Assembly: GCA_951406725.2 (NCBI GenBank)
Contig: OX597814.1
Location: 194,060,001-194,124,000, forward strand
Direction: 5' to 3'
DNA length: 64,000 bases
Source of the DNA: Octopus vulgaris
Taxonomy: Eukaryota
Shown: piece by piece, positions 1 to 64,000 of the stretch
Layout: each line of letters begins with the position of its first letter
Numbering within the stretch: position 1 is the first letter of the stretch
Made by a program: the position numbers and the translations under genes
Notes under the pieces: model-generated
The model's input: only the letters and a program-made list of their open reading frames with translations
What the model was told of the DNA's origin: nothing
Database searches by the model: none

Positions 1-944
1 AATATCTTTACTTACTCATTACAAAGGTCTTAAATTGTATAGTAATAGCTTAACCGTGTATAGCGCCATTTCATCCTTATTTGAAGCCATCGGCATGACA
101 CAACCATCTTTTTCTTTTATAAGGTCAATCCTTCATTCAGTCCTTCCTTCTTCCAAAGTATCTTAACCCTCTGTCTCTATATCAACTCTCTCTTTCTTCT
201 ACGCACCTTCTACATTTGATGATATTGTGACGGTGACACTTCATAAGATCTCTCGGCTGAGTTTTTCCATTGTTTCTACACTGTAAGACTTTTTACCAGC
301 CGATCTACAAGCTATTTCTCAGTCGTCATCACACAAGAACTCTGCCATTTTATGTCACCCGTATATCACAAGAACTTTCGCAGTTAGTATTCTACTAAAC
401 TATTCTACAGATCTTCTACCGTGTCCAAATTTTTCAATTTTGTGTTTCTGTAGTGATTTTTTTTTTTTTTTATTGATCTTTACCTCACCATTTCATCCAT
501 ATTGAAAATGTATTCAACAACAACAAAAAAAGCTACTGCCAAGAAAACGAAGTAATTTTTACTTATATTTTTAATATAATGCTTTTCTTTCTTTCGAATA
601 ATTTTTTTAATGAAACAATAAAAAGATTTTTTAAAAAACAACAACAACGTTACTTATTTCTCTTGTATCTGTATTTTTGTTCATAAGCTTTACTGTATGT
701 TAAAAAATGATTATTCTTACAGTTGAAACCTAAAAACAAGGAAGCTAATGTACGGACAGGATTGGCGTGAGGAAAAACAAAATTAAAATCTGAAGATTTT
801 TGTAGTGAAGTGTAACAGCAGAACAAAGGGGGAAAGAACAATGTATAAATATGCAACATGAAAGAAGTTTGTGCCCCACAAGGAAAGGTGAAATTCGTTT
901 CTTTGAATGAGGGCTCTACCGAAACCTCAAACTTAACATCGTCA

Positions 945-1262
945 AAATACCTATTTCTTTATTACCCACAAGAGGCTAAACTCAGAGAGGACAAACAAGG
1001 ACAGACAAACGGATTAAGTCGATTATATCGACCCCAGTGCGTAACTGGTACTTATTTAATCGATTCCGAAAGGATGAAAGGCAAAGTCGACCTCGGCGGA
1101 ATTTGAACTCAGAACGTAAAGACAGACGAAATACGGCTACGCATTTCGCCCGGCGTGCTAACGTTTCTGCCAGCTCGCTGCCCAAAACGGATGAACGTAA
1201 AGACGGACGAAATGCCGCTAAGCATTTTGCCCGGCTTGCTAACAATTCTGCCAGCTCACCGT
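945..1262 (-). mobile_element. tRNA-derived SINE family A (Meta-domain-like core)
   Basis: Head ggcgagctggcagaatcgttagc, core gcctttcatcctttcggggtcgataaattaagtaccag; other copies at about 1570-1970, 24925-25110, 29340-29565, 37610-37845, 41470-41667, 43530-43765, 44815-45020, 53558-53775. Confidence 0.85.
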
Positions 1263-2610
1263 CTAAGCCATGCCATTATCAATAAATAATTGATTAATGA
1301 ATATAGATGAAACTCTATACGAGTTCGATATTAACAGAAGATGGGTAGAACACCGAACATTTTGAAGATGTTTTATTTCCTTGGTACTCTCAATAATTCT
1401 GAAAAATGCATGGACGTCACACAACTTCATTTTTGTTTCGAAGACGATAACGACACAGCTGGCATTAAGTTGAAATAAATTTACCTTTTCCACAGAACCA
1501 GCTGGGATTTGAACACTGCGCGTAAAACTTGAAAAAAAAAAAAAAAAGAAAAAAGACAATAACGGAACAGATTTTGGTACAAGGCCAGAAGTTTAGGGGA
1601 GGGATTAAGTCGATTACATCGACCTCAATGTTCGACTAGGACTTATTTTATGAACCCGAAAGGATGAAAGCAAAGTCGACTTCGGCGGAATTTGAACTCA
1701 GAACGTAAGGTGCCGCTAAGAATTTTGCCTGGCATGTTAAGAATACTTATTTCTTTACTACCCACAAGGGGCTAAACACAGAGAGGACAAACAAACGGAT
1801 TAAGTCGATTACATCGACCCCAGTGCGTAACTGGTACTTAATTTATCGACCCCGAAAGGATAAAAGGCACAGTCGACCTCGGCGGAATTTGAACTCAGAA
1901 CGTAAGAACAGATGTAGTGCTGCTAAATATTTTGTCTGGCGTGTTAAGGATACTGCTAGTTCGTCGCCACTCGTGATTAGGGTGGTGGAGCTGGTAGAGT
2001 CGTTGAAGCGTCGGAACAAGCATCGTGACATTTGTTGCGGCTCTTTACGATTGTAAAGTCGTGAGTTCGATATCCGGCGGCGCGTTGTGTTCTTTAGCAT
2101 GACACTTTATTCTGCAATGCTCCAGTCCAATCAGCTGATAAAAATGAGTTCTACCTGTATTTCTAAGGGTCAGCCTTGTCGCATTCTGTGTCACATTGAA
2201 TCTCCCCGAGGACTACGTTAAGGGTACACGTGCTTGTAGAGTGCTTAGTTATTTGCACGTTAATTTCACGAGCAGGCTGTTCCGTTGATCGGGTCAACCG
2301 GAACCCTCGTCGTCGTAACCGACGGAGTGTCAGTTTAATGTTTGTACTATTTGCAGAAACTTTCTGACAGGAATGGCGACAAGAACGCTTGTGATGCAAC
2401 TCTTGACCTGGCGCTAAACAACAATAACACTGCTAACAACGACTACAACCATTTAGTAAGACACTGAACCGTATGTGTCACTAGTAGCTTGCTTACGAAC
2501 CAAATGGTTCCGGGTTCAGTCCCACTGCATGGCATCTTGGGCAAGTGTCTTTTACTAAAACCTCGGGCCGACCTAAACTTTGCGAGTGGACTTTTTGGAC
2601 GGAAACTGAA

Positions 2611-2825
2611 ACTCTTTTACTCTTTTACTTGTTTTAGTCATTTGACTGTGGCCATGCTGGAGCACCGCCTTTAGTCGAGCAAATCGACCCCAGGACTTAT
2701 TCTTTGTACGCCTAGTACTTATTATTCTATCGGTCTCTTTTGTCGAACCGCTAAGTTACGGACACGTAAACACGCCAGCATCGGTTGTCAAGCGATGTGG
2801 GGGGGGGGCAAATACAGACACACAA

Positions 2826-2907
<82 letters not shown>

Positions 2908-3068
2908 ATACATATATACGACGGGCTTCTTTCAGTTTCCGTCCAAAAAGTCCACTCGCAAGGCTTAGGTCGGCCCGAGGTTTTAGTAAAAGACACTTGC
3001 CCAAGGTGCCACGCAGTGGGACTGAACCCGGAACCATGTGGTTGGTAAGCAAGCTACTTACCACAATG
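2611..3068 (-). mobile_element. tRNA-derived SINE family B (CORE-like ccttgggcaagt, internal TA/TG microsatellite, (AAAAGAGT)n tail)
   Basis: Other copies at about 6660-7150, 7858-8280, 19075-19453, 21776-22176, 22617-23008, 25375-25775, 30900-31210, 32125-32485, 42587-43002, 44430-44795, 46320-46605, 58340-58740, 59095-59508. Confidence 0.88.
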
Positions 3069-3746
3069 CCACTGTTGACGATTCTACAAGCTCATTAGTA
3101 GCTTTGTTTTAAATATAAAATTCCTTCTAACTTTGACACGAGGCTTGAAATTTTGGGAGTGGGACCAGTAGATTACATTGACTCCAAAATGATATTTATT
3201 TTATCAACCCCGAAGTGATGAAAGGCACGGTTGACCTTGAAGGAATTTGAACGGCGAAAGTAAAGAACAAGAAGAAATATCGCTAAGTATTATGTTCGGC
3301 GTGCTAACGATTCCGCCAGCTTGCCGACTTTTGTTTTAAATTATAACACGACAGGAAAACAGTTACATTGTATGTCAAAACAATAAATTCTGGAATTCGT
3401 TAGAAGAGAAATATATCAGGCTTTCTGGGGATCATTTAATAAATATAACAATTAGGGCTCACATTACTATACAGTTGTATAACCAAGTCTAAGGGTGCGT
3501 TTTATTGTCATCGTTGTGGGTGAGGGGAGCAGTGGGGGGAGAGTGGTAGAGGTGGTGCTGGTGGTTGTGATGCTTATAGTGATGGTGATGATGGCGGGGA
3601 CGGGGATGATTCTGGTGGCGGTGCTGCTGTTGGTAGTTGTGATGTTGGTGGCGATGGTGGTGTTAATGGCAATGTTAACGGTCGCGGTAGAAGATGCATT
3701 ATCAGTCACGATGGCGCTGGTGGTTGTGTTAATAATAACGGTGATG

Positions 3747-4345
3747 AAGGTGGCGAGCTGGCAGAATCGTTAGCACACCGGGCGAAATGCGTAGCCGTAT
3801 TTCGTCTGCCGTTACGTTCTGAGTTCAAATTCCGCCGAGGTCGACTTTGCCTTTCATCCTTTCGGGGTCGATAAATTAAGTACCAGTTACACCCTGGGGT
3901 CAATATAATCGACTTAATCCGTTTGTCTGTCCTTGTTCGTCCCCTCTGTGTTTAGCTCCTTGTGGGTAATAAAGAAATAGGTATTTCGTCTGCCGTTACG
4001 TTCTGAGTTCAAATTCCGCCGAGGTCGACTTTGCCTTTCATCCTTTCGGGGTTGATTAAATAAGTACCAGTTACGCACTGGGGTCGATATAATCGACTTA
4101 ATCCGTTTGTTTGTCCTTGTTTGTCCCCTCTGTGTTTAGCCCCTCGTGGGCAATAAAGAAATAAGAAACGTTAGCACGCCGGGCAAAATGCTTAGCGAAA
4201 TTTCGTCTGCCTTTGTGTTCTGAGTTCAAATTCCACCGAGGTCGACTTTGCCTTTCATCCTTTCGGAATCGATAAATTAAATACCAGTTGCGTACTGATG
4301 TCAATCTAATCGATTGGCTGTCTCCCCAAAAATTTCGGGCCTTGT
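3747..4345 (+). mobile_element. SINE family A tandem trimer
   Basis: Three head-to-tail units; similar arrays at 56594-56950, 60590-61215 and 63740-64000. Confidence 0.85.
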
Positions 4346-5262
4346 GCCTAGAGTAGAAAAGAATAACAGCAGCGGCGGTGGTGGTGGTGGTGGTGGTGTT
4401 GGTGGTGGTGGTGGTAGTCATCGTCGTCGTTGTCTTTGCGAAGCTAATAATAATAGTAGCCGCATTCACGCTAGTGATGCCAATGATGGAGTGGGAGCGA
4501 AGGTGGTGGGGATTAATAAAGATGATGGTGGAGACGGTGGCGTTGTAATGAAGAAGTAGGTGGTGGTGATGACGTTCATGATAGTGATGATGATGATGGC
4601 AGTTCAAATAATGGCTACGCGCGTTCTGACAGAGTTGATGCGTATGTTGTGAGGAGAAGAAAGAAAGGCGGCTTTGCCGTTGATGTTATCGTTGTTGTTG
4701 TTGCTGCTGTTGTTATTGTTGTTGTTGAGAAATGGGCAATAAGTTTAGTTGATTAATGGAGGAAACAAGTAGACAAAGGACCGGAAATTTGACCAGACAA
4801 ATTGGAGGGAATATACGAAGCCTGTCGTCTGCCGAATAATAAAACAGCGACGTACAAACACACACATGCACGCACACACACATGCACACATACATACATA
4901 CATAAATATGTATGTACGTATAATTTTGTATCAACAAGATGGTTGACTGAATTTCTCAGGGGCGGCGTGCCGCGTAATAAATACAAATACAACAGGGTTT
5001 CGAATATGTAATAGAATGTACCGAAACACTTAGATCAACTGAGACTATCTATGCAATTTGTAAACAAAAACTCACGCCAAGCAAATGAGTTCAATAAGTT
5101 CAATTAATGGAAATTTTTCGAAAAAAATGCAATATGGGAGTGAATCTCGTCTTTATACAGCCAATAGTGAAAACTAGGAACATATATCGGTTTTATTAAA
5201 CATCCTCAGCGAAGTATATTCGTCTCAGTAAAAGATGCTATACAAAAGAGTTATATAAAAGA

Positions 5263-5329
<67 letters not shown>

Positions 5330-6046
5330 CATTAATAAATAAACTAAAACATATGCATGTATATAAACATATATGTACGTACCTACCTCTACATGTACAT
5401 ATACACGCATATATGAGTACAGGACACCAAAAGGACGTCGAACACAATGAGAAACGAAAACATAGACACAAACCAAAGGAACTGGACATTTATTTAAAAA
5501 CAGCAAAAAAATAGAGTACAGGACAATTAACACAAAGAAAAAAACCCTTCTTCAGTCGCTAAAGGTTTCATCTACTTTACGTTTCGAATGATAAAAGCGA
5601 GACGTATCTTCGACAAGAAAACTTTCCTTCCTGCGAAAAGCAAATCTTTTCGCAGAGGGGTAAAAAATGGTAAAAACAGGACTGTGACGACAGTACAAAT
5701 TGTAAACAGTAAAGGACAGGACAAGAAAAAACAAGAAGGGCTGTTATATCACCGTGACCGACCAGGCTATCAGATGTTGCTAAACATCGCTGGTCACAAT
5801 GCGCTTCGCATTGTTTTAGCCTTCAAATGACCCCACCCCGCTGGCTAAGCGAGCAGGCCATCAGAAGAAAGAGTGAGAGGAAGCTGTGGCGAAAGAGTAC
5901 AACAGGGTTCGCCACCCCACCCTGCCGGAGCCTCGTGAAGCTTTAGGTGTTTTCGCTCAATAAACACTCACAACGCCCGACCTGGGAGTCGAAACCGCGA
6001 TCCTACGACCGCGAGTCCGCTGCCCTAACCACTGGGCCATTGCACC

Positions 6047-6088
<42 letters not shown>

Positions 6089-6092
<4 letters not shown>

Positions 6093-6505
6093 AAAATTAA
6101 GAGGAATGACCACTAAAGTGGACACCTAATATGCTAAACATAGATGTGAAATTGCGATTACCACGAAGAATGTGTTCTCAAGAAAAACCTCACGAAAACG
6201 ACAAAATGTAAAAATGAGCAACACAGATGAAAATATACGAAATAAAAAACGATTACCTACGTACCAATGGTTTCACTTGTTAATGTCATTTTTACATTTT
6301 GGCGTTTTGCTGAGATTTTTCTTGAAAACACATTCTTCGTGGTAATGGCGATTTGATGTCTATGTTTAGCAATTAGGCTGTCCACTTTTAGTGGTCATTC
6401 CTCTTAATTTTGTATGTAACACAATTTTTAATCTTCGGATTTTTTAAATATGCTAAGCCATTGGTTTTAATTGATTAATATCAATTTCTACCCTTATTAT
6501 TTAAT
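6089..6505. repeat. Asymmetric inverted repeat in microsatellite (Penelope pLTR-like remnant)
   Basis: Arms about 6089-6217 and 6286-6414; 3' half of an HHR (GAAA CCA u UGG UA) on minus at the inner junction. Confidence 0.6.
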
Positions 6506-6585
<80 letters not shown>

Positions 6586-6618
6586 CATAATTAAATAATA
6601 AGGGTAGAAATACATACA

Positions 6619-6649
<31 letters not shown>

Positions 6650-6890
6650 GTTCTTTTCTTTTTTTATTCTTTTACTTAGTTCAGTCATTTGACCGCGGCC
6701 ATGCTGGAGCACCGACTTTAGTCGAACAAATCGACCCCTGGACTTATACTTTGTAAGCCTAGTATTTATTCTGGCGTTCTGTTTTGCCGAACCACTAAGT
6801 TACGGGGACGTAAACACACCAATATCAGTTGTCAAGTCATGGTGGTGGAGACAAACACAAACACAAAAATACATACATTCATGTGTGTGT

Positions 6891-6985
<95 letters not shown>

Positions 6986-8645
6986 CGACGGGCTTCTTTC
7001 AGTTTCCGCCTACCAAATCCACTCACAAGGCTTTGGTCGACCCGAGGCTATAGTAGAAGACACTTGCCCAAGGTGCCACGTAGAGGGACTGAACCTGGAA
7101 CCATGTGGTTGGTAAGCAAGCTTCTTACACTCAGCTACTCCGACGCCTATATATATATATCTTATTACGAAATATGCCAAGGGCTTCCTTTCATACATCA
7201 TTTCAATATTGACAATTCTTGTCAATCCTACAGAAATCTGAACCGCAGGTTTCCAGAAGGTTCTGCTTGTCATATCGTCAACGGAAGAACATGAATTTAT
7301 GTTGAATTCCTTTAAATTTGTTCCTTATTTACCAAATTACAGCTGCATCCTCTAAAAATGACCAGACATCCGTTTTATAATTCGGTTGACTTGAAACTAC
7401 ATCTATGGGGCTTTTCTCTTTTTTCTTGTTCTTTTTTAATGCAGGCTTCCCCCACGTTTCCTTTGTTGATGTGGGATTTGCAGCTTGGTTTAGAACTGTG
7501 AATGGTGCCTTGTTTTGGTAGTTTTCCAACCTTTTTGAACGGGTACGAAATATAACTCCCTTAACGGGATATGTTGCACCAAATATCTTTCCACTGCCTC
7601 TAGCCTTTGAACACTGGATATTCTGGAGGTTGCTACAAAAGGACATTATTTGCCCGGCCTGTTAGAAATGACAACCAATTTTCACTCAAAGGAAATCTCC
7701 CTACCGCAGTGTTGGTTGATCTTTTGACTTCGAAACACACTGGAGATCAAACAACTATTTACTCAGAATATATTAAATAAAAACAAACTAAGAAGAAATT
7801 ACAGGCACATTTTACATGAGACGATACCAAATAAGAGATGGTTTAAAAATTTTAAATCTCTTTTACTCTTTTACTTGTTTCAGTCATTTGACTGTGGCCA
7901 TGCTGGAGCACCGCCTTTAGTCGAGCAAATCGACCCCAGGACTTATTCTTTGTAAGCCTAGTATGCCTAGTACTTATTCTATCGGTATCTTTTGCCGAAC
8001 CGCTAGGTTACGGGGACGTAAACACACCAGCATCGTTTATCAAGCGATGCTGGGGGGACAAACAGACGCACAAACATACATACACACACACGTACATATA
8101 TATATGCATATATACGACGGACTTCTTTCAGTTTCCGTTTACCAAATCCACTCACAAGGCTTAGGTCGGCCCGAGGCTAGAGTAGAAGACACTTGCCCAA
8201 GGTGCCACGCAGTGGGACTGAACCCAGAACCATGTGGTTGGTAAGCAAACTACTTACCACACAGCCGCTCCTACGCCTATCTGGAGAAAATATTTTATTA
8301 ATCACACTTGTATTAAGGCAGCGTGCTGGTAGAATCGATAGCACTTAGGACAGGATGCTTAGGAATAATTCTTCTGGTTCTTTACGCTTTGAGCTCAAAG
8401 ACTTTTATTTTATGTATCTAAGATTCGCAGAACAAGGGGATAGTACCTATGGCTTTTGCATGAAGGAGAGAGCTCAACAAATCAGCAACAGTCCTTCTGA
8501 CATATTTCCATATACGTTCCGTCAACGTTAGATCAGTCACAAGGCTTCTTTCGACCCGAGATAAGGACAGGAAACACTTGGCCAATCATTCTCCGAACCA
8601 CATGTCTACAAAGGAAACTTTTTCACCCACAAATACTGTATTACG

Positions 8646-8862
8646 TAGGGTGTTCAAAAAGTCTCTCCGCAGTAAGTATTTTATTGCTAAATGAATATTT
8701 AAAAGATGGTATAAGACTACAAAAGAATATATTAGACTTTACAAGACTTTAAAAAACTTTATAAGAGGTGTTGAAAGTGTCATCCTTCATTTTTAATACA
8801 TAAAATTTAATTTCTTTTTTACTGCCGTGTGAGCACTGCGGAGAGACTTTTTGAACGCCCTG
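8646..8862. mobile_element. Tc1/mariner MITE
   Basis: TIR AGGGTGTTCAAAAAGTCTCTCCGCAGT / ACTGCGGAGAGACTTTTTGAACGCCCTG. Confidence 0.75.
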
Positions 8863-9465
8863 TATATAACCAACAACGTGTGTGTGTGTCTGTCTGTCTG
8901 TGTCTGTGTTTCTGTGTCTATCTGTCTGTCTGTGTGTGTGTCTGTGTGTCTGTGTGTGTGTGTGTGAGTGATCTGACTTGGATAGTTGTAGAATAAAAGC
9001 GAAGTACTTGACTTGCGTATATTATTTAATACAAAGGTAGAGAATTGAACAGATTCGTCAGCGCGCTGCAAACAAATATTCGTTCCGGACCCTTAGGTCC
9101 GAGTTCAAATCCCACTTAGGTCAAATCCACCTTTCACCTTCTCATCTAAAAGCCAATAAAGTACTGGAAAGGGGTGGAGTAGGGGGTAAATTCTCTTCCT
9201 CTTTCTCTCACTTATTCTCACATGAAGGACAAGGTCCCCGAAGTTTTTTTCCAATTTCAATTGTCTCACAGTAATTGATCTTGTGGATAATTCTTCTCAA
9301 TTGATTGATTTGACAATGCTGACCATTACAAATTTCTTCGGATTTTGGTAATGAATCAATGACGAACAAAGAATTACTAAGAGCAACAATTACGTGTAGC
9401 TCCAAGCACAGCTTTGGTGAAGTACCAACTCGGAGGTACGTATCGATATGGTAAATATATATATA

Positions 9466-9865
9466 CTAGCAGTTAATCCCGGTTTCACCCGGTCTGTTTG
9501 GATAATGTGGCTGTGTTCATTTTCGGTTAGGCATAATCTGTAAGAGCGTTTCTCAACCTTATCATTTCGGGTCCCCTGTTTCGATTGGAGCCTCCAGCTG
9601 TAGGAAAATTTCCTGACCCCACCCCGTCAGAAAAACAGCTTCTAAGCTACTGATTGTTTTAATGGCGGAAGAAAGTGGGGAATTCCATTAGTAAACGATT
9701 TCATCGATTTTCTCGGTAAGTATGGGGGCTAGGGAAAAAATACAAACCGCATTCCAATCTATGCACCCGTCTCCACATGTGCCATTTTTCACGTGAATCC
9801 ACCCAGCCGTTTGGCTGTGAACCTCAAGACAAGAAAGAATACAACGATCGCCCATGTCCAATTTA

Positions 9866-9870
<5 letters not shown>
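9466..9870 (-). mobile_element. Non-autonomous Helitron-like element
   Basis: 3' ccgggtgaaaccggg hairpin followed by CTAG|T on the minus strand. Confidence 0.5.
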
Positions 9871-9921
<51 letters not shown>

Positions 9922-9927
<6 letters not shown>

Positions 9928-10250
9928 TTAATAATATCAGGGTAATAAAGATTTTAGAAATTTTCACTACCAGTGGCCTAGCGTATAGAGAAATTATATA
10001 TTATTCATATAAAATACAGTGTACATTTAAACACATAAAGAGGCTTCCATCATAGGAATCCCTTACGCTAGAAAGAACAACTAAAATAAGTCAGAAACCA
10101 TGGTCCAGGAAATAGATGGTAAATGCTTTTATTTTTCATTCCCTTCCAGAATTTTTCCCTAATTAGTTGTTTGGACTTTAGCTGTTCTTTCTAGAGTAAG
10201 GGATTCCTATGATGGTAACCTCTTAATGTGTTTAAATGTACACTGTATTT
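9922..10250. repeat. Asymmetric inverted repeat in (TA)n (Penelope pLTR-like remnant)
   Basis: Arms about 10011-10086 and 10177-10250; GAAACCATGGTC at about 10095. Confidence 0.6.
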
Positions 10251-10653
10251 TATATATATATATGCATGCATACATACATACATTCACTGGATATGGGATA
10301 CGTAACACGCTGCCTAAATACCAATCTTGAGAAATTTGGCTTCTCAAAACCAAAATAGTGAAAGCTAATTCAAAGACTATAGACCCAAGCCATCACTGGA
10401 AGTGTAAAAAAATCTGTAAAACTTTCCAGAAGTCTATCATATAAGTATATATGAGCGTGTCTAGATATGCAAGTGTATGCGTGAGAAAACATACATAAAA
10501 CAAAACATATAAATCTGCATATATACATACATACAAAAATACCCTGTTGTTATGTTGAAATTCCAATGAAGGAGACTTGGATCTAGGTTAACAACCAGCT
10601 CTTTATTGGCAAGAAATCTTGAAATCAAACTGAATAATGACATACATACATAT

Positions 10654-10684
<31 letters not shown>

Positions 10685-10716
10685 TACATACATACATACA
10701 TACATACATACATACA

Positions 10717-10750
<34 letters not shown>

Positions 10751-11164
10751 CATAATTTCTTATCTATGTACAAGACTAAAAATTTAATTTATAGTGAAGA
10801 GAAATGAGATAATGTGGATGGTATTTTTACCTTTTTTTAATACATTACTGTCACACATGAATTGACTTGAAGCACTGAACCGAAACCTACTCATACTTTG
10901 CTTTCTGTTCTCTGTGGCTGCGCTAAATTTCTTTACCTTTTTTTTCGTAGATTTGCTTGCTTTTTGTTCTACATTTCTGTGAATCTAATTAACACTTCTC
11001 ACTCAAAAATGCTTTCTTCATATTTTGGCAATTTTTTCTTCTTTTTTTTTTTTTTTTTTTTGGAAAAAATGTATGGTTCGTATTTTTAGCCTGTAAAGAA
11101 AAAAAAAAGAATCTTAATTTTTCTTACATAATGTCTGGAGAGAATTCACCTCTGGATATTGCCA

Positions 11165-11495
11165 GAGATGATGATGATGATGATGATGATGGTAGTGGTG
11201 GTGCTGGTGGTGGTGGTGGTGGTGGTGGTGGTGATGACGACGACGATGATGATGGTGATGACGACGACGACGACAACGACGATGACGATGAGGATGATGA
11301 TGGTGGTGGTGATGATGATGATGATGATGATGGTGGTGATGATGATGATGATGATGATGATGATGGTGGTGATGATGATCATCATGATCATGATCATGAT
11401 GATGATGGTGATGATGATGATGATAATGATGATGATGATGATGATGATGGTGGTGGTGATGACGACGACGACGACGACGATGACGATGATGATGA
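11165..11495. repeat. Compound (GAT/GAC/GGT)n trinucleotide tract
   Basis: Direct reading. Confidence 0.9.
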
Positions 11496-11571
11496 TGTGT
11501 GTGTGTGTGTGTGGAAAATCAGAAATTCTTTTCTATAAGTATATTAATTCTATATTCAACAATCTTTTTAG

Positions 11572-12074
11572 TGGTCGAACAACTGGCGTATGACGAAGTA
11601 ATGACGACGGCAGCTACAGATTTTCAACAACTACGGAAACAACAACAACAACAGCAGCAACAGCAGCAGCAGCAACAACAACAACAACAACAATATGAAT
11701 CTTCAGCTACACCTGGTGTTTTCCAAAGCAGATGTCCGTATTCGTTTCCACCCGTCGAACCAGATTTACCTACTTTACCATCGAATATCCAACGAGAGTT
11801 CAGAGGAAACTTAACGAAATTCCTGTTCCGGTGCGTCGACCTATGGAATGCGCATGAAAAAGAATACTTCTTCCGAGACGGTATAAATAACTTGCACCAA
11901 GATGACCCTAAACTCTTTGACAACCGAAGCTGGTCGGAAGAATCAATGTCGCTATATTTACCTGCCAGCAAGCAGAAGCTTGTGGCTACGTCTTCGGGAG
12001 CAAAAACCCAAATCAGAAGACACTTAAGCGCGTATTTCTTAGCATTTGTAATAATAGTCTTATTCGTTGTGTAG
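11572..12074 (+). CDS. Probable terminal coding exon of an unidentified membrane- or GPI-anchored protein with a polyQ tract
   Basis: Polypyrimidine acceptor ctttttag|TG; about 167 codons of non-repetitive protein-like sequence; ends SSGAKTQIRRHLSAYFLAFVIIVLFVV*; upstream exons not found. Confidence 0.6.
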
Positions 12075-12226
12075 TATCAATGTTAGCCACCGAAAACTGT
12101 GCCTTGCTGCTAGTTGTTCCGGATGTTCTTATTGTTATTGTTGTAGTTTTCATTCCCCCCAGATTTAATAGTCAACCTGATCTGATAGACATTATTGTAT
12201 TTCTCCGGTGTATAAGTCGATGTAGT

Positions 12227-12595
12227 ATCTCTATATATATAAACGGCAAAATAAATGTGTGTGTGTGTGTGTGTGTGTGTCCTTTATACAAATCCACAAT
12301 TTTTCAGTTAGAGGGCTCGCACTTTCTATGGTTATTCAAAACCGTCCAAGGGTGGTCGTGCACATCTTTACATTTCCCCAGTCACCCCGCAAAGCCATTA
12401 AAAAATCAATAGAAGTGACTTTTTTGTGAACTTTCTATCCAAAACCCAATCAAAATGCCTGAAACTTGATACACTAATTGAATGCCAGCTAACTGTATGT
12501 GATTGGTCGGAGATTTGGACAGTACTCGCGTGTATGTGCGCACGCACGCAGCTGTATATGCATGCACTAGCACTATGACCCGGTTAATAGTACTA
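12227..12595 (+). mobile_element. Non-autonomous Helitron-like element
   Basis: 5' TCTCTATATATATAAA..., 3' ...CTAG|T. Confidence 0.55.
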
Positions 12596-13199
12596 GTGTA
12601 GTGTAAACGTGTAGCGTAAACATTCAAGCATCGTCACTAATGTTCCAAATCCCACTACATTTCACATGAAATTTTGGTGGGGCTCCAAAGTGGCCTTGGT
12701 ATATAAGTCGAGCTACCTTTTCTTTTACTGTAAATTTTCCGAAAAATTCGACTTGTATTCCAGAAAATATTGTTTGAGGACAACTTGACAATATATTGTG
12801 AAAAAACAATTTGATATTTAAAGTTAAAGAATATAGAGTTTTATGAATATGCGCGCATGGTAAACATGTCTGCTAGTATCATATATAATTTAATTTATTT
12901 CAACAGACTGTATTTTAATTTATGAAATCAACAGCAAAAACTCTGTAACTGCCATTTCTACCATCATTAGTTATAAACAAAAGAGGGAGAGAGAGAGAGC
13001 ATAGTAGTTAATAAATAACGAAAGAATATGCATTACGTAATTACCCTCATTAGCTAATGAATGTGATTGTGTAATTAATGCTATTTTGTCATTCATTAAT
13101 TGATATTATGCTCTGTTCTCTCCTAACGTTTTACTTTAGCACTTAAGTATATTGAGTATATATACATATATATATATATAAATTCTATAATTATAAGCA

Positions 13200-13238
<39 letters not shown>

Positions 13239-13257
13239 AATAAATATAAGAGAGTGG

Positions 13258-13316
<59 letters not shown>

Positions 13317-13425
13317 TGGCCTGCTCGCTTAGCCGGCGGGGTGGCGTCATTCGAAGGCTAAAACAATGCGAACGCATTGTGACCAGCGATGTGTAGCAAC
13401 ATCTGATGGTCTGGTCGGTCACGTG

Positions 13426-13462
<37 letters not shown>

Positions 13463-13483
13463 CATACATATATATATACATAC

Positions 13484-13557
<74 letters not shown>

Positions 13558-13641
13558 AATCCAAACGGGAAACAAAAAAACAACAACAAGGGAACAATTA
13601 CAGTATTATTATTAATAGGCGCTCAGGAAATGGAAGCAGGG

Positions 13642-13680
13642 AGGTATGACGTTTCGAGCGGAGCTCTTCGTCGGAAACAT
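13642..13680 (-). ncRNA. Minimal type I hammerhead-like motif (U4C core, CCGACGA) in the Penelope pLTR
   Basis: AUGUUU-CCGACGA-A-GAGC ucc GCUC-GAAA-CG-UC-AUAC; weak stem I. Confidence 0.55.
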
Positions 13681-14419
13681 AAAGAAGGAAGAGAGAGGAA
13701 AGAAAGATCCCGGAGCGGGCAACGGAGATAGAGAAAAAAAAAACGGCTGGTGTTAGCAGTAGCACATGGTGAAAGGCGGATGTTTACGATAACAAGAGCA
13801 AAGTGGGTTTTTAAAGGCAAAAGAGTGGAGACAAGGTTGGTAACGCAACAGATGTGTGTGTATGTGTGAGTGTGTGCGTGTGCGTGTGTGTATGTGTGTG
13901 TGTGAGGCGAGGTAAAAAAACAAAAAATATATGTATGTGTTAGTGTGTGCGTCTGTGTGTAGGCGTGTGAGGTAGGGCGAGACGGTGGTCAGCATAGCAG
14001 CAGCATAGCAGACAAAGGTCAGTAGTGAGAAAAGGGAGGAAGGAGGAAGGGAGGGAGGGGAAGGGGTGGGGGCGTATGTAGCGTGCCAGCGTGTGTTGAG
14101 TAGTAGTGTGTGTGTGTGTCCAGTGTCGTGGTAGTATTAGTGGCGAGTAGATTGAATGTGTGTAAGAGTGATGTATATGTTTAAGCAATGTGTGTATATG
14201 TGTGCGCGTGTGTGTAACGAAAAAAAGGGGGGGTTAGGAAAAGGACTCCAGCGGAGGGGAAGATGGAAGAGTGGTCCCGCGGAGACGGGCGTGGGAAAAC
14301 CCAACGACAAGCGACATCCCAGGAACGGGCGGGAGGTCTCGTCGGGTCCAAGGGCGAGGTGCATGCGGGCGCATGCGTGCGCGAACCGGCGCAAACGCGT
14401 GTGTGCGCGAGCCTGCGAG

Positions 14420-15920
14420 TGTGCGCGTACGTATGTGTGCGTGTGGATGTGTGAGTGTGTCTGTGTGTATGTCTGGGTGGCAGTGTGTCCGATGAATGTA
14501 TGTGAGTATGTGTGTATATATGTGTGTGCATAGATGTATGTCCGTGTGTGTGTGTGTGTGTGTATGTGTGTATGAGTGTGTATGTATGTACGTGTGGGTG
14601 TGGGGAAGTGTGTGTATGTGCATGTGTGTGCGCGAACATACAGGTGTGTGAGTGAGTGCGTGTGTGTGTATGTATGTGTGAGTGTGTATGTATGTGTGTG
14701 TAGGATGCATGTATGTGTATGGGTGTATGTATGCGTGTGTGTATGTATGTATGTGTACGTGCGTGTGTGTGTGTGTATGCGTGTAGGTGTGCGCGTGTGC
14801 ATGCGTGCATGTATGTGCGTATGTGTGTGTGTGTGCATGTGTGTGGGTATATATGTGTGTGCGTATATGTGTGTGTATGTGCGTACATGTGTGTGTGTGT
14901 GCATGTGTGTGTGTAGGTGTGTAGGCGTGTGTGTATAGGTGTATGTATGTAAGTATGTATGGGTGTGTCCGTGTATGTGTGTATGTATGTGTGTGTATGT
15001 AGCTGTGTGGGCGTGTGTATATGTGTGTGTATGTAGGTGTGTAGGCGTGTGTATATAGGTGTATGTATGTATGTCTGGGTGTGTCCGTGCATGTTTGTGT
15101 GTGTGTGTGTGTGCATGTGTATGTAGGTGTGTGTGTACGTGTGTAATGTATGTGTGTATGCGTGTGTATGCGTGCGTGTGTGTATGTAGGTGCGTGTGTA
15201 TGTGTGTGGGAGTGTAGGTGTGTGTGTGCGTGTGCGTGTTTATGTTGGTGTGTGCGTATGTGAGTGTGAGTGTATGAGTGTTTGTCATGCATGTGTGTGC
15301 GCGTGCAGGTGAGTGTGTGTGTAAGTATGTGTGTGTGTATGTTTGTGTGAGTGTGTATGTGTGTATGTCTGTGTGTATGTATGTGCGTATAGGAGTATGT
15401 AGGTATGTGTGTGTGTATGTATATGGGTGTATGTATGTGTGTGTGTGTGCATGTGTATAAGTATATGCGTGTGTGCGTATGTGTGTGTATGTGTATGTGT
15501 GTGTGTTTATGTATGTGTGTATGTATGTGTGTAGGCGTGAGTGTGTAGATGTATCTATGTATGGGTGTGTGTCAGTGTGTGTTTGTGTGTGTGTAGGTAG
15601 ATGTGTGTGTCTGAGTGAGGGTATGGCTGTGTAGGTGTGTGTGTGTATGAATGTAAGTGTGTGCGTATACAAGTGTAATGTATGTATGTGGGTGTGTGTG
15701 TGTGTGTGTATGTGTACGTGTGCGTGTGTATGTGTGTGTGTGTATGCGTGTGAGTGTGGGTGTATGGGTGTATGTCTGTGTGTGTGTATGTCTGAAGTGG
15801 GTATGTGTGTGTATGTATGTATGTGTGTGTGTGTGCGGGTATGTGTGTGTGTGTATGTGTGTGTGTGAGTAGGTGTGCGTGTATGTATGTGGGTAGGGAT
15901 GCATGCGAGTGTGTGGGTAT
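14420..15920. repeat. Degenerate (TG/TATG)n low-complexity tract inside the Penelope 3' region
   Basis: Direct reading. Confidence 0.9.
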
Positions 15921-16568
15921 GTATGCAAACATACGCAAGCGCACATCCGAAGCAAGCCCACACACACGAAGCGCGCTCACGCACACAACGCACAAGCAGT
16001 GCAACGCAAGCCCAAAGGGGCCGACCGAGCCCCCAGCGCGCGCCAAGGCGCGCGAGCGCAAAGGCCCTCGAACGCCCCGCTACGCGGGAACCGAGGATCC
16101 ATCAGCCAAAACCGGAAAGCAGAAAAGAGGGGGGGCTGCCTGGATGCAAAAAGGTGTATGTGTGTGTGCATTCAGTGTACGGGTGTGCATGTGTGGGTAT
16201 GTATGTATGTATGTGCCTACATGTATGTGTGCATGTGTGTGTGTGTGAGGTATGTACGTGCGGTGTGTGTGTGTGAGTGTGTGTGTATGTATGTGCGTAT
16301 GTATGTGTGTGTGTATGTGTGTATGTATGTCTGTGTGTGTGTGTGTGTGTAAGTATGTATGCGTGTGTGTATGTATGTGTGTGTGTATGTGCATGTGTGT
16401 CTGTAAGTGTGTGTGATTAAATGTGTGAATGTATGTACGTAGATGGGTCTACGTATGTGTGTGTGTGAACAGGCGTGTGGGAGGTAGGTAGGTGGGTGGG
16501 AGGTAGGTGGGTGGGTGTGTGTGGGTGGTGTGTCCGGAAAAAAAAAAAAAAAAAAAAAAAAAACGGTC

Positions 16569-18317
16569 TCAAGAGGAGGGGGCTGTGTTAAGTCCGTGTG
16601 GGGTGGTAGTTTGTAGGGTGAAGATGTAGCGTTGCTCCAAGTGGAGCCTGGAAAGTGGGCGACCATTGTGGGGGGCGAGACCAAACACTGAGATGTCATC
16701 TCGGGAATGGCCGGCCGAGCGGAAGTGGCGTGCGACGGGAGAAAAAGAGTGTAGGCGAACGTCCCTCAAGTGTTCAGTGAAACGGTCGGACAACCGGCGT
16801 CCCGTCTGACCTACATACAGCATCCCGCATAGGTTGCATTTAATGCAGTAAATAAGGCCAGACGAGGTGCACGTAAAAGAGTGCCTAATGCGTACAGTAT
16901 GCAGGTTGGAGCCGGTGACAGCGGTGGTGTTGGTGATGAAGGGGCAAGTGTTGCAGCGGGATCTAGAGCAAGGGAATGATCCGTGTGGGGCTGAGTGGGA
17001 AGGGGAGAGGGTGCTGTGGACCAGGAGGTCACGCAGATTGCGGGCTCGTTTGAAAGAGGACAGGGGTGGGTTAGGGAAAATGGGGCGGGTGGTGGGATCA
17101 AGCTGGAGGCGACGGAAGGCACGTAGTATCTTGCGACGAAGGGGTAGGGTAGAGGGGTGGAAAAGGAGGGGGAAGGGGGTGCGGTTGGGGGGTGGGCGGG
17201 GGGAAGGAGACAAGGCGGTAGTGCGGTCGATGCGACGGGCGCGGGTGAGGGCATCAGAGAGGAGTGTGGGTGGGTAACCTCGGAGTCTGAACATGCGGGC
17301 CAGGTATTGAGATTGGGTCTCGAAATCCTGGTCGCGGCTGCACAAACGTCGGAGGCGGAGGAACTGGGAGTAGGGGATGGCTCGTTTGGTGTGGAAGGGG
17401 TGGGAGGAAGAGAAGTTGAGATAGAGGTGGGAATCCGTAGGTTTAAAGAAGGCGGTGGTGGTGAGAGAGCTGGAGGGGTGATCGATGCGGAGAGAGATGT
17501 CAAGGAAGTTGACAGAGGTGTTGGAGATGGTGGAGGTGAATTGAAGAGAGGGGTGAAAGTTGGAAAGGAAAGAGATGAATTGGCCGAGAAGTTCCCGGGA
17601 AAGGGAGGTGGCACCTACACAGTCGTCGATATAGCGACCGTATAGTTCGGGGGTCGGCCCAGAGAACTGGGAGAACACTTGGGCCTCAATGTAGCCAAGA
17701 AAGAGATTGGCGAAATTGGGGCCCATCCTAGTTCCCATCGCGACCCCGGACACCTGTTGGTACGTTTCCCCGGCGAACGTGAAGCAATTGAGGGTGAGGA
17801 CGAGCTCAGCCAAACGGAGAAGGGTGGGGGTGCTGGGGGTCGGGTCGGGACGACGGTCGAGGAAGTGTTGGAGGGCTAGGAGACCGTCATTGTGGGGAAT
17901 CACTGTGTACAGGGATTTTACATCTAAGGTGAAGAGGAGGTGTGAGGGGCTGGAAGGGAAGGAAAAGGAATTGAAGAGACGGAGGGCGTGGTTGGTGTCG
18001 TGTATGTGGGATGGGAGGGCTGCGACTAAGGGGGACAGGATGCGGTCGAGGTATAGGGAGATGAGTTCAGTGGGGCAATTACAGGCAGAGACTATGGGAC
18101 GGCCAGGGTTAGAGGGTTTATGGATCTTGGGAAGGAAGTAGATGGTGGAGGTGCGGGGTGTGCGGACGATGAGGTTGGTGGCGGTGAGGGGGAGAGCGGA
18201 GGAGGAGATGAGGTCGTGGATGGTGGAGGACACTCGCTGTTGGTAGGAGGAGGTGGGATCGGAGGGGAGGAGGCGATAGAAGAGGGGATTTTGAAGCTGG
18301 TTGAGCGCTTCCTCCCT
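16569..18317 (-). CDS. Penelope-like reverse transcriptase + Cys linker + GIY-YIG endonuclease (N-terminally truncated)
   Basis: Motifs YFLPKIHK, GRPIVS, LDVKSLYT, GVAMGTRMGP, RYIDD, FLDI, CSRSRCNTC, GLIYCIKCNLCGMLYVGQT...RFTEH; frame stays open upstream of 18233 (EEALNQLQNPLFYRLLPSDPT). Confidence 0.93.
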   Translation of the reverse strand, partial: REEALNQLQNPLFYRLLPSDPTSSYQQRVSSTIHDLISSSALPLTATNLIVRTPRTSTIYFLPKIHKPSNPGRPIVSACNCPTELISLYLDRILSPLVAALPSHIHDTNHALRLFNSFSFPSSPSHLLFTLDVKSLYTVIPHNDGLLALQHFLDRRPDPTPSTPTLLRLAELVLTLNCFTFAGETYQQVSGVAMGTRMGPNFANLFLGYIEAQVFSQFSGPTPELYGRYIDDCVGATSLSRELLGQFISFLSNFHPSLQFTSTISNTSVNFLDISLRIDHPSSSLTTTAFFKPTDSHLYLNFSSSHPFHTKRAIPYSQFLRLRRLCSRDQDFETQSQYLARMFRLRGYPPTLLSDALTRARRIDRTTALSPSPRPPPNRTPFPLLFHPSTLPLRRKILRAFRRLQLDPTTRPIFPNPPLSSFKRARNLRDLLVHSTLSPSHSAPHGSFPCSRSRCNTCPFITNTTAVTGSNLHTVRIRHSFTCTSSGLIYCIKCNLCGMLYVGQTGRRLSDRFTEHLRDVRLHSFSPVARHFRSAGHSRDDISVFGLAPHNGRPLSRLHLEQRYIFTLQTTTPHGLNTAPSS

Positions 18318-18519
18318 AAGTAGGTGAATGAATTATCCTAGTATGGATAATTCGGTTAATCGATACCTGGGTAGCAAATTCACGTCAGAAAACACGGTTG
18401 AAGCTACATGCCCAGGGCAGAAACCCAGTGTTCTTGTGTGGAAATTTGTGTGTTTTTTTTATATGAATAAATGTAGGCAGTCATCAAAAAGTTTTTGTTC
18501 GTCTTGAGGCTGATAGAGG

Positions 18520-18618
18520 TTCCTTGTCTTTCCTGATGAGAAGACGGCATAATGCACCCTTTATTCCTTCGGAATTAAGAGTATGCAGTCTTCGAAACAT
18601 GTGTTGAGAGTAAAGGAA
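18520..18618 (+). ncRNA. Type I hammerhead ribozyme
   Basis: UUCCUU-gu-CUUUC-CUGAUGA-GAAGAC...GUCUUC-GAAA-C augu G-UU^-GAGAG-ua-AAGGAA; canonical core, bulged stem I, extended stem II. Confidence 0.85.
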
Positions 18619-18669
18619 TTTTGTTAAAATTTTCGTTCGACTCCATTCTTTCATTTATTTATATATATA

Positions 18670-19055
18670 TAAATTCTATAATTATAAGCATAATTATCAT
18701 TAGGGTTCAGCAAAAATTACTTCATCACATACCGAAATTTAGAAATAGCAGTTAAGTACTATTCCACTACCATAAGATATCTCCCAGACAGTAATACTTT
18801 TCTCTTTACCTGTATGAGTTGAGAGTATTACTGTCTGGGAGATATCTTATGGTAGTGGAATAGTATTTAACTGCTATTTCTAAATTTCGGTATGTGGGGA
18901 AGTAAATTTTGCTAAACCCTAATTATAATTATGCTTATAATTATAGAATTTTTGTATAAGGTTCCCGAGAATGGTTCTTTTAACATACCGAACTACTTGG
19001 TAAAATTATTAATTATCAATTGATTATTTAATTTTACCCTTTGCTATTATTGATT
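18670..19055. repeat. Asymmetric inverted repeat in (TA)n
   Basis: About 130-bp arms around 18800-18822, with a right extension ending ttaccc...tatata. Confidence 0.65.
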
Positions 19056-19268
19056 ATATATATATTTTTTTTTTTTCACTTGTTTCAGTCATTTGACTGC
19101 GACCATGCTGGAGCACCGCCTTTAGTCGAGCAAATAGACCCCGGGACTTATTCTTTGTAAGCCCAGTACTTATTCTATCGGTCTCTTTTGCCGAACCGCT
19201 AAGTGACGGGGACGTAAACACACCAGCATCGGTTGTCAAGCAATGCTAGAGGGACAAACACAGACACA

Positions 19269-19340
<72 letters not shown>

Positions 19341-19509
19341 CATATATACGACAAGCTTCTTTCAGTTTCCGTCCACCAAATCCACTCACAAGGCATTGGT
19401 CAGCCCGAGGCTATAGTAGAAGACACTTGCCCAAGATGCCACGCAGAGGGACTGAACCCGGAACCATGTGGTTCGTTAGCAAGCTACTTACCACACAGCC
19501 ACTCCTGCG

Positions 19510-19580
<71 letters not shown>

Positions 19581-19737
19581 TTGTGTGTTGTGTGTGCATG
19601 TGTGTATGTGGATATGTGTGTGTATGTGTGTATGTGTATGTGTGTGTATGTATATTTTTTGTGTGTATATGTATGTGTGGTCGTGTGTGTATATATACAT
19701 GTGTGTGTGTATATGTATGTGCATATATGTGTGTATG

Positions 19738-19770
<33 letters not shown>

Positions 19771-20093
19771 GTAGATATATGTATGTATATATATATGTGT
19801 ATATATATATGTGTGTGTGTGTATGTATGTGTGTATGTATATGTGTGTGTGTGTGTGTATATGTATACATATGTGTATAGGTATAAGTGAGAATCTCCTT
19901 ATTTACCTAAAACTCTATTCTTCTATATATTTTTTTATTCTTTTATTTATTCTTTTATCTAATTTACCACTGACTCCTTGACCACTCCCCTAAGTATGAT
20001 ATTTTTGCGCTATGCCTACCCCCAAAAAGTCCACCACCACCACCCCTTTAAACCTGCCTAAATGTATAAATGCCAATACAATTCTTGTTAACT

Positions 20094-20144
20094 AGCTTCC
20101 TGAAGATTTCTCTTGAATGAAACAGTTCTAGTCCTGTAGAAGCT
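20094..20144 (+). ncRNA. Type I hammerhead ribozyme (stem II imperfect)
   Basis: AGCUUC-CUGAAGA-uUUC ucuu GAAu-GAAA-CAG uucuaguc CUG-UA^-GAAGCU. Confidence 0.7.
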
Positions 20145-20153
20145 CCTTCTATA

Positions 20154-20231
<78 letters not shown>

Positions 20232-20247
20232 TACTATTTATACCTTG

Positions 20248-20289
<42 letters not shown>

Positions 20290-21039
20290 CAAGGTATAAA
20301 TAGTAATCATTATATATTTTTTCCTTTATTGGAGTAAATTTGGCTTACATCTGTTTCCAGTAGTCACGATAGGTTTGTTACTGATAGGTTTCTCAATTCA
20401 TCTGCCCAATTGAGAAACGTTTCATATCAGTAACAAACCTATAATGACTACTGGAAACAGCTGTAAGCCGTATTTACCCCAACGAAAGGAAAACATGTAA
20501 TGACCATTATTTATACCTTTTCTTGTATGTTACTCTGTGGAAAAACCAGTTTGACAGGAGCGCAACCACGGATTTATAATATATAATTGTGATGAACTAT
20601 AACCTCGGACACTGCCATTAGAATTTCTGGAGTTCTTTACTAATGTAAACAATATTGTTAGCCTGGTGCGCCAAAAGAGAGCTTATGAAGTACTTTGCCC
20701 GTATTGATAATCCCTCAACAATAACTATATATATATATATATATAAACTTAGATATGTTTCGACCAAAGATTGGTCCAGGCCATGTCTAACTTAATAGCA
20801 CCGCCTGATTAATAGCACCACCTTAATATATATATATATATACTACTAATATAGGATGAAGCTTTTTTACAGAAAAAAAATTCATCAAAAAATGTGGCAG
20901 CATATTAAAATACCTTTAAGGTTAAAATTATAAACAACTTATAAACAAGGGTTAAAGAAAATTATTTAAATTAACGATTTAAAAGTCTGTTATCAGCATA
21001 TTGGCATAGAAATAATTTTCTTTAGCCCTTGTTTATAAG

Positions 21040-21096
<57 letters not shown>

Positions 21097-21281
21097 AAAG
21101 CAAATAAATGGTACAACGAAGTACCGATATTTACTGGAAAATAGCGAACGTAATAAATACGACGCTAATGTATAGCTTCACTGCGTATGTACTAGCAAAA
21201 TGCGTGTGTGCAACAAACTTGAAAAAAATTGTCTTACCTCCAGGGAGAACATCTGAAAGATGAAATACCTAGAAAGGGATA

Positions 21282-21354
21282 ATGTGGTACCGGTTTCAGA
21301 TTTTTCAAGATATGTCTGCACACATATACTTGATTTATCTTCATCAGCCAACAT
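21282..21354 (-). ncRNA. Type I hammerhead ribozyme
   Basis: AUGUUGG-CUGAUGA-AGAU..UCAAG.AUAUGU gugcag ACAUAU CUUGA..AUCU-GAAA-CCGG-UA^-CCACAU. Confidence 0.85.
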
Positions 21355-21470
21355 ATACCTCGACAACATTTCAAATGTTGCCACATCCATGCCAATACAC
21401 TTGACTGAACGCCAAGACGTTGACAGAACATACATACATACATACATACATACATGCATGCATACATACA

Positions 21471-21540
<70 letters not shown>

Positions 21541-22545
21541 TTATTCAAAGAGCTTTTATCTCTACGAGAGTTTCACCGAGAGACTTGCATCTTCGGGAAA
21601 GAATTTTGTTCAGTTGTAAAAGAGGTAAAAACTGGACGGAAGCGATTTGATGCAGTTAGTTTCGTTGGAAAAGCAAAAACGAAAACTAATTCAGGACCAG
21701 CGGTCGCCTGATAAGGTTTTCTACGGAGAATTCTCTCGGTTTTATTAAGATTCATCACCCATTATTAGGAAGATAGAGTGGCTGTGTGGTAAGTAGCTTG
21801 CTAACCAACCACATGGTTCCGGGTTCAGTCCCACTGCGTGGCATCTTGGGCAAGTGTCTTCTGCTATAGCCTCGGGTCGACCAATGCCTTGTGAGTGGAT
21901 TTGGTAGACGGTAACTGAAAGAAGCCCGTCGTATATATGTATATATATATATATAAATGTGTGTGTTTGTGTGTCTGTGTTTGTCCCCCTAGCATTGCTT
22001 GACAACCGATGCTGGTGTGTTTACGTCCCCGTCACTTAGCGGTTCGGCGAAAAGAGACCGATAGAATAAGTACTGGGCTTACAAAGAATAAGTCCCGGGG
22101 TCTATTTGCTCGACTAAAGGCGGTGCTCCAGCATGGCCGCAGTCAAATGACTGAAACAAGTCAAAGAGTAAAAGAGAAGAGCCCACCATTGAATGTGGGT
22201 AGAAGAAGAATTGAAAAACCAGACAATATAGGTAATATAGAAGATACACATAGTACCAGGAAGAAGACCATGGACAGTTCTAATAGGCTAATCCACTCAG
22301 TAATGATCCAACACATGCAAACCGAAATGTCAGTGAGCCATAACAAAAACTAAGGTGTTGTTATTGAATTAGACCCTCTCTCTGTTTGTAGAGAATGTGG
22401 GAACTAAGTAAGGCTGACGAGTGATCCCTAATATAATATCTTGGAAATGATAAATTAGGTGCAGTAAATATAATTAAAAACATTGATGGTACTACGTTGT
22501 AGTGTTCCATATGATGTGGTATGTATGTATGTATATATATATATA

Positions 22546-22602
<57 letters not shown>

Positions 22603-23025
22603 TCTCTCTCTCTCTCTCTTTTACTCTTTTACTTGTTTCAGCCATTTGACTGCGCTCATGCTGGAGCACCGCCTTTAGTCGAGCAAATCGGCCCCTGGAC
22701 TTATTCTTTGTAAGCCTAGTACTTATCCTATCGGTCTCTTTTGCTGAACCACTAAGTTACAAGGACGTAAACACACCAGCATCGGTTGTCAAGTGATGTT
22801 GGGGGGACAAACACAGACACACAAACATATATACACACACACATATATACATATATACGACGGGCTTCTTTCAGTTTCCGTCTACCAAATCCACTCACAA
22901 GGCTTTGGTCGGCCCGAGGCTATAGTAGAAGACACTTGCCCAAGGTGCCACGCAGTGGGACTGAACCCGGAACCATGTGGTTAGTAAGCAAGCTACTACC
23001 ACACAGCCAATATATATATACATAC

Positions 23026-23165
<140 letters not shown>

Positions 23166-24869
23166 ATTCAGTAGATGAAGTTATGAAAAGATATAGCGAG
23201 ATTTGGGCGAGTACTAAAGGAAGAACAGAGGATGAGATACCTAACTACGTAAGCGAACATTGCACATTATTTCAAAAGATATATAAAACAATGAATTGAG
23301 GAGACAAGTACAAAACATACCTCGACTTCATCTGATTGCTTATCGCTGATATATGACGGCTGGTTTGAGGTAAATTTAAAGCGTTGTATCTTATGTAAAA
23401 TTTGAATTTACATGAAAACCAAAACAATGCAATTTAATAAAAGAGTTTTGTTGTCCTGTTTTTTTTGTTGTTGGTTTTTTTCTCCATTAAATTTTCGATC
23501 TAAAATGATATATTGTTTGTTCCTTCTCAAGCTATGCCCGGCTCATAATAGGCCGGTTTCCTTGGCCTATAGGTTACCCACCTGGATGGGACGCCGGTCC
23601 GTCGCAGGTGAGCTGCAACATGCAGGAGGAAAGAATGAGAGAAAGTTGTAGCGAAAGAGTCAGCAGAGGTTCGCCATTACTTTCTGCTGGAGCCGCGTGG
23701 AGCTTAGGTGTTTCGCTCATAAACACACACATCGCCCGGTCTGAGATTCGAACCCGCGATCCCTCGACCGCGAGTCCGCTGATCTAATCACTAGGCCATG
23801 TGCCTCCACTCAGGTCATCTTGGCTAAAACAGGAGCTGTTGAGGTAATGAACCACGAAACGTGGTTGAAATTCCCCACTATTGTAATGTCTTGTAACGGA
23901 TCTCCAATTTCCGGATAGGTCTGTATTCCCACATGATACGACACGGCAAAACATCGAACTATAGCGGCAAAAGTACCTGAAACATGATCTTAAGCGGCAA
24001 AAGTACCTGAAACATGATCTTAAGCAGCAACAATGTCCTGTTGAACCTTCACTCGACGAGAGAGTTCAACATTTGTCCACTACAGATCAACTGAGACACT
24101 ACAGATCACTTGAGACTCCCAGACGACTAATTAATTCGTTAACTCTGTTGCCGAATTCTGCTTTCCTTCCTCATTACTGGCTGCTGATATATCCACATAG
24201 CGTTGTTCGAAAGTAGCGAAATCCAAACATTGCTTATCTCTAAACGAATTAATGTTGCCTGCAATGATTCACCATAACTTAAGGAGGCAACAACTGTATG
24301 GAAGTCACTTCTAATTATCTCAAATCAGCTTTTTTGGAAACCAAACATCCTTGAAATATGAAGTTCGGCTTGTAAGAATCTTGGCCTCTTTCCATTGTTG
24401 CCGAGAATATAAATTTAGCATTTTCTAAACATTCATTTCTTCTGCTTTCAGTTGATCACTAATGAAGCTAACCAGCTTTGAACAAACCAGCGAGGGACTT
24501 TCTATGCGGTCACTCAAACTGTTAGAAATAGCAGTTAAATCTCCCTCAAATCATTTATATAATGTCTTGGATAATACGGCCCTAAGTCGGTACGATATCC
24601 CTGGGAGAACGAGGAGATCTTGATTCAGTCATTGGAGTACGGCCATGCTGGGGCACGATCTTGAAAGATTTTCGTTGAACAGATCGACCCCAGAACTTAT
24701 TTTTAAGTCCTTTCGGGGTCAATGAATTAAGTGCCAGTGAAGCACTGGAGTCGATATAATCGACTAGTCCCCTCCCCGCCAAATTTGAAGTCTTGTACCT
24801 CCAGTAGAAAAGATTGTCTCTTTACTGTCCCCCTCATCCTTCGCCCTTGTAGCAAATGAATGAAAACAT

Positions 24870-24922
<53 letters not shown>

Positions 24923-25231
24923 AAACGGTGAACTGGCAGATTCGTTAGCGCACTGAACAAAATACTTAGCGTCATTTCGTTCGTGATTACGTCCTGAGTT
25001 CCCTCGAGGTCGACTTTGTCTTTCATCCTTTCGGGATCGATAAAATAGTACCAGCTACGAGTAACACCTCCACCAAAATTTCAAGCCTTGTGCCTATCGT
25101 AGAAAGGACTATAACCGAAATAACATTATTACAAAAGATATTAACCTCTAATACATTTGACAACATCACTACGTTAGCAATACGTTAAAAATAATACTAG
25201 AAAAAAATAATACTAGATAAACATTAAAATA

Positions 25232-25947
25232 TTTCGTTTTTGCATTTGGTTTGCGAGATTCTTTATGTAAATTCGTGTATTGAAGCACATTCTGTTGTGT
25301 CTGGCGGGGAATTATTCTCTTTTTGTGCCTTATAATTTAACATAGGAGTGGCTTTTTGTGCCTTATAATTTAACGCAGGAGTGGCTGTGTGGTAAGTAGC
25401 TTGCTTACCAACCACATGATGCCGGGTTCAGTCCCACTGCGTGGCACCTTGGGCAAGTGTCTTCTACTATAGCCTCGTGCCTACCAAAGCCTTGTGAGTG
25501 GATTTGGTAGACGGTAACTGAAAGAAGCCTGTCGTATATATGTATGTGTGTATGTGCGTGTGTGTGTTTGTCCCCCCCCCCCCCCAACATCGCTTGACAA
25601 CCGATGCTGGTGTGTTTACGTCTCCGTAACTTAGCGGCTTGGCAAAAGAGACCGATAGAATAAGTACTGGGCCTACAAAGAATAAGTCCTGGGGTCGATT
25701 TGCTCGACTATAAAGGTGGTGCTCCAGCATGGCCACAGTCAAATGACTGAAACAAGTAAAAGAGTAGAGTGTAAAAGACACTCACCGGTAAAATTTCCAC
25801 TCATTTCCTTCTTTATTTGCAAGGCGCAACGAAAATTTTAGAAAAATAAAGAAGGGAATAAGTGGAAATTTTACCGGTGAGTGTGTTAAATTATAAGGTG
25901 TGTGTGTGTTAAATTATAGGGTGAATGACTCTCCCCAGACACAACAG
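25232..25947. mobile_element. Asymmetric fold-back element (U3-A8 HHR family), interrupted by a family B SINE
   Basis: 12-bp TSD AACATTAAAATA at 25220-25231 and 25948-25959; homologous to 33975-34307. Confidence 0.75.
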
Positions 25948-26156
25948 AACATTAAAATAGTTTATCTGGTGTTGTTGAGAAGAGATTGTCTGAAGTTGCA
26001 GATATTTCCCCCTTTTTTTTTTACTCTTACTTTCACTGGTTTCAGCCAGAGGCTGCGGCCGTGCTGGAACACTTCCCGGATCTCTCTACGGAATTGTTTC
26101 TAGTGAAGTAGTGATCAGGACAGAACTGCTCTTCTTTGTGCTTCCGGCCACGATGT

Positions 26157-26385
26157 AAGTTAGTTAGTTAGTTAGTTAGTTAGTTAATTTGGCTCAAAAG
26201 CAAATAGCAAGGCCATGTAGGGGGACATGGAGTTAAGTACAGGGTGGTGTTCATGTAAAGAGTTCAGGCCACTTGAGGTCCAGGGAGGCTTTGAACAAAG
26301 CGGTCGTCGGCATCTTTACCATCTCGTCTGGCAGCTTGTTCCACGGATCCGCAACCCGAACGGAGAAAGCTCCTCTCCTTCGATT
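26157..26385 (-). mobile_element. CR1-type LINE 3' end with (CTAA)n tail
   Basis: FSVRVADPWNKLPDEMVK...FKASLD followed by (ctaa)n. Confidence 0.75.
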
Positions 26386-26794
26386 GGCACCTCAGATAAA
26401 AAATTTTTCCAAATGTTCTTTGAAAACATCCACATCTACGCGTCGCAGATCTCTTAAATCGTTTGGCGGAGTGTTGAAAAGTTATGGGCCCTCGAAATTA
26501 AGCAGTTACGATATTGGGAGTTTAGTCTCGGTGGATTATCAGTAATTAAGGTATTAAGTGTATGAAATGAATTTTAGGATCAAAGTCTGAGAAGAAACAG
26601 TAGTGAGAGGCTGAATACTTAAAGCATTTTGTTTAGTACGGGATCTTTGGTACTATGCAGTGGTGTCGGGTGCGGTGGTTGCTGTAGCTTTCAGTCCCAA
26701 AGATGCAGGATCTTTGCAGGATCTTCCAGATGTGTGCGTGTATGTGAAATGTAACGTGTCTGGAATGGCGCAGCAATGCATAATAATTGTTATC

Positions 26795-27088
26795 ACACGT
26801 GATCACGTGACCGACCAGTCCATCAGATGTAGTTACACATCGCTGGTCACAATGCGCTCGCATTGTTTTAGCCTTCGAATGACGCCACCCCGCTGGCTAA
26901 GCGAGCAGGCCAACAGAAGAAAGAGTGGTGAAAGAGTACAGCAGGGATCACCACCCCCTGCCGGAGCCTCGTGGAGCTTTTAGGTGTTTTCGCTCAATAA
27001 ACACTCACAACGCCCGGTCTGGGAATCGAAACCGCGATCCTACGACCGCGAGTCCGCTGCCCTAACCACTAGGCCGTTGCGCCTCCAC
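26795..27088 (-). mobile_element. tRNA-derived SINE family C
   Basis: Head ggaggcgca.tggcc.agtggttagggcagcggactcgcgg...ttcgattccc; other copies at about 5745-6045, 13317-13428, 23535-23810, 34530-34748, 43780-43965, 48838-49515 (interrupted), 55767-55932. Confidence 0.85.
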
Positions 27089-27560
27089 AATAACTGTTAT
27101 AGATAATTTAATTACTCATTATATCAGACTATGGATAATTAAATTATTTGCTATTATATCTCACAAACTATGCACAATGCTTCCAGCGAACTACAGTATA
27201 TACTGTTGTCAATTATTAACGATTGTACGGTTTTCTTTTACTTTCATTCATTGCGAATTCTTCTCTCTGCTATCCTCGTATGCATAAAACGAGAGATCCG
27301 CCTGGCATTCAGTAATGACGCACACGAACCGTCTGTCCTTGAAAAAGCATGTCAGCAACGCATTCACACTCTCTCCTGCAGTTCTCTTATACTTATCTAA
27401 GATTAATTCCATCACTTGAACTCTTAATTCTGGTAATTAATTTGATTGATTTGTTTCTGTAAATTTTCGTAATTTGCTGGAAAAAAAGTCGTTTTTTAAC
27501 TAAGACAAATGAGACTGTTAAAGAGAAGGTGGATATATGATTACTAAATAAAGATTTGTG

Positions 27561-27870
27561 AAGGCGCATGGCTCAGTGGTTAGAGCGTCGAGCTTACGAT
27601 CGTGAGGTTGTGAGCTCGAATCCCGGACCGGCCTGCGTGTTGTATTCTTGAGCAAGAACTCAGCTGTAGAAATGAGTTGTGACGTCACTGGTACCAAGCT
27701 GTATCGGCCCTTGCCTTACCCTTGCATAATACTGGTGGCGTGGATAGGGGAGACCGGTATGCATGGGCGACTGCTGCTCTTCCATAAACAACCTTGCCCG
27801 GACTTGTACCTGGGAGGGTAACTTTCTAGGTGCAATCCCGTGGTCAGTGTCGTGACCGAAGGGGGTCTCA
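27561..27870 (+). mobile_element. tRNA-derived SINE family D
   Basis: tggctcagtggttagagcg...ctcgaatccc head; related head or tail pieces at about 1980-2330, 34370-34550, 53860-54075, 55980-56450. Confidence 0.7.
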
Positions 27871-28009
27871 GAAATAAAGATTTATTTGTCTTTGCCTACA
27901 ACGTCCGTTTTGTAATGACCGGTTTATATAACTTAAACACTACATAAATGAAATATGAGTTTATTTAACTCAGTCCCGTACAATCAATTTTTATTTTTAG
28001 TTTTTCAGT

Positions 28010-28200
28010 TTAAATTTCAAACAATTTAAGAATATATCTCCTGCAGTTTACATCGTTAAAATGTTCCTCTAACCTCACTATTAGGAGGCTGTTGGTCTCA
28101 CCGATATATTCACTACCACGACAACTGCAATAGATGGAATACACATATTTCTTCCGATGGAGGGATTGTTGAGGAAAGTCGCTGTGGAGAGATAGAAAAC
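28010..28200 (-). pseudogene. Decayed GIY-YIG endonuclease fragment (Penelope-type)
   Basis: YVYSIYCSCRGSEYIGETNSLLIVRLEEH. Confidence 0.7.
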
Positions 28201-28520
28201 TCAGACATGGTTGATTAGATGTAAATGTCAAAGGACAGTCATCAACTATTGTGGAACAAAGTCGAGGTAACAGACTGGAACAAAACCCTGGAAGGCGACT
28301 AAAAGAATCGGTGAATACACTGGGCTTTGGTAACGTCTTTAACAGACCCAGCAAAGAGGGAAACGCCACACGGAAGCCATTAATCAAGAAAGGGAAAACT
28401 TGAAAACAACAAACATAAAAAAGTTAAATCTAAAACTCCTAATATCCATAATTTTAATGTACAGGGTGTCTACAAAGTCTGGGTGCATGGAGTAAATAAA
28501 ATTATAACATAAACAATTAA

Positions 28521-28811
28521 CAATTGCGGCGTGGAAGGTGTTTGTAAGCCATTTAAGAAACACACAAAAGCCGTTCGATTCACTTTAACATTTAAGTTTA
28601 ATTTGTCAAATGCACGGATTTTTGTCAGTGAACAGGCCGCGGTCTTAAAGCGACGAAAATATTTTGACAAATTAAACTTAAATGTTGAAGTGAATCGAAC
28701 GGCTTTTGTGTGTTTCTTAAATGGCTTACAAACACCTTCCACGCTGCAATTGTTTTCGTTTCAGCACACGATCTCAGATCAAATCACTTGCTATGCAAGT
28801 ACATCTCCGTA
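28521..28811 (+). mobile_element. Asymmetric fold-back element carrying the G3-C8 HHR, nested in a mariner
   Basis: About 90-bp inverted arms, about 59-nt one-sided extension, 12-bp TSD ATAAACAATTAA at 28509-28520 and 28812-28823. Confidence 0.8.
28621..28671 (+). ncRNA. Type I hammerhead variant with G3-C8 core (GUGAACA)
   Basis: UUUGUCA-GUGAACA-G-GCCGC ggucuuaaa GCGAC-GAAA-AUAU-UU^-UGACAAA; 7-bp stem I, palindromic stem III. Confidence 0.7.
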
Positions 28812-29569
28812 ATAAACAATTAAATATAAGAAATAATAATTTTTCCTTTTTTACTTTTGTTTAAATTAAATACAAAAAAATACTTTACTTTTCTAAATGC
28901 TGGTTGAGGAAAAGTTTCATCCATACAAGCTACAGATATTGCATCACTTAAATGAAGACGACCCTGATAGACGAATGCAGATGCGCGAATGGTTTTCAGA
29001 TAAATTGGATGAAAATATCAATTTTACTAAAATGTAGACTTATTTAATTGAGTTCACCTGAATTTTGCAAGGCGCATCAAGTCATGCATTGAAAATGATG
29101 GAAATCATGTTTAAAATATTATTTATTAACATTATAATTAAATAAAATTGTTTTGTTTTAAAAGTATGTGTTAATCCCCATGTACCCAGACTTTGTGGAC
29201 ACCCTGTATTACGAAACAACAGAATTAGTGAAATATAGGTATTAAGTATTGAAAGTGTGATAGAGGACGTGAGGACGCGGTTGGCAACTTAATTATTTAA
29301 CTAAACTGCTCCAATCAAACAAATCCAATGCATATGCTAGCAGGCAGAAACGTTAGCACGCCGGGCGATTTGCGCAGCCGTAATTTCGTCCGCCGCTGCG
29401 TTCTGAGTTCAAATTGCGCCGACGTCGACTTTGCCTTTCATCCTTTCGGGGTCGATAAATTAAGTACAAGTGACGCACTGGGTAGATATAATCGACTTAA
29501 TCCGTTTGTCTGTCCTTGTTTGTCCTCTCTGTGTTTAGCCCCTTGTGGGTAGTAAAGAAATAGAAATAG

Positions 29570-30070
29570 ATATGCTTTCCCTGTGAATCTACCTTCAGTT
29601 TCGATGACTGCTTGAATGCGAAACCGGAATCGTTGGCATACTCGCACTAAATTGTCACAATTCATTTCGAACATCACCTGAGCAACGGTGGCCTTCAGTG
29701 AAGCTGTGGCGGCCACAAGTTTGATGATACGTAATCTTAAGGATTGTCTGATATCTGTTCTTGGGTTTCGTGGGCTTTGTGAGGTGTTAAGTCTTGTTGA
29801 AACACACATGGCCTTTCATTGCGTATTTCATCCATCCAGTGCTTAAGAACAGTCCCTAGTTTAACGTATCCAGCAGCACTAGTTCTAAAACCCCATAAAA
29901 AAAATGTGAGGTGGTATAATTTTACCTTTGTTAAAACCATTACAGTAGCTAGTAACTTAATGTTCCTCACACTGGGAAGATCAGACTGATCGGCACATTT
30001 CTGTCATTTTTCTTGTTAGTCTTCTGGACTTCGTCGTATTTCTTCTCATCAGAGAAGGACCAATGTATGC
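29570..30070 (-). pseudogene. Decayed Tc1/mariner (maT/DD37D-like) transposase
   Basis: WSFSDEK...NDR, CVFQQD..PH, CQRFRFRIQAVIETEG across frameshifts. Confidence 0.7.
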
Positions 30071-31741
30071 CATGTTCGTAAGGGAGTTTATAGAAGAAAT
30101 AATACCAGTAGACACCAATGACATCGCTGAGCTGAAGATAATAGAGTCTCATAGTAAGACTTTATCTATTGAAAACCTGCTGGAATTCGCACAGCAACGC
30201 ATCTAGAATGAACCGGGAGACCTTATTGCAGAGCCAACAACGGCATAAATAATTCTAACTACTAGATTCCTCGGAAAAAAGCATCACGAAGAAGTCAAAA
30301 ATCATGAACCAGTTTACTGAGAATGACTCTGATTCGGAGCGCAGCTGCCAGGTGAAGTGTAGTGTTCTTCGTGATAGAAAACTCAAGAAAACGCAGACAT
30401 CAGATGCTTACCTCGAAAATCAGCCAATGAGTGAGGAAGACCCCCAACCTTAAACCTCATCCCAGATATAGTCTGTTCTGGTTTATTTCTCACATCTGCT
30501 TTTCAACTGAATTAATGGTGATTAGATCTGTGTTTTCATGATTAGTGAATTTTTAATCTGCCAGGCGACTATTCGCTATATCAGTGAATATTTTATTCAC
30601 TTTTTCCTATATCGGAAACGACGAATACTCTTCAGAGCATGTGACTGCCTGTGAGTATGCACCATTAAAGATACCCAAAAAGGTTGAAAAATATATCTGG
30701 CAATTTCGCTGATAACTGCAGGGATGAATTTTCGTATGTCCGATATCTATTGAGTTTTTAACATAGCAAGTCTAAATGACATATCATATCAGGACAAATA
30801 CGGCAGTGACTTGTCTGACAACAGTGTGTGTGCATTAAGTATGATACATAGAAGGCTGTCTTTAACTATTTTTCATAATCATCTATCAAAAAACTCATTA
30901 TTCTTTTATTTGTTTCAGTCATTTGACTGCGGCTATGCTGGAGCACCGACTTTAGTCGAACAAATCGACCCCAGGACTTATTTTTAGTAAGCCTAGTACT
31001 TATGCTATCTTCCACTTTTGCCGAACCGCCGCTAAGTTACGGGGGCACAAACATACCAACATCGGTTGTCAAGCGATGGAGTGGGGACAAACACAGACAC
31101 ACAAACATATACATACGACGGGTTTCTTTCAGTTTCCGTCTACTAAATTCACTTACAAGGCTTTGGTCGGCCCGAGGCTATAGGAAAACACTTGCTCGAG
31201 GTGCCACGCAGAATTAACTTAAACTTTTGTAACCTTTCGTTTTTGGATTTGGTTTGCAAGATTCTTTATATGAGTTCGTGTGTTGAAGCATATTCTGTAG
31301 TGTCTGGGGAGAGTCATTTTCTTTTTGTGCCTTATTATTTAACACACTCACCGGTAAAATTTCCACTTTTTTCTTATTTTTATTGTCCTAAAAGTTTCGT
31401 TGCGTCTTGCAACCTTTTTAATAGTTTTGCCTCTGTCCGTTATTTACACTGCGTTCCCTTTTGTTTGTTTGTGCGCATGTGTGTGGGTCAGTGTGTGTAT
31501 GTGTGCCTATACAGGCATGCATGTACGTATGTATGTGTGTGTGTTTTTGCATGTGTATGTATGCATATGTATGTATATATGTGTGTGTATGCATCTGTAT
31601 ATATGTATGTATATGTGTGCATCTGTATGTACGTATCCTGTATATTTATGTGCTTGCCTGTCCGTGTTTGTGTATTTTCTATGTATGTGTGTGTGATCAT
31701 GTGTTTGTATATATATGCGCCTCTGTCTCCTTGTGTGTGCA

Positions 31742-31787
<46 letters not shown>

Positions 31788-32810
31788 TGTTATGCAACTA
31801 TGTACCATGTTTGTATGTATGGATGTGCATCTATCATAATACGTGACAGAAAACTCAAAAAACGCAGACGACATTGTATGATATTATCTAAAATTAGCAA
31901 ACGCCTGAAGGGTCACAGACTGTATTGTTCTATCACTTTCATCTATATTTGAATCAATATCAAGCTCGTCTAAAATGTTGGAATTGTTAGAGAGCTCTTC
32001 GAAGTGACATGTGTAATCTCTCCCAAATGTTTACGTTTCGAGTTCAAATTCCGTGGTGACATATTGCAGCTTTACACAAATGAAGCAGACGGGTTTTTTT
32101 AAATGTGTTGCTTTATTTTGCCATCTCTTTACTCTTTTACTTGTTTCAGTCATTTGACTACGGCCATGCTGGAGCACCGCCTTTAGTCGAGCAAATCGAC
32201 CCCAGGACTTATTCTTTGTAAGCCTAGTACTTATTTCTACCTGTCTCTTTTGCCGAACCGCTAAGTTACGGAGACGTAAACACACCAGCATCGGTTGTCA
32301 AGCGATGTTGGGAGACAAACACAGACACACACATATATACGACGGGCTTCTTTCAGTTTCCGTCTACCAAATCCACTCACAAGGCTTTGTCGCCCCGAGG
32401 CTATGCAGGAGACACTTGCCCAAGGTGCCACTGAACCCGGAACCATGTGGTTGGTGAGCAAGGTACTTACCACACAGCCACTCGCCTTTTTTTTTTTTCC
32501 AGTATTAAGTCACTTAACATTTTTAAGGTACCCTCAAATGAGACATAACTAACGAAATATTAAATCGAAACAGGTTACAGGTGGTTAGAGCTAATCACTT
32601 GACCTCTATTGGACAGCGTGGACAGGTGAGCCTGTACCCAGCACAGAGACAAGCTATCAACAACAGCAGCAGCCTGTGGCTTCTATCCAGTGAATCGACG
32701 ACTGAAAAGACTGTGTGTGTGTGTGTGTGTGTGTGTACGCATTTTCTTGGTTTTGTACACAGCTCTGAATAGTGAACGGTCACGAGTTCTATTTTTTAAA
32801 ATCCATGATT

Positions 32811-33229
32811 GGATCTTTTCGGTTTGAACGGCAGTTTTTTCTAGCGGTATCATATGAAATTGTCACCCATAATTATGACCCTAGTATCGATCTATTGCAT
32901 TTCAATCTTTTTAGGGTTAGGGTTAGGGTGGGGGAAGGGTATCTTTTTTTTCTTCAGAAATGTAAATAAACCCAATCTGTTTCTTAAACGAGGGACATAT
33001 TCATACGGTACAGAATGTTTTCACCTCAATAGACGTCATTGATTGGTTGAAATTGCAGAAATTAAAAGAGAAAAAAAAAAACAACAAATATCTTACAAAC
33101 TATAGAATTTTCTCAATAGCCAAGAGAAAAAGATGTTTTATAAACACATTCTACCAGTATACGAAGTTTAAAAGTGTTTAGTTACATGGAAATTATTTTT
33201 AAAAACTGCCGCTCAAACCGAAAAGATCC
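32811..33229. mobile_element. MITE with GGATCTTTTCGGTTTGAACGGCAG TIRs and internal TTAGGG repeats
   Basis: About 28-bp TIRs; homologous to 38329-38741 in opposite orientation. Confidence 0.85.
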
Positions 33230-33974
33230 GTTATTTTTATTAAACCCTTCCAAATTCCAGGTTATTTTCAAAATTGGATGAAATACAGAGGCAATATATT
33301 TCATTAGCAAAATCTCAAGTACAGTTTGTATTTAGAAAAGGAATTTTTTATCGAAGGGGGATAATCTGCTCAAATCGATTATCCCCCTTGCTTTATCAAC
33401 ACTGAACACACGTTAGTTCTTCCAGAGATCGAAAGCGCGATCGAGTTTCTAACCCAACCATTTCCTTTACTTACCCATCTGATTTCTTCAGAAGCTGCAT
33501 AAAAGCTACAACATAATAAAATATTGCACTGTACAGAAAAAAATATCAATAATGTGTTTCTTTTATATCTGAAAAATGTAAATTATTTTCTGACTAGCAG
33601 AATCGTTAGTGACGGACACAATGCTTTATGGAATGGATTTAGTTACGGTCCTCTACGAACTAAGTTCAAATCTCGGCGAGGGCCATTTTGTCTTTCTTCT
33701 TTTCGGAGGTCATTTAAAATATTTAAACATTTGTGCATTACTGCATATACTTTATACGCACTTTTGACAAGTTGTGGTGCACCTGAGCACTGTATACAAT
33801 AATTTCATTATTATTATTATTATTATAATCGTCAAGTACTGGGACGAGTCAATATTTCGATACAGCATAGGCCTGAAGCCATGTGGTTGGAAAGAAGTTT
33901 CTTAACCATGATGTTTAATAACAAAAGTCTGTTCATAGCGTATCGCCTCTCATTTATAGTGAGCCATAATGTAC

Positions 33975-34307
33975 TTCGTTTTTGGATTTGGTTTGCAAGA
34001 TTCTTTATGTGAGTTCGTGTGTTGAAGCATATTCTGTTGTGTTTGGGGAGAGTCATTTTCTTTTTGTGTCTTATTATTTAACACACTCACTGGTAAAATT
34101 CCCACTTTTTTTCTTATTTTTTATTGCCCGAAAATTTTCGTTGCGTCTTGCAACCTTTTCAATAGCTTTGAGTCAAAACTATTGAAAAGGTTGCAAAACG
34201 CAACGAAAATTTTAGGAAAATGAAAATAAGAAATAAGTGGAAATTTTATCAGTGAGTGTGTTAAATAATAGGGCACAAAAAGAAAATGACTCTCCCCAGA
34301 CACAACA
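33975..34307. mobile_element. Asymmetric fold-back element (U3-A8 HHR family)
   Basis: About 135-bp inverted arms centred near 34172, about 55-nt left extension; a partial copy lies at 31235-31430. Confidence 0.8.
34179..34215 (+). ncRNA. Minimal type I hammerhead variant with U3-A8 core (mirror copy on minus strand at 34129-34165)
   Basis: CUA-UUGAAAA-G-GUUGC aaaac GCAAC-GAAA-AU-UU^-UAG. Confidence 0.6.
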
Positions 34308-35489
34308 TAAATGTATTGCTATACTTAAAATATTGGGAAGTACTTGTTTAAGCACTGCAAATATGGAAGCACTCCGTCGGTTACGACGATGAGGGTTCTG
34401 GTTGATCCGAATCAACGGAACAGCCTGCTCTGTGAAATTAACATGTAAGTGGCTGAGCACTCCACAGACACGTGTACCCTTAACGTAGTTCTCGGGGATA
34501 TTCAGCGTGACACAGAGAGTGACAAGGCCGGCCCTTTGAAATATAGGTACAACAGAAACAGGAAGTAAGAGTGAGAGAAAGTTGTGGTGAAAGAGTACAG
34601 CAGGGATCACCACCATCCCCTGCCAGAGCCTCGTGGAGCTTTAGGTGTTTTCGCTCAATAAACACTCACAACGTCCGGTCTGAGAATCGAAACCGCGATC
34701 CTACAACCGCGAGTCCGCTGCCCTAACCACTGGGCCATTGTGCCTCCACTACTGCAAATATTCATGGAGGAAAGAAAACATAAAACAAATAAAAATGATA
34801 AACAAAATGGTGTTTAGGTAATTTATTTTATTTTAAAATGATAAAAAGAAACATTTCTAGAATGTTCTGCGAAATACAGCTGTACTGTTGCTCAACTCAA
34901 TAAAAAGAAGACAGCTATTTGGTTGTTAAAATCCCACAAATTTATGCATGATTGTGCCACATATTAACAGTCTATTTGCAAAAGATAGTTACAAGTCAAA
35001 ATAACAGCTTTCTTTAATTTTAAACACCCATTTAGAGCATTTTACTAGTGTGAGCACACACACACACACACACATATATGCATACACATGCCTGTATAAA
35101 CACACATAACAAACGAATCCAGTTAACATGATTGAATGTTTGGAACAATATATATACTTTCAATGTTTGGAAAGAAATATTAAAATGTTACCCTCCGTTC
35201 TATTTTGTTTTCAGACCTTCTGGTACAACATGACAAAATTCTATCAGTAAATGCATTCTATTGAATTTTTGTCTTTTCCTCCAATTCAAACAAAAGAAAA
35301 ATCCACATCTGTAATAAGTCCCACTCAAGCAAGCATGAAAAATGGATAAAAGAAATCCAGTTAACAAAATCCATACTTATAGAGCTACAGAAATCTAACC
35401 TTACTGACAAGACCCCTGCATGAAAAATCATAACTAGAACATGTGATAACCACTGAAGAATTCTCCCTTTTCAAATTTGTATGTATGTA

Positions 35490-35948
35490 TATATTCTCTC
35501 CAGCACCGCCACAAGCGGTACATCATTTGTACGATGTGGAGAATATACCACCAACTTTGCCCAAACGACCTGAACATTAGTTTCAAGGTTCATCCAAGGC
35601 TGGTACCACGAGCCATACATCCCCTGCCCAATTCAGGATCACAGCATATAGGTACACTGCAACAGAATTTCTTTTCCTCAACAGGCCCTGTCCTGTTTAA
35701 CATTATCCCGAAAGAGATCAAGGAGGAAAAGGATCCCATCACCTTTAAACTGAGTCTGGACAGATTTCTTCAAGGAATACCGGATAAGCGACCCATACCT
35801 AGATACAACTCACTCAACAAGAACTCAGTACTTGAATGGACCATGATGCCACAAAACTTGACTTAAAACGGATTTAGATAATCCTATCAGGTGGTGCTAT
35901 TAAGTTAGACATGGCCTAGACCAATCTTTGGTCGAAACATAACTAAGT
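35490..35948 (+). mobile_element. CR1/L2-type LINE 3' fragment with tail (tail piece also at 20747-20810, minus)
   Basis: FSSTGPVLFNIIPKEIK...FKLSLDRFLQGIPD; 3' stem-loop gaccaa-tct-ttggtc. Confidence 0.75.
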
Positions 35949-36233
35949 GTATATATATATATATATATGCAAATGTGGTTGCTTGGTTGACAAGCTTACT
36001 CCCAACCAGGTGGTCTCAGGTTCAGTCATATGGCACTGCACCTTGGGCAAATGTTTACTACTCTAGTCTAGTGCTGACCAAAGCCTTGCAAGTGGATTTG
36101 GTTGATGGAAACTGAAAGCTTGACAGTGTTGTGTGGTCTGAAGGAAATAAAATCACTGCCTAACAGTGGCGGTTCGTGGATAGGCACTGTGGACTGCAGC
36201 ACGCCCTATTTCTATTCGATATTATCAATAACA

Positions 36234-36698
36234 CAGTTCTATATTTAAGAGATGTGGAATTATGTACATTATTTACATTTGATGGATATTTGTTCTCATC
36301 TTGTTTGTTATTAACACATTTCGGCTGATATACCCTCCAGCCTTCATTAGGTGTCTTAGGGAAATTTCAAACAGGGGTTCTCATTCATAAAGGTATTTTT
36401 CAATATTATTACTATTATTATTATTCAGGTCACTGCCTGGAATCAAACTCGGAATCTTGGGGTTAGTAGCCTGTGCTCTTAACCACTATGACCACAAGCA
36501 TATGGCTACTAACCCCAAGATTCCGAGTTTGATTCCAGGCAGTGACCTGAATAATAATAACATCGAAAAATACCTTAGGAAAGAGAACCCAGGTTCGAAA
36601 TTTCCCCAAGACACCTGATGAAGGCTGGAGGGTGTATCAGCCGAAATGTTGTGTTAACAACAAAGATGAGGACAAATATCTGTCAAATGTAAATTATG
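36234..36698. mobile_element. Fold-back tRNA-headed HHR retroelement, copy 1 (both arms nearly full)
   Basis: Head-to-head inverted arms centred near 36495; 14-bp TSD TATTATCAATAACA at 36220-36233 and 36699-36712. Confidence 0.85.
36610..36655 (+). ncRNA. Minimal type I hammerhead in the tRNA-headed element
   Basis: GACAC-CUGAUGA-A-GGCUG gaggguguau CAGCC-GAAA-UG-UU^-GUGUU (stem III is CG in the 63502 copy). Confidence 0.75.
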
Positions 36699-38328
36699 TA
36701 TTATCAATAACATTCAATATGATGAGTCCTTTTTTCTTTAATTCTTTCTTTGTACTTGTACATTATATAATCCTTAAGCTTGGTGTCAGTAGCCATCCCC
36801 TAGTTTATAAAAAAATACAAAAATCCTTGTATAGAACTGTGCACTTCACAGTCCCAGTGATGTGGTGTTTGGCTGTTATGCGCATGCTCACATGTCCAAG
36901 ATAGGAAGCTACATGCTAGGGAGAGAGATCATTGTGGTTCGTGCAGTGCCGACCCTGGTGTGCTGGTGAAAGGTAGTGTTTCTTTTTGACTCCATATGTG
37001 TTGTGCTTAAAAACGTGTTGATATTCTTGAATGTAATAAAGTGTAGAATTAGATTATTATCCTGCACCAAGATACAGTGTTGCTGCCAGGATTTGAAAAA
37101 TAGGGCATATTTTCCCCCTTATTTTGTAATTTAGTGGGGATTTTTGAAAAACACGAGTGAATTTGTGCTGGTGTTCAGTAAACAAATTAAACACATTACA
37201 CAGCAGTGGCTAAAACGTGAACCAATCAAGTTTATGTATAAATTTTCTTTTTATATCTTTGTTTCCTTTTACACAACATTAAAACAATGGCTAAAAATTT
37301 TCTGAAGCCGCAACCCCACCAATTTTATCTATGAGCCACCACAGTTGCCTAAGTATATACAGACATTAACTCAGTGAACCTAACTGGACCCAAATGACTA
37401 CACAGAGGTAACTAATATATGTGTACAAGTGTGTGCATACGTGTGTGTGTGTGTGCGCGCGTGTGTGTGTATACATACATATATACGTATGTATATACAC
37501 AACCTTATCTTGACATCATTCAAAGATTGCAAGCTAGCATCACCATGACACAAGTGATGCTGTTCATTTTCAATCTTCAATGGAAAACATGTCTGATCAT
37601 AGGAGAATATTACCTATTTCTTTATTACCCACAAGGGGCTAAACATAGAGGGGACAAACAAGGACAGACAAAGGTATTAAGTCAATTACATCGACCCCAG
37701 TGCGTAACTGGTACTTATTTAATCAACCCCGAAAGGATGAAAGGCAAAGTCGACCCCGGCGGAATTTGAACTCAGAACATAGCAGACGAAATACTGCTAA
37801 GCATTTCGCCCGACGTGCTAATGATTCTGCCAGCTCGCCACCCTAATAGAAGAATATTACCATGCTTTGAAACAGGGTGTTGGCAACAGGAACAGGATGC
37901 AGTCATAGAAAATCTGCCACAGCAAATTCCGTCTGGTTAACAAAAGCATGGAAAAAATGGAGCTTAAATGATGATGAAATATATTGAAACAAAAAAAAAA
38001 AAAAAAAAACAGGGACGGAGATTAACAAAATCAAAGAGAAAACAGATAATCTGGAAGGATGTTACTTTTTCTCTTTCAGAATCATTAACAATGGATTTGG
38101 TATTTTTGAAAAATTAGCATGGATTCTGAAAAAAATAGTGAGATCAAATAGTCGAAGATTATGGCATCATAGATGTAACTGACTCTCAGAGAGAAAAAAA
38201 CCGCAGTTGGAATAATGGCTAAAGACAAGGACAGCACAGTTTTAAGTGACTAGAGATAATGACCTAGAACTATCATTAAAATAATGATCAAAGATCCCAG
38301 CAGGCATGGGTGAGTGGTTAAGTCTCTA

Positions 38329-38741
38329 GGATCTTTTCGGTTTGAACGGCAGTTTTTTAAAATAATTTCTAGGTAACTAAAAAATTTTAAACTTCGTATA
38401 CTGGTAGAATGTGTTTATAAAGCATCTTTTTCTCTTGGCTTTATTGAGAAAATTCTATAGTTTGTAAGATATTTGTTGGTTTTTTTTTCTTCAATTTCTG
38501 CAATTTCAACCAATCAATGACCCTCTATTGAGGCGAAAACATTCTGTGCCATATGAATATGTCCCTCGTTTAAGAAACAGATTGGGTTTATTTACATTTC
38601 TGAAGAAAAAAAGATACCCTTCTCCCACCCCTAACCCTAAAATAGATTGAAATGCAATAGATTGATTCTAGGGTCATAATTATGGGTGACAATTTCATAT
38701 GACACCGCTAGAAAAAACTGCCGTTCAAACCGAAAAGATCC
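38329..38741. mobile_element. Same MITE family, 8-bp TSD (Merlin- or hAT-like)
   Basis: TSD AGTCTCTA at 38321-38328 and 38742-38749; inserted in a SINE head. Confidence 0.88.
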
Positions 38742-40139
38742 AGTCTCTATCATATGTCACAGTACCATTGACAAGTGTCTTGTACTATAGCCCCAGGCCA
38801 ACCAATGCCTTGTGAGTTAATTTGGTCAATGGAAACTGTGTGGAAGCTTTTTTATGTATGGATATGTCATTCTGTTTTTCCTTCCACATGACAACCGGTG
38901 ATGGTTTGTTTATGTCTCCATAACTTAGCAGTTCAATAAAAGAAACGAATAGAATAAGGTAAAAGATTCAGTGACTAAAAGCCTTCATTGAACTCTGAAC
39001 TCCGTAAGTCAAGTGATTGAGTTATGCACCAACATCTGACTAATTTCTACACCAAAATATATTGTTATATACAACAATTCAAAAGGTCAGCTATCACCAA
39101 ACATACACTGAAATGACTGGGGAGACTGCTGACCACAATGGTATGTGGTCAGTATAGTTGATTCTCAAAAAAAAAAATATATATATATATAATACTGGAA
39201 GTTCCAAAAGCATGATTTTGGTTTGAGTAAAGTATAGAATATTTCTATTGTACAAAAGAGAAGATGGCAAGATAGGCAGAACATATTAGCAAAGTATGAA
39301 GCAGACTTGCCTCAACCATCTCAGTATAGATAGACAGGCAGACCTTTTGAATACCTTCCATAGTAGCATATTGGAATTCATTTATTTTAGAGAGGTTATA
39401 AAAGCCTTCAGGAAACAGCAAGCTGTCAGATGCAGACAAAAATCAATTGGGAAATGTTGAAAACTGCAGAAGAAATTATTGTTAAGCAGCTTTTGTAGCG
39501 AGGTCTGGACAGGCGGAGTTATTTAATATAACAAGGAAAGACAATTAGAGTGATTGTCGTAAGTGGGGTAACTCTGCCATAGAAGGCTTCAAGCCTGTTT
39601 AAGAAAGGCAGAGGGTGGTAGATGTAGGATAAGCAACCCTGCACTCAATTTTCTATATTGCTGGTAAAACACCCAACAAGGGAACATATGAAACCAGTTG
39701 TGATATGGGAAAGCAGTCCTTAGAGACAAAATATGAAGCAACATAGTGAAAACCAAAAAGGAAGCACTGACATGAGGCTACACCTGGGTACAAATACTGT
39801 AAATCCTCGAGTATAGTCCGCCCTTGAGTATAATACGCAGGGGATTTTTAGGGGGCTGTACCTCTGAAAAACCTAAACCTTGTGTATAATACACACCCCT
39901 TCTTTAACTTGAGTCAAGGAGGTCTATATAACGTCAGTGGTTTGTAAAAATATATACGGTAACGACCTTTATTATTAATGTATACATAACAATGCAAACG
40001 TGTAGCACTCCACTAGCACAGATGCCAGTCATCGAATTTGATTTCGATTTCACTCGCCTCACCAGGTCTTTGCAAGCAGTTTAGTGTCCAATGAAGAAAA
40101 GGTACGCATAAGTGGGCTGGCATAAATATAAATTAAGTT

Positions 40140-40492
40140 AATCACTATCGCTGAAAATATCTACGAGACCATAGCAGTTGCTGTGTAACAATTCAGAAGA
40201 TTGCTACAACAGCTGTTTCAAAGTTATTAACAGCAAATAATAAGGAAGTAACAGAGATGTTTCCTCAGTTCACTCATATCTATATTGTTGCTGTTGACTG
40301 GTAAGTTTGAGACATTGGTTAAGTTAAACCAAGTTGCATTTTAGATTGTCATCTCTGAGACCCTGACTATGCCGATAGCATGGTAGCTCTGATAGACAAG
40401 ACTAAAGACTGATAAGAATTGGTGAGTTCAACAAGTGGAAGTATTATAGGATTTGACTAAACCATCAGCACCAAGAAAACAAAGACATCTAT
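40140..40492 (+). pseudogene. Highly decayed RTE-type RT fragment (a related piece probably at 39250-39700)
   Basis: Remnant DYAD...ISTKKTK-like text with stops and frameshifts. Confidence 0.45.
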
Positions 40493-40495
40493 AAG

Positions 40496-40527
<32 letters not shown>

Positions 40528-41799
40528 GTTTAACATCCGCTTTCCATGCTAGCATTGGTTGGACGATTTTGACTGAGGGCTGGCGAACCAGATGGCTGCA
40601 CCAGGCTCCAATCTTGATCTGGCAAAGTTTTTACAGCTGGATGCCTTTCCTAACACCAACCACTCCGAGAGTATAGTGGGTGCTTTTTATGTGCCAGTCA
40701 AGCGGTACTGGCAATGACCACGCTCGTATCTTTTTACACATGCCACTGGCACAGGTGCCAGTAAAGCAATGTTGGTAACAATCATGCTCGAATGTAAAAT
40801 AAAACTAAGAGGAAGTTGCACATTAATAGTACTTTTGTCCCAGCTCATGACATTCGTTATTCTGTAAAAAAAAAAAAAAAAAAAACAGCAATACATTTGG
40901 CATCAGATGACTAAGCAAGATATTTGACATTCAATAGAATAATTGTGTTCCAACCCTTCAGACAAATTATGAGCTCCAGATGACACTTCAAAAAACACTT
41001 GGCAACCAAGTAATGATGCATGGAACTTGAAGCAGCCATAAGATATGGAAGAAGAGTCCAAAGACGACAAAGATGGTTTTAAATTTTGGTGCAAGACTAG
41101 CATTTTCGGAAAAGGGATAATTCAATTACCTCAACCCCAGCATTCAACAGGCACTAGCGTAGCTAGGGTGGGGCAGTCCACCTCTGGCAGCACTTTTAAA
41201 GGAGTGGTACTTTGGGGTCTGCTGTAAGCAATCTGTGTTTTTTGTGGGGTCTGGGGGTGGTAGTAAATGGAAAGGCTGCCCCGGGTGGCACACACTCTAG
41301 CTAGACTAGTGTCAACAAGTACTCGTTTTATCGACTCTGGAAGAATGAAAGACAAAGTCAACCATGACAGAATTCAAACTGAGAACATAAAGATGAATGA
41401 AACGCCACTAAACATTTTGCCAGGTGTGCTAACGATGCTGCCAGAACACCACCTTGTGAAGACAGTATATAAACAAACAAAGACAGACAAAGGGATTAAG
41501 TCGATTACATCGACCCCAGTGCGTAACTGGTACTTAATTTATCGACCCCGAAAGGATGAAAGGCAAAGTCAACCTCGGCGGAATTTGAACTCAGAACGTA
41601 ACGGCAGACGAAATACCGCTACACATTTCGCCCGGCGTGCTAACGTTTCTGCCAGCTCGCCGCCTTCAAGATAGTATATAAACAGAGCAACACCCACCAT
41701 AAAAGTGTCTTTTGACAATGTTGTGGGGTCTGAAGGGGACAAAACTACTATATCTAAGAGTGGATACAATATTAACTCAGTCAATCTAACTGGATTCAA

Positions 41800-42370
41800 A
41801 TGATTAATTAAAGATAACTAATTAAGATACAGCTATATGGCTACAATGACTACAGTGTCTAATTAATAGACAACTAAATGGTTAAAATTAATAAAGCATC
41901 TAATTTATGTATACATTCAAATGGTTAAAATTACTACAGCAACTAATTGATATATCTAAATGGTCAATTTTACTATGGTTTTTAATTAATGTGGATGACT
42001 AATTGGATAAAATTATTAGAGCAACTAATTAACAAATACATTTACAGGTTTCAAATTAATACAGCAGACAATTAAATAATTAAAATGACTACAACAATTG
42101 AGATAATTAGTTAGAATTACTATAGTAATTAATTAACAGGGATAAGTAAATTATTAAAATTACTACAGGGGTTAATTAACAGACAACTAAATCATTAAAA
42201 TTACTACAGTAATTAACTGAGACAACTAAATGGTTGCAATTAATACAACAATCAATCAATAGAGATAATTAAATGGTTAAAACTACTACAGCAACTAATT
42301 AATAAAGACAACTAAATTACTAAAACTGTTACATGAAGCTGTATAGGTAATATGGTTAAATGGTAAAATT
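41800..42370. repeat. Degenerate AT-rich minisatellite, unit about 40 bp
   Basis: Recurrent aattaacagacaactaaatggttaaaattactacagc. Confidence 0.7.
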
Positions 42371-42586
42371 TGATAAAGTACTTGCAATCGGTCAGTGGTG
42401 AATTATGTAACCATCATGTAGAATGTAGAACTATTTCAAAATGTTATGTCTCAAGATAAGTCATTGCTGACAGAGACCACAACCTCAATTCAAAACCAAA
42501 CATGAAAATCTTACATCTCATTTGTCAGTGAATCTGAAGCTAAAGCAACATAACAACATAAAAAAAAAAAAAAAAAAAAAAAAACA

Positions 42587-43002
42587 GGCGCAGGAGTGGC
42601 TGTGTGGTAAGTAGCTTGCTTACCAACCACATGGTTCCAGGTTCAGTCCAGTCCCACTGCGTGGCATCTTGGGCAAATGTCTTCTACTATAGCCTCGGGC
42701 CGACCAAAGCCTTGTGAGTGGATTTGGTAGACGGAAACTGAAAAGAAGCCCGTCGTATATATGTATGTATGTATGTGTGTGTGTGTATGTCTGTGTTTGT
42801 CCCCCCAACATCGCTTGACAACCGATCGATGCTGGTGTGTTTACGTCCCTGTAACTTAGCAGTTCGGCAAGAGACCAACAGAATAAGTACTGGGCTTAGA
42901 AAGAATATGTCCTGGAGTCGAGTTGCTCGACTAAAAGGAGGTGCTCCAGCATGGCCACAGTCAAATGACTGAAACAAGTAAAAGAGTAAAAAGAGTAAAG
43001 AG
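42587..43002 (+). mobile_element. SINE family B, full-length copy
   Basis: ggcgcaggagtggctgtgtggtaag head to gtaaaagagt tail. Confidence 0.88.
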
Positions 43003-45102
43003 AGCTATTCCAACACTTGGTAGTATCTATTTTATTGGATTTTATTTTTCTGTAACTTTCTCTACTGCTCCAGTATGACATTTTATAAGTGACATCTAAA
43101 TTAACAATAATGTAATCACTTTGGAATTATCACAATTTCTAATCCACTAAGTATCATAATTTACTACCAAAAGATATGGAGATGATAGAGATTCATGCTG
43201 GTAACTTACTAATAATTAATCTGGGCCCAAGACCAGTAAACCAGTAGAGGGAAGTCAGGTACACCAACCCCAGGGCTTAAACTTATTTCATAGACCCAGA
43301 AAGAATAAAAAGCAAAGTCGACGACTTAGGTGGCATTTGAACTCAGAACATAGAGTTGGAAGAAATGCTGCTAAGCATTTTGTCTGCCACGGTGCCACCT
43401 CACCACCTTACATATAATAAGAGTAGGAGAAATTCAAAAAAGTTTGTTGATTGAAATGTAATTCTAATTATGAACAAAACAAAACAAAACAGATTGTGTT
43501 TTCCTGCCTTCTAAATACAGACTATCAATCAAATACCTATTTCTTTATTACCCACAAGGGGCTAAACACAGAGGGGACAAACAAGGACAGACAAACGGAT
43601 GAAGTCGATTATATCGACCCCAGTGTGTAACTGGTACTTATTTAATTGACCCCAAAAGGATGAAAGGCAAAGTCCACCTCGGCGGAATTTGAACTCAGAA
43701 CGTAGCAGCAGACGAAATACTGCTAAGCATTTCGCCCGGCATGCTAACGAGTCTGCCAGTTCACCAAAAGCAACAACAGTGGAGACGCAATGGCCTGATG
43801 GTTAGGGCAGCGGACTCGCGGTTGTAAGAACGCGGTTTCAATTCCCAGACCGGGAATTGTGAGTGTTTATTGAGCAAAAATACCTAAGCCCCACTAGGCT
43901 CTGGCCAGGAGGGGTGGTGAACCCCACTGTACTCTTTCACCACAACTTTCTCTCACTCTTTCTTCCTACCAAAGCAGAGGAACCATGGTGTAACCCACTA
44001 TGGTGTGGTAAAACTTTCAGACCCTAGCCTAGATTGCGAATCCTCTGTACCCCAGGATGGTTCAGCTCTCCACCCGTTGAAAGCCACCATCTACGGAATG
44101 AGGATAACAACGTAGCTTCCTCGTCTGTACAACCACCAGCCTATCACGTGTGGTGGGTGGATCTTCAAGTTGCACACGCATTCTTAGTAGCTTAGAGTAG
44201 GCTCAAATGAGAGACTATTTTTTGTGGCTAATGGCGTGAGTCCTGATTGGAAGAAGAAGAACAACAACAACAAAAGCAGCAATTCTTTAAGCAAAAGAGA
44301 GCTTTGTTAATCTGAGGAAGAAGAATTAAACATCCTTTCCGTATCGGAGATTTAATCATCACATTTAAGTATTTAAGAACATTGTAAACCTTGTTAAAAT
44401 CTATTTTAAAGTCTGGCCGTGTTTGTGTGAATTGGATGGAAGCTCGCTTTGCAAACACATGGGTTTCCGGTTCAGTCCCACTGTGCAGTACCTTGCACAA
44501 GTGTCTTCTACTATAGCCCTAAGCCAACCAATGACTTGGGTGAATTTAGTAGACGGAAACTGTGTGGAAGCCACTCGTGTATATATGGGTGTGTATGATT
44601 GCATCTGGATTTGTTCCCACCACCGCTTGATAACCAGTGTTGGTTTGTTTACATCCTTATAACTAAACGATTCAGCAAAAATGACTGACAGTCTAAGTAC
44701 CAGACTTAAAAGTAAATACTGGGATTGATTTGCTTCACTAAAACCCTTCAAGGCAATGCCCCAGCATGGCCACAGTTCAATGACTGACACAAGTGAAAAA
44801 AATATTATGTAATAATCCTTTCTACTATAGGCACAAGGCCTGAAGATTTTGGGGAGTGGGGGGGTCTAGTCGATTCAGTCAACCCCAGTATTCAACTGGT
44901 ACTTATTTTATCGACCCTGAAAGGATGAAAGGCAAAGTTGACCTCAGCAGAATTTGAACTCAGAATGTAGCGATGGTTAAAATACCACTAAGCATTTTGC
45001 CTGGTGTGCTAGTGATTCTCCACCCATGCTAGCATGCGGACGTTAAACGACGATGATGATGATGATGATGAATGTAGCGATGGTTAAAATCACCGCCTAA
45101 GC

Positions 45103-45151
<49 letters not shown>

Positions 45152-45504
45152 TTAAAAAATAAACTGTTTTATTTTTATCTTTGCACTCCCAACAAAAAAA
45201 AAATTTTTCAAGTTAATTGATCTCAGATTAAAATTCCATCACAACTAATCCAGTGCTAGTTCCAAGTCACATGATTGAAATTCAATTCCTTTTGACTAAC
45301 ATAAAAATATAGGCTCCCGTCACTTTAAAGCTACATTTCTGAAGAAATTAAATGAAATGACCTACTCACAGAACAGAACATATCTGAAATTGCAGACGAC
45401 AACCAATATGTATGAATTATATTCATAAAGTACATTATATACACTGACTACTTGGAATATACATTGAACTATATATAGATAGATACACATTGCACTACCT
45501 ATGG

Positions 45505-45536
<32 letters not shown>

Positions 45537-46075
45537 CCATAGGTAGTGCAATGTGTATCTATCTATATATAGTCCAATGTATATTCATCTTCTTCACCAA
45601 GTAGTGCAGTGTATATAATGTACTTTATGAATATAATTCATACATATTGGTTGTATGGTTGTATATATATATATATATATATATTAGAGAAAAACCACTA
45701 TTATGTAATTCAAACAATGATAGCCGTAAATCATACCATATAGAAAAAAATTAAATATATGATAAAACATTTACCTATTTTTTCTATATGGTATATATTT
45801 TATCTTTTCTATATGGTATGATTTACGTCTATATTGTTTGAATTACATAATAGTGTATTTTATATATATTTATATATATATATTATATATCTATGTTGTG
45901 AAATTTGATTTAATACTGAATTGAATTTTTCCCTGTAAGTTTGGAGTTATACTCCCTAATATTATTATCATTTTATATAGATATATATATATATATATAT
46001 ATTTATTCATACATATACACATACATACTGCACCATCTACAGTAATGTATGTATAAAAACTCTCTCTTTCTCCCC

Positions 46076-46106
<31 letters not shown>

Positions 46107-46258
46107 AAATTCATGTTTGTTTTTGTTCAGTTATAATATAAACAATTTTACATTAATCTGAAGGAATACTGCATACTTTAGTAGACAGTCCAACAATTGG
46201 CTTAGCTGGCCACCACTTCGAAATCACTGTTAATACTATTTTGTTAAAGAATAATAAT

Positions 46259-46319
<61 letters not shown>

Positions 46320-46480
46320 GATGCAGGAGTGGCTGTGTGGTAAGTAGCTTGCTTACCAACACCATGGTTCCGGGTTCAGTCCCACTGCGTGGCATCTTGG
46401 GCAAGTATCTTCTACTATAGCCTTGGGCTGACGAAAGCCTTGTGAGTGAATTTAGTAGACAGAAAACTGAACGAAGCCCG

Positions 46481-46518
<38 letters not shown>

Positions 46519-47159
46519 GTATGTATGTATGTGTGTGTGCGCGTGCATGTTTGTCTTACCAATATTGCTTGACAACCAATGCTGGTGTGTTTACATCCCC
46601 GTAACATTTGGCTATTTTCTATTAGACCTTTATTGTCATCTCCCCTTTATTTATAGTGGGTGGTCCCACTTTATGCCTCGTCATTTGCGACACGCATAGG
46701 ACACAGGCATAATTCTCTAAGCCAGCACAATCCCACTGTCCCATAAAATATTAAAATAGTAATTTTTAAAAAGTTAAAAAATATCTAAAAACATTCTATA
46801 GAACGGGTATCTTTTGTCAATCCGGTTTTCTTTTTGCTCGATGAAAGGCGGCACTCCAGCATGGCCACAGTCAAATGACTGAAACAAATAATAGAATATA
46901 TATATATATAATTTCAAATTAATAATAAAAGGGTAAAATTAATTAATAAAATTAATTAATCAATCAAACAATCAATCAATAATTTTACCAAGTAGATCAG
47001 TATGTTAAAATAACCTTTATAGGTAAAATTATACAAATATTCTATAATTATAAACATAATCAAGGGTCAGCTAGTGAAGCAATTAGCTGACCCCTAATTA
47101 TAATTATAGAATACTTGTATAGAAATTATAGAACCTTTGCATATATATATATTTGTGTG

Positions 47160-47207
<48 letters not shown>

Positions 47208-47385
47208 GGAAACCACTATGTGGATGCCCTTATGCTAGAAGTAGATCCGCCATGGTCTTACCTCTAAGAAATGTTCTCAAGAAATAAATACAATTTTACT
47301 GAACTTTCAGTTTTTTTATATGCTAGACCACTGGTGTGAAATTGATATTAATATCAAATTCCTCACCCTCATTTTAAATTTTTAA

Positions 47386-47421
<36 letters not shown>

Positions 47422-47812
47422 TTACATATACACACACACTGCTACACTTCCTACATCTATGTGGGCAGAAATAACAATATATACAGTAACTTTTTAAAGT
47501 TTTCTCTACAGATTTCCTACAGAAATTATAACCAGCACTAAAAGTTATGGAATTTTTTGTAAGTGATTGACTCGCTCTGCTAACACGATAGGTCACACTA
47601 TTGACTAATAAAGCCTCTGATATACTCAGTAGTATATTATATGGTCACAAAACAAAATACTGTGTTCCCTATCAGCAATTAATATGTACAATACAGAACA
47701 CCTGTTAATGACATGTTAATTAATTATATTACAGTGGTTTGTAAAATATTACTTTCTTTGCTCAGTGAGTCTGAGAGAAAAATACACAACAGAGTTTATG
47801 TATGTATATAAG

Positions 47813-47815
<3 letters not shown>

Positions 47816-47868
<53 letters not shown>

Positions 47869-48270
47869 TGCGTGTGTGTGTCTGCGTGTGTGTGTCTGTG
47901 TGTGTGTGTCTGTGTGTGTGTGTCTGTGTGTCTGTGTGTGTGCGTGTGTGTGTGTGTGTGTGTGTCTGTGTTAATGTGTCTGTGTTAATGTGTCTGTGTT
48001 AATGTGTCTGTGTTAATAATGTGTCTGTGTTAATGTGTCTGTGTGTGTCTGTGTTAATGTGTCTGTGTTAATGTGTCTGTGTTAATGTGTCTGTGTGTGT
48101 CTGTCTGTGTGTGTCTGTCTGTGTGTTTGTGTGTGTGTGTCTGTCTGTGTGTTTGTGTGTGTGTGTCTGTCTGTGTCTGTCTGTGTCTGTCTGTGTCTGT
48201 CTGTCTGTCTGTGTCTGTCTGTGTCTGTGTCTGTCTGTGTCTGTCTGTGTCTGTCTGTGTGTGTGTGTAT
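47816..48270. repeat. (TG)n/(TGTC)n microsatellite downstream of the B3GLCT stop
   Basis: Direct reading. Confidence 0.9.
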
Positions 48271-48625
48271 GTATGCACACACATATGCACATGTGCACAC
48301 AGGATTTTTTTTTTTTTTGCATCGTTCTTTCCACGGATTCATTCAAAAATACTGGAAATGGTTTAGGGGTTAAAAATCAAAAGACAAGGAAAACAATTCC
48401 ATTTGTTGGTGAGGGTGGGGGTGATAGGTGAGGGTGGGGTGATAGGTGAGGGTAGGGGTGATAGGTGAGGGAGGGGTCTGTATAAAAAAATAAATAAAAA
48501 CCAGATATGAGCAAAAACAGTCAACAAATTAACATGGAACTTGGCATCTTTGTTCGTTCCCGGCATTAACAAAATTTAGGTTACACCAATTCTCTGACAA
48601 AAGGCACTAAACTATTTGGTTGGAA

Positions 48626-48763
48626 TCACAACTCGTCGTGGAATTGTGCAGCAGATAGAAACCATTCCTCGTAGACTTTCTTGGGGTCAATCATCCAATG
48701 TTTGTGAAAGGAAATGGGATCCTGAAGGTCCAGTAGTTCTTTGTTGTAATCATTGGGTCTCGC
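48626..48763 (-). CDS. B3GLCT: B3GLCT last coding exon, ER-retention HDEL
   Basis: acag|GCG; ARPNDYNKELLDLQDPISFHKHWMIDPKKVYEEWFLSAAQFHDEL* (cf. ARPVDYPKDYL...PISFHKHW); all nine exons join in frame. Confidence 0.95.
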   Translation of the reverse strand, partial: ARPNDYNKELLDLQDPISFHKHWMIDPKKVYEEWFLSAAQFHDEL

Positions 48764-49787
48764 CTGTTTAGGAATAAAAGAAACATTATCAAAGTCCTTC
48801 ATAAAGGTAATAAAATAAGGAACATTACAAAGACATAGTGGAGGCATGTGGCCTAGTGGTTAGAAAAGCGAACTCGCGATCAAGGGATCGTGGGTTCAAA
48901 TCTCAGACTGGGCGATCATCATCTTCATCATCATTGTTTAACGCCTGCTTTCCATGCTAGCATGGGTTGGATGAATGACTGAGGGCTGGCGAACCAGATG
49001 GCTGCACCAGGCTTCAATCTTGATCTGGCAGAGTTTCTACAGCTGGACACCCTTCCTAATGCTAACCACTCCGAGAGTGTAGTGGGTGCTTTTACGTGCC
49101 ACCGGCACGGAGTCAGTCAGGCGATACTGGCAACGACCTCACTCGAATCTTTTACACATGCCACCGGCACAGGTGCCAGTAAGGCAATGCTGGTAACGAT
49201 CATGCTCGAATGATGTCTTTTACATGCCACCAGCACGGAGGCCAGATAGCTGCTCTGGCAACGATCATGCTCGGCTGGTGCTCTTAATACCCGATGTATG
49301 TGTTTATGTAGAAAACACCTGAGCTCCACGCGGCTCCGGCAGAAGGTAATGGCAAATCTCTGCTGACTCTTTTGTCACAACTTTCTCTCACTCTTTCATC
49401 CTGCATCTAACAACTTACCTGTGATGGACCGGCGTGCAGTCCAGGTGGGGAACCTATATGCTAATGAAACAGGGAAACCAGCCCTTATGAGCCTGGCATA
49501 GCTCAAGAAGGAAGAAGAAATATATTTTTGCTCGTCACCGATCTGGGATCATAGAAATCATGCCAAATCAGATTGGAGCCCGGTGCAGCTTCCTAGCTTA
49601 CCAATTTTCAGTCAAATCGTCCAACCCATGCCAGCATGGAAAATGAATGTTAAATGATGACGATGATGATGATAACAGATTATCTGTCTGTTTGTCACAG
49701 CATTCACTAATCTCTATACATATCACGGTTTCACTAAGAGACAACTGAATTTAGATAGAGAAATGAAGGGCAAGCTGTAGGGTTTAC

Positions 49788-49935
49788 CTGGTGAAACAAA
49801 GAACTGTGAATAACAGGGATATTGAGGTTCTGCAAACATATTCCAAGAATCATGTCATCTGGAGAATCGTCACGAGGACAGCTACAGAGGTTGCTGCTGA
49901 CCATAGACTGGACTGCTGCCCGACTGAACACCATC
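49788..49935 (-). CDS. B3GLCT: B3GLCT exon
   Basis: ccag|G...CAG|gtaaa; MVFSRAAV...CSCPRDDSPDDMILGICL...HSSLFHQ; 148 nt, phase 2-0. Confidence 0.95.
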
Positions 49936-50377
49936 CTGGTGGTGGAGAAAAATCATAAACATGAGAAGGTTAATGAAATATATTGAAAAATGTTGAACAG
50001 AGAGAGAGAGACAGAGGGAGAGAGAGAGACGGAGGGAGGGAGAGAGAGACGGAGGGAGGGAGAGGGAGAGAGAGACGGAGGGAGGGAGAGAGAGAGAGAG
50101 AGAAAAGGCAGACAGACATAGTTTTTAATGATACTTCTGTCAATTTTTTTTTTTTTGATCTTTTGGCTAGAAGGGAAGGCAATGCTAATGGCCCTTTATA
50201 GTGCCACCAAGACTAGTGGGGGAGCATGAGAGAGACATGAGAGGGGAGCAAGAGAGGGACATGAGTGATGGGAAGCGAGAGGGAGAAAGACACGAGATGG
50301 AGAGAGAGACGCACACATACCAACAGGACAACATGCGCACACAGCAACGGGACAACATACACACAGCAATAGGACGC

Positions 50378-50478
50378 TATGCATACAGCAATAGGACACT
50401 ATGCATACAGCAATAGGACACTATGCATACAGCAATAGGACACTATGCATACAGCAATAGGACAATGCATACAGCAAT
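50378..50478. repeat. 22-bp tandem repeat, about 5 copies
   Basis: catacagcaataggacactatg. Confidence 0.85.
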
Positions 50479-50533
50479 ATAATATAAACTGAAAAATGAT
50501 GCAATACAGCAGACTATGAAACAACATACATAC

Positions 50534-50656
50534 CCTCCACCTCCAGTGATATAATTGTAACCAGAACCAGTTGTGACACCATAGCCATACCTCTCTCCAA
50601 TAGCCAGAGCTTCAGCTGGGTTGTAACAGGCCAACATTTTCCGCAGTCTTGTGATA
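50534..50656 (-). CDS. B3GLCT: B3GLCT exon
   Basis: acag|T...GG|gtatgt; [41 protein letters not shown]; 123 nt, phase 2-2. Confidence 0.95.
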
Positions 50657-50939
50657 CTGTTATGTAAAATAGATTTCATTATAACACAATTATATGCATA
50701 CACAGATACACACATGTGCGCATGCAGACTCACACACAAGCTGTCTGAGAGGTTAAAAATGCATTCTTTACAATATTCATCATGGTAACCCTTAACATCA
50801 TCATCTCATGCTGGCACCATGCAATACGCATTCATGTTGGCACCATCTAAAAAGTACCTATGCCAGTACTGTGTAAATAGCACCAAGTCCACACTATAAA
50901 GTGGATGGCATTAAGAAGAGAATCTAGCTCCCAAAACCA

Positions 50940-51452
50940 TGCATGGGAGCCATTTATGTGACACCAGGGTCCATTTATATACCACAGCATGGGTGCCATT
51001 TGTATAACACCAAGAAGCATCTATGTGCCACAGCCATGGGTGCCAGTTTGTGTGACACTGGGGTGCATTTGTGCCACTGGCCTGGGTGCCATTTGCATGA
51101 CACTGGGGTGCATTTATGTACCACCGGCATGAGTGCCAATTTGTGTGATGCCAAGGTGCATGTATGTGCCACTGGCATGGGTGCCATTTGCCTGACATTG
51201 GGGTGCATGCATATGCCACTGGCATGGGTGCCAACTCGCAAGAGACCAGAGTGCATTTATGTGCCACTGAAACGGGTGCCATTTGCATGACACCAGGATG
51301 TATATATGTACCAGTAGCATATATACCAGTTTGAGTGACCTCGGAGTGCATTTATGCACCACCAACACAGGAGCCAATTTTTGTGACACTGGCGGGTGAG
51401 CGGGTGCATTTACATGCTACCGGCACAGGTGCCAATTTGTGTGACACCGGTA
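50940..51452. repeat. Minisatellite, unit about 47 bp, about 11 copies
   Basis: ggtgccatttgcatgacactggggtgcatttatgtgccactggcatg. Confidence 0.85.
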
Positions 51453-51769
51453 GCTGCAACAACTGTGATTTTGCTTAGCTTGATGGGTCATCTCAAGCAC
51501 AACATAATGCTAAGGGTCTATGTTATAACAATCGCTATAGATTACAGTGGCCTGGGAGGAAAGATATAATATCTATGTTATAACAGTGTAGTATGGTAAC
51601 CTGGAATAAATGATATATGATATCTGTGTTAAACATAACCTTTGTGATCCAGTGATTTGGAAAGGTACCACACAGTTGGACTGGACCTGAGAGCACATTG
51701 TTGGAAAGCAAGGCCGCTTAAGCACACAACCACAATTGTACCAAATATCACATAAAAATTAATTCTTAC

Positions 51770-51872
51770 CTAATAATGGTATCATCATCAACAATCAGTA
51801 ACCATGGTTTACTGGAGATTGAGGGTTCTCGAAGAGCTCGTATGAGAATGTTATATGTCTTTTTGCAGTGAC
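51770..51872 (-). CDS. B3GLCT: B3GLCT exon with DxD motif
   Basis: ttcag|GT...AG|gtaag; GHCKKTYNILIRALREPSISSKPWLLIVDDDTII; 103 nt, phase 1-2. Confidence 0.95.
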
Positions 51873-52206
51873 CTGAAAAGGTGTAAGGAGAGACACACAA
51901 ATAAGAAAGAAGAAAGCAAAGGACCACTGATGCAGTCACAGGAGTGTGACGAAAGAACTCTGGCCGAAATAAGATTAAGATTCATGTAAAAAGTAAATAA
52001 CACTGAAGCAAAGTAATACCAAATATATAGTGCGTGTGTTTTTATTGGATAAACTGGCAAAATGACCATTCCTAAATACAACACTATATATATAATATTT
52101 ATATATTATTGATTTTTCATCATTACCATCGTTTAACATCCGTTTTCCATGCTAGCATGGGTTGGACAGTTCAACCGGGGTCTGGGAAGCCAGGAGGCTG
52201 CACCAG

Positions 52207-52685
52207 TCGAGATATATCACATCCACGCTTGAGTCGTTCAACAGCTGTTTTAACACCCAGTCGTAGTGTTGCAGGAGCTGTGTCAGACAGCTTCTACCTG
52301 GATGAAATCCATGCTGGGTGTCAGTCAGCAAGTAATTTTCTTCTAGGAACGTGATTAGTTTCTTGTGGACTATTCGTTCCATGACTTTACTGATGTGTGA
52401 GGTCAGAGAGATAGGCCTATAATTTTTAGCATCTGCTCTGCTTCCGCCCTTAATGATAGGGCTTATTATCCCTTCCTTCAGTTTTTCTGGGAGCTTACCA
52501 CTTGCAAGGAAGCTCTGGAAGAGAAGCTGCAGTGGTTTTGTAAGAGCTCACTTGCATGATTTGAGTAGGACTGCTGGAAATCCATCCATGCCAGCCGCTG
52601 AGTTTGTGTCAACCTCATCTATGGCCAGTATTACATTTTCTTCAATGTTTATGTACTCAATTTTTTTAACCTCTTTGGTTTTAGG
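52207..52685 (-). mobile_element. CR1-type LINE RT fragment
   Basis: [13 protein letters not shown]...RPISLTSHISKVMERIV...QHGF..GRSCLTQL...VDVIYLD. Confidence 0.85.
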
Positions 52686-52696
52686 TAATATATATA

Positions 52697-52737
<41 letters not shown>

Positions 52738-52847
52738 GATAATATATATATATGATGATATATATATGATAATATATATACGATAATAACAATAATTATA
52801 ATATATATATCCATGCTAGCATGGAAAGCAGACATTAAATGATGATG

Positions 52848-52897
<50 letters not shown>

Positions 52898-53190
52898 TAA
52901 CATTGGCAGAGCCATACAATGATATAAGATAAAACACTAGCATTTGCTACCAATTCTTGCTCCCAAGAAGGCCACCTCTTGAAATTCCTTTCCTGCCCTG
53001 GGTTTTTTATTTTCTGTAGTCATTGACACAAATCATAGATGCTCAAACTGGCCATAATTCATACTGATCATACATTCATACATTCTGAAAAGACCTGCAA
53101 GGGTCATGAACACAAGCCCTTCCTACACACTAAGTCATAAAAATGTGACAGGCTCTAACAACAGAGCAGAAAATCAGTAAAAACAGACAA

Positions 53191-53232
<42 letters not shown>

Positions 53233-53258
53233 GGCACCAAATATTTAATATTTATTAC

Positions 53259-53372
53259 CTCTTTCTGTATTTCGAACACCAAGACTAATCGTTGGTATGG
53301 ATAAATCTTCAACATCACTGTACAACTCAGCATGTTTTGCTTCTCTTAACCATGTAGACTTGATAATTGGGA
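53259..53372 (-). CDS. B3GLCT: B3GLCT exon
   Basis: ttttag|TC...G|gtaat; VPIIKSTWLREAKHAELYSDVEDLSIPTISLGVRNTERG; 114 nt, phase 1-1. Confidence 0.93.
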
Positions 53373-54096
53373 CTAAAATGAAAAGAAAACCAAGAAAAGT
53401 AAGGAAAGAGAAGTTCCACACATGCAGTAAATACATGAAATTACCCTAGCTTTCATATACGGAGTGGTTGGCATTAGGACGGGCATCTAGCTGTAGAAAC
53501 CTTACCAGATCAGATTGGAGCTGGGTACAGCCTTCTGGCTTGCCAGTCCTCAGCCAAACCTATTTCTTTACTATCCACAAGGGGTTAAACACAGAAGAGA
53601 CAAACAAGGACAGGCACCCGAATTCAGTCGATTACATCAACCCCAGTGCGTAACTGGTACTTAATTTATCGACCCCGAAAGGATGAAAGGCAAAGTCGAC
53701 CTCGGAGGAATTTGAACTCAGAATGCAGCGACGGATGAAATACCACAAAGCATTTCGTCCGGTTTGCTAACGTTTCAGCTCAGCCAAACCATCAAACCCA
53801 TGCCAGCATGGAAAGCGGACATTAAACAATGATGATGAGGGTGTGTGTATATGTCTGAATGGTGAAAGCATGTAGCTTAGTAGTTAGAGGTATTTGCCTC
53901 ATGATCATAAGGTGAAGAGTTCGATTCCTGATGGTGCATCATATTTTGGGCAAGACACTATATTTCACATTGCTCCAGTCCACTCAGCTGGCAAAAATAA
54001 ATCATACTTGTATTTCAAAGGGCCAGCCTTGTCACATTCTGTGTCCTGCTAAATCTCCCAAAGAACTACATTAAAACCTCAGGTGAATGTATATAC

Positions 54097-54315
54097 CAGT
54101 GGTTTTCAACCAGGGTTCCGCGGAACCTTAGGGTTCCACCAGTAGAGTCCAGGGGTTCCACAAGAAGTTACAAAACTGCTAAAATCGGCAGTAATTTTTA
54201 ATTTTCCTGTGCAGATATGTGTGCATAAGACTATTAAATTATTGCACAGGGGTTCCCCGAGCCAGTGGAATGTTTGCTTGGGGTTCCGCTCTAGCAAAAC
54301 GTTTGAAAAGCACTG
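54097..54315. mobile_element. hAT (Charlie-like) MITE
   Basis: CAGTGGTTTTCAAC...TTTGAAAAGCACTG; near-perfect 8-bp TSD GTATATAC/GTATATAT. Confidence 0.75.
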
Positions 54316-54652
54316 GTATATATACTCTAAGTGTATGTGAGCAATTTTGGCAGAAGGAAACTGTAGGAAGCTCATTGCGCATATATATAAATCAAACCAT
54401 GCCAATGAAGAAAGAGAACCTGGAAGAGCCCTCTGGAACATCTGTTCTTGTCAAACTATCCAACCCATGCCAGCATGGAAGAGATGTTAAATGACAATGA
54501 TGGAATCAAACACCCACCTCAGTCAGTTTGAAACCCCACAGTTTAGTCCCCATTCCCTTAATTTCTACTTCAAACTATGGCAGAAATCACTCAGGCCCCT
54601 GAAGAACCAAATTACAGATTACTGAATGTATTATTTCAAAGTAAATACTTAC

Positions 54653-54722
54653 CTCGTTCATTGTGGAATTTCTGACAGGTCTTCACAGCCACAAACAAGT
54701 CATTACTTGAGATGGGGGCACC
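54653..54722 (-). CDS. B3GLCT: B3GLCT exon
   Basis: cag|GGT...G|gtaag; GAPISSNDLFVAVKTCQKFHNER (Fringe-like FVAVKT motif); 70 nt, phase 0-1. Confidence 0.93.
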
Positions 54723-54806
54723 CTGGGTTTAAAATAACAGACAATCATTATTATAATGTCCACAACATAATACAGTGCAAACATTAAACTAACATATATA
54801 CTTTAA

Positions 54807-55028
54807 CCCTTTAGCATTTAAACCGGCCATATCCGGCCAAAAGTATTCTGCCTGTTTTATGTTCAAACTGGCCAGATCTGGTCTCTCACACCAACCCTAC
54901 AATATCATTTTAAAAATTAACAGCTACCTCATCAAAATCTCATAGCTACAAGATTAATGCATGATTAGTTCAAAACAATGTGGATGAAGAAGCATTAATT
55001 GTGGAAGAATAATGCGAACACTAAAGGG
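54807..55028. mobile_element. piggyBac-type MITE
   Basis: TTAA|CCCTTTAG...CTAAAGGG|TTAA. Confidence 0.8.
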
Positions 55029-55034
55029 TTAAAG

Positions 55035-55630
55035 CAGTGTTTCTCAACCTTTTTACCTTTATGTAACCCTTAGAATAAATTACATGTCTCAAGGAACCCC
55101 TGCACAAAAAAAAATTATATACTATATCTTTCTCGTATTTTTTCCTCGATGTTCATGTAATATGTATATATATACGACCTCAAACCCACAAGAGTAAACA
55201 AGAGAGACAGAGACAGGCAGAAACAAGGAAAATGCCACTTGTATTTGAACACTATACAAATATTCTTTTTAAAAAACTTTTTTAATTTTTCTAAATTTAA
55301 TTGTTTTCCATACTTAAAGTTGAAAAAGTCTCAATGACTGAAACCGGTACTGAAATGTTTTTTATAAAATTATTTTAGCATTTTCTATCTTGACTTTTTT
55401 TTCCATATATATATCTCCCTAATGTTTGTTATATTTTTCTGATAATATAAAAGGTGAAATAGGATGATGTCTCTATTACAGTATTACAATAACCAATATG
55501 TTGTGCATGCATTGTAATATTACAATCGTGAAATTAGCATTAGCTTACATCTCACCCTTTCTCTCGGGGAACCCCTAGGAACCTTTTGCAGAACCCTAGG
55601 GTTTCAGGAAACCCTGATTGAGAAATGCTG
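55035..55630. mobile_element. hAT MITE with an internal HHR-bearing insertion
   Basis: CAGTGTTTCTCAAC...TTGAGAAATGCTG; ggaaccc subterminal motifs. Confidence 0.65.
55314..55353 (+). ncRNA. Minimal type I hammerhead variant with U3-A8 core
   Basis: AAAG-UUGAAAA-AGUC ucaau GACU-GAAA-CCGG-UA^-CUG; stem I weak. Confidence 0.55.
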
Positions 55631-58514
55631 CATTAGATATAACCCACCACCAGCAACACCATCATCATCATCAATAGCAGCAAGTTTTAATGATTTTTTT
55701 TTTTTTTTTTTTTTTTGTACTAGTTTCAGTCATTTTGACTGCGGCCATGCTGGAGCACCGCCTTTTAGAGTGGTGAAAGAGTACAGCAGGGATCACCACC
55801 ATCCCCTGCCGGAGCCTCGTGGAGCTTTTAGGTGTTTTCGCTCAATATAACACACACAACGCCCGGTCTGGGAATCGAAACCGCGATCCTCCGACCGCAA
55901 GTCCGCTGCCCTAACCACTGGGCCATTGCGCCTTTATAATTGTTTTTTTTAAATGTTTTCTAAAATCAATCTTCAAGCAAAGGTGCATGGCTTAGTGGTT
56001 GGAGGTATTCAGCTCATGATTAAGGTTGGGTGTTCAATTCCCAGCAGTGCAGTCTATCCTTGAATCCATTCAGCAGGTAAAAATGACCTGTGCCTGTATT
56101 TTGATGGGCCGGCCTTGACAAAATCTGTATCATGTTGAACCTTCCCAAGAAATATGCCATGGATATGCATGTCTGCAGAGTGCTCGAATTTCCAAATTTC
56201 ATGATGAACGAATGCTAATGAGATAGATATTAATTTTCAAATTGAAAATATCAAATCAAAATTAAATTAAGCAAGTTTTGTATTTGAATCTTATTTATTT
56301 ACTGGTTTCAGTCATTGGACTGCAACCATGCTGGGGCACTGCTTTGAAGGGTTTCATTGAGCAAATCAGCCATAGCACATTAATTTCATGAGCAGGCTGT
56401 TCTGTTGATCAGCTCAACTGGAACCATTGTCACAGTAGCCAAACAGAATGGCAGTCAATCTTTTTTGAAAAGGTCATGAGTAAACACTTGGCTAATGACC
56501 CTGTTGTATCTTGGTCAAGACACACAACTTCAGCTGCCCATCTTTGCAGTTAAGCAAGTATCAATGGAGGAAGAACAAAATAGTGGTTCAAAAAAGGCGG
56601 TGAGCTGGCAGAATCGTTAGCACGCCGGGCGAAATGTGTAGCCGTATTTCGTCTGCCATTACGTTCTGAGTTCAAATCGGGGTCGATTAAATAAGTACCA
56701 GTTGTGCACTGGGGTCGATATAATCGACTTAATCCGTTTGTCTGTCCTTGTTTGCCCTCTCTGTATTTATCCCCCTGTGGGTAGTAAAGAAATAGGTATT
56801 TCATCTCTCTTTATGTTCTAAGTTCAAATTCCGCCAAGGTCGACTTTGCCTTTCATCCTTTCAGGGTCGATATATAATCGACTTAATCCGTTTGTCTGTC
56901 CTTGTTTGTCCTCTCTGTGTTTAGCCCCTTGTGGGTAGTAAAGAAATAGGTTCAACAAAGAATTGAGCTAGAAGTAGTAGCTGAATCTTCAAATTACACT
57001 ATGCTATAAATCCTCAGACGACACTGGCAGAGTCAGTAGAGTGTCAGACAGAATGCCTGATGGTATTTATTTTGACTCCTTGCACCCTGGGTTCAAATCA
57101 CAAGGGTTACAATAAATATAATTTTACAATGATTATAATTTTACCTTTCCAAATTTCATGATGAACGAATGCTAATGACATAGATATTAATTTTCAAATT
57201 GAAAATATCAATAAATGAAAATTAAATTAAGCAAGTTTTGTATTTGAATCTTATTGATTTACTGGTTTCAGTCATTGGACTGCAACCATGCTGGGGCACT
57301 GCTTTGAAGGGTTTCATTGAGCAAATCAGCCACAGCACTTTGTTTTTTTAAATCTGGTACTTATTCTATCAGTCTCTTTTATCAAACTGCTAAGTCACGG
57401 TTAAGTAAACAAATGAACACCAGTTGTCAAGCAGGCAGAGAGAGACAAACACACACACACACATATGGACACACACTACATACATACATTACATACAAAT
57501 GAATAAATACACATACATACACACAAGCACATATTACATTCTTGTATACTTATATACATACATGTACACACATACATAAACATATACATACACACACATA
57601 TAGACACACACACACGTTCATACATGTACACACATACAAATATACATGTACATACATACACACGCACATACATAAACATATACATACATAAACATATACA
57701 TACACGTACATACACACATATACATACACACACGTACACACACACAAACTGGGTCTTCACACCAAATTTCTTCCCAAGGCATCGATCAGCCTAGGGTTAT
57801 AATACAAGACGACCACGGTGTCACATAGGGGAACTGAACTCAAAATATGTGGTAGCAAAGTGAGCTTCTTAACCACATAGCCATTCCTGTGCCTATATTC
57901 CCAATAGATATGTTATCAATAACAATAATACTGTCTGACAATCAATTACAGATGCAGCATCAATCTTTTATAGCCAATAGTATCAAAAGGATGTTTCCAA
58001 CACGATCTATCGTTAATGATGGTTACTGTAGGGTAAACAAGGGAGATAAATCCAACAAACTTAGAGTTGCCTTCCTTCGACAGACAAACGAAAATAGACA
58101 GTGGTGAATGTATTGGGTTGTCCGGAAAGTTCGTGCCGATTTATAGTAGCTTACCTTTCGGCTTATTTTAGAACATGGTTGAGTCCATAAGATAGGATTT
58201 GACTACACCTCCATTTAGAGCACAGTTTAAGCTATCTTTTCGCGGAAGAAGATTTATGTTCCTATAACCTGTGTTAGTTCTGTAACCCTTTAAAATGGAA
58301 GATAAGAAAGTCCATTTTCGGCACTTGATGCTTTGGGAGTACCACTTTTAGTCGAGCACATCGACCCCAGAACTTATTCTTTGTAAGCCTAGTACTTATT
58401 CTATCAGTCTCTTTTGCCGAACCACTAAGTTACAGGGACGTAAACACACCAGCATCAGTTGTTAAGCGATGTTGGGGGGGACAAACACAGACACACAAAC
58501 GTACACACGCACGC

Positions 58515-58547
<33 letters not shown>

Positions 58548-58826
58548 CACACACACACAGACACACATATATATATACAATGGGCTTCTTTCTGTTTCCG
58601 CCTACCAAATCCACTCACAAGGCTTTGGTCGGACGAGGCTATAGTAGAAGATACTTGCCCAAGGTGCCACGCAGTGGGACTGATCCCAGAGCCATGTGGT
58701 TGGCAAGCAAGCTACTTACCATGCAGCCACTCCTACACCTTAGATAAAGAACATTTCACAGAAAAGAAGAAAAAAAACATTGTGACACATTAACCAAGCA
58801 GTTGATGAGGAGAGAAAACTACTTAC

Positions 58827-58940
58827 ACATTGAGGAAATTTGAGGGGTAGATACGTCACACAATCTTGTTTCCTGTTACAAAACTCTGGCACATCAGTGA
58901 GAGCAACACCATTTCCATCGTCCCAAATGTACATAGCAAG
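58827..58940 (-). CDS. B3GLCT: B3GLCT exon
   Basis: taag|CTT...TGT|gtaagt; LAMYIWDDGNGVALTDVPEFC...PQC; 114 nt, phase 0-0. Confidence 0.92.
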
Positions 58941-60160
58941 CTTAAAATAGAAGAAAATATTTTAGTTAAGTCATTACACATTACACCAGAATTACAAAGG
59001 AATGACATAATTGAGTGTGGATGTTTGGACGCTGACAGTCCGGTACGGCTGACTGGACATTAAGCCAGTTTTGGTGACAGTACAGAAAAATACTCTCTTA
59101 CTCATTACTCTTTTACTTGTTTCAGTCATTTGACTATGGCCATGCTGGAGCACCGCCTTTAGTCGAGCAAATCGACCCCGGGACTTATTCTTTGTAAGCC
59201 CAGTACTTATTCTATCGGTCTCTTTTTTGCCGAACTGCTAAGTGACTGGGACGTAAACACACCAGCATCGGTTGTCAAGCAATATTGGGGGACAAACACA
59301 GACACACAAACATTATACACACACATACATATATACATATATACGACGGGCTTCTTTCAGCTTCCGTCTACCAAATCCACTCACAAGGCTTTGGTCAGCC
59401 CGAGGCTATAGTAGAAGACACTTGCCCAAGGTGCTACACAGTGGGACTGAACCCGGAACCATGTGGTTGGTAAGCAAGCTACTTACCACACAGCCACTCC
59501 TGCGCCTATAAAAAATACTCATCATCATCATTTAATGTCTGCTTTCCATGCTAGTATGGGTTGGACGATTTGACTGAAGACTGGCGAACCAGATGGCTGC
59601 ACCAGGCTCCAATCTGATCTGGCAGAGTTTCTACAGCTGGATGCCCTTCCTAATGCCAACCACTCTGAGAGTGTAGTGGGTGCTTTTACGTGCCACCAGC
59701 ACGAGGGCCAGTCAGGCAGTATTGGCAACGGCCACGCTCAAATGGTGTTACTCTAGGAGTATATTCTCTGAGTGTCCTCATCATCATCATCGTCGTTTAA
59801 TGTCTGCTTTCCATGCTGGCATGGGTTGGACTGTTTGACTGAGGTCTGGCAAGCCAATAGGCTGCACTAGGCTCCGATCAGATCTGGCAATATTTCTACA
59901 GCTTGATGCCTTTCCTAACGCCACCCACTCCAAGAGTGTAGTGGGTGCTTTTTATGTGCCACCGGCACAGGAGCCAGTCAGGCAAGCCTGGCTGAAACAA
60001 TTAAAAGATAAAAGATAAAATGAAGGGGTGCAAAGAAAGAGCAGTTATGTTCTGATACAAAAATATCTTGCAATGGCTGCAGTTTTATGGAATTTCTTTG
60101 GATATAAAAAAAAAAAAATACAGGTGAGTAACAAATATCGAAAGCAACAGGAATATTTAC

Positions 60161-60224
60161 CTCATGTTTCAGGTCTATGGAGAAGTCAGTTCGCATATTG
60201 CTGGGTGGCCATCGATAATGTAGA
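60161..60224 (-). CDS. B3GLCT: B3GLCT exon
   Basis: ttag|T...GAG|gtaaa; LHYRWPPSNMRTDFSIDLKHE (cf. DFTIDLKHE); 64 nt, phase 2-0. Confidence 0.92.
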
Positions 60225-60589
60225 CTAAAGAATGGAAAAACACAAAATTTTGGTTATTTAAAGATTTTTTGCTACATACAAGGACACAAAATACAGGAAA
60301 ATTTATTAACCAGAACTGGAAAGATGTAAAGTGCTGGGTTTATAATTTTGATCAGGACCTTCATAATATAAATGAAATGATTACAAATAGGTCTGTAATT
60401 TGAAATGCAGACTTAATAGAGTCAAGAAGAATGCTTTGCAGTATTTCTTCCAGCTTTTTATGTTCTGAGTTGAAATCCCACAATGTACAGAGACATAGGA
60501 ACTAAGGTTAGAGTTAACAATGAGTTTGGTAATAAGATGCTTTAGGGAATGGCAATTACAGAGGTATCAAAGGCAGCAAAAATGAGAAA

Positions 60590-61215
60590 ATGTATTTCAT
60601 CTGTCTTTACGTTCTGAGTTCAAATTCTGCCAAGGTCGACTTTACCTTTCATTCCTTTGGAGTCGATAATTTAAGTACCAGTTGCATACTGGGGTCGATA
60701 TTATTGACTCCCCACCCCCACCTCCTCAAAAATTACAGGCCTTGTGCCTAGAGTAGAAAAGAATTACAGGGGTATAAGGTGACAAGCTGGCAGAATCTTT
60801 AACGCACTGGGCGAAATGCTTAGCAGTATTTCATCTGCCGTTACATTCTGAGTTCAAATTCCGCCAAGGTCGACTTTGCCTTTCATCCTTTCAGGGTCGA
60901 TAAATTTAGTAACAGTTACGCACTGGGATCAATGTAATCGACTTAATCCATCTGTCTGTCCTTGTTTGTCCCCTCTATGTTTAGCCTCTTGTGGGCAATA
61001 AAGAAAAAGAAACGTTAGCATGTCAAGCGAAAATGCAAAAATGCATTTCATCTGTCTTTACATTCTGAGTTCACATTCTGCCAAGGTCGGCGTTGTCTTT
61101 CATTCTTTTGGGGGTCAATAAATTAAGTACCAGTTGCATACTGAGATCGATATAATCGACTCCCCACCCCTACCTCCCCAAAAATTTCAGGCCTCGTGTT
61201 TAGAGTAGAAAAGAA
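60590..61215 (+). mobile_element. SINE family A array (CpG-decayed)
   Basis: Three units with alternating tails. Confidence 0.8.
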
Positions 61216-61453
61216 TTACAGGGGTATCAAAGTGTCAGATCAGGTTATGAAAGCTACAGAAAGAGTTCATTACTCAATTGGTTAAAATGAGGATTAACTC
61301 GGGTGTTAATGCACCCAGAACTCTGTAAAAGTAATTGATTTTAAGAAGGGCATCAAGCTGTAGAAACTAAGATGACAGGCCCACCGACTCATCTAGAAGA
61401 CTAGCACCCTTAAATATATGCTAATTCAAAGTGTAGCAACCTATCCAGTTTAT

Positions 61454-61803
61454 TTACATTATTTACATTCGATGGATATTTGTCCTCATCTTGTTTGTTG
61501 TTAACATAGTGTTTCGGCTGATATACCCTTCAGCCTTCATCAGGTGTCTTGGGGAAATTTCGAACCTGGGTTTCCATTCCTAAGGTATTTTTCGATGTTG
61601 TTATTATTATTGTTCAGGTCACTGCTTGGAATCGAACTCGGAATCTTGGGGTTAGTAGTCCATGCTCTTAACCACTACGCCATATGCCCGTGGGCATATG
61701 GCATAATGGTTAATGTTGTGTTCACAACAAATAAGATGAGGATAAATATCCATCGAATGTATATAATGTACATAATTCCTCATCTCTTAAATATAGAACT
61801 GTA
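61454..61803 (-). mobile_element. Fold-back tRNA-headed HHR retroelement, copy 2 (B3GLCT intron)
   Basis: 13-bp TSD CTATCCAGTTTAT at 61441-61453 and 61804-61816; one full arm plus a short inverted arm with tail. Confidence 0.85.
61503..61548 (-). ncRNA. Minimal type I hammerhead in the tRNA-headed element (stem III mutated)
   Basis: GACAC-CUGAUGA-A-GGCUG...CAGCC-GAAA-CACU-AUGUU. Confidence 0.6.
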
Positions 61804-61968
61804 CTATCCAGTTTATGCCTGCATAGAGAGGAGAGGAGGATTGGGGAGGGAAAGGAGAGGAGAAGGAAGGAGGATGACAATGACAACAATAACAAGATGA
61901 AGGCAGTGGCAGGCAGCAAATACATTGACGTACAATGAAAAATAGAGAGGAGAGCAGCAAAAACTTAC

Positions 61969-62105
61969 CTCTTCACTAAAGGCATGCTCATTAAAAAGCC
62001 AAGTGCCATGTTTGGGTAGGAAAACTGGCTTGGGTTTTCAGCAAAAGCAAAATGATGTATTATTACCGGTGATTCATCCTGGAGAGCATTGCCAAGGAAT
62101 AATGG
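61969..62105 (-). CDS. B3GLCT: B3GLCT exon (first in window; upstream exons lie beyond 64000)
   Basis: ttcag|CCA...AG|gtaag; PLFLGNALQDESPVIIHHFAFAENPSQFSYPNMALGFLMSMPLVK resembles the human B3GLCT segment [24 protein letters not shown]; 137 nt, phase 0-2. Confidence 0.93.
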
Positions 62106-62159
62106 CTGAAACAGAAGACAAAGAGACATATATTTTGGAATCGAAATTGAACCAATCCT

Positions 62160-62635
62160 ATGACTGGCACCCGGCAGTTACCAGTGCCGCTGGACTGACT
62201 CTTGTGCAGGTGGCAAGTAAAGAAACACCGTTTCTACCCTGTGCTTGAGGATACCTATTGAGTCAAGTATACCGACATAAAAAAATCAATGGAAATTGTA
62301 GTTGTGATCCCTGTGCCGGTGGCACGTAAAAAGTACCATCCGAACATGGCCGATGCCAGCACTGCCTTGACTGGCTTCCGTGCTGGTGGCACATAGAAGG
62401 CACCAATCCGATCGTGGCCATTGCCGGCCTCGCCTGGCACCCGTGCCGGTGGCACGTAAAAAGCACCCACTTACACTCACGGAGTGGTTGGCGTTAGGAA
62501 GGGCATCCAGTTGTAGAAACTCTGCTAGATCAGACTGGAGTCTGATGCAGCCTTCTGGCTTCCCAGATCCCGGTCGAACCGTCCAACCCATACTAGCATG
62601 GAGAACAGACGTTAAATGATGATGATGATGATGAT
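62160..62635 (-). mobile_element. Interspersed repeat family E (gatgcccttcct motif, (CAT)n end); strand given relative to the catcatcgtttaac-start reading
   Basis: Other copies at about 40497-40790, 48916-49290, 53460-53840, 59518-59990, 62985-63660. Confidence 0.75.
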
Positions 62636-62654
62636 ATATGTCATTCACAGTTTT

Positions 62655-62972
62655 ACAAAGTCAGAAAACAGCACAGCTCCCATGACTTTAGGAAACATTT
62701 TTTCACGCTAAGAGTTGCTGAAGTATGGAACAAACTGCCGGCATCAGTTGTTAGTTGTCGGAGCACTGCATCCTTCAAAACTTCCATGCTTCCTGAGATT
62801 CGCCAACACTACACCTGATTTTCTCCCCTCCATACACACGCAAGCATGTATCTGACTCATACACTGTTCACTTCCCAGACATTTGTACATTACTGCATAT
62901 TCTTTATAAGCACTTTTGACAAGTTGTGGGGCACCTGAGCACTGTATACAATAATTTCATTATTATTATTAT
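62655..62972 (+). mobile_element. CR1-type LINE 3' end with (ATT)n tail (tail also at 33725-33825)
   Basis: RKHFFTLRVAEVWNKLP...FK. Confidence 0.75.
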
Positions 62973-63242
62973 ATTATATTATATTCATCATCATCATCAT
63001 TATCGTTAACGTCCACTTTCCATGCTTGTATGGGTGGGACAGTTTCACAAGAGCCTGTCAGGCAGAAGTCTGCACTAGACTTCCGTGACTGTTTTGGCAG
63101 GATTTTTACAGCTGAATGCCCTTCCTAACACCAACCACTCAACAGAGTGGACTTAGTGCTTTTTACATGGCACAAGCACAGGTGAGGTCAGTTTTGGCAT
63201 GGTTTTTACAGCTGGGTGCCCTTCTGAACACCAACCACTTTA

Positions 63243-63594
63243 ATACAGTTCTATATTTAAGAGAGGTGGAATTATGTACATCATTTACATTATTTACTTT
63301 CGACAGATATTTGTCCTCATCTTGTTTGTTAACATAACATATGCCCACAGGCATATGGCGTAGTGGTTAAGAGCGTGGGCTACTAACCCCAAGATTCCGA
63401 GCTTGATTCCAAGCACTGACCTGAAAAATCATAATAATACTAATAATAATAAGATCGAAAAATACCTTGGGAATGAGAACCCAGGTTTGAAATTTCCCCA
63501 AAACACCTGAAGAATGCTGGAGGTTATATCAGCTGAAACGTTATGTTAACAACAAACAAGATGAGGACAAATATCCGTCGAATGTAAATAATGT
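63243..63594 (+). mobile_element. Fold-back tRNA-headed HHR retroelement, copy 3 (inserted in a family E SINE)
   Basis: 13-bp TSD ACCAACCACTTTA at 63230-63242 and 63595-63607; A box TGGCGTAGTGG at 63356. Confidence 0.85.
63502..63547 (+). ncRNA. Minimal type I hammerhead in the tRNA-headed element
   Basis: AACAC-CUGAAGA-au-GCUG...CAGC-u-GAAA-CG-UU^-AUGUU. Confidence 0.6.
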
Positions 63595-64000
63595 ACCAAC
63601 CACTTTACAGTGTGGACTGGGTGCTTTTAAGTGGCACCTGCACTGACAGGGTCACTAAGTACTTGCAAGACAAAAAATAAAAGAAAAAAAAAACTAAATT
63701 TTGCAAAAGAATATATATCAGTATATCTGTCTTGCATTTCTTATTTCTTTATTGCCCACAAGGGGCTAAACATAGAGGGGACAAACAAGGACAAACAAAG
63801 GGATTAAGTTGATTACAACGACCCCAGTGCGTAACTGGTACTTATTTAATCGACCCCGAAAAGATGAAAGGCAAAGTCGACCTCGGCGGAATTTGAACTC
63901 AGAACGTAAAGACAGATGAAATACCTATTTCTTTTACTACCCACAAGGGGCTAAACACAGAGAGGACAAACAAAGACAGACAAACGGATTAAGTCGATTA

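What the first reader, a model, noticed from the sequence alone, without database searches (positions are those of the whole stretch)
33975..34307. Fold-back family with back-to-back ultra-minimal U3-A8 hammerheads
Seen: the palindrome centre (atagctttgagtcaaaactat) is immediately followed on both strands by CUA-UUGAAAA-G-GUUGC/GCAAC-GAAA-AUUU^UAG (the minus-arm stem I has one substitution). There is a 55-nt extension on one side. Sister copies lie at 25232-25947 (12-bp TSD) and 31235-31430. Together with the C-G and G-C cores, this gives three of the four Watson-Crick options at 3-8 in one window, which is covariation support for function (inference).
Basis: partly seen in the sequence, partly recalled or inferred. 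Interest (0 to 1): 0.75.

Follow-up and report, generated by a model that had tools for sequence, protein, structure and literature searches.

The report
Penelope retrotransposon ends with minimal hammerhead
This is a decaying, folded-back end piece of a Penelope-type jumping gene in what is probably octopus DNA, carrying a small self-cutting RNA motif of a kind already described in such elements, so it is real but mostly ordinary.

Summary
33975-34307 is a head-to-head inverted repeat. The plus arm has an intact minimal type-I hammerhead (U3-A8 core, inserted G, 5-bp stem II, palindromic AAUU, U17, 3-bp stem I); the minus arm has a broken stem I. No shuffled window gave such a match (0 of 300).

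It is the terminal repeat (pLTR) plus tail of a Penelope-like retrotransposon. An ORF starts after the hammerhead and runs to the tail end. Its peptide is 48% identical to that of a second fold-back with a G3-C8 core (28519-28811). That second peptide begins an Octopus sinensis gene model that continues as a PLE-like N-terminus.

The U3-A8 core, opposite-strand hammerhead pairs, inverted pLTRs, tail and TSD are all published for PLEs (PMC4209133, PMC3846280). Back-to-back placement is an insertion by-product: the hairpin costs about 40 kcal/mol to open, and copies decay neutrally. Compensatory changes between the two homologous families do support ancestral function, but rest on two lineages.

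Possible extras: a natural G3-C8 core, and inverted arms that start near the cleavage site in 3 of 6 insertions.

The parts
33975..34171 (-). Long arm of family A: pLTR plus tail of a Penelope-like element
34173..34307 (+). Short arm: inverted pLTR without tail, head-to-head with the long arm
34162..34182 (.). Palindromic junction, axis at 34172; 18 of 21 positions self-complementary
34179..34215 (+). Intact minimal type-I hammerhead; U3 at 34182, A8 at 34187, inserted G at 34189, predicted cleavage after 34212
34129..34165 (-). Second hammerhead copy, U3 at 34162, stem I disrupted
33976..34056 (-). First 27 codons of the PLE ORF, running from inside the pLTR to the tail end (the plus-arm ATG is at 34286)
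33975..34034 (-). One-sided tail, about 60 nt
33965..33973 (+). Probable decayed TSD, left copy; partner at 34306-34315 differs by one indel (weak)
25232..25947 (.). Family A sister fold-back with exact 12-bp TSD (25220-25231, 25948-25959); SINE inserted at about 25375-25770; hammerhead incomplete
31235..31429 (-). Family A single arm with tail; same 5' start within 2 nt; core decayed (U3 at 31421)
28519..28811 (.). Family C: homologous PLE fold-back with 12-bp TSD (28509, 28812), 56-nt tail, G3-C8 hammerhead at 28621-28671 (+), ORF start 28721-28810 (+)
36265..36700 (.). Family B fold-back (C3-G8 hammerhead at 36615 +); comparison only. Further copies at 61455-61806 and about 63245-63595

Best explanation
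The feature is a 5'-truncated insertion of an endonuclease-containing Penelope-like retrotransposon, reduced to two terminal repeats joined head to head. One arm carries the extra tail, as PLE insertions typically do.

Shown here: the anatomy, the hammerhead match, an ORF start inside the repeat that ends at the tail end, and homology of that ORF start to a second family whose frame continues as a PLE-like N-terminus.

Inferred from published PLE work: the PLE protein nicked AT-rich DNA and primed reverse transcription at one of two internal RNA sites, giving the short end and the tail end. A fold-back or template switch at the small palindrome then produced the inverted arm. In the active ancestor the hammerhead lay just upstream of the ORF start and cut the precursor RNA slowly, as a dimer of two same-sense copies paired through AAUU and probably with help from the element's protein. 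The two copies here cannot serve each other and are now decaying neutrally.
For: The ORF start has 27 open codons ending at the tail end in both copies that have the whole start; the 25-kb copy keeps the last 23 codons behind a one-base insertion.

The A and C peptides score 55, reached by 0 of 20000 shuffles, and C is the best non-family-A hit in six frames of the window. They are 48% identical, with identity 16/19/8 of 25 by codon position and 7 of 12 conserved residues on synonymous codons. Both end at the same codon.

The C peptide is 29/30 identical to the start of O. sinensis LOC115227545. Residues 32-158 of that model match a profile of 55 full-length RT+GIY-YIG relatives at 13.9 bits; the best of 500 shuffles and the reversed sequence reached 8.4.

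Exact 12-bp TSDs flank 2 of 5 insertions tested. Published PLE anatomy matches: inverted pLTR, junction palindromes, tail, ORF start within pLTR and tail, 8-10 bp TSD (PMC3846280). The published minimal hammerhead consensus matches, including the same UUGAAAA core (PMC4209133). Two internal RT start sites and a protein-assisted hammerhead are shown for another PLE (PMC11167929).
Against: No full-length RT-endonuclease ORF of family A or C was found. The single-peptide search found nothing, the profile search gave 4 short proteins at E 1e-4 to 7e-4, and the O. sinensis model came at database E 0.077 from a profile that already contained the C peptide. The link of family A to a PLE protein therefore takes two steps, and the last step is a 14-bit match.

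The tail (56-60 nt) is longer than the 30-40 bp in print. The TSD of the 34-kb copy is imperfect. Stem I is only 3 bp, and the double-hammerhead fold evaluates at -5.4 kcal/mol against -15.6 for an alternative dimer (nearest-neighbour energies leave out core contacts). No cleavage was tested.
Confidence: 0.88

Rival explanations
1. The back-to-back pair is a functional unit, for example a non-autonomous RNA element cut on both polarities like viroid-type replicons.
For: Both arms start at the same point and both keep the core.
Against: A transcript across both arms forms a duplex that costs 39.6 kcal/mol to open, and the hammerhead pairs have probability 0. The minus stem I is broken. Both arms keep a hammerhead region in only 2 of 6 fold-backs, the 34-kb and 36-kb ones. 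The arms differ by 12 substitutions. Opposite-strand pairs are known by-products in PLEs.
Confidence: 0.04
2. It is a MITE of a DNA transposon, and the hammerhead match is chance.
For: The window holds other fold-backs with no hammerhead match (6090-6414, 10007-10255).
Against: The motif was not reached in 300 shuffles. The element has a one-sided tail, a 12-bp TSD, variable junctions, a single-arm copy and a codon-conserved ORF start.
Confidence: 0.03
3. It is a PLE end, but the U3-A8 motif no longer cleaved even in the active element. It was kept as a protein-binding or priming structure, or as a recent relic.
For: Weak 3-bp stem I, U17 and an unfavourable dimer energy. In another PLE, hammerhead mutants did not affect insertion in vitro and no reads began at the cut site. 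Minimal hammerheads cleave poorly in vitro.
Against: All catalytic positions are kept between families A and C while the DNA around them gives no blastn match. The 3-8 pair changed on both sides, which is the pattern known to rescue catalysis.
Confidence: 0.25

Closest known systems
Minimal hammerheads of metazoan Penelope-like elements, especially S. mansoni Cercyon family 4 (Cervera and De la Pena 2014, PMC4209133)
   Same: Type I, no real stem III, palindromic 15.2-16.2, one nucleotide between 9 and 10.1, G10.1-C11.1, 3-bp stem I, U17, the same UUGAAAA core, and dual motifs on opposite strands.
   Different: Inserted base is G, stem I is AU-richer, the two motifs are only about 20 nt apart, and the host is probably octopus (no cephalopod among the 56 rows of their Fig. 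S3). A sister family here has G3-C8, which is in none of those 56 rows (2 are U3-A8, 1 is U3-G8).
Inverted-pLTR Penelope insertions of Adineta vaga (Arkhipova 2013, PMC3846280) and the general PLE scheme (Craig 2021, PMC8557442)
   Same: Head-to-head pLTRs, palindrome at the junction, one-sided tail, first codons of the ORF inside pLTR and tail, TSD.
   Different: Tail 56-60 nt against 30-40; TSD 12 bp against 8-10; no ORF body left between the arms.
Poseidon element of Anolis (Frangieh 2024, PMC11167929)
   Same: Hammerhead at the ORF start and two fixed end points defining a tail.
   Different: There the ORF starts at stem II; here it starts 57-76 nt after the cut site. There the core is C3-G8.
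Non-LTR retrozymes (PMC7229834; bioRxiv 10.64898/2026.07.22.740005)
   Same: Short PLE-related repeats with type-I hammerheads.
   Different: Retrozymes are direct tandem repeats, in the 2020 paper with canonical hammerheads. This element is inverted, dispersed and minimal.

Membership tests
Minimal type-I hammerhead (PLE type) | Core N3-U-G-A-N-N8-A and G-A-A-A with 3-8 paired | tested here: met
   34182+ and 34162-; lost in the 31-kb and 25-kb copies
Minimal type-I hammerhead (PLE type) | One nucleotide between 9 and 10.1; stem II closed by G10.1-C11.1 | tested here: met
   Inserted G and 5-bp stem; pair probability 0.99 in a single-arm transcript
Minimal type-I hammerhead (PLE type) | Palindromic 15.1-16.1 followed by H17 | tested here: met
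   AAUU then U
Minimal type-I hammerhead (PLE type) | Stem I of 2-6 bp | tested here: met
   3 bp on the plus arm (pair probability 0.17); disrupted on the minus arm
Minimal type-I hammerhead (PLE type) | Self-cleavage as a dimer | not testable with these tools
   Only folding energies were computed
Canonical hammerhead (Rfam models) | Match to an Rfam hammerhead model | tested here: not met
   No hammerhead family among 135 matches at E up to 1
Penelope-like element | pLTRs, direct or inverted, with hammerhead | tested here: met
Penelope-like element | One-sided tail with recurrent end points | tested here: met
   About 60 nt; same tail end in 3 of 3 tailed arms and short ends within a few nt in 2 of 2 short arms
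Penelope-like element | ORF start inside pLTR and tail | tested here: met
Penelope-like element | Target-site duplication | tested here: met
   Exact 12 bp at the 25-kb sister and at family C; one-indel candidate at 34 kb; none at 31 kb
Penelope-like element | Continuous RT plus GIY-YIG ORF of this family | tested here: inconclusive
   Not found for family A. The family C frame continues as a PLE-like N-terminus in an O. sinensis model. The RT+GIY-YIG ORF at 16569-18332 was not linked to family A
Penelope-like element | Clade (Penelope/Poseidon, Neptune, Nematis, Hydra) from an RT tree | not testable with these tools
   No RT sequence of this family in hand
Non-LTR retrozyme | Direct tandem units each with a hammerhead | tested here: not met
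   All family A matches in the window are inverted arms or a single arm

The most novel reading that the evidence does not exclude
Octopus PLE lineages show in their insertions that the minimal hammerhead acts during retrotransposition. The shorter arm begins at -2, -3 and -6 nt from the predicted cut in 3 of 6 hammerhead fold-backs (a fourth at about +9), as expected if a cleaved RNA end or the palindromic stem III sets the fold-back junction. Homologous lineages have also swapped the catalytic 3-8 pair (U-A against a natural G-C), and a tRNA-headed SINE has captured such an end. This would make the open question of what PLE hammerheads do in vivo testable from genome sequence alone.
Probability: 0.2. 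Interest if true: 0.6.

Novelty: new member of a known kind. Interest (0 to 1): 0.27.

Why it matters
As it stands, it adds an octopus example to a known class: PLE ends with minimal hammerheads, including the already published U3-A8 variant.

The useful part is the pair of homologous families. The protein frame anchors their homology, and the hammerhead core and tail boundaries are kept while the DNA is no longer alignable. That argues for selection on the ribozyme in active elements, whose role is still unresolved: in one PLE, cleavage was dispensable in vitro (PMC11167929). If junctions cluster at the cut site genome-wide, that would be in-genome evidence that cleavage happens during transposition.

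Tried and rejected
Rfam scan of the window: no hammerhead model among 135 matches. ARAGORN: 0 tRNAs, so family B's tRNA-like head rests on A/B-box motifs read by eye.

Searches for the autonomous partner: the single peptide shared no three 5-residue words with any protein of 75-2000 aa. The all-library profile search gave 4 short proteins whose similarity covers only the 24-27 residue motif; they have no Pfam match and their source organisms remain unknown. The 8-sequence profile gave 1 hit among 1230 candidates. Alignment A2 used a wrong frame for family C and was discarded. The MAFFT alignment of six hammerheads shifted the core by one column and was not used for pair counts; pairs were read.

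No fourth option (A3-U8) passed the descriptor; loose hits had stem II of 1 bp and were rejected. Other fold-backs (6090-6414, 10007-10255, 18664-18958, 20282-20528, 45399-45654) gave no hammerhead match. A formal covariation test was not run, because three lineages give no power; a rough chance figure for the 3-8 pattern is 0.01-0.06.

Unchecked: no animal genome collection was available, so copy number and consensus rest on this window. The viral and metagenome collections were not searched, and the bacterial genome collection was not used as it does not bear on this. Lunse et al. 2017 and Arkhipova et al. 2017 were not read, so a natural G3-C8 core may already be in print there.

Full report
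Observation. The region 33975-34307 is a head-to-head inverted repeat with its axis at 34172. The arms share 122 matches, 12 substitutions and 3 gap columns and fold at -188 kcal/mol, z -26. The left arm runs about 60 nt further than the right. On the plus arm, 34179-34215 is a complete minimal type-I hammerhead: 3-bp stem I, core UUGAAAA (U3, A8), one inserted G, 5-bp stem II closed by G-C, GAA, the palindrome AAUU and U17. The minus arm has the same core with stem I broken. The strict descriptor found this one site against 0 hits in 300 shuffled windows. The loosest version, with no 3-8 requirement, gave 6 rows at 4 loci, all Watson-Crick at 3-8, against a shuffle mean of 0.1. The descriptor was shaped after seeing the motif, so these figures are somewhat favourable. 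Rfam has no matching hammerhead model.

Sister copies. The 25232-25947 copy has an exact 12-bp TSD, a SINE insertion and only the 3' half of the hammerhead. The 31235-31429 copy is a single arm that starts within 2 nt of the same 5' point and has two core substitutions. One of five family arms therefore keeps an intact motif.

What it is. An ATG 76 nt after the predicted cut opens a 27-codon frame that ends at the tail end. Family C has the same anatomy: inverted arms, a 56-nt tail, a 12-bp TSD and a 30-codon frame starting 57 nt after its cut. The two families give no blastn match to each other, yet their peptides align with score 55 (0 of 20000 shuffles; best non-self hit in six frames) and 48% identity. 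Identity by codon position is 16, 19 and 8 of 25, and 7 of 12 conserved residues use synonymous codons. Both frames end at the same codon.

A profile of these peptides found four short library proteins with the same motif. An enlarged profile found one longer protein among 1230 candidates, O. sinensis LOC115227545, at E 0.077. Its first 30 residues are 29/30 identical to family C. Residues 32-158 match a profile built from the N-termini of 55 full-length relatives of the window's RT+GIY-YIG ORF at 13.9 bits, against at most 8.4 for 500 shuffles and the reversed sequence. The rest of that model matches methyltransferase families; I read it as a chimeric gene prediction. So the peptides are PLE ORF starts, the repeats are pLTR plus tail, and the host is probably an Octopus species (inference; the SINE family is recalled and was not tested). 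No continuous RT-endonuclease ORF of family A was found.

How it works. Published PLE insertions have an inverted pLTR, palindromes at the junction, a one-sided tail, the first codons of the ORF in pLTR and tail, and a TSD (PMC3846280: passages and Discussion; PMC8557442: passages). In the Anolis element, reverse transcription starts at two internal RNA sites that define the tail, the hammerhead cuts only with protein present, and cutting is not needed for insertion in vitro (PMC11167929: parts 1-2 of 4). I infer the same origin here. The back-to-back geometry is a by-product: forcing the hammerhead fold in a transcript of both arms costs 39.6 kcal/mol and its pairs have probability 0, whereas in a single-arm transcript stem II forms at 0.99 and stem I at 0.17. 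A same-sense dimer through AAUU evaluates at -5.4 kcal/mol against -15.6 for an alternative dimer, so naked RNA should cleave weakly at best.

Covariation. Between the homologous families A and C all catalytic positions are kept, with four both-sided pair changes: 3-8, one in stem II and two in stem I. The stem III palindrome also lengthens from 4 to 6 nt, and one stem II pair in C is a mismatch (read). This supports selection in the active ancestors, but on two lineages. Adding family B gives three of three Watson-Crick, with a rough chance of 0.01-0.06, and B is not shown to be homologous. Within families the core is not spared (A: 2 of 45 against 18 of 479; B: 9 of 60 against 54 of 776), as expected for dead insertions.

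What is known. Cervera and De la Pena 2014 (PMC4209133: parts 1-2 of 4 of the text and parts 1-2 of 3 of the supplement) define this motif in metazoan PLEs. They report about 1,300 U3-A8 hits in S. mansoni, dual motifs on opposite strands 100-700 bp apart, and low dimer activity. Their 56-row alignment holds the same UUGAAAA core with a 3-bp stem I and U17, and has no G3-C8 row and no cephalopod. Natural U3-A8 was noted in 2011 (PMC3088659: passages). C3G/G8C rescue is known from mutants (passages of PMC8495972; PMC3884650 passages). Penelope elements are catalogued in O. vulgaris, with 0 occurrences of hammerhead or ribozyme in the main text (PMC13282606: passages).

Searches for a natural G3-C8 core, for octopus hammerheads, for PLE-type SINEs with hammerheads and for junctions at the cut site showed no such report in their listings. 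The library lacks most subscription papers. Lunse et al. 2017 (title seen in reference lists only) and Arkhipova et al. 2017 (reference list only) were not read and could hold these points. Also seen as passages only: PMC6765202, PMC7229834, PMC6155905, PMC10085705; bioRxiv 10.64898/2026.07.22.740005 part 1 of 5 and passages (supplements not seen).

The boldest reading. Across six hammerhead fold-backs in the window, the shorter arm starts at -2 (C), -3 and -6 (B), about +9 (25 kb), -40 (34 kb) and -165 (B) relative to the predicted cut. Three of six within 6 nt has a binomial chance of 0.01-0.04 depending on the arm length assumed. The test is post hoc, and microhomology in stems I and III could explain it without cleavage. 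If it held genome-wide it would bear on the open question of what PLE hammerheads do.

Verdict. A real feature and a new member of a known kind; interest 0.27.

Noticed in passing
window 28519-28811: Homologous PLE fold-back with a natural G3-C8 hammerhead core, 7-bp stem I and 6-nt palindromic stem III; arms differ at 2 of 92 positions; the inverted arm starts 2 nt before the predicted cut.
   Followed up: yes
window 36265-36700, 61455-61806, 63245-63595: Family B has a tRNA-like head (A- and B-box motifs read by eye; ARAGORN found none), a C3-G8 minimal hammerhead near its 3' end, and inverted arms with a tail-like extension. It looks like a Pol III SINE mobilised by a PLE.
   Followed up: partly
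window 16569-18332 (-): 587-codon open RT plus GIY-YIG frame of a 5'-truncated PLE, GC-rich, ending in poly(T) beside microsatellites; 598 homologues at E up to 1e-20. No hammerhead match next to it.
   Followed up: partly
window 28010-28423 (-): GIY-YIG endonuclease fragment about 90 bp from the family C insertion, outside its TSD.
   Followed up: partly
P0005 (O. sinensis LOC115227545): Gene model joins about 190 residues of a PLE-like N-terminus to a methyltransferase segment; probably a prediction artefact, though exonisation is not excluded.
   Followed up: partly
window 34081-34086 (-) and 34253-34258 (+): A GTGAGT splice-donor-like motif lies between the hammerhead and the ATG in all family A arms that cover it; PLEs are known to carry introns near the pLTR.
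   Followed up: no
window 6090-6414 and 10007-10255: Fold-backs bounded by TA without a hammerhead match; they look like Tc1/mariner-type MITEs (recalled resemblance).
   Followed up: no
window 18664-18958, related ends at 13173-13207 and 47000-47121: Another fold-back family inserted at (TA)n, 94% arm identity, no hammerhead match.
   Followed up: no
window 2343-2415 (-): Sub-threshold Rfam match to the HDV-like CPEB3 ribozyme model (29.3 bits against a cut-off of 35, E 0.001).
   Followed up: no
window 52152-52547 (-): Fragment of a LINE-type reverse transcriptase (Pfam RVT_1, E 1e-7).
   Followed up: no
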